Virus record (IMG/VR): IMGVR_UViG_2737471992_000006
DNA: 45,327 nt
Origin: a virus
Taxonomy: Duplodnaviria > Heunggongvirae > Uroviricota > Caudoviricetes
Reading direction: 5' to 3' (one strand)
Both the position numbers and the translations under genes were made by a program. A model generated the notes under the pieces. The model had not been told where the DNA came from. It searched no databases and saw only the letters and a program-made list of their open reading frames with translations. Each line of letters opens with the position of its first letter. The stretch's first letter is position 1. Of the stretch, positions 1-45,327 are shown one piece after another.

Positions 1-1038
1 TTAACGCTTATCCGCCACCAGTTTGAGCGCGTGTTCCAGCACATTAATGTCTGCACCCGCTTTATGGGCATTTTCACTTAAATAACGTCGCCACTGCCGC
101 GCGCCAGGAATACCCTGGAACAAGCCCAGCATATGCCGGGTAATATGGCCGAGATACGTCCCCTGGCTGAGTTCACGCTCAATGTACGGATACATGGCGC
201 GCACTACCGCCACCGGATCGGCATCGGTATCCGAGGAACCAAAAATCTCTCGGTCTACCGCCGCCAGAATCCCCGGATTCTGATACGCCTCGCGCCCGAC
301 CATCACGCCATCCATATGTTGCAAATGCGCTTTAGCTTCTTCCAGCGACTTGATACCACCGTTAATCGACATCGTCAGATGCGGAAAGTCACGCTTCAGT
401 TGATACACACGCGGATAATCGAGCGGCGGGATCTCACGGTTTTCTTTCGGACTTAACCCAGAAAGCCAGGCTTTACGTGCGTGGATGATGAACATCTCAC
501 ACTCACCTTTGCCGGAAACGGTGTTGATGAAATCGCAGAGAAATTCATAGCTGTCCTGATCATCGATGCCAATACGCGTTTTCACCGTCACCGGAATCGA
601 CACCACATCGCGCATCGCTTTCACGCAGTCGGCAACCAGCTGCGCATTACCCATCAGACACGCACCAAACATGCCGTTCTGCACCCGGTCAGACGGGCAG
701 CCGACATTCAGGTTGATCTCATCATATCCGCGCGCTTCTGCCAGCTTCGCACACTGTGCCAGCGCCGCCGGATCGCTACCCCCGAGTTGCAACGCTACCG
801 GATGTTCTTCTTCACTGTACGCCAGGTAATCACCTTTACCGTGAATAATCGCCCCTGTGGTCACCATTTCGGTATACAGCAACGTATTGCGGGAAAGCAG
901 ACGCAGGAAATAACGGCAATGTCTGTCCGTCCAGTCAAGCATAGGAGCAATGCTAAACCGAGAATTCCAGTAAACACCATTTTTTTCAGGCATCACGCTG
1001 GTTTGATTAATTTTTTGTGTTTCATGATTATCGTGCAT
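1..1038 (-). CDS. dusA: tRNA-dihydrouridine synthase A (DusA)
   Basis: 345-aa ORF with the TIM-barrel Dus signature and full-length resemblance to E. coli DusA; ATG at 1038..1036, TAA at 3..1. Confidence 0.9.
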
Positions 1039-1126
1039 TTTTGAACATTTCAGGCTATTTTTCTCGCGTTAGGTTCCCGCACAGGTTCCCACGTTTTATG
1101 GGAACCCGAAATAACGAGGTCGTGTA

Positions 1127-2224
1127 ATGGCGTACTATAACATAGAGAAACGACTAAAATCCGATGGCACACCACGCTATCGCTGTAATGTGATTATCAA
1201 AGAAAAAGGGGTTATCACTTACAGGGAAAGCAAAACATTCCCTAAACATGCTCATGCCAAAACATGGGGCACACAGAAAGTGATGGAATTAGATCTACAT
1301 GGCATTCCATCATCAAATGCTGTTGACGGGCTTACAGTCCGTGACTTACTACGCAAATATTTAAATGACCCAAATGCCGGAGGTAAAGCAGGCCGTACTA
1401 AAAGATATGTGCTGGAACTACTTATGGATAGTGACATTTCTGCGATCAGACTATCTGAATTAACAGAAAATGACGTAATAGAACATTGCAGGTTGAGAAA
1501 CAACGCCGGTGCAGGTCCAGCTACTGTTAGCCACGATGTTAGTTATCTTGGCAGTGTTCTGGATGCAGCCAAACCTGTATACGGAATTAATTACACATCA
1601 AACCCAGCAAAAGCCGCTCGTCCATATCTACTTAAACTTGGTTTAATTGGTAAATCAAATCGTCGTAATCGTAGACCAGCATCTGATGAACTAGACATGC
1701 TCATTGAAGGCCTTCAACAACGATCTACTCATAAATGCTCAAAAATTCCGTTCGTTGATATCCTCAAATTTTCTGTGTGGTCCTGTATGCGAATCGGAGA
1801 AGTATGCCGGTTACGATGGGAAGATCTCGACCAGGAACAAAAATCTATACTAGTAAGAGACAGGAAAGATCCACGTAAAAAGGAAGGTAACCATATGAAA
1901 GTGGCCTTGCTTGGGGAAGCCTGGGATATCGTCCAACGACAACCCAAAAAATCTGAATTCATTTTTCCATACAACAGCACTTCTGTTACCGCAGGATTTC
2001 AGAGGGTAAGAAGCAAATTAGGTATTAAAGATCTGCGATACCATGATTTGCGTAGAGAAGGGGCAAGTCGCTTATTTGAGGCTGGTTTTAGTATTGAGGA
2101 AGTCGCCCAGGTTACAGGGCATCGTTCATTAAACGTGCTATGGCAGGTATATACCGAACTGTATCCAAAATCTTTACATAATCGTTTTGAAGAACTCCAA
2201 AGGAGCAGAAATAAGACCTCTTGA
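1127..2224 (+). CDS. int: dusA-associated tyrosine integrase (site-specific recombinase)
   Basis: 365 aa; C-terminal catalytic region with R..H..R..Y pattern (LRYHDLRREGASR ... GHRSLNVLWQVYTELY); GAGG Shine-Dalgarno before the ATG; transcribed divergently from the dusA 5' end. Confidence 0.85.
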   Translation: MAYYNIEKRLKSDGTPRYRCNVIIKEKGVITYRESKTFPKHAHAKTWGTQKVMELDLHGIPSSNAVDGLTVRDLLRKYLNDPNAGGKAGRTKRYVLELLMDSDISAIRLSELTENDVIEHCRLRNNAGAGPATVSHDVSYLGSVLDAAKPVYGINYTSNPAKAARPYLLKLGLIGKSNRRNRRPASDELDMLIEGLQQRSTHKCSKIPFVDILKFSVWSCMRIGEVCRLRWEDLDQEQKSILVRDRKDPRKKEGNHMKVALLGEAWDIVQRQPKKSEFIFPYNSTSVTAGFQRVRSKLGIKDLRYHDLRREGASRLFEAGFSIEEVAQVTGHRSLNVLWQVYTELYPKSLHNRFEELQRSRNKTS

Positions 2225-2249
2225 CACTGTTTATTCATACAGTTAAAAA
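2221..2249 (+). promoter_or_regulatory. sigma70-like promoter for dinI (TTGACA -35, 17-nt spacer, TAAAAA -10)
   Basis: Perfect TTGACA at 2221..2226; A/T-rich -10 candidate at 2244..2249; overlaps the LexA boxes. Confidence 0.35.
2225..2244. promoter_or_regulatory. LexA (SOS) box 1, CTGT-N8-ACAG
   Basis: cactgtttattcatacagtt: CTGT at 2227..2230, 8-nt spacer, ACAG at 2239..2242, inside the promoter spacer. Confidence 0.5.
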
Positions 2250-2252
2250 TAA

Positions 2253-2272
2253 TACTGTATACAAACACAGTA
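2253..2272. promoter_or_regulatory. LexA (SOS) box 2, near-consensus
   Basis: tactgtatacaaacacagta matches the TACTGT-N8-ACAGTA consensus; lies 14 nt upstream of the dinI ATG. Confidence 0.65.
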
Positions 2273-2285
2273 TAGAGGGATTTTT

Positions 2286-2534
2286 ATGCGTATTGAGATC
2301 TGCATAGCCAAAGAGAAAATGACTAAAATGCCAAACGGTGCTGTGGATGCGTTAAAGGAAGAATTAACTCGACGCATCAGTAAGCGTTATGACGATGTAG
2401 AGGTGATCGTAAAAGCCACCAGCAACGATGGCCTTTCTGTTACGCGCACCGCCGATAAAGATTCAGCTAAAACTTTTGTTCAGGAAACTCTGAAAGATAC
2501 CTGGGAGTCTGCTGACGAGTGGTTTGTTCATTAA
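2286..2534 (+). CDS. dinI: DinI-family DNA-damage-inducible protein (RecA modulator)
   Basis: 82 aa, acidic C-terminus typical of DinI; GAGGG Shine-Dalgarno; two LexA boxes upstream. Confidence 0.85.
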
Positions 2535-2600
2535 TTAATACGTAAAATCGATAACGGCTGGAAATCATTCAATACTCGCACTATCGGAAGTTCACCAGCC

Positions 2601-2640
2601 AGCCGCAGTATTCTGCCATGACAAGTTGCTGCGGCTTTTT
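2601..2640 (+). terminator. candidate intrinsic terminator after dinI
   Basis: Inverted repeat agccgcag / ctgcggct followed by TTTTT; the loop is long (20 nt), so the call is weak. Confidence 0.3.
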
Positions 2641-2644
2641 ATGT

Positions 2645-2932
2645 TTAACGGATAAACAGCCAGACCAGCAGACACGCCATCACCGGCACAGCAAAATCCA
2701 TCAGGCTTGCTACATCCCACACGCGCGGATCAAAACCGCCCCACCACGGCATATTCATACGCTTGCCATGTCCGAACATTTCAATCCAGCGATATTCTGC
2801 CTGGGTGTGTTCACGCGCAATGAAGAACGTACAACCGGCTATCGCCCCGTAAGCCCAGTTTCCGGTAAAAAGACCAGCCAGTACCTGCACCGCTATGGCA
2901 CAAAGCGCATGAAGTATCGACGTGATATCCAT
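2645..2932 (-). CDS. small hydrophobic membrane protein at the tail-fibre operon end (unknown function)
   Basis: 95 aa with hydrophobic segments at both ends; same strand and tight spacing after the stf-coupled ORF. Confidence 0.5.
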   Translation of the reverse strand: MDITSILHALCAIAVQVLAGLFTGNWAYGAIAGCTFFIAREHTQAEYRWIEMFGHGKRMNMPWWGGFDPRVWDVASLMDFAVPVMACLLVWLFIR

Positions 2933-2941
2933 CTGCTATCC

Positions 2942-3220
2942 TTAAAACCACTCCCTGAGCGGGCGCTCTGGTGTAACCACCCACTCACGGAACACGGAAT
3001 CATCAAATCCATCGTCAAGAAGACGGATATTAACAAAGTACCCTTCGTTTCGCGTGTATTCTGGTTCTCCGTCATCAGGAACATCTGTCTCCCTGAACGT
3101 AAAACCAATCTCATCAACCAGAACGGCATTCTGCAGCTCTTCGTCCTCTTCCCAGTTAAGTTTCCTGAGAAATGCCCTGAAATCTGCTTTATCACTGAAA
3201 CGCAACGTGAAATCTCTCAC
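2942..3220 (-). CDS. hypothetical acidic protein translationally coupled to stf (possible fibre chaperone or accessory protein)
   Basis: 92 aa; GTG start at 3220 overlaps the stf TGA (GTGA); it sits where lambda has tfa but does not resemble lambda Tfa. Confidence 0.45.
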   Translation of the reverse strand: MRDFTLRFSDKADFRAFLRKLNWEEDEELQNAVLVDEIGFTFRETDVPDDGEPEYTRNEGYFVNIRLLDDGFDDSVFREWVVTPERPLREWF

Positions 3221-5283
3221 TCCACAACCTCCCCAAGCTGCGCATCTGTTAGCTCTTTATGCCAGAGACGAAAATTCCTCACATGCCCAAATAAATGGCG
3301 TAATCCTGCTGTAGTTTGTCCACCAATGCGAATGGTTGCTGTACTCCGGATATATTCCCATTTGGTTTTAGTTTCGCTGCTTAACTTACCGTTACTGACT
3401 ACACATGTGGACCGTTCGGACTTTACCCGCATACCAATAAGCATTTTTTCCAGCCCGGCATTTTCATTTATTCGTCGGTCTGAACCACCTATATCGCAAT
3501 ACGGAAAACCGTCGTACCCACCTGATGAACCAAACCCCATTACGATCCCCGCTCCGGTTTGATGACCGCCGGTATCAAAAACACGCGGCGCTACATTTGG
3601 CGTTTTATACCAGTTCTTATGTACCTCACAAAGAACCGTAAAAGGAAGATTATAAAGGTTATTCTTGATTGGGACTGTCACCATATCGCTTGCCCGCGTT
3701 GCCGGTGTCGTCCCCGTAACAATAAAAGATGATGTGCCTGTACCAGCCTCAATCTGTGGAGTGGTTACATCGAGATAATCCCCTGATGCAACCATCTGCC
3801 CTGTATCCGGAGAATACTGGACAAAACCACCAACCGTATTTTCTGTTGTATCTGCTTTTAATGTAGCCTCAAAAAATATCCAGCCAGTTGCATCATCCTT
3901 AACAGACCTTGCTGTAACACGGCTTGTCTGACCTGTCTTGCTAATTATGCGGGTGGTAAGGTTCAGGTTTGCTGCTCCTATTGATGTCCTTACCTCCCCA
4001 TCATAATGTTCAAATAAAATACGAACGGCGATATTATCAACTTCACTTTTTACCCGACAGGATATAGTTACATGCTTTTCGTCCCCTGAAGTATCAACCC
4101 CTCCGGTACTCGAATACAGTCCGATAATGGTATGCGCTTTACTTGTACCAACAATCGAATCCTGTACGACAAACCGGCCATAATTAAACCCGAAACTATC
4201 TGTGCCTGTTTCTGTAACGTCCAGTGAAGTTGACTTATTCCACTTCGAAGGGTCTGTACTGTTCTGGAAGAAGTTCGTTCTTTGTCCCTCAATAAGCAGG
4301 CCATCACACTCAAATCGCGGCTCATTAATTTCCGCCGTTTTCAGTTCGCCAGATTTGTTGATATATGTTGCCGTTGATGCGCGACTGAAATTAACCTGTT
4401 TATCACTGGCAACCTGAACCACATTATCACCAATCTTCACTTTTTTATAACCCGGAGAATAGCCCGTAATCATATCCAGCGAATCATTAAAGGGTATCCA
4501 CACATCCGGCAGCGGCTGTAAAACATATCTGTACGGCTCTGCTGTCTGGTTTGCGTATTCTCTGGCAGCATCTTCACTTGCTTTTGCTGCCGTCTGGCTT
4601 GCTGCCGATGCTTTCGCCGAGTTCGCCGCCGCTGTTTCGCTCACCTTTGCGTTGGCTTCACTGTCTTTGGCATTCGTCTCACTGGTTTTCGCTGCCGTCT
4701 GGCTGGATTTTGCGTTTTTTTCGCTGGCCTTTGTGGCTGTCTCGCTATTTTTCGCGCTGGTTTCTGATTTTTTGGCTGCTGTCGCGGAGTTTGCCGATGC
4801 AGTCTGCGAGGCCGCTGCCGCCTGTGCGCTGTTAGCTGCATTCGTTTCTGAGGTTTTCGCCGCATTCTTCGATGAGGCTGCTGCCGTTTCGGATTTCTTT
4901 GCCGCCGCTGCACTCTGTGATGACGCTCCGGCATGACGTGCCACTTCATTCACCATCAGCTCAAAACGGCGCAGTGCCTCCGGACGGGCATCATCCTCCG
5001 TCATGGCACCGAGAAAATCATTCAGCGTACCTGGTCTGGAACCTTCATAGACGGTAATGGTCCCGGCATGTGAAGGTGGAAAACCTTCAACCAGCAGGGT
5101 GACGCTGTACTGACCATGCTCAACATCCATGCTGTAACGCCCGGCTTCATCCGGATTTTCAGAGGCCACCGTGTTCACCAGTACCGTGGTGCTGTTACGC
5201 TTTGCCTTCAGTTGAATAGTGCAGTTCTGTATTGGTTTTCCCGCACCATCTTTCAGCACACCTGAGATTTTTACTGCTGCCAT
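3217..5283 (-). CDS. stf: side tail fibre protein (lambda Stf-like N-terminus, divergent C-terminal receptor-binding region)
   Basis: N-terminal ~120 aa closely resemble lambda Stf (MAAVKISGVLKDG...TITVYEGSRPGTLNDFL); ATG at 5283 preceded by GGAG; central Ala/Ser/Thr/Lys repeats; C-terminus resembles a lectin/LamG-like jelly-roll (my reading). Confidence 0.85.
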   Translation of the reverse strand: MAAVKISGVLKDGAGKPIQNCTIQLKAKRNSTTVLVNTVASENPDEAGRYSMDVEHGQYSVTLLVEGFPPSHAGTITVYEGSRPGTLNDFLGAMTEDDARPEALRRFELMVNEVARHAGASSQSAAAAKKSETAAASSKNAAKTSETNAANSAQAAAASQTASANSATAAKKSETSAKNSETATKASEKNAKSSQTAAKTSETNAKDSEANAKVSETAAANSAKASAASQTAAKASEDAAREYANQTAEPYRYVLQPLPDVWIPFNDSLDMITGYSPGYKKVKIGDNVVQVASDKQVNFSRASTATYINKSGELKTAEINEPRFECDGLLIEGQRTNFFQNSTDPSKWNKSTSLDVTETGTDSFGFNYGRFVVQDSIVGTSKAHTIIGLYSSTGGVDTSGDEKHVTISCRVKSEVDNIAVRILFEHYDGEVRTSIGAANLNLTTRIISKTGQTSRVTARSVKDDATGWIFFEATLKADTTENTVGGFVQYSPDTGQMVASGDYLDVTTPQIEAGTGTSSFIVTGTTPATRASDMVTVPIKNNLYNLPFTVLCEVHKNWYKTPNVAPRVFDTGGHQTGAGIVMGFGSSGGYDGFPYCDIGGSDRRINENAGLEKMLIGMRVKSERSTCVVSNGKLSSETKTKWEYIRSTATIRIGGQTTAGLRHLFGHVRNFRLWHKELTDAQLGEVVE
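4560..4950. repeat. in-frame tandem repeats encoding the KxSExxAxxS shaft of Stf
   Basis: Reiterated gc-rich units produce long spurious ORFs in all other frames here. Confidence 0.6.
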
Positions 5284-5347
5284 ATCCACTCCACAAAAAA
5301 GCCCGCCTGAACCGGCGGGCTGTCATAACACTGTGTTACCTGGCTAA

Positions 5348-5947
5348 TCAGAACTTATAACCGACACCCACGATGAAACCGTCAGCGCGCCAGTCGCCAC
5401 TGCCGGAGCCTTCATAAGCAATATCAATGGCCACGGATTCGGTCGGGTTAAACTGCACGCCAGCCCCCCACGCCAGAGACGTGTTGCTGTGGCGATCGTC
5501 ATCACTTCCGGTCAGCACGTCGTGCGTTTTCCCCTTGTTGTCAGTTACGCGGAGATAATCCCCGGAGAACGTCGAAACACGGCTGTAAGCCACACCAGCC
5601 ATCGCATACGCGCTGAACCATTCATTCACGCGCACAGACGGCCCCGCCATTACGCTGAACCAGCGGTTACGCACGGAATCTTCATGCCAGCGGGTATCGC
5701 TGTAGTGCGTTTTTTTCTCATCTTCAGCATTGGCATAACTGAAGGACGTAATCAGCCCCAGCGTGTCCGTAAACTCATAACGGTATTTCACGTTAATCCC
5801 GTTCAGATTATCGCTGCCGGGAGCGTTCGTACGGGCATGAAGATACCCTGTGCTCAGTGTGGACTGATGTTCAGACGCCCATGCAGGCGCACCGGATACG
5901 GACAGACAGATGGCTGCGGACAAAATGGCTGCACAAACTTTACGCAT
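5348..5947 (-). CDS. lom: Lom outer-membrane protein (Ail/Lom family)
   Basis: 199 aa, near-identical in pattern to lambda Lom (signal peptide, ...GFIVGVGYKF end). Confidence 0.9.
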   Translation of the reverse strand: MRKVCAAILSAAICLSVSGAPAWASEHQSTLSTGYLHARTNAPGSDNLNGINVKYRYEFTDTLGLITSFSYANAEDEKKTHYSDTRWHEDSVRNRWFSVMAGPSVRVNEWFSAYAMAGVAYSRVSTFSGDYLRVTDNKGKTHDVLTGSDDDRHSNTSLAWGAGVQFNPTESVAIDIAYEGSGSGDWRADGFIVGVGYKF

Positions 5948-6014
5948 AATTACCTCTCGCTTTTCTGCAATAAAAAAGGCACCATTTCTGGCGCCCGTAT
6001 TGGGGTTATAAAAT

Positions 6015-9000
6015 TCAGCTAATCGTGATGCCTGCAGTGGCTTTCTTCATCACAACAACCAGCAAATCGCTGATACTTGCTGTGGGATACCAGCCATTTA
6101 CCCACCATGCTGATACAGAAAACTCCAGCGTCATGTGGCCGCGACCAGCAGGCATATCAATAACACCACTGTAAACCAGCGTATTATCCAGCGCGGTACG
6201 GTTATAAATTTCAGCACCGTTTTTCTTCACTATCAGGCGGCATGACGAATAAGTATCGCTGTTCTCCTGCTCATGTCTGGCACCGCTGAAAGCCACCGCC
6301 GGAATAACAATCTGCCGGTTAAACGGCTGATCGTCATAAACCCTGACGGTAATGGTTCCTGATGGCCAACGCTTCGGTGCACGGGAGTCACGAGGGAAAG
6401 CCTTACCCACTGTTTTAACGAGATCGCCTTCAATCTGGTTTGCAGACAGTTTCCCTCTGATGACACAGTTCTCGTTAATGGTGACATTATTGAGCGTGCC
6501 GGTATTCGCCGTGATGGCTCCACTGATATCCGCATTGCGGGCTGTCAGCCTGCCATCCGGCGTCAGGGAAAACGTAGGAGGATTGCCGGATGACGTGATG
6601 CTCACCGCAAACAGTCGCTTCAGGAACACGTCGTTCATGAACAGCTGATTCCCCTGCGCCACAAACAGCGGCGTGGTGTTGCCGTTCTCCGGGGTAATCA
6701 TCGCGATACGGTCCGCCTGCAGCAGAATACTGCTCAGCGTCTGACCATCAACATCCTCAATCCCCGCGCCAATCCCGGCCACATAGGGAATACCGTTTTT
6801 TGTTTTCTGCACCTTCAGCATATACATGGCATTCAGCTCATTGCGCGTGTCTGACTGAACCCGCTGGATTTGCTGTATGGTCACGGCCTGGTCACCCAGC
6901 TTTTTATCCGTGGTCGAGGTAATTTCACTCCCTTTTTTATCCACGTACTGGCGGACCTGTGCTATCTGTCGGGCGTTTTCTGACTGCCCCTGGCTGACAG
7001 TCTGTGAGATTTCACTGCTCACCCGGTCCACTTTCTGGCTCACCTGCGCGATGGCCAGTGTCTGGTCCTCATTCTTTTTCGCAACCAGCTGCGTGAGGCT
7101 GTTTTCCGCCTTCCCGATTTTCCGGGTCACTTCTGCGATATCCGTGTCCATCCGCTGACGGATATCTTCTTCCAGTTGCGTGACCTCCGTACGCAGCGCT
7201 GAAGCATCAATGCGCTCTTTCAGTGCCTGGCCCAGAAGCGTCTCATCTATCAGCCCCCGGAAAATTTCCAGATACCCTTCACCATCATTGCTGGGCTGCC
7301 CGCTGGCTTCCACAAAAGCAGATTTTCCCACCAGGTTGACGCTTCGCACGTAAAACCAGAAATCCGTCCCCGGCTTAATCCGGCTCCCCTGGACAGTCCA
7401 CTGACTGCCGGTCCCCAGATAACGGGCAGATTTTTCCACCTGTGCTGTGTTCGTGATGCGTTTTTCTGAGAACCAGAATTCAAACTGTACCGTCGGGTCA
7501 TACACCGCAAGACGCGGGACCGCCGTTATCTGAAAATACCCCGGCGTCAGCTCAATGGTGGCGGGTTTTGCAGGTGCGTTAATCCGGAACGATACCGACG
7601 CCGGATCGCCCTGCTGTCCCCGGGCATTTACCGCCCGGACCGTCAGCGTGTAACGCCCCAGCGCCAGCTGCCTGAAGCGGTAAGTGGTTTCCGCCGTCCG
7701 GGCCGTGCTGACCAGCCGCTCACTGCCGTCATCCGCTGTTACGGTCAGACGGAGCAGGAAGCTCACGCCCTTCACCACCTTCGGCGTGTCCCAGCGCGCC
7801 AGCACCTGATATTCCCCGCTGTCTGCGGTAACTTCGGCGGTCAGGTGCTGCACCGCTGGCGGCGTGACACCATTCACCGTGCCGCTCTGGTCGCCGTCAA
7901 AGTGCGCCCCGTTATCCACGATGGCCTCTTTTGCCGGTACATGCTGCACGGCGGTGATGGCATGCGTACCGTCGTCATTCTCACGGATACTCACACAGCG
8001 GAACAGGCGCTGGCGCAGCGTCGGCAGCTTCAGCCCCCACACGCTGTATCCGGCAACGCCGTCAGGAACACGGCTCACTTTCACCTTCACACCGTCGGTG
8101 ACGGACTGGACCTCCACGCTGACCGGATTCCCACTTCCGTCAACCAGGCTTATCAGCGTGGTGCCGGAGGATGACAGCATGATTTCACGGTCGAGCGTCA
8201 GCGTCCGGGTCTGGCTGTTCACCGCCAGCACGCGACCACCGGTGCTGATACCGGCATAGTCATCATCACAGATTTCAATGACATCGCCCGGCACATGGCG
8301 AAGCCCTTCAGCACCCACGCTGAAGTCCACGGTCTGCGTTTCCAGCAGCTCTGTTTTAATCAGCCACAGCCCGGCGCGGTGTGCCTGCCCCCGGCTGGTA
8401 CAGCCAAAGGCATCCATCTTCGTGACATTACGACCGTAACGGGCAATGGCCCGCGTGTCCTCCACAAGCTCTGTCGCCGTCTCCCAGCCGTTATCCGGAT
8501 CAATCCAGTTCACCTCAACGGCATTATGACGGTCCTTCAGGGCGCTGAAGCTGTAGCGGAACGGCGCGCCATCATCCGGCATCACCACATTACTGCGGTT
8601 ATAGGTCCACACCTTATCCGACGGTCGGTCCTGCACGAACGTCAGCGTCTGCCCGTTCCATACCGGCATACAGCGCATCGCCGAGCAGAAATCACTGAGC
8701 ACATCCCACGCCTTGCGCTGTGTGGTCAGGTAAGCGTTACAGGTGATGCGCGGCTCCGTGCCACCAAAGCCATCCGGCACTGACTGGTCGCAGTACTGGC
8801 CGATGACATACAGCGCCCATTTATCCACATCCGCCGCACCAAGACGTTTCCCCATGCCGTAGCGCGGGTGGGTCAGCATATCCCACAGACACCATGCCAT
8901 GTTGTTGCTGTATGCTGGCTTAAACGTTCCGTCCCAGATACCGCTGTATTGCCGCGTCTGCGGGTTATAGTTCGACGGCACCTGCAGAATGCGCCCGCGA

Positions 9001-9713
9001 AGATGATAATTACGGCTCACCTGCTGGCTGCCGAACTGCTCCGAGTCCACCTGCACGCCGACCAGTGCCGTGTTCGGGTAGCACTGTTTCACATCGATGA
9101 TTTCGGTGTATGACGACCAGAGCGTTTTGTTCTGCAGCTGGTCTGTGGTGCTGTCCGGCGTCATCCTGCGCATCCGGATATTAAACGGGCGCGGCGGCAG
9201 GTTACCCACCACCACCGAGGCCAGATACTGCGAGGTGGTTTTGCCCTTAATGGTGATGTCTTTTTCCGTCACCCAGCCACCGTTACGCTGTATCTGAACC
9301 AGCAGGCGGACTTCCGACGGATTCCTGTCACCCTTTGAGGTGGTTTCCACCAGTGCCTGCACGCCGAAAGTAAAACGCAGTCGGTCAATGTTTGCCGACG
9401 TGATGGCCCGGGTGATCGGCGTGTCATATTTCACTTCCGTACCCAGCACCGTCTCGGAGCCGGAGGATTCAAATCCCTCCGGCGGAGTCTGCTCCTGCTC
9501 ACCTGCCCGGAACACCACCGTGACACCGGAGATGTTGGTATTCCCCTCAGTGTCCAGCACCGGCGTACTGTTCAGCAGCACGCTTTTTAATCCATCCACC
9601 GGACCTTCAATCGGCCCTTCACTGATGGCATCAATCACACTCAGCAACTGCGTAGATTTCAGGTTGTCCTTCGCTTCGCGCGGGGTATGCCCCTTACTGC
9701 TGCCTTTACCCAT
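6015..9713 (-). CDS. J: host-specificity / central tail fibre protein J
   Basis: 1232 aa, collinear with lambda gpJ from [15 protein letters not shown] through the C-terminal receptor-binding region. Confidence 0.9.
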
Positions 9714-9773
9714 TCGTCATGCTCCATAAACGACAAAACCGCCCGGAGGCGGTTTCACATAAAACATTTTGCA

Positions 9774-10421
9774 TCAGCGACCAATCACCACAACCTGACC
9801 ACCGTCCCCTTCGTCTGCCGTGCTGATCTCCTGAGAAACTACCCGCGACCCCACACGCATTTCACCGTACAGAACAGGCAAAACATTGCCCTGAGCAACC
9901 ATGTTATCCAGTGAGGAAAAATAGGTGTTCTGTTTGCCGTTATCTGTACTGGCTGCCGTGGACGTCCTGGCTTTCGGTGCCAGCATCTGCGCCACACCGC
10001 CCAGGATCATACTGGCCCCTGCCGCATACATGCCCGATACAGCCGCGGCACCCAGCCAGCCCACAGGGTTCCACCATGCCACCGCAATCAACGCCGCCCC
10101 CAGCACCACCTGAAACACACCGCCACTTTTAGCTCCCGCCAGACGCGGCACGATATGGATCACGGCACCATTTGCCAGCGGCTCATTAAGACGGGCAGAT
10201 AATTCGGTTTCACCTGCATCACGCCCGGCAATGCGCACCTGATACCAGCCGTCATTCAGTTTCTGACGAAACGCCGGGAGCTGTGTGGCCAGCGCCCGGA
10301 TGGCTTCGGCCCCCGTTTTCACACGAAGGTCGATGCGGCGGCCAAATCGTTGCAAATCCCCGTAAAGGCAGATGCGTGCCATGCCCGGTGACGCCAGAGG
10401 GAGTGTGTGCGTCGCTGCCAT
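9774..10421 (-). CDS. I: tail assembly protein I
   Basis: 215 aa, lambda gpI-like N- and C-termini (MAATHTLPLASPGMARICLYGDLQRF ... GGQVVVIGR). Confidence 0.85.
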   Translation of the reverse strand: MAATHTLPLASPGMARICLYGDLQRFGRRIDLRVKTGAEAIRALATQLPAFRQKLNDGWYQVRIAGRDAGETELSARLNEPLANGAVIHIVPRLAGAKSGGVFQVVLGAALIAVAWWNPVGWLGAAAVSGMYAAGASMILGGVAQMLAPKARTSTAASTDNGKQNTYFSSLDNMVAQGNVLPVLYGEMRVGSRVVSQEISTADEGDGGQVVVIGR

Positions 10422-11062
10422 TTGTCGGTATACCTCTCTCGTTTGCTCAGTTGTTCAGGAATATGGTGCAGCAGCTCGCCGTCACCACAGTAAATGGCGG
10501 CATGATTCGGCACCGATGAACCAAAACAGCACAGCAGCACATCGCCCGGCTGCGCCGCTGACAACGGCACCTGATACAGCCCTGTGGCCTCCAGATTATC
10601 CAGATAGAGATTCTGACCGTTACGCCACCAGTCATCCTCGCGGTGAAAATCCGGCATCTCAATCCCCGCCAGATGGTAAGCATCCCGGAACAGCGTGTAA
10701 CAGTCCGTCACCCCGTGATCAAAGCGCCGCCCGGTAAGATGCGGCACACAGCGGAACTTGTGAATCGCCCTCCGGCAGACCAGCCACCACGGCAAATCAC
10801 TCTGCACCTGCAGCCGCCGGTCGGCCTCACTCAGCCAGGGCAGACCACCGGGGTGGCTGTGGACCAGCGCCACAATCTCACCCTGCATTTCTGCCTGCAG
10901 CCAGTCTTCCGGCGACATCCGGAAATACGCCTCCGGCTCACCGGAGATATTCACGCAGGGAAAATATCTTTCCCCCTCCGGCGTTCTCACCACGAAGCCG
11001 CACGACTCCGCTGGCGCACATCGCCGGGCGTGCGCCAGAATCGCTGATTCTGTCTGTGTCAT
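10319..11062 (-). CDS. K: tail assembly protein K (NlpC/P60 + MPN-like)
   Basis: Lambda gpK-like from MTQTESAILAHARRC; ATG at 11062; the ORF-track start at 11137 is an upstream extension overlapping L. Confidence 0.85.
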   Translation of the reverse strand: MTQTESAILAHARRCAPAESCGFVVRTPEGERYFPCVNISGEPEAYFRMSPEDWLQAEMQGEIVALVHSHPGGLPWLSEADRRLQVQSDLPWWLVCRRAIHKFRCVPHLTGRRFDHGVTDCYTLFRDAYHLAGIEMPDFHREDDWWRNGQNLYLDNLEATGLYQVPLSAAQPGDVLLCCFGSSVPNHAAIYCGDGELLHHIPEQLSKRERYTDKWQRRTHSLWRHRAWHASAFTGICNDLAAASTFV

Positions 11063-11066
11063 GGGA

Positions 11067-11765
11067 TTACTGCGAAAGTTTGTTAATGGAAAGGAAGCCG
11101 CCAAAGTTGCCGACGTTATTGCGAAACTTACAACCACTCAGGCATTTGCTGCATTTATCCTTCGTGATATCGGACGTCGGCTGGTCATATTCATCAGCGA
11201 CAGCCGGACCGTGATAACCGCACTCATCACCGCGATAGGTCCAGGTGCAGGTATTAGCCAGCATGATGCGCCCCGGAAAAACAGCACCGTCCGTTTCCGT
11301 CGGCGTGGACAGTACAAAAGAGGCACTGACCGCGCTCAGTTCGCTGCACTGCTCGATGCGCCAGCGGCTGATCACCTCCTGCTCCGGATCGGCGTCACTG
11401 TTTCCGTTGACGAAGTTCACCGCATCCAGAAAACGGGCGTAAACCTTACGCCTGACCACCGTTCCGCCGACCAGACTCTGCAGGTCTTCCGCCATCCCGG
11501 TGACCATGCCGTGCAGGTTAGAAACCGTCAGTGTCGGACGGGCAGCACTGCCCTTGCCGTTCAGTTCAAATCCCGTCCCCTGAATGGGGTATGCCTGATA
11601 CTGCCACCCCTGCCAGGTAACCGGCTCACCTTTTTCGTTCTGCTCATTACAGAAAAAATAACGTTCACCACCGACCTCTGTCAGATCGATTTCCCAGAGC
11701 ACCACCTGGGCTGACTGAGTGAGGCGTGTCGTCTCATGATGTGTTTCCTGTGGAATATCCTGCAT
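11067..11765 (-). CDS. L: tail tip assembly protein L
   Basis: 232 aa, lambda gpL-like including the C-terminal Cys cluster. Confidence 0.9.
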   Translation of the reverse strand: MQDIPQETHHETTRLTQSAQVVLWEIDLTEVGGERYFFCNEQNEKGEPVTWQGWQYQAYPIQGTGFELNGKGSAARPTLTVSNLHGMVTGMAEDLQSLVGGTVVRRKVYARFLDAVNFVNGNSDADPEQEVISRWRIEQCSELSAVSASFVLSTPTETDGAVFPGRIMLANTCTWTYRGDECGYHGPAVADEYDQPTSDITKDKCSKCLSGCKFRNNVGNFGGFLSINKLSQ

Positions 11766-11774
11766 CAGAGCCTC

Positions 11775-12104
11775 CTATGCCACGACCTGTTCAAAATCTG
11801 CCGTTATGGTTACCCACAACGCTCCCACGCTTGCCGACCATTTACGACAAACCACCCTGATCGGCTTCCAGTCATAAGGTGGCGTCCACTGAAATGCGCG
11901 GACGCCACCGTGCCGTTCCAGAAAGGCTTTTAAAGATGGGTGTTCACATTTACGAACACGTATCGTCACGCTGTAAGTCGACAACTGGTTATTCAGTCCC
12001 GCCGCACGACGCTGTTCATAACCATCGCCCAGCTTCACTGTCACCACTTTCGGCTCTGATACCACATTCATATCCGGGCGCACTTTCCAGTGAAACGTCT
12101 CCAT
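11775..12104 (-). CDS. M: tail tip protein M
   Basis: 109 aa, lambda gpM-like; its start overlaps the H stop. Confidence 0.85.
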   Translation of the reverse strand: METFHWKVRPDMNVVSEPKVVTVKLGDGYEQRRAAGLNNQLSTYSVTIRVRKCEHPSLKAFLERHGGVRAFQWTPPYDWKPIRVVCRKWSASVGALWVTITADFEQVVA

Positions 12105-15100
12105 TACCGATATGCTCCACTTAACCGACCACCATCACGAGCCTGCTGTTGCATAAAGTCCGCTGCCGCTTTTTTCCCAAGGTCATAAACCACCTTCAGG
12201 GCAGCCGGACCTATCTGCCCGTTCGTGCCATCGTTATTGATCTCGATGTTGTACTGCGGGGCAAACATCGCCATACCTGAACCACCAATATCCGCCACAA
12301 CCCCCAGCTTACCGTCAGCACCACGACGCAGTGGCAGAATGGCTTCAGGTCCAGCTTCCCCCATCACACCCGCGCCTTTTGCAAAAGCAAAAAACGTCGG
12401 ACGGTTAACCACCGTGCCACTGTAGCGACTCAAATCAGCCGACTGATAAACACCGCCATCAGCATTGGCTACAAAATCAAAAGGCAGCGCGGAAGCAATG
12501 CCTTTTACCGCTTTCATTAAAGCTATCTGAGCCATGATTCTGGACATATCTGACAGCACAGAAGAAGTAAAAGATTTGAAATTGAGTTTGCCTGTAGTAC
12601 AGAATGTCGCCAGCCAGTCACTCATGCTACTGAACGCAGACGTGAACAACTGTTCCACTGTCCCGGCTGTGTTATCCGCATTCTCAGTGACATTCTGGAG
12701 TGCACGCAGGACTCCGTTTTTCCAGTTACCCTGAGCAATTTCAAGCTGTTGCCAGTAACGGCGATTCTCATTCAGTTGTCGGTTCAGGCTCTCCGTCAGC
12801 GCCTGCTCGGCCTTTCTGTAGTCATCCGTGTTATATGTCCCTTTCTGCTCACTATCCCGCCTCAACTGCTCCAGCTGTTGCTGGTATTTCTGGCGAAGAC
12901 TCAGTTGTACCTGATATCGCTGCCGCTGCTGATCACCCATACCAACCGTGGCGATATCCAGGTCATGTTGCTGACGCTGAGCGCGCTCTTCTTCAGCCAG
13001 TTGACTGGTCAGCTGAATTGTTTTTTTCTTCAGATCGTTGAGTGCCGTCTGTTTCTGAAGCTCCTGCTGTTTTACATCCAGCAGCGTCAGTGCCTGAATC
13101 AGTTCATCTTTACGGGCCAGCACACTCTTTTCATCTGCCGTCAGTTTTTTCCCGTCCAGATCGCTGATGCGCTGCTGCAGAGCCAGAAGCTGTTTATGCG
13201 CTTCTGTCATCTTTTCAGTGGCAATGCCTGCTGACTGTCTTGCAGCAGCAATCTGTCCTTCCACCTGTGCCTGTTGCTGACTGTACTGCAGCAATAACCG
13301 GGTGGCCTCATCATTACGGGTTTCGCGTGTTTTTTTCTTACCGGATGCCAGGGCTTTCTCGTAACGTTCATTTTCACGTTGTATCGCCGCATCCCTGACA
13401 GCCTGATCGGCGTACTGCATGGCATTAATACGCGCAATTTCACGCTGATGTCGTGCAGCTTCCGTTTCATTCATCCGGTTCAGTGCAGCATTTTCAGCAT
13501 TACGGCGTTTCTGTTGCTCCTGATAATTCCGCTCTGCCTGCTCTTTTGCATCCTTCAAATCCTTCTGGCGTTTTTTCTCCTGAAGATCGTTAAGACGCTG
13601 CTGATCGTATTCAACCTGAGAAGATGATGCCGTCCAGGGGAGTCTTTTCGCCCGCGACACTTTCTCCTGCAAAGTGGCAATCTGCGCATCCAGCGAATCT
13701 TCACGACCAATATTCATGGCCGCATCCCAGAACTGCTTCCACCAGTCAGACAAAGTTTGCAGCGTACTGCCCAGCGCATTGAGGTTATTATCAATATCCG
13801 CAGTACGCCGACCGGTTTCCTCTGCCAGTGCAGACATGGCTATCCGTGCCGCATCACTGGACCGCCCCTGCTCTCCAAGGACGCGTATCTGCTCAAGCTG
13901 AGTGGCAGTAAGAAAATGCAGCTCATTGTCCAGAGACTTCGCGGCATTTACAGGATCATCCTTCAGCCGCTTAAACTGATTTATGGTATCGCTGACCGAC
14001 TGGCCAACCGATCGCTCCATCTGTGCGGCAGCTCTCGCCACCATACCGATATCGTTTCCACGAAATGCACCACTCCCCACCACCTGAGCCAGCGCACCGG
14101 CTGCAGCATGTTGCGTGATACCATTCCCGGAAATAGCACGACTGAGCGTCCACAGCTGCCCGGCAGTGACTCCGGCATAATGCCCCGTCAGCGACAGCTG
14201 GCGGTTAAATTCTTCCCCCTCCTTCTGACCGTCATACCAGGCTTTACCCAGACCATAGACAGCCGCGGCAATACCGCCAATAACCCCGCCAAGCATCATG
14301 CCTTTCGGTGACATCAGTGTGTCTATCCACCCGGCACGGTTAGCCAGCGTTATTCCGGATCCCCTCAGCGCACCTAAATTTCCGCGGGCCAGTTCACCTA
14401 TCAGAACGCCTATCTCCTGACGGGCCGCTGCACTTTTCAGCCCCAGCGAATGCGTGGCTTTTCCTGCCTGCTCCATTTTGCGGATATACACTTCTGCAGC
14501 ACTGCTTACCCCCAACTGGGCAGCCTTAGCACGAAGCAACTCAGAAGAAGAAAGATTCTGGCGGGTTGCCTGCTCTTTAAGCTGACGGATAAACGCCACT
14601 TTCTGTCGGGTAGCCTCTTCCTCAGCCTGTGTAAGAACACGGGTTTTCGCCGTAACCTCAGAAATCAGCGCCAGATAATCCTGCTGACCAATCCCGCCAC
14701 TGTTTCTGGCCTGTCGGATCTGCTGCTGAATACGCTGTAATTCCTGCAGACCCGCACTGGCCTGTTTCACACTGTCAATCTGACGATAAAACGCAGCAGC
14801 CGCTTTATCCTGAGCCTCCGCCAGAGCCATGGCCTGCGCCTGTTCCTCGCGCATTTTCTGGCTCAGCGCCTCCATGCGCTGGCGGGTTTTCTCCACCTCG
14901 CGGGCCATGCGTTCATGAGCCTGTGCGTTCTTCTCCACCGTCTGCGCATGGACGGATGCGGCTGTTGCAGCCGAAGACGCCGCCTGCGTTGTCTGCCGGG
15001 CGGCCTGAGTCTGACGCTCCATAAAACGCTGCATACGGGCAGAAGACCGTTCTGCATCGCTGGCTGCACCATTCAGAAGGTTTTTGATACGGGGGATTTC

Positions 15101-15160
15101 ATTTTTAAACTCTGCCGCATCAATCCCCAAATCAATGACCAAGTTGGCTATCTGGTCCAT
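12104..15160 (-). CDS. H: tail tape measure protein H
   Basis: About 1018 aa, long coiled-coil, lambda gpH-like ends; ATG at 15160 with GGAGGTG Shine-Dalgarno (the ORF-track start at 15190 is probably too far upstream). Confidence 0.85.
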   Translation of the reverse strand: MDQIANLVIDLGIDAAEFKNEIPRIKNLLNGAASDAERSSARMQRFMERQTQAARQTTQAASSAATAASVHAQTVEKNAQAHERMAREVEKTRQRMEALSQKMREEQAQAMALAEAQDKAAAAFYRQIDSVKQASAGLQELQRIQQQIRQARNSGGIGQQDYLALISEVTAKTRVLTQAEEEATRQKVAFIRQLKEQATRQNLSSSELLRAKAAQLGVSSAAEVYIRKMEQAGKATHSLGLKSAAARQEIGVLIGELARGNLGALRGSGITLANRAGWIDTLMSPKGMMLGGVIGGIAAAVYGLGKAWYDGQKEGEEFNRQLSLTGHYAGVTAGQLWTLSRAISGNGITQHAAAGALAQVVGSGAFRGNDIGMVARAAAQMERSVGQSVSDTINQFKRLKDDPVNAAKSLDNELHFLTATQLEQIRVLGEQGRSSDAARIAMSALAEETGRRTADIDNNLNALGSTLQTLSDWWKQFWDAAMNIGREDSLDAQIATLQEKVSRAKRLPWTASSSQVEYDQQRLNDLQEKKRQKDLKDAKEQAERNYQEQQKRRNAENAALNRMNETEAARHQREIARINAMQYADQAVRDAAIQRENERYEKALASGKKKTRETRNDEATRLLLQYSQQQAQVEGQIAAARQSAGIATEKMTEAHKQLLALQQRISDLDGKKLTADEKSVLARKDELIQALTLLDVKQQELQKQTALNDLKKKTIQLTSQLAEEERAQRQQHDLDIATVGMGDQQRQRYQVQLSLRQKYQQQLEQLRRDSEQKGTYNTDDYRKAEQALTESLNRQLNENRRYWQQLEIAQGNWKNGVLRALQNVTENADNTAGTVEQLFTSAFSSMSDWLATFCTTGKLNFKSFTSSVLSDMSRIMAQIALMKAVKGIASALPFDFVANADGGVYQSADLSRYSGTVVNRPTFFAFAKGAGVMGEAGPEAILPLRRGADGKLGVVADIGGSGMAMFAPQYNIEINNDGTNGQIGPAALKVVYDLGKKAAADFMQQQARDGGRLSGAYR

Positions 15161-15475
15161 AACGCACACCTCCGGAAATACCTTCCCCAAGATGCATCAG
15201 TTCTTCGTCCGTTCGCTCCGGTATCCCGTTCTCTTCCGGTAAAAGGCTGAAATCAGCCACCGCAGCATCACTGCTGCCGGACACCATTCTCACGATCAAT
15301 GCCTTCAGCGAGGCAAACTGCGCATCCATCCACACATCACTGAAGCTCTGCATCCGGAAATAATCGCCCCACTCACCAAGCTCAGTGGCCGACATTTCCG
15401 ACAGCATCCGCCGCCAGTCTGCCCGCCGGAACTCCCGGGCAAGCCGCATGACAAACTGCATTTCCCGCGTCAGGA
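15132..15475 (-). CDS. T: T segment of the tail assembly chaperone G-T fusion (reached by -1 frameshift from G)
   Basis: The T frame is open from 15494 and is the -1 frame relative to G; lambda gpT-like sequence; it has no strong start of its own. Confidence 0.6.
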
Positions 15476-15859
15476 CTTTTCCGGCGTCAGCGCCTCATGC
15501 TCATCATCCCCGGCATTCTCAATGGCCCCCATACCGCTCAGCGACAGAACCATCTCCGCCCCCGCACCCAGGGCATCATACGACCATGTTGTAATAACGG
15601 ATGCGCAAAGCGTCTCTACATCCTTAGACTGATCCGCATTCCACAGTGAGCGGGAAACCAGCCAGGCATTGATATCCATCCCCATCCGCAGAAAAGCAAT
15701 CTGTCGTTCAGCCTCCGGCAGTTCTCCCTCACCGGCATCAAACTTTGCCGTTCGCTGCTGAACAAACGCCAGATATTCAATTCTCTGCAGCCCGGACAGC
15801 TCACTGAGCACCACGGACTGTTTTTCATAATTAAACGTGCCCTGTTTCAGAAACATCAT
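15470..15859 (-). CDS. G: tail assembly chaperone G
   Basis: 129 aa from the ATG at 15859 (GGTGGAG Shine-Dalgarno); lambda gpG-like (MFLK..., SELS.LQRIE.LA). Confidence 0.8.
   Translation of the reverse strand: MMFLKQGTFNYEKQSVVLSELSGLQRIEYLAFVQQRTAKFDAGEGELPEAERQIAFLRMGMDINAWLVSRSLWNADQSKDVETLCASVITTWSYDALGAGAEMVLSLSGMGAIENAGDDEHEALTPEKS
15476..15482 (-). other. putative -1 programmed ribosomal frameshift site (G GAA AAG in the G frame)
   Basis: Heptamer ggaaaag sits 2 codons before the G stop, in the 22-nt window where both frames are open; it is one base off lambda's G GGA AAG. Confidence 0.5.
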
Positions 15860-15916
15860 GTTCTCCACCTGCAAAAAAGCCCCGGATAGCCGGGGCAAAT
15901 GATGAGTATCGTCCTG

Positions 15917-16660
15917 TTAACCTGCGGCGCTGACAGTCACCGCAGCCACAGCCACAAAATTCCCGTCAGCGGTCATGCCCACAATGCTGACACTGCCCTG
16001 CTTCACGCCTTTCACCGTGGCTACAAGCCCGTTCAGGGTCACCGTGGCAGTCTGTGGATCTGACGAATGCACACTGATCGCTTTGTCACTGGCTCCGTCA
16101 GGTTTTACTGTAAAGGTCAGCGTGGTGGTTGCTCCCACTTTTACACTGGCAGATGCCGGTGTCACCGTCAGCCCGGTAACGCTCACTGTTTCAGTGCCTT
16201 CCTCTGCCAGATACGGACGCCCCACACCGCTGATTTTCACAGTGCGGGTCATCACGTCTTTTGAGGCAATGGTTTTACCCAGTGAACTCAGCCAGCCACG
16301 GAAAACATCAACAGTACCGTTGGGATATTTGATACGAAACGCGCAGACTTCACCGGAGTCGAACAACTGAACCAGTTTTTTCTGCCCGCTGTCACCCGGA
16401 CGCCAGGCCAGCGTCGCCGAAGTATCACCGACTGATTTCTGCCCCTGGGTTGTCGTTTTCCAGTCTGCATCTTCATCATCGAGATAAGTATCATCTTCTG
16501 CATCAGCGGTCATTTCGCCAGGTTGCAGATCCTTCACCATCGCAAGACGCAGCCAGTCAGTGTCCGACAAAGGGTTCGCAAATGCGTCGCCGTTGCCGGT
16601 ATACATCCAGAACGTCGTCCCCGCACCTTTCGTCTTTGCCAGTGGATTTGGTGTGGTCAT
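15917..16660 (-). CDS. V: major tail protein V with C-terminal Ig-like domain
   Basis: 247 aa from the ATG at 16660 (AGGAGGTG Shine-Dalgarno); C-terminal Thr/Val-rich Ig-like segment as in lambda gpV. Confidence 0.85.
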   Translation of the reverse strand: MTTPNPLAKTKGAGTTFWMYTGNGDAFANPLSDTDWLRLAMVKDLQPGEMTADAEDDTYLDDEDADWKTTTQGQKSVGDTSATLAWRPGDSGQKKLVQLFDSGEVCAFRIKYPNGTVDVFRGWLSSLGKTIASKDVMTRTVKISGVGRPYLAEEGTETVSVTGLTVTPASASVKVGATTTLTFTVKPDGASDKAISVHSSDPQTATVTLNGLVATVKGVKQGSVSIVGMTADGNFVAVAAVTVSAAG

Positions 16661-16670
16661 TGCCACCTCC

Positions 16671-17072
16671 TTAATTCGTGTACGTGATCTGGTACGTGAT
16701 TTCCGCCATCGCCCAGGTGGCCATCTCATTATCACGTTGATAGTTAAAACCGAGTGGGATCAGGGTGTCGATGAGTCCGGAAAGTGCCGGTACATCATTC
16801 AGGGCCGGGAAAATGGTGCTCTCCATCCACATATCCAGCTCTGAATCCGGTGCCTGTGCCCGGATGAAGACAGCAATATGCAGAACAGCCTGCCAGTCAT
16901 CTTCATCCGTCATTTTTCCGGTGTACTGAGCATCACTCAGCCACACCGCCACGGCAGGCAGTTCCTGCGCATCAACAAATGCCGGAAGCCCGTCAAAAAA
17001 CGTGGCGCTGTCTCCACACTGTTCCCGAAGGCGTGCCAGTACGACCTGGCGGATTTGTGTATGTCGGTTCAT
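16671..17072 (-). CDS. U: tail terminator protein U
   Basis: Lambda gpU-like (ATFFDG..PAVAV.L...YTG); ATG at 17072 overlaps the Z stop (ATGA); an in-frame upstream ATG at 17084 is also possible. Confidence 0.8.
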   Translation of the reverse strand: MNRHTQIRQVVLARLREQCGDSATFFDGLPAFVDAQELPAVAVWLSDAQYTGKMTDEDDWQAVLHIAVFIRAQAPDSELDMWMESTIFPALNDVPALSGLIDTLIPLGFNYQRDNEMATWAMAEITYQITYTN

Positions 17073-17647
17073 CGGGTCAGCCATAACCTCAGTTGTTGTT
17101 TTAGTGCATACCCCAGCTGTTTCGGCATTTCCGCAGCAATGATGCGGTCGCGGGCATCTTCAAATGCCTGTGTCAGCGGTCCGGACAGCGGGATTTTCAC
17201 CACATCAATGGGGTAACGATTTTTGCCATCAATACGCCGCATCACATGCCAGCGACCATTCGCCAGTTGCTGAATAAACGCATCCCGGAAAAGATATTTA
17301 CCCACCTTCAGCACACTGCCACGGTACTGCAGTTTTCCACCACGCCGGGCCAGTCTGACCCGGGCTGTCCCCAGCTTAATGGCGGGCAGATTGCCCCGGT
17401 TAACGCGGATCCTGGCCGTCATTTTTCCTGACGGACTGGCTTTAAACACCCGGACACGCTGACGTACCAGTTTCAGGGGGATCCCTTTCACCTGGTTATC
17501 TCCCGCAACGGTATTCCCGGCAACCTGCCGGGTGGCAACCGAGACCGCTTTCTGTGCCACACGGTTTATCGCCCATGCGCTGGCCTGTGGCACCATACGG
17601 GTATCAAGGCTGTTCAGATTGCGGATGGCATTCTCAAGCCCCTTCAT
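17069..17647 (-). CDS. Z: tail completion protein Z
   Basis: 192 aa, lambda gpZ-like; position between the head-tail joining genes and U. Confidence 0.8.
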   Translation of the reverse strand: MKGLENAIRNLNSLDTRMVPQASAWAINRVAQKAVSVATRQVAGNTVAGDNQVKGIPLKLVRQRVRVFKASPSGKMTARIRVNRGNLPAIKLGTARVRLARRGGKLQYRGSVLKVGKYLFRDAFIQQLANGRWHVMRRIDGKNRYPIDVVKIPLSGPLTQAFEDARDRIIAAEMPKQLGYALKQQLRLWLTR

Positions 17648-17658
17648 CCCACACCTCT

Positions 17659-17934
17659 TTACTCAATAAAGATCATTGGCTTACCGTTAAAGCGTTCATG
17701 CCGTGTGACCGTCCATTGTTGTCCGTCATAAACAACGCGATCCCCGCGCCGTGGGCGGTATCCCGAAGAAAACACCACCAGAGAGACCGCAGGTCCGGAC
17801 AGAGCATTCAGCTCTGCCAGTGTTTCTCCCGGGATCACAGTCATATCGACATCATTAATCGAGGCTGTCTTTCCCATCTTTCTGACCGTGATAGCATCCA
17901 TACGCGCTGCCAACCGGGAAAAGGGATCAGACAT
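17659..17934 (-). CDS. head-tail joining / adaptor protein (FII-position)
   Basis: 91 aa, called by position between capsid and Z and by tight gene packing; sequence family not recognised. Confidence 0.5.
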   Translation of the reverse strand: MSDPFSRLAARMDAITVRKMGKTASINDVDMTVIPGETLAELNALSGPAVSLVVFSSGYRPRRGDRVVYDGQQWTVTRHERFNGKPMIFIE

Positions 17935-18250
17935 TGAGTTTTACCGGCACTTCTTCTGCACTGGTTCCAGCATCTGCCCAGACAACCCCGACCAGCGGAT
18001 CAGAGCCGCTGTTAGTCAGCTGAACTTTTCCGGACTTCAGATAAACCTTCTTACCCGTTTTCATGTCATCCGTTTTCAGCTTAGGCAGCATAAACACACC
18101 TTCGGTCATGCCGTCGCCTGTTTCACCCTGTGGAATATCGGTCAGCGCCACCGCAAAAACATCGCCCACCTGCACCAGATCTCCGCTGCTGATGGCTGCA
18201 CTGGCAACAATCGCCACCGTTTTTCCTTCTTCTACAAAATTCTTTGCCAT
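17927..18250 (-). CDS. small head-associated protein (decoration or head-completion candidate)
   Basis: 107 aa from the ATG at 18250 (GGAG Shine-Dalgarno); immediately downstream of the capsid gene. Confidence 0.5.
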   Translation of the reverse strand: MAKNFVEEGKTVAIVASAAISSGDLVQVGDVFAVALTDIPQGETGDGMTEGVFMLPKLKTDDMKTGKKVYLKSGKVQLTNSGSDPLVGVVWADAGTSAEEVPVKLNV

Positions 18251-18295
18251 AACTGTCTCCGCACAGCCCCGTTCAGGGGCTGATTTCAGGTACAA

Positions 18296-18330
18296 AAAAA
18301 GCCCTTACGGGCCATCAGAGTTGTTGTCTG
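18296..18330 (-). terminator. stem-loops with U-tract between the capsid gene and the next head gene (partial terminator or mRNA-stabilising hairpin)
   Basis: Minus strand reads GGCCCGTAAGGGC + TTTTTTT, then CAGCCCC-TGAA-CGGGGCTG. Confidence 0.3.
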
Positions 18331-18336
18331 CGACGT

Positions 18337-20295
18337 TTACGCCGTACATTTCACCAGACCGCGGTGATCAACTGGCGCGACACCGGCGTCAATACGCACT
18401 TTCGTTGTCACGCCATCCACACTGAAGCCCTCCATCTGATCAATATATGGCGTATCCACACCGTTGAGATAAGCCACTTCAATCGTATCGGAGCCTTTGG
18501 ACGCAGCCAGGTAGAAAGTGGTCTGGCTGTTATCATCAAGACGAGGCTCTGCAATAACGGTCGCAAAATCTTTCACCGGGTTAATAATACCGGCGTTAAT
18601 GTCAGCCCCCTTGACACTTGAGGAGCGAATGACCTGGTTAGCAACAGACTCCATCGCCGTCGGTACCAGTACGAACGCAGGACGAATATTCAGATGACGC
18701 TCCCCCTCTTTCTGAACACGCATCAACTGGCGGGCTTTATCCAGCGATGCCACGTCCATTGCAGCGCTCTCCAGTACGTTTGCATGTTTCGCTTTATCGA
18801 ACAGACTTACATTATCTGTGGAGATTTTCGGGTTAGACGTCAGAATGGCATAAACCAGATCGGCAATAGTGGATTTCGCCGCACGGCCCAGTTTCATCGG
18901 GACATCGGTCAGCATATTCAGATCATCATTGATAATGGCCTGACGGGTGATACTGAACAGCTCGCCATAGGTCGCCAGTGCAATAGTGGCCTGTTTATCT
19001 CCGGTGGTGACGTATTTATATTCCGCCCCTTCACGCACCTGACGCAGAGCACTGAAGCCCCCCATACCCACACGATGGGCAATTTTAAAATCAGACAACT
19101 GACCTTTCCGCGTCCACTGTTCATAGGTTTCAGGGGCATCTTCCCAGCCCTGCAGAATGGCTTTGTTCGCAACATCCAGCAGAATATTACCGAAGTCAGA
19201 CGTACTGTGTGTGAACGCCGCACCGACCATCTGCATCGGGTTATAACTGGAAACCCCAATCCCCCGTTCAGTCAGTGACATACGAGCATATTCACGCAGG
19301 GTCATCCCGTTGTAGACATTATCACGTTCGGTTTTTTCAAATCCGGCACGCGCCATCAGCGCCTGGCGGATCCCGTCCCCCACAAAATTACCGTTACCGG
19401 CATAAATATGAGCCGGGGTATTTTTATTGGATGGCGTGGACTCGCGCCCCATCTCGTTCAACAGCTTTTCGCGGGCCTGCTCCAGCGAACATTCAGGATC
19501 GGCAAGACACTGAGCCTGCAGCGTCTGATAACGCCCGCCAAACATGGCAAACAAATCATTAATACCGTTTACACGCGCTTTTTGCTCTGCCAGTACCTGC
19601 GCACGGATACTGTTTTCATCCACCACGGGTGCTGCTGCCTGCACTGGCGTCCGGGAGGCTGCAGGTTCATTATCCTGTACGCGTGGAGCACTGTTGCGTG
19701 GCGGAGTAATCATGTTTCGAATGGATTCCGGCATCTTTTTAAATTCCTCTGTACGTTTTGACTGAATACATGCCATTGCCTTAACGGCTGGCGTTACCTG
19801 ATCAGCAAATCCATGTGCCAGACATTCGGCACCGGACATCCAGGTCTCATCCGCCAGCATGGCAGCAATTTCATCGGTGGTTTTCCCGGTTTTCTGTGCA
19901 TAAGCGGGTAACAGAACCGCCTCAACCTTATCGAGCAGGTCGGCATAGGTGCGCATGTCCTCCGCATCACCGCCCGTAAAGCCAAATGGTTTATGAATCA
20001 TCATGAAGGTGTTTTCCGGCATAATGACCGGGTTTCCCACCATCGCAATGACCGACGCCATTGACGCCGCCACACCGTCGACATAAACGGTAATGGACGC
20101 ACCATGTGTTTTCAGCGCATTAAAAATGGCGATGCCTTCAAAAACATCGCCACCCGGTGAATTAATATGGAGATTAATGTGGGTGATATCGCCCAGTGCA
20201 TTCAGATCACTGATAAACTGCTTCGCTGTAACACCCCAGAAACCAATCTCGTCATAAATATAAATATCCGCGTCACTCTGGTGACCAGCCTGCAT
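18337..20295 (-). CDS. prohead protease (ClpP/S49-like) - scaffold - major capsid protein fusion
   Basis: 652 aa from the ATG at 20295, 14 nt after the portal stop; N-terminal ClpP-like protease region (INSPGGDVFEG ... MIHKP), an Ala/Pro/Gln-rich linker, and a C-terminal ~330-aa capsid-like domain. Confidence 0.8.
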   Translation of the reverse strand: MQAGHQSDADIYIYDEIGFWGVTAKQFISDLNALGDITHINLHINSPGGDVFEGIAIFNALKTHGASITVYVDGVAASMASVIAMVGNPVIMPENTFMMIHKPFGFTGGDAEDMRTYADLLDKVEAVLLPAYAQKTGKTTDEIAAMLADETWMSGAECLAHGFADQVTPAVKAMACIQSKRTEEFKKMPESIRNMITPPRNSAPRVQDNEPAASRTPVQAAAPVVDENSIRAQVLAEQKARVNGINDLFAMFGGRYQTLQAQCLADPECSLEQAREKLLNEMGRESTPSNKNTPAHIYAGNGNFVGDGIRQALMARAGFEKTERDNVYNGMTLREYARMSLTERGIGVSSYNPMQMVGAAFTHSTSDFGNILLDVANKAILQGWEDAPETYEQWTRKGQLSDFKIAHRVGMGGFSALRQVREGAEYKYVTTGDKQATIALATYGELFSITRQAIINDDLNMLTDVPMKLGRAAKSTIADLVYAILTSNPKISTDNVSLFDKAKHANVLESAAMDVASLDKARQLMRVQKEGERHLNIRPAFVLVPTAMESVANQVIRSSSVKGADINAGIINPVKDFATVIAEPRLDDNSQTTFYLAASKGSDTIEVAYLNGVDTPYIDQMEGFSVDGVTTKVRIDAGVAPVDHRGLVKCTA

Positions 20296-20308
20296 CCTGA
20301 ACCAGGAA

Positions 20309-21817
20309 TTATTCTTCGGACTGGTCGTCGGTGTGCTGCGGCTCCTGTCGTTTCGTTGCGGCACTGCTGCCTCCTTTATCACTGGCCGGATCGGTATCAA
20401 ATACCAGATCCAGCTTGCGGTTTTCATCAATTTCGGCCTTGCGCCGACGTTTGACATCATCCGGATTACGACCACCAGCACGTACCCAGTCTGATTCTGT
20501 CGCCGCTCCACCACGAATCTGGATTTTCCAGGCCTCAGCCTCCTTAACAGGGTCAATCCACGGCATCACTGGTCCGGAATACACCGCGGTATACAGTGAA
20601 GAACGGTCAAGATCGCGGGGTAGCCTGATAACACCGGATGCCACAGCCTGTTTCAGCCAGGCACGATACATCGGGCGGGTGACGGCACCAATAAACCAGT
20701 CCTGCAGGATCAGGTAGCCATCAGTAGACTCAACCAGTTCCTGACGCTGGGCGCTGTAAGTGCCGTTATAGTTGCGTGCCGTACTGGAAAAACTCAGACG
20801 ACTGCCCGCCGCCACGGCACGCAACTGACCATTACGAAAAGTTTCAAGGTTAGGATTGGGACGATCCGACTTCACCATTCCGATTTCTTCGCCGGGTTTC
20901 AGATCGTCGTAAATAATGCCTGGCTGAATGGTAAGCTCGCGTTCATTCTCCTTGCTGCCATTACCATCCGGTTCATAGCTCTGCCCGTCGCCTTTCCGGA
21001 TGTACATCCCCAGAGCAGCGGCGATCCTTGCTGCAGTCAGCTCAGAATCTTCATACTCTTTCAGGGCACTGAGGCGGATCAGCACACCGGACAACAAAGA
21101 CGTCCCGCGCATCTGGTGCAGACGGCGAACAAATTTAAGATGCAGCATTCGCTCTGCATCCACTTCTTTGGTTTCCATCTGCCGCCCGGATACGGGACGG
21201 CTTTTATACACCAGATATTTTTCGGGACGCCCCCAGTCATCAACAAACACGCCCTGATTCAGCCTGTTGCTCTCATCACTGGTCATGGGAATAAAGTCCG
21301 GCTCGAGCGCCTCCAGCCAGAAATGAACACCGGCAGAAGGCGTCAGGCTGTTTATGCGCCCGGAAACCATCTGGGCAAACACCTCACCATCGCGCAGCCA
21401 GGTACGCAGCATCAGACGTTCCAGCATCGGACGGGTAAACTGCCCGGTGACTTCCGGACTGACAGACCATTCACTCCATCGGGTGCGTATCTCCGCTGCC
21501 AGATCACGGGCAATGGCCCCATTGCGTAATACCGGATGTGGCTCGACAATAATCCCGTTTTTCCCCACCACCCGTTCTTCCAGCTTGTCAAATACACCAA
21601 TAACCAGATCGTGGTTGTTATCAAGGTAACGGGCCTGCTCACGTAACGACACGGCCCCGTACTGGCTTAACTGGTCGGCAGTTCGGTTTTCCCGCCGGGC
21701 TTTGTGTGTCCGCGTCGTTTTTACGGCCTCATAAGCCTGGATCACCGCACGGGAACGCAGCCTTGCCGCTTTCCATCCTGGTGAAAAAACGCCAATCACA
21801 TCATCAAGAATTGCCAT
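20309..21817 (-). CDS. portal protein
   Basis: 502 aa from the ATG at 21817, which overlaps the gpW stop (TGATG); size and position between W and the protease/capsid gene; acidic C-terminus. Confidence 0.8.
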   Translation of the reverse strand: MAILDDVIGVFSPGWKAARLRSRAVIQAYEAVKTTRTHKARRENRTADQLSQYGAVSLREQARYLDNNHDLVIGVFDKLEERVVGKNGIIVEPHPVLRNGAIARDLAAEIRTRWSEWSVSPEVTGQFTRPMLERLMLRTWLRDGEVFAQMVSGRINSLTPSAGVHFWLEALEPDFIPMTSDESNRLNQGVFVDDWGRPEKYLVYKSRPVSGRQMETKEVDAERMLHLKFVRRLHQMRGTSLLSGVLIRLSALKEYEDSELTAARIAAALGMYIRKGDGQSYEPDGNGSKENERELTIQPGIIYDDLKPGEEIGMVKSDRPNPNLETFRNGQLRAVAAGSRLSFSSTARNYNGTYSAQRQELVESTDGYLILQDWFIGAVTRPMYRAWLKQAVASGVIRLPRDLDRSSLYTAVYSGPVMPWIDPVKEAEAWKIQIRGGAATESDWVRAGGRNPDDVKRRRKAEIDENRKLDLVFDTDPASDKGGSSAATKRQEPQHTDDQSEE

Positions 21818-22035
21818 CAGAACCTCGCCAGCCGGTACCCGGGATGCCCCCGTCGTCGTGTAATCAGAGCCGCAAGGCGGCGCTCCCACTCCTGCCGTCC
21901 CTGCCGGATCTCAGATAAGTTTTCCATGGTCATCTGCTGACCATTAAAGGTGACGGATTTTCCGTCCAGCACCGCCATTTCAGCTTCCGTATAACGCTGA
22001 ATCATGGCTTCGATATCATTCTGGTTCATAACCAT
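21817..22035 (-). CDS. W: gpW-like head-tail joining protein
   Basis: 72 aa; C-terminus RRRGHPGYRLARF resembles lambda gpW; its start overlaps the large-terminase stop. Confidence 0.75.
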   Translation of the reverse strand: MVMNQNDIEAMIQRYTEAEMAVLDGKSVTFNGQQMTMENLSEIRQGRQEWERRLAALITRRRGHPGYRLARF

Positions 22036-24128
22036 CCTCCGGAAGTCAGCCAGGGGTTAACATCGTCAGTTACTGTTTTCTTCCGTTTTTGTTTTTTAAC
22101 AGGCGTGGATACCGGTTCCGGTGAGGGTGACGGTTCGGTACTGTCCGGGACACACTCCAGCCAGGTTTCCCGGCTCGCCCACTCCGGTGCATCCGGCCAG
22201 CGGATCTTTTCGTATCCATGCAGAATGACCAGAGCCTCGGCATACACCATCAGGTCAAAAGCTTCATTGGCACCGCGACCCGGCTTACTCCATTTCCCGT
22301 CACTACTCCGCTCTTCATACGTCAGTTCGTCGTAAAACCAGCTCCCCAGCCAGTCAGGGAAATGCACATAGCCGGGACCTGGCGAGTCACGCCATAACGC
22401 GTTATTCACCCGGTCTTTCAGGGCATCCGTCTGAAGAAGCCAGAGCGGCACATCACCTGCGGCCTGCGCCCGTCGGCCCGTTCGTCCGGTGTTATCAGGG
22501 AATGTACGGGTGATCAGTTTTGCGCGCCGGATGCTGTCGCCCTTAAACAGGTAAATACGTTTACCAAGGCCATCACGACGGCAACGACGCCAGAATTTAT
22601 AGGCATTATCAGTGACCCCGTCTTCACCACCGGAGTCCACCGCCATTGCCATCAGTCGCATTTGTTGAGAAGGATCGGAGGCCAGCGGCCAGCTTTTATG
22701 AAAAACATCCGTCAGCAGGACATCCCAGTCTTCCGGATAGCTGGCCGGATCAATTCGCTGGCTCTCCCCGTCGCTGTCACCGCGCAATGACTGCGTGATG
22801 TTGTAACGATCAATAATCCAGCGTTCGCCACGGCTGCCATAGCCCGTTACCTGAACCACAAAACGGCGATGACGTCCCGCCTGCACATCCACTGTCGCCA
22901 CAAGGAAATTAACGCCATCTGGCACACTGCGGGAAGGAACTGGCTCTGCCCGCTGCTCAAGCAGTTCACTTTTTCGTTGCTCCATGCTGGCACGGGGAAG
23001 ATAAGGTAATCCCCAGTCGGTATTGATAACCGTCTTGAGTGTTTCTTCACTTCCGGTTGTCTCGTATTCCTGTTCTGCAGTAAGCAGTTTGTAAACGAGT
23101 TGCGAGAGTGTCTGGTAAGCAGCTGCCGGACCCTCCATCCAGAATGACGCAATACGTGAGCGTCGGGGATCACCATAACGACTGCCATCCGCATTGATGG
23201 ATTCACCATCCCGCAACCAGACCCCACGTCCGTTCAGCTCACGTTTTTGTTCAGGCATAATCCGTCCTGAACAGGAAGGACACTGAATATAAGCCGCCTC
23301 ACTTGCCAGCACGGGATCGGCAATATCACGGAAACCAGCAACCACATCGCCGCAGGGCTGAAAATACTCACCACAGTGTGGACAGGGCCAGTACCAGCGA
23401 CGGCGATCGCCACGGTTATAGAGCGACAGTATCCCCGTGGTTGGTGGAGCCTCATGCGGTGAAGTCCGTCGCCATTTCACATCCTTCACATCCCTGCCGG
23501 GGGAACTCTCCACCAGCGTCATACCACTGGACATAAATGTGGTGGTACGTTTTGAGGCAAGAGAGAAGGCATCCCCCTCGCCATCAATATCTTCCGGAAA
23601 ACGGTCATAATCCGTCAGCGCCACGCATTTATAATCTGATGAGGACATGATATTGACTGACGGCCAGCCGATTTTCAGGTAGTTGCCAGCAAGGAATGTT
23701 CTGTCATAAACGTTGTTGTCATTTTTGTTCGGACTCAGGCGACTGACCACTTCCGGGCTGACGCGAAACGTTCTGGCAAGTCGTTTTTTGGAGTGTTCGC
23801 GGGCTTTTTCCTCCGTCATCTGAATGATCAGCATATCAGCAGGATCGCAAATCACATTGTAAATCACCCAGCCGTCAATCAGGCCGATAGTCTTGCCAGT
23901 TCGTGCCGGGCCAACAAATATCACTGCGTCGTATTCACGCGAGGCCAGGCAGTTCATCGGCTCAATAACATACGGTGCCACCAGCGGATCCCACGGGACT
24001 GAATTCCCGGCCCCCATGGGCACCCGCATATACTGAGCAACGGCATCAGCAACCCGCATTCGTCTCGGTGCGCGAAGGATATAACCTGAATCGGTTCGTG
24101 CTGCCTTTGCGGTTTCCTGATTCAGCAT
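22026..24128 (-). CDS. terminase large subunit (lambda gpA-like)
   Basis: 700 aa; ATPase region (VGPARTGKT) and C-terminal nuclease region collinear with lambda A. Confidence 0.9.
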   Translation of the reverse strand: MLNQETAKAARTDSGYILRAPRRMRVADAVAQYMRVPMGAGNSVPWDPLVAPYVIEPMNCLASREYDAVIFVGPARTGKTIGLIDGWVIYNVICDPADMLIIQMTEEKAREHSKKRLARTFRVSPEVVSRLSPNKNDNNVYDRTFLAGNYLKIGWPSVNIMSSSDYKCVALTDYDRFPEDIDGEGDAFSLASKRTTTFMSSGMTLVESSPGRDVKDVKWRRTSPHEAPPTTGILSLYNRGDRRRWYWPCPHCGEYFQPCGDVVAGFRDIADPVLASEAAYIQCPSCSGRIMPEQKRELNGRGVWLRDGESINADGSRYGDPRRSRIASFWMEGPAAAYQTLSQLVYKLLTAEQEYETTGSEETLKTVINTDWGLPYLPRASMEQRKSELLEQRAEPVPSRSVPDGVNFLVATVDVQAGRHRRFVVQVTGYGSRGERWIIDRYNITQSLRGDSDGESQRIDPASYPEDWDVLLTDVFHKSWPLASDPSQQMRLMAMAVDSGGEDGVTDNAYKFWRRCRRDGLGKRIYLFKGDSIRRAKLITRTFPDNTGRTGRRAQAAGDVPLWLLQTDALKDRVNNALWRDSPGPGYVHFPDWLGSWFYDELTYEERSSDGKWSKPGRGANEAFDLMVYAEALVILHGYEKIRWPDAPEWASRETWLECVPDSTEPSPSPEPVSTPVKKQKRKKTVTDDVNPWLTSGGWL

Positions 24129-24619
24129 TACTCCTCCTGCTGTAATTCCTCCTCATCATCCGCACCTGCTTCGGTCACCCGCAGGGCTATCTGATCGCGC
24201 AGATCATCAATAATGGACTGAACACGGCTCACAGCGGCAGGCTGCAGGCCGCAGTCACGTTCCAGAATATCCGGTAATGTCTCCAGCACCTGCACGACCG
24301 CTTTTGCCCAGATGGCAAACTCCCGTCTGACATCACTGGCCGGAATGAGTTGTGCCGTTTCCTGTTCGAACTTAAGACGCTCACGTTCAGACTGATACCA
24401 GGCTTTGCGTTCATGTGGATCCATTTCGCCCTCAGCAACCGGCGGTGGTAACCCCATAAATTCAGTCAGAATATCGGTCAACCGGTATAGCTTGAGTTTG
24501 TCATGTCCACCAGCGGGACGAATGTTTTTCAGTCTTGCCACGACAGTCTGGCGGTGCAGACCAGATAAAGCCGCCAGTTGATTAATATTCAGCACCAGGT
24601 TTTTCAACTCATGATCCAT
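24128..24619 (-). CDS. terminase small subunit (Nu1-like, winged-helix N-terminus)
   Basis: 163 aa, GGAGGA Shine-Dalgarno, acidic C-terminal tail; directly upstream of the large subunit with a 1-nt overlap. Confidence 0.85.
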   Translation of the reverse strand: MDHELKNLVLNINQLAALSGLHRQTVVARLKNIRPAGGHDKLKLYRLTDILTEFMGLPPPVAEGEMDPHERKAWYQSERERLKFEQETAQLIPASDVRREFAIWAKAVVQVLETLPDILERDCGLQPAAVSRVQSIIDDLRDQIALRVTEAGADDEEELQQEE

Positions 24620-24760
24620 ATTTCCTCCGGAGAGCTTTAAACATGCATCGTGCGAACAACTTTAAGAAAACGCGTTCGATGTCGAACAAAAAACACTCAA
24701 TTCGACATACAAAAAACAAATAATCATTAATAATCAATAAGATGAAAAGATGATGGTGGC
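24620..24760. other. putative cos / terminase-recognition region
   Basis: Immediately upstream of the Nu1-like start; 8-bp inverted repeat ATGTCGAA (24679..24686) / TTCGACAT (24701..24708) within GTTCGA motifs, followed by an A-rich tract. The cosN nick site could not be located. Confidence 0.35.
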
Positions 24761-24861
24761 CGATAAAAATGCAAAAACTAGCCTTTTTCCGCGACGCTCA
24801 CGCCCCGTGGCAGGCCACCCCACCGGGAGGACCCGTCAGCCTGACAGCCATGACGAACGTC

Positions 24862-25137
24862 TTATACAGCCCTTGCATGAATGGCATCGGGATAATCCAG
24901 AAAGGAATAGCATCGACCCACAAGAATCTGTGTGAGTGTCCTGTTTCTTCCACCCCCGCACAGGACTGGCGAGCATGAGGGACAACCCCGCGAACCATAA
25001 CCGCGCTGATGACAGGACTGGCCCGGCTTGTATTGCTTCCAGCCTTCGCTTTTGTGGCTTTTGCAATAGCCTGACGGATCTGTGGTGGTATTGCGGTAGC
25101 CGCGACCACGGCAGGTTTTTGGGGTTCGTGGGGGCAT
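24862..25137 (-). CDS. Cys-rich small ORF, possibly a degenerate HNH-type endonuclease gene
   Basis: ATG at 25137 preceded by GGAG; the 91-aa product is Cys/Arg/Gly-rich. Neighbouring frames carry HNH-tail-like fragments (LSRCHSC), so the gene may be frameshifted. Low confidence. Confidence 0.25.
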   Translation of the reverse strand: MPPRTPKTCRGRGYRNTTTDPSGYCKSHKSEGWKQYKPGQSCHQRGYGSRGCPSCSPVLCGGGRNRTLTQILVGRCYSFLDYPDAIHARAV

Positions 25138-25360
25138 ATGTACTCCAATGAAGAAGCCACCAACATAGCCTCCTCCATTTATCGTGAAACTATTTTCATC
25201 TACCCAGTAATGAATTCTTTGAAGAGTCGAGATCAATACAACTCACTGATGGGAGAGGCTTGTCTCACGCGTAAGGCAAGTTTCCTGTTTGATTTACTGG
25301 ACAGTATAGGGGGGCAGAATGCCTTCCTCACTCGAATCACATCAATTAAGGAGGTTCAAC

Positions 25361-25483
25361 ATGTTTCATTCCACAAGTCATCAGGCTGTAATTATGGCAG
25401 CATCAGTTTGTGCCACAGACCTTTTCCGCTTCACTTTGAGCCTGATTCATTTCTACCTGACCGGCTCGCCTCTATCTTTCTAA
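25361..25483 (+). CDS. 40-aa small ORF with a strong ribosome-binding site (not in the ORF track)
   Basis: TAAGGAGGT, 6-nt spacer, ATG at 25361, TAA at 25481..25483; moderately hydrophobic product. Could be chance. Confidence 0.2.
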   Translation: MFHSTSHQAVIMAASVCATDLFRFTLSLIHFYLTGSPLSF

Positions 25484-25632
25484 TCCCCGATTTATCCAAA
25501 TTTCACTGCCATAATGCCGACATTCTCTGCCATTGTTGGCTCCGTTTATCCGTTAAAAGGGATATCAGTTAAGTTATCCCGTGCAGGGTATAAGCCATTA
25601 TCAAACCCACCCGTAGATAGGCTTTGTAATGG

Positions 25633-26151
25633 CTACTTCTTCAGAAATGATTCGATGAATTCACGTCGAGGATGACGATAGTTCAGAATATCTTCTGGCA
25701 TCCTCATAAAGCGGTTGTTGCCGTCTTTGGCAGTAACAAAACAGCTGTGAACTCCGCAGACATCCGTTTTGATCGTGTCGCTATACTCAAAAAGCAACTG
25801 AGCCATCTTCTCTTGCCATTCTGGAGGCATAGCCTCCATGAATACTCGCGGCATCACGCAGAACGACGCATGCGTAAGACCAAACCACAGTTGCAGGTCT
25901 TTACGATATTCTTCATCCATCGTCTTTACCTTTGTTGCAATAAAAAGCCCCGCGAATGCGAGGCTAAATCCTGGTGTTTGTGATGACTGGCTCTTATCTA
26001 AACGCAGCCCCTTACCGCGCGCCAAATGCTCAACTTTAAGCATCAGCAATGAGATGTTTAATCTGGATTCACTCCAGAAGTGATCACCACCCTGTCTACA
26101 GAACCAGATGTGAAGGATGATGAGTAAAATTATCTCTATCATCGAAGGCAT
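25633..26151 (-). CDS. hypothetical protein between Rz and cos (possible N-terminal transmembrane helix plus cytoplasmic domain)
   Basis: 172-aa ORF directly after Rz/Rz1; an internal start at MDEEYRK (~95 aa) is also possible; family not recognised. Confidence 0.5.
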
Positions 26152-26606
26152 TGCGTCCTGATATATTCCTGAAGCGTTCTCAGTGCTGTCTGGTCTCTGA
26201 TGATTCCGTCCCGGATACCGAGAACGTTTCGTCCAGCAACTGGAGAGAGTTCGACGGTGGCATCATTGCCCATACCGGAGGCGCTGGAGGTTTCGGCTGA
26301 GGATGGCACAGGGCATTTTCCTTTGACGAACACCCGACCACCATTATCAAGCTTGCGCCGAAGAGCATCATTTTTAGCTTTCGCATCAGCTAACTCCTTC
26401 GTGTATTTAGCATCGAGTGCATCAGCAGCACGCTGGCGCTGCTGCATGTCAGTAATGGTGGCGGTCGCCTGCTTCAGCTCACTGACTTTTTTATCACGCT
26501 GTTCTTTATAGGCGATGGCGTTATCACGATAATGATTGACCGCCCACGACAGGCAGACGATGATGCAGATAACCAGAGCATAAATAATCGCGGCGACTCT
26601 GCTCAC
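26139..26606 (-). CDS. Rz: i-spanin Rz
   Basis: Lambda Rz-like ([27 protein letters not shown]...); GTG at 26606 overlaps the endolysin stop (GTGA). Confidence 0.85.
26180..26386 (-). CDS. Rz1: o-spanin Rz1 (lipoprotein embedded in the +1 frame of Rz)
   Basis: 68 aa with a lipobox (VVGC) and Pro-rich segment, nested wholly inside Rz as in lambda. Confidence 0.8.
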
Positions 26607-27136
26607 TGATCTATCCCCCAACAGGCTAATGCGCTTTCCTGGTCACGACGAATAACTTGCCCATAGCAGTTATTTGAACGTATGCGGCAATCGCGCCCAC
26701 CATCTTTTATCCACCAGCGAATCGCCTCGCATGCACCTTTACGATCACCAGCATTCAGCCGCTTATAAAACGTCGACGGAAAACACTTACCGGGGCCAAT
26801 GTTATAGGGACAAAATGACGCGATACCCGCTTTTTGTGGCTCGGTCAGTGGTACTTTAATATTGCGCTCCACCCATGCCAGCGCCTTATCACGCTCAATG
26901 GCGTTGACCTGGTCGCATTTTTCCTTCGACAGTTTCATACCGGGAAAAACGGGTTTTCCATCCACCATCGTGGCACCCCGACAGATGGTCCAGATGCCGG
27001 ACCCATCGCGGTATGCCGTTGTGTGGTTACCTTCTTTTTCATCCAGAAACTGGTCGAGAATATCAGGCGCGGGCGCACCGACGGCAATCAGTGCCAGAAC
27101 GGCAGCCGACAGGCCGTATCTGATTTTTGCGTTCAT
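26603..27136 (-). CDS. R: SAR endolysin (T4-lysozyme-like muramidase with N-terminal signal-anchor-release domain)
   Basis: 177 aa; N-terminal weakly hydrophobic Gly/Ala-rich segment ([16 protein letters not shown]) followed by a lysozyme catalytic region, as in phage 21 and P1 endolysins. Confidence 0.85.
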
Positions 27137-27199
27137 GGATATTTATCAGGATTTATCGGTTTCTGCCCACGGACAGGTTTATCTGTTCCGGTCAGTGAC

Positions 27200-27550
27200 T
27201 TAAGGTTGTGATTCCGGAGGAGTCTTCAGAGAACCAGTAATCCTTCCCGGTAGCTTTCCTTTGTAGGTTATCCATACATTCTGCGCCTCTAAAATTACGG
27301 GGCGCTTTTCCGGCGACTGCTCATCCCCTTCACATAACCCGGCAGCGACATCCAGGAAGACCTGTCTGATGCTCCTTCTGGCCGCTGCCTCATAAAACTC
27401 CAGCGCAGCACCTTCAACACGGTCCAGCGAGATGTCCAGGTCAAAAATTTCACCGTCAAAGCGTTCTTTGTCCTGTAATGCTAAAGTTACCGTAACTTTA
27501 TTCTCAAAATTGCGGATCCCTTTCACAATCAGTTCATAGTTTTGAGTCAT
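27200..27550 (-). CDS. hypothetical soluble acidic protein inserted between holin and endolysin
   Basis: 116 aa; GGGGAG Shine-Dalgarno; the ATG lies 5 nt after the holin stop; no transmembrane segment. Confidence 0.6.
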   Translation of the reverse strand: MTQNYELIVKGIRNFENKVTVTLALQDKERFDGEIFDLDISLDRVEGAALEFYEAAARRSIRQVFLDVAAGLCEGDEQSPEKRPVILEAQNVWITYKGKLPGRITGSLKTPPESQP

Positions 27551-27554
27551 TGAA

Positions 27555-27770
27555 TTACTCTCCCCGTGCAGCCTTACGCTTGTCTTCTTTAATCTTGAAA
27601 TAAAGGTTTGTCAGATACGTCAGCAAGCCAAATACCAGACTACCCAGCACACCTATTGCCGCCCACTGTGAGGGCGTGACTTTATCGAGCAACTGTAAAA
27701 ACCAGTACCCGGCACTACCTGCTGAGGTGCCATAGGCGACACCCGTTGTTAACTTATCCATGGATTTCAT
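27555..27770 (-). CDS. S: class II pinholin (S21-like) with dual-start motif
   Basis: Near-identical in pattern to phage 21 S ([13 protein letters not shown]...[11 protein letters not shown]...NLYFKI.ED.RKAARGE); ATGs at 27770 (M-K-S-M) and 27761 give the antiholin/holin pair; GAGGTGG Shine-Dalgarno. Confidence 0.9.
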
Positions 27771-27802
27771 AACCCCACCTCGCAGATGCGGGTGCTGTGT
27801 AA

Positions 27803-27831
27803 TGGAAATAAAAAGGCCACCTGACGTGGCC
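27803..27831 (-). terminator. intrinsic terminator between the methyltransferase gene and S
   Basis: Minus strand GGCCAC-GTCAG-GTGGCC followed by TTTTTATTT. Confidence 0.6.
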
Positions 27832-27837
27832 ACCAGA

Positions 27838-28890
27838 TTATTTCCCCACCAGCTCGTTTATCTCTTTCACTGTCTGGTTAAACCGCTCTGACTCAAGCTC
27901 AACACCTAAGGCCCGACGCCCCAGCGCCATTGCTGCTTTTATTGTGGAACCGGATCCCATAAAAAAATCAGCAACCAGATCACCAGGTCGACTACTGGCA
28001 TTGATTATTTGCCTGAGCATATCCGCCGGTTTCTCACACGGATGTTTACCCGGGTAGAACTGAACGGGTTTATGCATCCAGACATCGGTATAAGGCACGG
28101 AGACTGATACGGAGAAATAGCGCCGGAGAGATTTAAACTCATCCAGCAATTCAGAATATTTGCGATTCAGTGAATCATAAGATGCCACCAGCTGGTGGTG
28201 TGGTTGTTCCAGTTGTTGTTCCTGAAACTTCTCTGCCGCTATACGGGAAAACAGTGCCTGTAACTTCCGATAGTCAGCCTCATTCGGCAACTGCCACTGA
28301 CTGGCACCAAACCAGTGGGAAACCATATTTTTCTTACCTGTGGCTTCGGCAATTTGTTTTGCCGTTATACCCAGTTCGGCACGAGCATCCCTGAAATACG
28401 ATATCAGCGGTGCCATTATGTGCTGTTTGAGTTCCCTTTCTTTTGCCGCATAGCCGTCACTTTTGCCGCGATATGGCCCCTGGTAATGTTCAGCAAACAG
28501 AACGCGCTCTGTGGCAGGAAAATATGCGCGCAGACTTTCTTTATTACACCCATTCCAACGTCCGGACGGCTTCGCCCAGATGATATGGTTAAGCACGTTG
28601 AAACGTTCACGCATCATGATCTCAATATCAGATGCCAGGCGATGCCCACAGAACAGGTAAAGGCTTCCGGCAGGTTTTAACACCCGCCAGAACTGGGCCA
28701 GACAGTGGTCCAGCCACTTAAGGTAATCTTCGTCCCCTTTCCACTGATTGTCCCAGCCGTTGGGTTTCACCTTGAAGTACGGCGGATCGGTAACAATCAG
28801 GTCAATGGAATCATCAGGCAGGGACTGAATAAAATGCAGGCAATCAGCGTTGATTAAATCAACACTGTTTATTTTTACAGTATTTTTCAT
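27838..28890 (-). CDS. orphan DNA amino-methyltransferase, beta-class (DPPY before FxGxG)
   Basis: 350 aa; motif [10 protein letters not shown] near the N-terminus and AdoMet motif FFMGSGST near the C-terminus; no restriction partner nearby; weak Shine-Dalgarno. Confidence 0.8.
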
Positions 28891-29040
28891 GGATCAGTAA
28901 GCGTAACTCTGGTAGGCTCACTCTGCTTTTGCGCTAAAGCAGTGGGCCGTGGTTCGCTTGTGACCAGTAAGCATGAGCGAATGGCTGGCAGGTGCTACCA
29001 ACACCCACCAGCCGCCCATTTTCACAGCAGGAAACCGCCA

Positions 29041-29268
29041 TTACTGGCAGCGTCTGAATTTATTCCCGTACCCGCCGTTATCCTTCGCCAGACCCGCCAG
29101 AACTAACTGAGTCAGTATTAACTGGCACCGGGCTTCGCTTACTCCGGTAGTTCTCGTCATCATGCGTGGCGTTACCCACTTGTCAGCAGGTAAGAAATGA
29201 AGGACTGCTGCGGCGGTTTCTGTCATATCTTGCTGTTTTAGCATGTCTTTTTCCCTTCTGGTTAACAT
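29041..29268 (-). CDS. small winged-helix-like protein (unknown function)
   Basis: 75 aa; helix-turn-helix-like stretch (TTGVSEARCQLILTQLVLAGLA); weak ribosome-binding site, so only moderately supported. Confidence 0.4.
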   Translation of the reverse strand: MLTRREKDMLKQQDMTETAAAVLHFLPADKWVTPRMMTRTTGVSEARCQLILTQLVLAGLAKDNGGYGNKFRRCQ

Positions 29269-29362
29269 GACATACCAATAACTCTTGTCTAAAAAGCCAG
29301 CAAGATAAAAAGTCAGTATTCACGACCACCAGCGTGTTTACTGTACTGCACCAGGTTTACAG

Positions 29363-29390
29363 GTACAAAAAAACCGCTCAGCGGCGGGTT
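29363..29390 (-). terminator. intrinsic terminator (tR' candidate)
   Basis: Minus strand AACCCGCCGCTGAGCGG hairpin followed by TTTTTTT. Confidence 0.5.
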
Positions 29391-29421
29391 TAAGTTGTGT
29401 GGCGAAGTAACCACTCTTAAC

Positions 29422-29450
29422 AGCATATTTGATTTTTTACGATTGTAAAC
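29422..29450 (-). promoter_or_regulatory. candidate late promoter PR' (TTTACA -35, 16-nt spacer, TATGCT -10)
   Basis: Sigma70-like hexamers on the minus strand between Q and the 29363 terminator; purely sequence-based. Confidence 0.2.
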
Positions 29451-29452
29451 GG

Positions 29453-29480
29453 TTGATTATTCATCTCCAATAAAAATAAT
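29453..29480 (+). promoter_or_regulatory. promoter of the lipoprotein moron (TTGATT -35, 16 nt, AATAAT -10)
   Basis: Hexamers ~35 nt upstream of the lipoprotein ATG. Confidence 0.35.
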
Positions 29481-29514
29481 TGTGTGGGTATGCCCTTAAC
29501 AATGGATAAGAAAC

Positions 29515-29961
29515 ATGAATAAAATGACTGTATTATTACTTAGCGCAACTATCATTTCAGGTTGTACTTCTTCCGTACCATTGATAAAGAAAACTCAATC
29601 AGGAAAACCTGAGGGGGTTTATCAAAATACGACAAAAGATAAAGTCAAAGATGCCCTTGTGAATTACTGCAATAGTAGAGGGTTGATAATTTACAACGCG
29701 GATAACAGCAGTGTTATATGTGGTAAAGAACTGGAAGGCGGGTCTGCTGTTTTTGGACAAATGTTAATCGGCAATGCCTATTCAACAACCCCGGTATCAA
29801 AAGTCAAATTTACTATCGCTCAAGTTAATAACGATACAAAAGTGTGGGCCGATATGTGGATGGAAACTCAAATGGCAATGGGGCAAGTACAACAAATGGC
29901 TATAACAGACAACGCAAGCAAAAACACTATCCAACAACGTCTTGATGAATTAAAACCTTAA
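29515..29961 (+). CDS. lipoprotein moron (signal peptide + lipobox ISGC), unknown function
   Basis: 148 aa, AT-rich codon usage, opposite strand to all flanking phage genes, with its own promoter and a downstream hairpin. Confidence 0.75.
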   Translation: MNKMTVLLLSATIISGCTSSVPLIKKTQSGKPEGVYQNTTKDKVKDALVNYCNSRGLIIYNADNSSVICGKELEGGSAVFGQMLIGNAYSTTPVSKVKFTIAQVNNDTKVWADMWMETQMAMGQVQQMAITDNASKNTIQQRLDELKP

Positions 29962-29982
29962 GTAAATTAATTAAATAAAATG

Positions 29983-30004
29983 GGGAGAATAAATCGACTC
30001 CCCA
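29983..30004. terminator. bidirectional hairpin between the lipoprotein gene and Q
   Basis: GGGGAG-N10-CTCCCC; the T-rich run is on the minus-strand side (after Q), weaker on the plus side. Confidence 0.4.
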
Positions 30005-30045
30005 CACATTAAACTGATTCAATTACCCCCTTAATAAGAGGTCTT

Positions 30046-30411
30046 CTAACGATCCATCTCTAGCTCAATTTCTAACATCATTAACATGCCATCAACTACA
30101 CCTTCAGCCTTTTGCAATAAACGCCCAACCCAGCAATCAGAACGCCCATGTTTACGGGCAAGCGCCATAAACGTCATACCACCTACATAATAATCCACTA
30201 ATAAATCGTGCAAATCGCTGTTGTTCTTTTTCAGGCGAGCCATGCATCCACAAATGATCATCGCGTCATCGTCACAACATTGCGGGCGGGATTTTACTTT
30301 TGAAGGGATTAGTCCTTTAAATCCTGCAGCAATAGACGACCAAGTGACATCCTCGTGATTATTTGCCACCCATGCCCCCCAACGTTCAAGAACCATTTGA
30401 ATATCACGCAT
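30046..30411 (-). CDS. Q: late-gene antiterminator Q (phage 21/82-type small Q)
   Basis: 121 aa from the ATG at 30411 (GGAG Shine-Dalgarno); [14 protein letters not shown]...CGCMARLKK pattern of Q21-family antiterminators. Confidence 0.8.
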
Positions 30412-30428
30412 CAACTTTCTCCACAAAA

Positions 30429-31424
30429 TCAGGCCAGCACGCCAATTGCCAGCGCACGATCGATAAAACGAAATATCAGCTCCAGCTGGGAGCCATACTT
30501 CTCTTCAAATGCCACGGTATCCGCATGCAGCTCGTCGTGATGCTTTCTGCACAAAGGCAACACAAAAAGGTCATGCGCTTTTGTTCCCATTCCACCCTGA
30601 CCGTGACCTATCAGGTGGTGGGGATCATCAGCAGGCTTTCCACAACATGCACACGGCTGTGTCTTAACCCAGCGCGTGTACTTTTCATTAACCCAGCGGC
30701 GGCGTTTTGGGCGTAACATAAAAGACTCCGGCGACTCCGGATCCACTTTCAGCGCCAGCACCTTTTTTGCCTTATCCTGGATGATGCTGGTGGCAGGAAC
30801 CGAAGGCACAAGGTCACTTTCCCGGGTGACAGACGGCACAACAGGCTTTGGTAATCTCAGTGCCTTACGGGCTGCACTTTCCGGTAAGGCATCCGCCAGG
30901 TCATTACGAATCAGCCACCAGCACAGTTCCGGCATTGTCACAACGTGACTATCATCAAAACCGAGATCCCGACGCACAACAGACAACACCCAGCGGGCAC
31001 AGTTATCCGTTGCCATTGATTCCAGCCGTTCCGTGAACTGATCGCGCAGCTGGTTATCGCAGTGCCAGCACAGACGGATTGCGCCCGGAGCGTGTCGCAT
31101 TGTGGTCATGTTCTCGCTGTGCCAGTCGGAATGAGGCCACTGGCAGCCTTTTTCACGAAGTAACCAGCTTTCAAGACATTCCACGCCACCAGCACGACGG
31201 ATCACTGCCTCATTGCGGAACACGGCCCGAACGGCAGGATCATCCGCCAGCGGTTGTGATGCCGCCGGAACGGCACCACTGGCGAAAGATGAATAACGTT
31301 CCGGCTCAGGCTCCAGCAGAACACGCCCCTGCATAAACAGGGGCATCAGCTCTGAACCTGGCCTGAACAATACGATCCCCATACGCGGGGCAATTTCAGG
31401 GGTCAGTAGTGCTCTCACGGTCAC
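30429..31424 (-). CDS. DUF968-family protein with C-terminal HNH-like zinc motif
   Basis: C-terminal CACCGKP..DPHHL...[12 protein letters not shown]; usual position upstream of Q. Start uncertain (GTG at 31424 or ATG at 31382). Confidence 0.7.
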
Positions 31425-31425
31425 C

Positions 31426-32235
31426 TCAATGAACGGTATCGAGCAGCTTTAACAGCTCAGGGAATCGGGATTCGAAGAAATGCGGCTGCGTCTCGCGCGG
31501 ATTTGCAGGACTGGTGATGTTCTTGCCGAACATGCAGCCTTTCGCCGTCAGCGACCAGAATTTTTTGATGTTGTTAATCGCGGTACGGCTGTATCGTTCG
31601 CGTTGTTCAACGATCCCCAGCTTCACCATCTGGTGATATGCCTGATTAGCCGTCAGGCGGATACCATACTGCTTCAGCAGTGCACTCAGCGACAGCGTGG
31701 GGCGACTTGAGCCATCAGGCGCGTCAGCAGGAGCATCAATGGCATAGCGTGGTGCCAGATTCGGTAAGCCAACAGCCTCCTGAAGCTTCTGACAGGCTCC
31801 AAGCACTGATGAGTTAGACAGATTTAATTCCCGGCGCATAAAGTCCAGCAGGATCACGCCAGCCTGCATCTTGTCAGCAGCCTGTCCGGATAATTTTTCC
31901 GGTGCGCTGGTTACCATGTCGAAAGTACGGATCACCTTCAGATGGAATGACGGGCTGATCCACATTGCATAGGCATACACCAGTTCTTTGCAGACATACG
32001 TCCCCTGGTTATTTCCGCCATTAATGACGCTAACTGGTTGATTTTGTTCCAGAGGCGGAATTCCACCCTCGGTGAAAAGTTGTTCAATCAATTCACAGGT
32101 TTGCTTATTGGAGAGCCAGTATTTCGGGCGGTTTTTTTGTTCTCCCCCGGCAGCCCTGTGCAGATCGTTCAGGCTGTAACGCCCATAAGCATCACGACGA
32201 ACTTCAATACCATCAATGACCATCAGATTATTCAT
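31426..32235 (-). CDS. KilA-N domain protein
   Basis: 269 aa from the ATG at 32235 (GAGGAG Shine-Dalgarno); N-terminal KilA-N-like region (VIDGIEVRRDAYGRYSLNDLHRAAG...KYWLSNKQT). Confidence 0.75.
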   Translation of the reverse strand: MNNLMVIDGIEVRRDAYGRYSLNDLHRAAGGEQKNRPKYWLSNKQTCELIEQLFTEGGIPPLEQNQPVSVINGGNNQGTYVCKELVYAYAMWISPSFHLKVIRTFDMVTSAPEKLSGQAADKMQAGVILLDFMRRELNLSNSSVLGACQKLQEAVGLPNLAPRYAIDAPADAPDGSSRPTLSLSALLKQYGIRLTANQAYHQMVKLGIVEQRERYSRTAINNIKKFWSLTAKGCMFGKNITSPANPRETQPHFFESRFPELLKLLDTVH

Positions 32236-32254
32236 ACTTCGTTTCTCCTCTTGA

Positions 32255-32644
32255 TCAGGCGGCTGCACCCGCCGTTTTCTCGTACTTACTGATGGTGATC
32301 TCGACCTTCCCTTTCGGGATAACCGGTCCCCACTCCACCAGCATTCTTTTCACCTGTCTGTCGTCTTCCCACACACCCGCGTGGGTCAACGCGTCAAACA
32401 GCGCCTTGTTATAGTTGTCCAGATCGCGGATCCGGTTATCCGGAGGAAACAACACGATCTCCACTGCAGCAGGTGCCGACGTTGGTTTTGGCAGACGACG
32501 TAACTGCTCAACTATTGCTGCGCACGCCGCGCTCTGAAATTTTCGCCCCGCCGCGCTTATCAGGCTCTTACCAGCAAATGCCCCTTTGTTGGGGTGTCGC
32601 CAGTACGTGTTCACGCTGGGCGGGAAAGGCAGGATCAGCTTCAT
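32255..32644 (-). CDS. rusA: RusA-family Holliday-junction resolvase
   Basis: 129 aa; LPFPPSVNTYWRH ... RDLDNYNKALFDALT pattern. Confidence 0.85.
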   Translation of the reverse strand: MKLILPFPPSVNTYWRHPNKGAFAGKSLISAAGRKFQSAACAAIVEQLRRLPKPTSAPAAVEIVLFPPDNRIRDLDNYNKALFDALTHAGVWEDDRQVKRMLVEWGPVIPKGKVEITISKYEKTAGAAA

Positions 32645-32967
32645 ACTTTCAGGCCTCTCTCATGTAACCAGTGGGCTGCACGCAGCCTGGCGTTTTCCTC
32701 ACCGGCAAGCAGTGAGCGGATAATCCCGACCGCCTCGCTGTCGTCGTCCTTCACCGCGGTATGAAGCGTGATACCCCGGGCCACGCCACGCTTTATCGTG
32801 ATGACGCCTTTTTTCTCCAGTGCGCGAAGATGTTCCACCGCTGCATTCACTGAACGGTATCCCAGCATGGTTGCCACCTCCTGATTGGTTGGCGGGAAGC
32901 CACGTTCTTTCTGGTAAGAAATCAGCATATCCAGCACCTGCTGCTGGCATTGAGTTAACGTCGTCAT
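32641..32967 (-). CDS. LexA N-terminal DNA-binding-domain homologue lacking the S24 peptidase domain
   Basis: 108 aa; strong resemblance to the LexA N-terminal domain (QQ.VLD.I......GFPPT..E.A..LG.RS.NAA.EHL.AL..KGVI.I..G.ARGI.L); no Ser/Lys dyad region. Confidence 0.7.
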   Translation of the reverse strand: MTTLTQCQQQVLDMLISYQKERGFPPTNQEVATMLGYRSVNAAVEHLRALEKKGVITIKRGVARGITLHTAVKDDDSEAVGIIRSLLAGEENARLRAAHWLHERGLKV

Positions 32968-33617
32968 GCCGCCATCTCCCTGACCAGTTTTTCCGCCTGC
33001 TGGCGAACCTGCGCCAGAAACGCCTCACCACATGCCTCAAGTTCATCACGCCCGATGTAGCTGATTGCCGGTCCCTTCCAGGTCTTGTCGAAAACAGCAA
33101 TAGCACCAGCGAAGAAAGCGCCTGTCGGCACCTGCTTCTCGTCCTTCGGTATAAACCAGGCAGGCAGTTCAAAACCAATACGCCCGCGAATAAAAGCAAT
33201 ATGATCTGCATCTTCCGGCCACCACACTTCGCTGGTGGCCGCTTTGATCAGGAAAACATAGCGCCCGCCCTTATCACGCATGGCACTGGCATGTTTCATG
33301 ATGTAACGCATGCCGGTGATGTATTGCCCCTCATGCTGACTGGCGCGGCTGTATGGGGGATTACCAAAGGCAGCACCTTTAAGCTCCGCAAGACGTTCTG
33401 ACCAGTCATGCGCCAGCGCGTTATCTTCCGCCGTGTAATACGCGGCACATTTGGCGTTATCACCGTCAGTAAACAGATCCAGAACAAACGGGCCAAACAG
33501 GGTGTTAATTCCCCAGAAAATGTTGTCCGGCGTGCGCCACTGATCGCCCACTTCCTTCAGTTCATGGGCTGGTTTGTTCCGCAGTTCCACCAGCGCCTGG
33601 CAATATTTATTACTCAT
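32964..33617 (-). CDS. phage Dam-type N6-adenine DNA methyltransferase (NPPY)
   Basis: 217 aa from the ATG at 33617; motif AFGNPPYS. Confidence 0.75.
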   Translation of the reverse strand: MSNKYCQALVELRNKPAHELKEVGDQWRTPDNIFWGINTLFGPFVLDLFTDGDNAKCAAYYTAEDNALAHDWSERLAELKGAAFGNPPYSRASQHEGQYITGMRYIMKHASAMRDKGGRYVFLIKAATSEVWWPEDADHIAFIRGRIGFELPAWFIPKDEKQVPTGAFFAGAIAVFDKTWKGPAISYIGRDELEACGEAFLAQVRQQAEKLVREMAA

Positions 33618-34105
33618 TAAGCCCCCACGTAATTCCCTGAGAGATACCACTCTTCACCTGATGCAGCCCGCTTACTGCTTTTCCGTAAACACCGTTCACG
33701 ACGCGCCAGAAAATTGTTTCGTTCTGGCTGGGAGTGGCTTTCACGGAATGCCGCCATCCACACGGTTGCAGCACGACGGTATAAGCCCCTGGACTCCAGT
33801 TCTTCAGCCTGGCGGGTCAGGCACAAAATCACCCGTGGATCGTTAGTGCCGACATAGAAATTGCGCACAGGTCTGGTTTCTCGAACTGGTTGTGGTTCCG
33901 GTTCCTGCGCTCTCTCAGTCAGGCGTGGGAAATGTCTGCGTGTATCTCCTTCACAACGGTGAGCCACACGCCCACTCTGACGTAACTTGCTTGCTGACTG
34001 CAGAACGCGCTGCCGTGAGTAACCTGCAAAAGCATCCGCAATGTCTCCGGAAGTACACCCCGGATGGGCTTCAATGAATTTCTGAACTTCATTCAAAAGA
34101 CTCAT
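33617..34105 (-). CDS. PerC-like transcriptional activator candidate
   Basis: 162 aa; C-terminal LESRGLYRRAATVWMAAF resembles the PerC/Pch motif as I recall it; provisional. Confidence 0.4.
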   Translation of the reverse strand: MSLLNEVQKFIEAHPGCTSGDIADAFAGYSRQRVLQSASKLRQSGRVAHRCEGDTRRHFPRLTERAQEPEPQPVRETRPVRNFYVGTNDPRVILCLTRQAEELESRGLYRRAATVWMAAFRESHSQPERNNFLARRERCLRKSSKRAASGEEWYLSGNYVGA

Positions 34106-34107
34106 GA

Positions 34108-34926
34108 TCACCCCCTGAATCCTGCCGGGATCTGGCTGTAGTCCACGTTGTCGTAACTGGCTTTGAAGTACGGGTCCTCGCGTCTGGCTGCAGATACCGC
34201 AGGAACTTCCCAGGATTCTTCGAAATGACGATCCGGACCAAAGAACGTGACAGCCTGTTTCACAAATTGTGTGCCGCTGTTACCCATCGCAGATACCCAG
34301 CCCGCGTAGCGTTTCACACCTTCCAGCATGGTTTCGGGGTTTACTCCCTCATTCAAACGGGCTTTCCAGGCTTTGAAGGCTGCAGATTTTGAATTGCCAC
34401 CAGCACGTTTGGGATATGCCAGCCATGCCTGCTCAAACTCCGGAGAGTATTCCGGTCGGTTTGAACGAACTCGCACGGACTCATCAACTGATGCACCAAC
34501 AGCTATTGGTTCATTGACTGGTTCTTTGACTGGTTCAAAAGAGTGACTGGTTCTGGGTGAATCTCCTGCACTACCCCCTGGTGCAACTCCTGCACTACCT
34601 GGTGAATTTGCTGCACCAGATAGTGAATTATTTGCACTACCCCCTAGTGAATCTCCTGCACCATCCAGATGAAGGAGATAGATATTACTTGAGTTACCTT
34701 TTTCACCTTTCCGGGTGACTTTTTTTACCAGCCCGGACTCACAGAGGGCCGCAATATGATTCATCACAGAACGTTTGCTAATCTCGCACTGATCAGCGAT
34801 ATGCTGATAGCTGGGCCAGCACTCACCCTGATCGCTGGCATTATCAGCCAGCTTGATCAGAACTAGTTTTCGCAATGGATTACCCACTCGAATTTTCATC
34901 GCTTTCACCATCAGCTCCATACTCAT
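34108..34926 (-). CDS. replication initiator (lambda O-like, iteron-binding) containing the origin
   Basis: 272 aa; winged-helix N-terminus, Gly/Ser/Ala-rich linker encoded by the iterons, C-terminal domain; GGAGGTG Shine-Dalgarno. Confidence 0.75.
   Translation of the reverse strand: MSMELMVKAMKIRVGNPLRKLVLIKLADNASDQGECWPSYQHIADQCEISKRSVMNHIAALCESGLVKKVTRKGEKGNSSNIYLLHLDGAGDSLGGSANNSLSGAANSPGSAGVAPGGSAGDSPRTSHSFEPVKEPVNEPIAVGASVDESVRVRSNRPEYSPEFEQAWLAYPKRAGGNSKSAAFKAWKARLNEGVNPETMLEGVKRYAGWVSAMGNSGTQFVKQAVTFFGPDRHFEESWEVPAVSAARREDPYFKASYDNVDYSQIPAGFRG
34511..34705. repeat. origin of replication: 3x GACTGGTTC and ~5 iterons (CTGCACTACC..TGGTGAAT at ~22-bp spacing) plus AT-rich tract
   Basis: Direct repeats at 34515..34556 and 34567..34672, then an AT-rich segment at 34673..34705, all inside the O-like gene as in ori-lambda. 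Confidence 0.6.
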
Positions 34927-35159
34927 GCTGCACCTCCGAGATGCTTCATGTTTTTTCCGGAGCGAAAGGTTATAAGCGGCATACTGACGCGGTAATTACG
35001 GCCCAGCGGTTCACAAATCACTTTCTGACATTCACGGTCAACCAGGCTAACACGTAGAACATGCCCTGCAGGCGTGGTGTACCACTGCCCAACTGTAGGA
35101 ATTGATGTTTTTTTACGCTGAAGTAAACGGCGAATATTGAGGCTCAACAGATTAAGCAT
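34923..35159 (-). CDS. small basic protein translationally coupled to the replication initiator (cII position)
   Basis: 78 aa; GGAGGG Shine-Dalgarno; its stop overlaps the O-like ATG (ATGA). Confidence 0.5.
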   Translation of the reverse strand: MLNLLSLNIRRLLQRKKTSIPTVGQWYTTPAGHVLRVSLVDRECQKVICEPLGRNYRVSMPLITFRSGKNMKHLGGAA

Positions 35160-35988
35160 GACGATGCCCTCCGCTGATATTCAGGAGACGGTGAATATGA
35201 AAATTAGCCTTATCCGCCAGACGAATACGTTCAGCCTGCAAGTTAAGAAGGGTTTCTACCAAAACCTGATGCGCCTGCGGATCCGAAAGAGTTACCTTGC
35301 GCAGAGCACGTAGTGCAGTTGTTACATAACTGAGTTTATGTAAGTCTTCATCATTCAGACGAGTGAGGGCTGGGACAGTAGCCATGATGGCAGCCTCCTT
35401 GATCGGTGAAATACTTCCATCACCGGAAACGCCAATTTCGCTGGTGGTGAACTGAACGGGGTTGGCGTAACCGGTGATCAAGGAAACCGGCGCATCTTTC
35501 GATGCCCCCGCCCAGCCCACCATAACTTTGATGTGAGCAAATGCGGACGATAAAAAAGACGCTGGCGCGTCATATATCGCCTTGATCAATTCCAGGACGC
35601 CAATCCCGGCACCCGCTTTATAAGGTGCCTGAACAGTGTAACGTCCCGGAATGGCAGAATCAATGTGCTGGTGGTCCTTCACACTCAACAAAATCACGCC
35701 TGAATTTCCACAAAGGACTAAAGCACTCATGCGGGTAGTCTTTGCGAAGATAGATAACGCGCTGTGTTTCTGGCTCCCAACGAATAACATGAACATAAAG
35801 TCCTCTTCTGTCACGAAACCAGCGGTTAAGTTCCTGCACAACTCGCCCCCCACAGTCAGGTAAAGTTCTCTGTGGTTACTTACAGCCAGGTGATTTGGTA
35901 ATCTGCATTCATGCCGTAACAACAGGTGTTCAGCGACGCTGGCCACCAGCTGTTGCGACAAACGGTTATTTGCCGTTAAACTGTTCAT
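35152..35988 (-). CDS. hypothetical 278-aa protein in the early-right operon
   Basis: ATG overlaps the upstream stop (ATGA); no recognisable motif (no Walker A box). Confidence 0.6.
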   Translation of the reverse strand: MNSLTANNRLSQQLVASVAEHLLLRHECRLPNHLAVSNHRELYLTVGGELCRNLTAGFVTEEDFMFMLFVGSQKHSALSIFAKTTRMSALVLCGNSGVILLSVKDHQHIDSAIPGRYTVQAPYKAGAGIGVLELIKAIYDAPASFLSSAFAHIKVMVGWAGASKDAPVSLITGYANPVQFTTSEIGVSGDGSISPIKEAAIMATVPALTRLNDEDLHKLSYVTTALRALRKVTLSDPQAHQVLVETLLNLQAERIRLADKANFHIHRLLNISGGHRHA

Positions 35989-36548
35989 GCGTTAGTTTCT
36001 CCACAGACACAAAACGCCACGACGCCCGGAGCTGCACACTCGCGGGCGTCACTCTTTTCTGGAGCGCAAAAGATTTTGTAGACCAGTGCTGCATGCTCCT
36101 GGAGCTTCGAAATTGACAGATACAACTCATCATTAATTGCTGTCTGCTCGTGTGGCTCCACTACCCCATCTTCGATTGCCGAACGAATCTGCTTTGAGTA
36201 ACTCCCGATCTGTTCGATGACTTCCAGCAGGCGCTGGTTTATATCGGCGTTCTCTACTTCCTCAATTTCAGGAAGCGATACAAACACCCCACCAGCAGAC
36301 TGTGCGACAGCATCCGCAATGTAGTGAGTGCCAGCCGCGCGCTGTAAAATCATTGCCCATCCCAGCGGGAAAATCTGATCGCCATCGGCACGAAGGCGGT
36401 TAAATAATGCGTTCTCTGTTACATCCAGCCACTCAGCAGCTTCAGCGTAACCCCCCGGCAACGCCGCGATAGTTTTTCTGACAGCTTTCACGTACCACTC
36501 AGGCTGTTTTTCTACTTTCCAGTGATGCTTACCCACGGTTAGCCTCAT
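35985..36548 (-). CDS. hypothetical 187-aa protein, first gene after cro (possible CII-like/YdaT-like regulator)
   Basis: Position and operon coupling only; the YdaT assignment is a guess. Start may be the GTG at 36536. Confidence 0.5.
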   Translation of the reverse strand: MRLTVGKHHWKVEKQPEWYVKAVRKTIAALPGGYAEAAEWLDVTENALFNRLRADGDQIFPLGWAMILQRAAGTHYIADAVAQSAGGVFVSLPEIEEVENADINQRLLEVIEQIGSYSKQIRSAIEDGVVEPHEQTAINDELYLSISKLQEHAALVYKIFCAPEKSDARECAAPGVVAFCVCGETNA

Positions 36549-36579
36549 CGTTCTGTGGTTAAAAATTGAAGGTGTTCTG

Positions 36580-36780
36580 TTAATCTTTCGGATAGATATC
36601 CGGTCTTAAGTCAGATTTCGTAATTGCACCTGACGTGCATTGCTCAAGTTTTTTAGCCAGCACAAAACTGGCTTTTTTATAACCATTGAAAACTAGCCGT
36701 AAGTAGCCTGGTGTTGAGCCAACTTTTCCGGCCAACTCGCCCTGCTGTTCTTTGGTTAAAGAGTCCCAATACGCTTTCAT
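36580..36780 (-). CDS. Cro-like small helix-turn-helix repressor
   Basis: 66 aa from the ATG at 36780 (GGAGGT Shine-Dalgarno); divergent from the repressor gene; the 167-aa ORF-track version is an upstream extension through the operator region. Confidence 0.7.
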   Translation of the reverse strand: MKAYWDSLTKEQQGELAGKVGSTPGYLRLVFNGYKKASFVLAKKLEQCTSGAITKSDLRPDIYPKD

Positions 36781-36870
36781 ACAATATGTACCTCCGATAT
36801 ACATATTACATGATTGAGATGAACCTTCAAGGTACTTGTACCCTATCGGTACAAAGGTTTTAATTTCGTT
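36781..36870. promoter_or_regulatory. divergent immunity promoter/operator region
   Basis: 90 bp between the cro-like and repressor genes with GTAC-centred inverted repeats (GGTAC-TT-GTACC, ATGTACC, CGGTAC). Confidence 0.5.
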
Positions 36871-37545
36871 ATGAAAACAGTCCATGACATCCGGCGGTCT
36901 AACGCCAGAAAACTGAGAGATGGTGTTGGCGGGAATTCTTCCTTTGCCACCATGATTGATCGCGAGCCAACCCAGACCAGCAGGTTTATGGGAGATGGTG
37001 CTACTAAAAATATCGGTGACAGCATGGCACGGCACATCGAAAAATGTTTCGACCTGCCTGTCGGATGGCTTGATCAAGAACACCAGACAACAAACATCAC
37101 AAAAAAACCTGATGTTTCAATTACTAACAAACAAATAACGTTAGTCCCTGTCATATCATGGGTACAGGCCGGAGCATGGAAAGAAGTTGGCTATTCTGAG
37201 GTTGATTTGAGCACAGCAGAAACTTATCCCTGCCCTGTACCCTGTGGCGAAATGACTTATATCTTGCGGGTGATTGGTGATTCAATGATTGATGAGTACC
37301 GCCCGGGAGACATGATTTTTGTAGATCCTGAAGTCCCTGCCTGCCACGGTGACGACGTTATTGCATTGATGCACGATACGGGCGAAACCACCTTTAAGCG
37401 GTTGATAGAAGATGGAACACAGCGTTACCTCAAAGCATTAAACCCAAACTGGCCTGAACCTTACATTAAGATCAACGGTAATTGCTCTATAATTGGTACA
37501 GTAATTTTCTCAGGAAAACCAAGAAGATACAAAATAAAGGCCTAA
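36871..37545 (+). CDS. CI-type prophage repressor with S24 (LexA-like) autopeptidase domain
   Basis: 224 aa; N-terminal helix-turn-helix ending ...IEKCFDLPVGWLD; C-terminal domain with the Ser nucleophile in VIGDSM and a downstream Lys. Confidence 0.85.
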   Translation: MKTVHDIRRSNARKLRDGVGGNSSFATMIDREPTQTSRFMGDGATKNIGDSMARHIEKCFDLPVGWLDQEHQTTNITKKPDVSITNKQITLVPVISWVQAGAWKEVGYSEVDLSTAETYPCPVPCGEMTYILRVIGDSMIDEYRPGDMIFVDPEVPACHGDDVIALMHDTGETTFKRLIEDGTQRYLKALNPNWPEPYIKINGNCSIIGTVIFSGKPRRYKIKA

Positions 37546-37556
37546 TCAATATTTAT

Positions 37557-37580
37557 AACCTGCTTCGGCAGGTTTTTTTA
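37557..37580 (+). terminator. intrinsic terminator after the repressor gene
   Basis: AACCTGC-TTCG-GCAGGTT followed by TTTTTTT. Confidence 0.65.
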
Positions 37581-37583
37581 TAC

Positions 37584-37617
37584 TTGACAATGTACCCTTG
37601 AGATACATAATGTATCT
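37584..37617 (+). promoter_or_regulatory. strong sigma70 promoter (PL analogue) with an overlapping 17-bp perfect palindrome
   Basis: TTGACA (37584..37589), 16-nt spacer, CATAAT (37606..37611); palindrome AGATACAT-A-ATGTATCT at 37601..37617; ATGTACC motif shared with the operator region. Confidence 0.55.
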
Positions 37618-38047
37618 AAAAGAAACATGCCACAGGCAAGATTAAACAAAATTTGGTTGTAACACGGCGTATGGCACATGCGTCGTTAGCGGTCTGGGGA
37701 CGTTAAAGGGGACAATCCACTCCTTGCTCGGGCAAACAAACCAGGTAGCCGGAATGTGCAAGTCAATGAGGATGCTGATAAGACGCCTAACCAGCGTGGC
37801 GATTCGGTTTGACGCCTGGGAAGAGACCAGGGTGCAACGATGAGGGCATTTATGGAACCGCGACAAAGTGTGGTGCCGTAACTGGCTAAGTGCTCTCAGC
37901 GTTGTGGTGAATGCGCAGGCTGATGCGCGAAAGACATTGCAGCTATTGCGGAAAAGAGCTGTTCGGCGGGGCAATTAAACGCCCGTGAGAGTCTGAAATA
38001 ACCGCAAGCCGGAGATCAGCACCGGTCACCACAACAGCCACTGCTTT

Positions 38048-38094
38048 GGCGGTACCAGTTTGTACACTTGCTTCCGGCTGGTACCGCTCTTTTT
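38048..38094 (+). terminator. intrinsic terminator in the early-left leader (tL1-like), overlapping a boxA-like motif
   Basis: 10-bp stem GCGGTACCAG / CTGGTACCGC, then TCTTTTT; CGCTCTTTTTACAAAA resembles boxA. Confidence 0.55.
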
Positions 38095-38231
38095 ACAAAA
38101 CAGAGAAGAGCATCACCGGACGACGGGCTCATAACCCAATCCATCCGGGCGGCAGTCACCGCAGGTGTTCTTCTCTGTTTTGTGGAGAAACCAACCGACC
38201 TTGCAGGGTCGATATGATGAGGAGCAGCAAA

Positions 38232-38594
38232 ATGGCTAGCGAACGCAGTACTGATGTGCAGGCATTTATCGGGGAGCTGGACGGCGGCGTATTTGAAACC
38301 AAAATCGGCGCAGTTCTCAGTGAAGTCGCTTCCGGTGTGATGAACACGAAAACCAAAGGTAAGGTCTCGCTCAACCTGGAAATCGAACCGTTTGATGAGA
38401 ACCGTGTGAAAATAAAACACAAACTCTCATATGTTCGCCCGACTAACCTCGGGAAAATTTCCGAAGAAGACACCACCGAAACGCCGATGTATGTCAATCG
38501 CGGTGGTCGCCTGACTATTCTGCAGGAAGACCAGGGACAATTACTGACTCTTGCCGGTGAACCTGACGGAAAACTCCGCGCAGCAGGTCATTAA
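38232..38594 (+). CDS. hypothetical early-left protein (resembles CPS-53 prophage YfdP by recollection)
   Basis: 120 aa from the ATG at 38232 (GAGGAG Shine-Dalgarno); the ORF-track start at 38046 lies inside the terminator and is rejected. Confidence 0.6.
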   Translation: MASERSTDVQAFIGELDGGVFETKIGAVLSEVASGVMNTKTKGKVSLNLEIEPFDENRVKIKHKLSYVRPTNLGKISEEDTTETPMYVNRGGRLTILQEDQGQLLTLAGEPDGKLRAAGH

Positions 38595-38659
38595 TATCGT
38601 TCTTAATTAACTGATTATTTATCTCATCACTGAATATCTTTATATAGTGAGGACTTATT

Positions 38660-39484
38660 ATGTCTCAGAACTTAGACGCAACCGCAATTAATCAAATCCA
38701 TGCCCTTATTTCTGCTCAGGGTGTTAATGAAATTATCAGTAAGATTGGTGCCGATGCTGTGGCATTGCCTGAGAATTTCCGCATTCATGATCTGGAAAAA
38801 TTTAATTTAAATCGCTTCCGTTTCCGTGGTGCGCTTTCCACTGCCAGCATCGATGACTTTACCCGTTATTCTAAAGATCTTGCAGATGAAGGCACCCGCT
38901 GCTTTATCGATGCCGATAATATGCGAGCCGTCAGTGTGCTTAACCTGGGTACTATTGATGAACCAGGTCACGCAGATAACACCGCCACCCTCAAACTGAA
39001 AAAGACAGCACCGTTTTCTGCTCTGTTGTCTGTTAATGGCGAGCGTAACTCCCAGAAGTCACTGGCAGAATGGATTGAAGACTGGGCCGACTACCTTGTG
39101 GGCTTTGATGCTAATGGTGACACCATTCAGGCAACCAAAGCGGCTGCGGCAGTCCGTAAAATCACAATTGAAGCAAACCAGACCGCTGATTTTGAAGACA
39201 ATGACTTCAGCGGCAAACGCTCTCTGATGGAGTCTGTCGAAGCGAAAACCAAAGACATTATGCCAGTGGCATTTGAATTTAAATGCGTTCCGTTTGAAGG
39301 CCTGAAAGAACGTCCGTTTAAATTACGCCTCAGCATTATCACTGGCGATCGTCCTGTACTGGTTCTGCGCATTATTCAGCTGGAAGCGATGCAGGAAGAA
39401 ATGGCTAACGAATTTCGTGATCTGCTTGTTGAGAAATTCAAAGACAGCAAAGTAGAAACCTTTATTGGTACTTTCACCGCCTGA
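38660..39484 (+). CDS. hypothetical 274-aa early protein (YfdQ-like)
   Basis: Intact ORF with GAGGA Shine-Dalgarno; recalled similarity to the uncharacterised CPS-53 protein YfdQ. Confidence 0.7.
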
Positions 39485-39612
39485 TTTCATTACTGCAAAT
39501 GCCCCTGCGGGGGCATTTATGGAAACGTAATTAACTCAATAATCACCGGATGGTGAGAGCTTCCTTTTAGCAGAATTCAGCGCGGTGCAGCGCATATAAA
39601 GTGGAGAACGAA

Positions 39613-40149
39613 ATGTCATTTATTAAAACTTTTTCCGGGAAGCATTTTTATTATGACAAGATAAATAAAGACGACATCGTGATTAACGATATCGCAGTTT
39701 CCCTTTCAAATATCTGTCGCTTTGCAGGACATCTTTCACACTTCTACAGTGTCGCCCAGCATGCGGTGCTTTGCAGCCAGCTGGTGCCGCAGGAATTTGC
39801 TTTTGAAGCGTTAATGCATGATGCAACAGAAGCATATTGCCAGGACATCCCCGCGCCACTGAAACGACTTCTTCCTGACTATAAACGGATGGAAGAAAAA
39901 ATAGACGCCGTAATCCGTGAGAAATACGGGTTACCTCCTGTTATGAGCACGCCAGTGAAATATGCCGATCTCATTATGCTGGCAACCGAACGCCGTGATC
40001 TCGGGCTTGATGATGGCTCTTTCTGGCCTGTTCTGGAAGGTATCCCGGCAACAGAGATGTTCAAAGTTATTCCACTGTCGCCAGGCCATGCCTATGGGAT
40101 GTTTATGGAACGTTTTAACGAGTTATCGGAGTTACGCAAATGCGCATGA
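39613..40149 (+). CDS. HD-domain phosphohydrolase (YfdR-like 5'-deoxynucleotidase)
   Basis: 178 aa from the ATG at 39613 (GGAG Shine-Dalgarno); HD motif residues (H...H ... MHDATEAY). Confidence 0.75.
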   Translation: MSFIKTFSGKHFYYDKINKDDIVINDIAVSLSNICRFAGHLSHFYSVAQHAVLCSQLVPQEFAFEALMHDATEAYCQDIPAPLKRLLPDYKRMEEKIDAVIREKYGLPPVMSTPVKYADLIMLATERRDLGLDDGSFWPVLEGIPATEMFKVIPLSPGHAYGMFMERFNELSELRKCA

Positions 40150-40490
40150 ATGTTTTCGAAATGGAAGGGTTTCTTCGCGGGAAATGTGTACCGCGAGATC
40201 TGAAAGTGAATGAAACAAATGCTGAGTATCTGGTGCGTAAATTCGATGAAGTACGTGCTGAGGCTCGCAACGAGGGTATTAACTATACCGCAAGCCGTCT
40301 TGCTGCTGCTTTCAATCACGGATTTATCAATAAGCCTTTGGCTGAAGTTTTCGACGTTACACGCATGATTCTGTCAGCAAAAGAAGAGTTAGCTAATGAA
40401 TCGCATCCGATTGATGGCCTGTCCGGTGAATATGCAGAGAAATCCCTTGAAGAATGGGCGGAACGGCTTCTCAAAGGAGGCAGCCAGTGA
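40140..40490 (+). CDS. hypothetical 116-aa early protein (YfdS-like)
   Basis: ORF coupled to the neighbouring genes; start at 40140 or 40146 (ATGA overlap). Confidence 0.6.
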   Translation: MRMNVFEMEGFLRGKCVPRDLKVNETNAEYLVRKFDEVRAEARNEGINYTASRLAAAFNHGFINKPLAEVFDVTRMILSAKEELANESHPIDGLSGEYAEKSLEEWAERLLKGGSQ

Positions 40491-40981
40491 CTGGACATGC
40501 AGCAATCCTCGACATGTGCTGTGGCAGTCGCATGTTCTGGTTCGATAAGAATGACGACCGGGCGATATTTAGCGATATCAGAAAGGAAGAGCACACATTG
40601 TGTGATGGACGACGCCTGATTATCAGTCCTGACCTGATAGCTGATTTTCGTGCACTACCATTTGCAGACGCATCCTTTTCGATGGTTGTATTCGACCCTC
40701 CGCATCTTGAGCGTGTTGGTGATAACGCTTGGATGGGAAAGAAATATGGACGGCTGAATAAAGATACCTGGCGTGATGATTTACGGCAGGGATTCAAAGA
40801 AGCCTTTCGTGTGTTGTGGCCATACGGCGTTCTGATTTTTAAATGGAATGAAACGCAAATACCTGTTCGCCAGATATTGGCACTGACCGACAGAAAGCCT
40901 GTTATCGGTCAACGAACAGGAAAGGGTGACAAGACCCACTGGATTATTTTTATGAAGGAGGCAACCAGTGAGCGAGATTGA
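40487..40981 (+). CDS. small amino-methyltransferase (motif I DMCCGS, motif IV FDPPH)
   Basis: 164 aa from the GTG at 40487, preceded by AAGGAGG and overlapping the upstream stop (GTGA); the target (DNA or other) cannot be told from sequence. Confidence 0.6.
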   Translation: MTGHAAILDMCCGSRMFWFDKNDDRAIFSDIRKEEHTLCDGRRLIISPDLIADFRALPFADASFSMVVFDPPHLERVGDNAWMGKKYGRLNKDTWRDDLRQGFKEAFRVLWPYGVLIFKWNETQIPVRQILALTDRKPVIGQRTGKGDKTHWIIFMKEATSERD

Positions 40982-41567
40982 TTATCAGGCGCTACGGGAA
41001 CGTTATTCACCTAAGCCAGTACCTGAATGCTCTGTTTGTGGCGAGGAAATGTCAATACAGCGTATATCTGGAGCACATGTCACTTATGCCTGCTCCGGTT
41101 ATGGTGGTGATGGAGATTTCAAAATTGGTCGCACACTTGCCGACGAGCATTATGAAAAATCACGCGTAACAGTAGTTGATGACAGTGACCCTGATGTGAT
41201 TGCACTACTGGACGAACTGGAGGCAGCAAAATTAAAACTCAACGAGCAGCGTGAGTATTACGAAGGTGTTATCTCGGATGGGAGTAAGCGTATTGCTGAA
41301 CTGGAAGCACGGGAAATAAAACCAGCCAAAGGCGAAGTTCTTGTCGTTGTCTCTGGTTTTACTGGTTGCGGGAAAAGCGCCATTGCCGGGGAAATAGAAA
41401 TTGCGATGAAAGCTATTGGTGTGCCGGTTCAATGGACTAATGGCGATGCAGAAAAGCATATGACCGGCGCTGACTGGCTGACAGCGATTGAGATGTACAA
41501 ACCAAATGTGCGCATCGTGGAAGTTAATGTGTCACGCGCCGCAGGCATTCGCATCAAAGGAGAGTGA
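40968..41567 (+). CDS. hypothetical protein with N-terminal CxxC zinc-ribbon-like motif, coiled coil and C-terminal Walker-A-like P-loop
   Basis: 199 aa; GTG start after AAGGAGG; CSVCGEE near the N-terminus; GFTGCGKS near the C-terminus. Confidence 0.6.
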   Translation: MSEIDYQALRERYSPKPVPECSVCGEEMSIQRISGAHVTYACSGYGGDGDFKIGRTLADEHYEKSRVTVVDDSDPDVIALLDELEAAKLKLNEQREYYEGVISDGSKRIAELEAREIKPAKGEVLVVVSGFTGCGKSAIAGEIEIAMKAIGVPVQWTNGDAEKHMTGADWLTAIEMYKPNVRIVEVNVSRAAGIRIKGE

Positions 41568-41568
41568 G

Positions 41569-41760
41569 ATGAACGGACAAATATCAATTGTTCGACCGGG
41601 AGCATGTGACGATTGCGAGATACGAATGATTATTCGTCTGGCGAGGGGGAAAACAATAACTGCTCTCATTACTCCTGAAAATCTCGCATTAGCATTAACA
41701 GGAAAGTCAGACCTGCCAGTAGAGCTAAAGCTGCGAAATATTGAGATTAAAGTGAAATAG
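41569..41760 (+). CDS. hypothetical small protein
   Basis: 63 aa; ATG at 41569, 2 nt after the upstream stop, with AAAGGAGAG Shine-Dalgarno. Confidence 0.5.
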   Translation: MNGQISIVRPGACDDCEIRMIIRLARGKTITALITPENLALALTGKSDLPVELKLRNIEIKVK

Positions 41761-41762
41761 TT

Positions 41763-42440
41763 ATGAATACTCTTACCAAAGAATGGTTACAGAACACGAT
41801 TACCGGAATTGAGTCGATAATAGACGATAAATCGTTTGTATGTAGTGAAATAGCATTCGAAATAGGTCAGGTTAACAACATACTTACCGCATTTAAAATT
41901 GCACTGGCATCGCTGGCAGCAAAACCGGTGGTTTACATGTGGGATAGCGAAAGAAAAGATATTGATGCCCCTGGGTATTATCGGACTGAGCATTTAGTGT
42001 TCGCTGAGAGTAGTGTTAAGAAATGGGGAGGACGAGTTGTTCCACTTTACACCGCCCCGCCAGCGACGGTAGTACCGGATGAACGTGCAGCTTTCAATGC
42101 CTGGAACAACGACGAGAACCTACCCATAGCTGGTGTCGGCGCAAAAAACGCTGCCTGGTTAGCTTGGCAAGCCCGCGCTGAGTTGGGCCGCTCGTTAGCC
42201 GTAAACTCTCCGGTAACTCCGGATGGTTGGATAAGCTGTAGTGATCGAATGCCTGAAAAGGGCCAGAACGTGCTTATTTCGGTGAATTTCGATAGCTCTC
42301 TGGTTGAACCGCTAATATGCTCCGCACGCTATACCGGAAGCACCTTTCGGCGCGGAGATGCAACGATTAAGCCGGGTAATGGTATTGAGCAAGCAACTCA
42401 CTGGATGCCGCTACCGGAACCGCCGCAGGAGGTGAAGTGA
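41763..42440 (+). CDS. Ead/Ea22-like protein with C-terminal DUF551-like domain
   Basis: 225 aa; C-terminal ...THWMPLPEPP motif typical of DUF551 as I recall it. Confidence 0.65.
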   Translation: MNTLTKEWLQNTITGIESIIDDKSFVCSEIAFEIGQVNNILTAFKIALASLAAKPVVYMWDSERKDIDAPGYYRTEHLVFAESSVKKWGGRVVPLYTAPPATVVPDERAAFNAWNNDENLPIAGVGAKNAAWLAWQARAELGRSLAVNSPVTPDGWISCSDRMPEKGQNVLISVNFDSSLVEPLICSARYTGSTFRRGDATIKPGNGIEQATHWMPLPEPPQEVK

Positions 42441-43012
42441 TGAACAACTTAATGATCGACCTTGAGACGATGGGGAAAAATAAGGATGCACCGATCGTTT
42501 CCATTGGCGCGGTGTTCTTCACTCCAGAAACCGGAGACATCGGACAAGAATTCTATACGGTGGTTAGCCTGGAAAGTGCTATGGGGCAAGGAGCTACACC
42601 TGACGGCGATACCATCCTGTGGTGGTTGAAACAAAGCCCTGAAGCGCGAGCTGCAATCTGTATTGATGATACTTTGTCGATCAGCGATGCTCTCTCAGAA
42701 CTAAACCATTTCATTAACCGGCACGCAGACAATACGAAATATTTAAAAGTCTGGGGTAACGGGGCCACCTTCGACAACGTAATTTTACGTGGAGCTTATG
42801 AGCGAGCAGGACAAATCTGCCCGTGGGCATACTGGAATGACCACGATGTACGCACGATCGTTACGCTTGGGCGTTCCATCGGATTCGACCCCAAAATGGA
42901 CATGCCTTTCGATGGCGAACGGCACAACGCCCTGGCCGATGCCCGTCATCAGGCAAAATATGTTTCCGCTATCTGGCAGAAATTAATTCCTGCCACCAGC
43001 ACAGAATTATGA
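42440..43012 (+). CDS. DnaQ-like 3'-5' exonuclease (DEDDh)
   Basis: 190 aa; IDLETMG (Asp/Glu motif) near the N-terminus and HNALADA near the C-terminus; GGAGGTG Shine-Dalgarno; ATG overlaps the upstream stop. Confidence 0.75.
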   Translation: MNNLMIDLETMGKNKDAPIVSIGAVFFTPETGDIGQEFYTVVSLESAMGQGATPDGDTILWWLKQSPEARAAICIDDTLSISDALSELNHFINRHADNTKYLKVWGNGATFDNVILRGAYERAGQICPWAYWNDHDVRTIVTLGRSIGFDPKMDMPFDGERHNALADARHQAKYVSAIWQKLIPATSTEL

Positions 43013-43048
43013 TTTTCCCGGGTGCAGCCGGTTTTGATGGAGAAAATT

Positions 43049-43330
43049 ATGAACACCTTGTTTTTACTGATGGCTGAATTCAATACCCCTAACATTGAAC
43101 TCTCAGCAGTTAGCCAAAAGTACTTTGGCATGAGTCCAGCCACGGCAGAAGCAAAAGCAAACGCTTGTAAGTTGCCCGTTCCAACATATCGCATCGGCAC
43201 ATCACAAAAAGCAAAACGTTGCATCAATATTCAGGATCTTGCGGAATACATAGACAAAAGACGAGAAGAAGGACGTATCGAGTGGGAACAGGTCAGAACA
43301 GGCAAACAGAAGGGCAAAGAACATCACTAA
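43049..43330 (+). CDS. PrtN/excisionase-like DNA-binding protein (Xis candidate)
   Basis: 93 aa from the ATG at 43049 (GGAG Shine-Dalgarno); ...LPVPTYRIGTSQKAKRCINIQDLAEYIDKRR pattern of PrtN/AlpA-type excisionases. Confidence 0.6.
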   Translation: MNTLFLLMAEFNTPNIELSAVSQKYFGMSPATAEAKANACKLPVPTYRIGTSQKAKRCINIQDLAEYIDKRREEGRIEWEQVRTGKQKGKEHH

Positions 43331-43332
43331 AG

Positions 43333-43421
43333 AAAAAACGCATAAAGGCCAATGCCGTTCACTTAAGATGAGCGGCTCTGCATTTCACCAGATAATGGTG
43401 TTTTGATATCTTAATTTCCCT
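43333..43421. repeat. left arm of a ~90-bp imperfect inverted repeat flanking the CoiA-like gene
   Basis: Reverse complement of 44585..44674; core tttcaccagataatggtKttttgatatcttaatttccct matches at 38/39, plus cgttcacttaag and aaaaaacgc blocks. Confidence 0.8.
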
Positions 43422-43520
43422 CGGCTCTGATAGTCGTGGGCATTTTGTTATGAACACAATATCCAGAACATCCAGCAGATGTTCCTGTCATTTCGGGATG
43501 GCTACGAGGATAAGACAGCA

Positions 43521-44555
43521 TCAGAAAAACATTTCAGCTTTTTTACCATCAAATATCCACCCGCTGGATAAGATTTTCATATTGCTAGCATAAGTAAAAG
43601 TAAATTCTATCATTATCTTTTGTTTATCATTCGGATAGTCGAAAACCTCTAATAAAAAGCAATCTCCTATAAGTGAATAACAATGTATGCAACCGTTAGA
43701 TAAATAACAATCACTGTCTCTGTCCTTAACAGTACCAATTCCAGCCGCCCAGAGTTTTTTGTTATCCACGTGAGTGGCTATTAGTTCTTTGACATCAGAA
43801 TCACGAAAAGATAAAAACTTGACGAATACTGATTTACTGTAAACAGAAATCCCCCTGATAATTCCAGTTCGTTTTTTACATCTCCAGCATTTTGTAACTC
43901 GCGATTCTATTTTTGCAGTCAGCACATCCCCAACCTTTGGGAACCATAATAGCTTTCTGGCGAAAACACCCGCGATAAACTCCCTGACACTAATCCCAAA
44001 CTGCGGTAGATACAAGTCCCCATTTTCATTCTGACGCACACCAAAAACAGGTAAATCGTAGCTATGGTATATATCCCCACCATGCTCTTTACTTCCTTTA
44101 CGTAACTTTCGCAACCACAGTGCACGGACTCCTGATGCGATATATCGTTTTTGACGTTCTTTAAACTCATCGTCTTTTTGCGGTGATAGCTGTACTTCGA
44201 AAACCAGTTTCGCATTATTTCTGGTACAAAACACATCGGCAATCCATTCTTCTCCTGCTGGGGTCACCCCTTGTTTTTCGGTAGTAACTGACCAGCCAGC
44301 ATCACTGGCTAATTTTGCGATTAAGAATTTGAGATATAAATGTTCTGCGCTTTCTTTCGCATACAGGCAATCGCTTTTGGATTTATGGGAAAAGTAATAG
44401 TTATTAAGTTTACTTGTTTTAGGTATACCAAGCTGGCCACAGCACGACATAAACAAAGACTGGCTTTTATATGTCTGTTTAAGATGTTCCCATTCCTGAG
44501 AGTTAAATTCAAAAGAATGAATTTCTTTTCCGTTAAGTGACGCTTTTAGTGGCAT
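43521..44555 (-). CDS. CoiA-like (competence-protein-CoiA family) predicted nuclease
   Basis: 344 aa; N-terminal zinc-finger pattern F.SCCG...YFSHKSKSDC...KESAEHLYLK characteristic of CoiA proteins, then a PD-(D/E)xK-like core (IADV ... FEVQ); AT-rich gene. Confidence 0.7.
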   Translation of the reverse strand: MPLKASLNGKEIHSFEFNSQEWEHLKQTYKSQSLFMSCCGQLGIPKTSKLNNYYFSHKSKSDCLYAKESAEHLYLKFLIAKLASDAGWSVTTEKQGVTPAGEEWIADVFCTRNNAKLVFEVQLSPQKDDEFKERQKRYIASGVRALWLRKLRKGSKEHGGDIYHSYDLPVFGVRQNENGDLYLPQFGISVREFIAGVFARKLLWFPKVGDVLTAKIESRVTKCWRCKKRTGIIRGISVYSKSVFVKFLSFRDSDVKELIATHVDNKKLWAAGIGTVKDRDSDCYLSNGCIHCYSLIGDCFLLEVFDYPNDKQKIMIEFTFTYASNMKILSSGWIFDGKKAEMFF

Positions 44556-44584
44556 TCATGCTACCTGTATTTACCCTCCCAGCA

Positions 44585-44674
44585 AGGGAAATTAAGATAT
44601 CAAAAAACCATTATCTGGTGAAACGCAGTACCACCACACTTAAGTGAACGACATTATGCCTAAAGGCGTTTTTT
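44585..44674. repeat. right arm of the inverted repeat
   Basis: See left arm; the outer boundary (gcgtttttt) abuts the stop of the 57-aa gene. Confidence 0.8.
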
Positions 44675-44694
44675 AAAAAATCACCACCTATGAA

Positions 44695-44868
44695 TCATAC
44701 TGCTTTGCAACGACGAAGCTTACCCTGCTGCTCTTTACCAGAGACAGTAGCGTGAGTGAACGCATTAGGAGCAGCCTTCATCAGAACTTCAACAGCCGCA
44801 CCCATACCTACGAATGCTTTCATTGTGTCGAACTTAACCTGTGGCTTGGTTGCTTTTTGATCTTCCAT
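44695..44868 (-). CDS. 57-aa small protein, second gene of an AT-rich two-gene operon (not in the ORF track)
   Basis: ATG at 44868 preceded by GGAG (8-nt spacer); TGA at 44697..44695; 39 nt downstream of the 139-aa gene. Confidence 0.45.
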   Translation of the reverse strand: MEDQKATKPQVKFDTMKAFVGMGAAVEVLMKAAPNAFTHATVSGKEQQGKLRRCKAV

Positions 44869-44907
44869 AGAAAACTCCAGAAGCTATACCGAAAAAATTC
44901 CTGTTGT

Positions 44908-45327
44908 TTACTCATCATCAATAGATGATACGCAATATTTATTTTTAAATTTAAGGTTCTTTGGCGTAACTTCATCAGATATATCAAAACCGTCCAGAAT
45001 TCTATTGAATGTAGCTTCTGGCATATCATCATGAACAAAAATCTCACCCGATCGCTGCTTTCTAACCATGTTATCCACTCGCCAAATTATAGCTTCAGCG
45101 TAAACAACATAACTTGGATGCTTGATAAAGCGATGATCACCAGAATTCAAGACGCAAGACGGATCGTGGGGGACACCATCCTTGATACTAGAAATATTAA
45201 CAACTAAAACACAATAACAATCGTTAACGGGGTAATAAACAGGATCATTACAAATCACATGAAGATGATTGCATGGCCCAGTTGGGGCAAGCACAGTTCC
45301 TTTCCTGTATGGCTGATAATCCGTCAT
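44908..45327 (-). CDS. 139-aa hypothetical protein, first gene of the operon (Cys/His/Asp-rich)
   Basis: Complete ORF (ATG is the last three bases of the window, TAA at 44908..44910); AT-rich; no recognised family. Confidence 0.55.
   Translation of the reverse strand: MTDYQPYRKGTVLAPTGPCNHLHVICNDPVYYPVNDCYCVLVVNISSIKDGVPHDPSCVLNSGDHRFIKHPSYVVYAEAIIWRVDNMVRKQRSGEIFVHDDMPEATFNRILDGFDISDEVTPKNLKFKNKYCVSSIDDE

Follow-up and report, generated by a model that had tools for sequence, protein, structure and literature searches.

The two genes at the right-hand end of the analyzed DNA (the window, a stretch of 45,327 nucleotides) belong to a three-gene unit, panA–panT–orf57, in which panA and the 139-aa gene panT very likely constitute a type II PanA/PanT toxin–antitoxin pair with a cluster T6 toxin of the MazF/PemK fold, and orf57 a separate small phage gene. 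Window positions 43300–45327 are 100% identical to the chromosome of E. coli NR3736 (locus L001), where the gene 5' of the 139-aa ORF, on the same strand, encodes a 190-aa "Panacea domain-containing protein" (WP_000458583.1). The features of the locus are as follows, in window coordinates.

44908–45327, minus strand: panT, the 139-aa toxin candidate, starting from ATG, with a predicted MazF/PemK-like fold (cluster T6 of Kurata et al.)
44695–44868, minus strand: orf57, 57 aa, family phrog_2741, starting from ATG, with one predicted amphipathic helix and a basic C-terminal tail
45324–45327, minus strand: ATGA overlap of the panA TGA with the panT ATG, from the sequence of L001 8025–8028
window-equivalent 45324–45896, minus strand, mostly beyond the window: panA, 190 aa, Panacea domain (annotation WP_000458583.1; PF13274)
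44869–44907, minus strand: 39-nt spacer between panT and orf57, with the Shine-Dalgarno sequence GGAG at 44878–44875
44658–44674, plus strand: right-hand copy of the split terminator hairpin (GCCTAAAGGCGTTTTTT), from the junction comparison
44585–44655, no strand assigned: right terminal inverted-repeat arm of the coiA cassette (71-nt arms), given as context outside the toxin–antitoxin module

The layout inside the window agrees with what an earlier note on this DNA had described. Indeed, two same-strand ORFs (45327 to 44908 and 44868 to 44695, minus strand, both from ATG) lie 39 nt apart, the second preceded by a good Shine-Dalgarno sequence (GGAG, 6 nt 5' of the 57-aa ATG), and the window stops on the 139-aa start codon, its last base being the A of the ATG. 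The suspicion of an upstream partner lying out of view beyond the window was also borne out, since panA was found there in NR3736; the rightward extension proposed in the note thus revealed panA and, about 250 nt further, a displaced 5' fragment of dusA. As a result, the supposed two-gene operon gains a third, upstream gene, joined through the ATGA overlap just beyond the end of the window. The genes had also been described as an AT-rich pair sharing the low GC of the neighboring CoiA cassette. The two-gene stretch has a GC content of 40.4%, against 50.6% for the whole window, and the 139-aa gene matches coiA (38.1% versus 38.4%), but the 57-aa gene, at 47.1%, does not. Furthermore, the operon does not end exactly at the edge of the repeat arm, as had been stated; the 57-aa stop codon (44695–44697) lies 20 nt outside the outer arm, and the operon end is therefore near, not precisely at, the arm edge.

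Both genes evolve as coding sequence and are under purifying selection. The codon changes between the 139-aa gene and its Kosakonia homologue comprise 60 synonymous and 15 non-synonymous ones, and those between orf57 and an Enterobacter copy 14–15 synonymous and 4–8 non-synonymous ones, mostly at third positions.

The panA product matched PF13274 (SocA_Panacea) over residues 27–137 with an E-value of 1.8e-18 and 67.9 bits, the gathering cutoff being 25.7. It consists of a standalone Panacea domain followed by a C-terminal helical tail of about 50 residues, in which architecture no DNA-binding domain was recognizable. The gene lies on the same strand as panT with a 4-nt ATGA overlap, well inside the spacing of at most 100 nt that delimits PanAT pairs. 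Since the panA TGA overlaps the ATG of the 139-aa gene, the window's final four bases constitute the translational-coupling junction itself.

This junction depends on the start codon of panT, which PGAP/RefSeq calls as a 128-aa protein from an internal GTG with a strong AGGAAAGGA Shine-Dalgarno sequence (window 44908–45327, L001 7609–8028). However, residues 1–11 (MTxYxPYRKGT) are conserved over 34 homologues, and the annotation of phage Lys8385Vzw carries the overlapping 139-aa form, indicating that the ATG is likely the true start. Many of the panT database entries are probably truncated at the N-terminus, and the P. moraviensis protein cluster also includes 108-aa versions. In addition, a 90%-identity protein cluster joins the 190-aa PanA with the 139-aa PanT, two unrelated sequences; this merging is a database artefact that presumably arose because mis-called or fused ORFs, a 232-aa member among them, bridge the two, and it could mislead cluster-based annotation.

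The unit sits at the attachment site of the prophage. Window positions 1–1038 encode DusA (PF01207) and 1127–2224 a tyrosine integrase, and the displaced dusA 5' fragment beyond panA (L001 8852–8959) repeats window 935–1042 in direct orientation at 81% identity. In the circular phage genome Lys8385Vzw, a PrtN-like gene is followed on the opposite strand by orf57, the 139-aa gene, and panA, and then by the integrase gene and dinI. The displaced fragment and this gene order place panA, panT, and orf57 as prophage cargo at att, thereby ruling out the reading, considered in the earlier note, that they are host housekeeping genes located past attR. dusA itself remains intact (345 aa) through a surrogate 5' end supplied by the phage, with the native fragment moved to the far junction, an arrangement typical for dusA-specific integrases. 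Among 5426 complete E. coli genomes, panAT was present in 208 (about 4%), on the chromosome in every case, and a wider query that included orf57 and the PrtN flank matched in 565. panAT is an accessory trait.

We then investigated the conservation of the pairing. A PF13274 gene lies directly upstream of the 139-aa homologue in five of five divergent phages, namely Yersinia phage YeP1, a Vibrio phage of the Vinavirales, Pseudomonas phage Sirocco (Peduoviridae), a Klebsiella phage, and a Helicobacter prophage. In a genome scan for 139-aa homologues, which took one genome per species and gave 36 loci, 35 of them usable, a gene that matched a PanA profile made for this analysis ended at the homologue start in 35 out of 35 cases, in Gamma- and Alphaproteobacteria. 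The spacing was the 4-nt overlap in about half of them; in most others, the genes overlapped by another short length or were separated by a few nucleotides. The pairing therefore holds in 40 of 40 other loci, with Gamma-, Alpha-, and Epsilonproteobacteria as hosts and five phage types. In Sirocco, the PanT homologue (L007 1486–1884) is unannotated, an opposite-strand 44-aa ORF being called within it, and the PanAT genes are found near the record's left end, with the portal and terminase genes about 450 nt away.

These loci also bear on the pairing that the earlier note had proposed, in which the 139-aa and 57-aa proteins themselves form a toxin/antitoxin or abortive-infection module. The shared strand, the 39-nt gap, the good Shine-Dalgarno sequence, and the large-then-small layout agree with it, and Orf57, as a small and maybe unstable protein with a disordered basic tail, would suit an antitoxin. 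However, an orf57 homologue accompanies the 139-aa family in none of the 40 other loci, while 13 of the loci examined have orf57 without that family, and the orf57 region is found in 565 complete E. coli genomes versus 208 for panAT. Moreover, the two contexts cease to be homologous about 13 nt 5' of the orf57 ATG, and a partner that is strictly conserved and translationally coupled already accompanies the 139-aa gene. A 139-aa/57-aa pair is thus extremely unlikely, and the real partner of the 139-aa gene is panA. The general idea that the prophage slot holds cargo of the toxin/antitoxin type is supported, with panA and the 139-aa gene as the members of the module.

The sequence of PanT alone said little about its family. 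The 139-aa protein had no match at E ≤ 1 in Pfam, including PemK_toxin (PF02452), or in NCBIfam, its PHROG match (phrog_19071) is of unknown function, and its 62 homologues, from Enterobacterales, Vibrio, and Shewanella, are all annotated as "hypothetical". A PADLOC-DB v2 search with the PanA, 139-aa, and 57-aa proteins and CoiA also gave no match at E ≤ 1; for the 139-aa and 57-aa proteins, the Pfam, NCBIfam, and PADLOC searches gave only chance-level hits, to ICMT and DapC. An AlphaFold2 model of the 139-aa protein, built from a 34-sequence alignment, reached a pLDDT of 89.7 and a pTM of 0.83 and has the SH3-like barrel of the MazF/Kid/CcdB fold. Foldseek searches with this model returned nearly only MazF chains from the PDB, the best at a probability of about 1, and, among viral models, "PemK-like" and "Endoribonuclease" proteins in the first ranks. 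At the level of sequence, a PDB profile search with the family gave one chance-level match (E 0.53) to an unrelated enzyme, and aligning the family with hhalign to individual E. coli MazF and Kid sequences gave a probability below 1%. The kinship with MazF is therefore drawn from the predicted fold together with the HHpred result of Kurata et al. for T6, and not from a sequence match.

The PanA/PanT systems were defined by Kurata et al. 2022 (PNAS, PMC8832971), and among the nine pairs validated there, that of P. moraviensis has a cluster T6 PanT predicted by HHpred to be an EndoA/PemK/MazF-family RNase. This PanT is toxic in E. coli, is neutralized by its cognate PanA, forms a complex with it in pull-downs, and specifically inhibits 35S-Met incorporation in metabolic labelling (PMC8832971). 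In the part of the dataset covered here, T6 is named "EndoA/PemK/MazF-family RNAses" and includes, from Enterobacterales, Pantoea septica LMG 5345 (spacing −4) and Yersiniaceae bacterium 2016Iso4 (spacing −1) (PMC8832971); the loci of these two strains in our scan (L016 and L014, respectively) have spacings equal to those dataset values. Furthermore, the PanA of Sirocco begins with MIFSEQKVAQ, a decapeptide identical to the one that Kurata et al. put back into the P. moraviensis PanA (PMC8832971), and that of the locus studied here with MFCEEKVAQ. The window protein is 43% identical over 120 residues (pairwise E 4e-34) to P0207, a 132-aa protein of P. moraviensis, which we infer from the species and the locus features to be the tested toxin WP_083201923.1. 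Taken together, the shared strains and spacings, the Sirocco decapeptide, and the homology with P0207 identify the 139-aa protein as a T6 PanT. The E. coli accessions WP_000458583.1 and WP_137472323.1 were not found in the part of the Kurata supplement covered (PMC8832971).

The earlier note had seen in neither protein a resemblance to a familiar phage core protein, had left both without a function, and had named profile and structure searches as the check. The partner and the fold of the 139-aa protein reveal it as a T6 PanT, and here such searches did, in substance, lead to a described family; they did not do so for the 57-aa protein.

By homology with the P. moraviensis pair, PanT would be toxic, would act as an RNase, and would be neutralized through binding by PanA. 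Eight PanTs tested by Kurata et al. were non-toxic in E. coli, including a phage-borne E. coli T1 "mRNase" (PMC8832971), and homology is thus no guarantee of toxicity. As for its chemistry, twelve residues are conserved in at least 97% of 47 diverse family members (G17, H21, L22, H23, D28, D55, C58, H65, S72, Y76, G113, and S117), and this His/Cys/Ser-rich set could reflect a chemistry differing from that of MazF. The model also has an extra C-terminal helical segment, with helices at residues 104–116 and 122–131. A PanAT pair whose toxin is not an RNase at all, but a CcdB-like gyrase poison or an enzyme with His/Cys-based, possibly metal-dependent chemistry, seems improbable, because the MazF/Kid-type chains outrank CcdB in both structure searches and the tested T6 homologue hit translation specifically, not replication, in metabolic labelling (PMC8832971). 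A MazF/PemK-type RNase accordingly stays the preferred prediction for PanT.

We next turned to orf57, which matched phrog_2741 with an E-value of 2.7e-34. Its homologues occur only in Enterobacteriaceae and Hafnia, are 65–100% identical, and are nearly all 57 aa long; an exhaustive profile search of 1.8 billion proteins gave 13 clusters at 50% identity, all short except for a 939-aa repeat protein, which is probably spurious. The AlphaFold2 model (pLDDT 66) shows one amphipathic helix (residues 15–32) with disordered flanks, and the basic C-terminal tail ends in Ala-Ala in almost every member, including distant ones. A basic tail with such an end resembles the C-terminal degrons of ClpX, and Panacea proteins of the SocA type act together with ClpXP.

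In mEp460, Salmonella dusA prophages, the late regions of Enterobacter prophages, and Hafnia, the gene 5' of orf57, at a gap of 140–195 nt, encodes a phrog_4350 protein of 177–204 aa (L004 3407–3940, mEp460_023; L046 2274–2807; L051 2283–2822; L055 2319–2858). The homology of the window with these panAT-less orf57 loci begins about 13 nt 5' of the ATG, indicating that the panT–orf57 spacer is a recombination joint. orf57 is thus a separable unit, and panAT replaced its usual upstream gene in this phage lineage. No terminator-like site was found between panT and orf57, and hence co-transcription is likely.

The phrog_4350 gene occupies three prophage "moron" slots: at att in the Salmonella and mEp460 phages, ahead of the lysis genes within the late region in Enterobacter prophages, and beside a RelA_SpoT-domain gene in Hafnia. 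The protein had no Pfam match at E ≤ 10 and no PDB-profile match, the hits to HIV gp41 constructs being spurious. Its C-terminal "...YYxSFGF" motif is reminiscent of GNAT acetyltransferases, but a GNAT-like identity was unsupported by the same Pfam and PDB profile searches. The spacer between the phrog_4350 gene and orf57 contains a conserved stem or palindrome, CCAATCG-N5-7-CGATTGG, the loop of which varies (in mEp460, Salmonella, and Enterobacter; L004 ~3290–3320, L046 ~2900–2930). This element might serve as an operator or act at the RNA level; the window lacks it, panAT having taken the place of the spacer region.

Two readings would give Orf57 a larger part. In the first, it is an accessory of this PanAT, such as a labile modulator, a sensor, or a chaperone-like third component. 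Kurata et al. indeed described accessory third genes in subsets of PanAT loci (PMC8832971). This panAT is carried by about 208 E. coli genomes and two phages, and in every locus examined in detail (L001–L003) orf57 lies immediately 3' of it with no terminator between; the basic tail ending in Ala-Ala, present in nearly all of the orf57 family, points the same way. On the other hand, orf57 and PanAT do not co-occur beyond one phage lineage, and orf57 keeps its neighbors, the PrtN-like gene and the terminator, where the phrog_4350 gene replaces panAT, so that its position is explained by descent and not by function. Since the third genes are also probably without a general role according to Kurata et al. 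(PMC8832971), a tripartite system appears unlikely. In the second reading, orf57 encodes a protease-labile protein that defines a mobile "moron" slot and that forms, with the phrog_4350 protein, an undescribed two-gene toxin/antitoxin or defence module, the partner of which was replaced by panAT here. We regard this as rather unlikely; if true, Orf57 would here be either a regulator left without its partner or a modulator that PanAT has newly acquired. In any case, orf57 and its usual phrog_4350 partner are flagged as an uncharacterized mobile cassette. The preferred account thus keeps orf57 as a separate small phage gene behind a PanA/PanT pair.

Downstream of orf57, the window carries a coiA-like cassette of about 1.3 kb (~43350–44657; L001 6051–7358), with a CoiA_nuc match at E 1.5e-8 and 71-nt terminal inverted repeats that are 86% complementary. 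Cassette-free strains have a single bidirectional terminator, AAAAAACCCGCC-TAAA-GGCGGGTTTT, between the PrtN-like gene and orf57, directly after orf57. Comparison with the cassette-free L002 showed that the cassette is inserted in this terminator hairpin, leaving a half-terminator at each junction (43333–43349 and 44658–44674). As the insertion removes the minus-strand T-run after orf57, the panAT–orf57 transcripts may read into coiA. The cassette, which looks like a hairpin-targeting selfish element, is carried by 12 of the 5426 E. coli genomes. The orf57 of the window differs from a near-identical cassette-free E. coli copy by A20V, R54C, A57V, and one synonymous change; the three substitutions are all at otherwise conserved positions, including the terminal Ala-Ala, and may reflect relaxed constraint in the cassette-bearing lineage.

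On these grounds, we propose that the unit, which lies at one end of a lambdoid prophage integrated at dusA and is transcribed toward the phage interior, with the window covering its distal two-thirds, would be driven in the lysogen by a promoter close to the att junction. This promoter would lie in the 250 nt that separate panA from the dusA fragment, where the consensus match is weak. A promoter scan around panA gave one match to 9 of the 12 consensus positions, and 6 promoter-like sites against 8.9 expected from shuffled sequence, without enrichment. A 24-bp imperfect palindrome, CACCATAAGGAGCTCATGTTGGTG, lies outside the window between promoter-like hexamers and the panA start (L001 8660–8683), and might be an operator, although PanA shows no recognizable domain for binding DNA. 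Translation of panA and panT would be coupled via the ATGA overlap, and PanA would bind and neutralize the MazF-fold toxin. The loss of PanA, or a trigger sensed by PanA, as proposed in PMC10440598, would free PanT, which, by homology with the P. moraviensis member, would arrest growth through a block of translation, presumably by RNA cleavage. In the lysogen, the pair would most plausibly serve for prophage stabilization or addiction, for abortive infection triggered by another phage, or for both; no anti-phage phenotype has been reported in the literature for cluster T6. orf57 would have been joined behind panT by recombination, and is probably co-transcribed.

The window boundary and the 128-aa PGAP call thus hide an ATGA-coupled PanA–PanT pair on dusA-integrated lambdoid prophages. 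The locus provides a natural E. coli context for T6, so far validated only via a heterologously expressed Pseudomonas member, and this context would be handy for asking if T6 PanAT defends against phages or stabilizes prophages. It does not overturn the current understanding; judged from its sequence, it appears to be an E. coli prophage PanAT of the described T6 kind, an ordinary cargo module and no new system.

Among the known systems, the closest comparison is with the P. moraviensis PanAT (T6), which likewise has a standalone Panacea antitoxin upstream of an overlapping toxin (132–139 aa in the two systems) predicted to be MazF/PemK-like; the PanA N-termini are similar, and the toxins are 43% identical if P0207 is indeed its toxin. 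In contrast, the dataset, in the part covered, marks the P. moraviensis pair as "NotPhage", whereas the present one resides in an E. coli lambdoid prophage at dusA and is followed on the same strand by orf57 and, in this strain, by the coiA cassette. Compared with MazEF and Kid–Kis (PemIK), the toxin of the window has no detectable similarity to PF02452 members, and is distinguished by its His/Cys/Ser-rich conserved residues and its extra C-terminal helical segment. Its antitoxin is a Panacea-domain protein with no evident DNA-binding domain, and not of the AbrB/RHH type of MazE and Kis.

The SocAB system of Caulobacter (type VI) shares with the present locus an antitoxin with the SocA_Panacea domain (PF13274), and some copies of PanA are named "SocA family protein" in RefSeq and other sources; by this analogy, PanA would deliver the toxin to ClpXP for degradation, beyond sequestering it. 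However, this PanA scores 13.5 bits against the SocA equivalog NF047745, the cutoff of which is 190, and its toxin has a MazF-like fold unrelated to SocB, which constitutes cluster T10 (PMC8832971). Stable PanA–PanT complexes were demonstrated as well, including that of the T6 pair (PMC8832971). A ClpXP-adaptor mechanism is therefore not indicated and very unlikely, and sequestration of a MazF-fold toxin by PanA remains the favored prediction. Finally, the E. coli STEC O31 PanAT and the E. coli MOD1 phage PanA/T1 are, like the present pair, PanA-linked modules of E. coli, that of MOD1 being also flagged as phage-borne. Their accessions differ from WP_000458583.1 and WP_137472323.1, and so do their toxins in kind: STEC O31 has a T3 toxin, a small membrane peptide, and MOD1 the non-toxic T1 "mRNase", whereas the toxin of the window belongs to T6.
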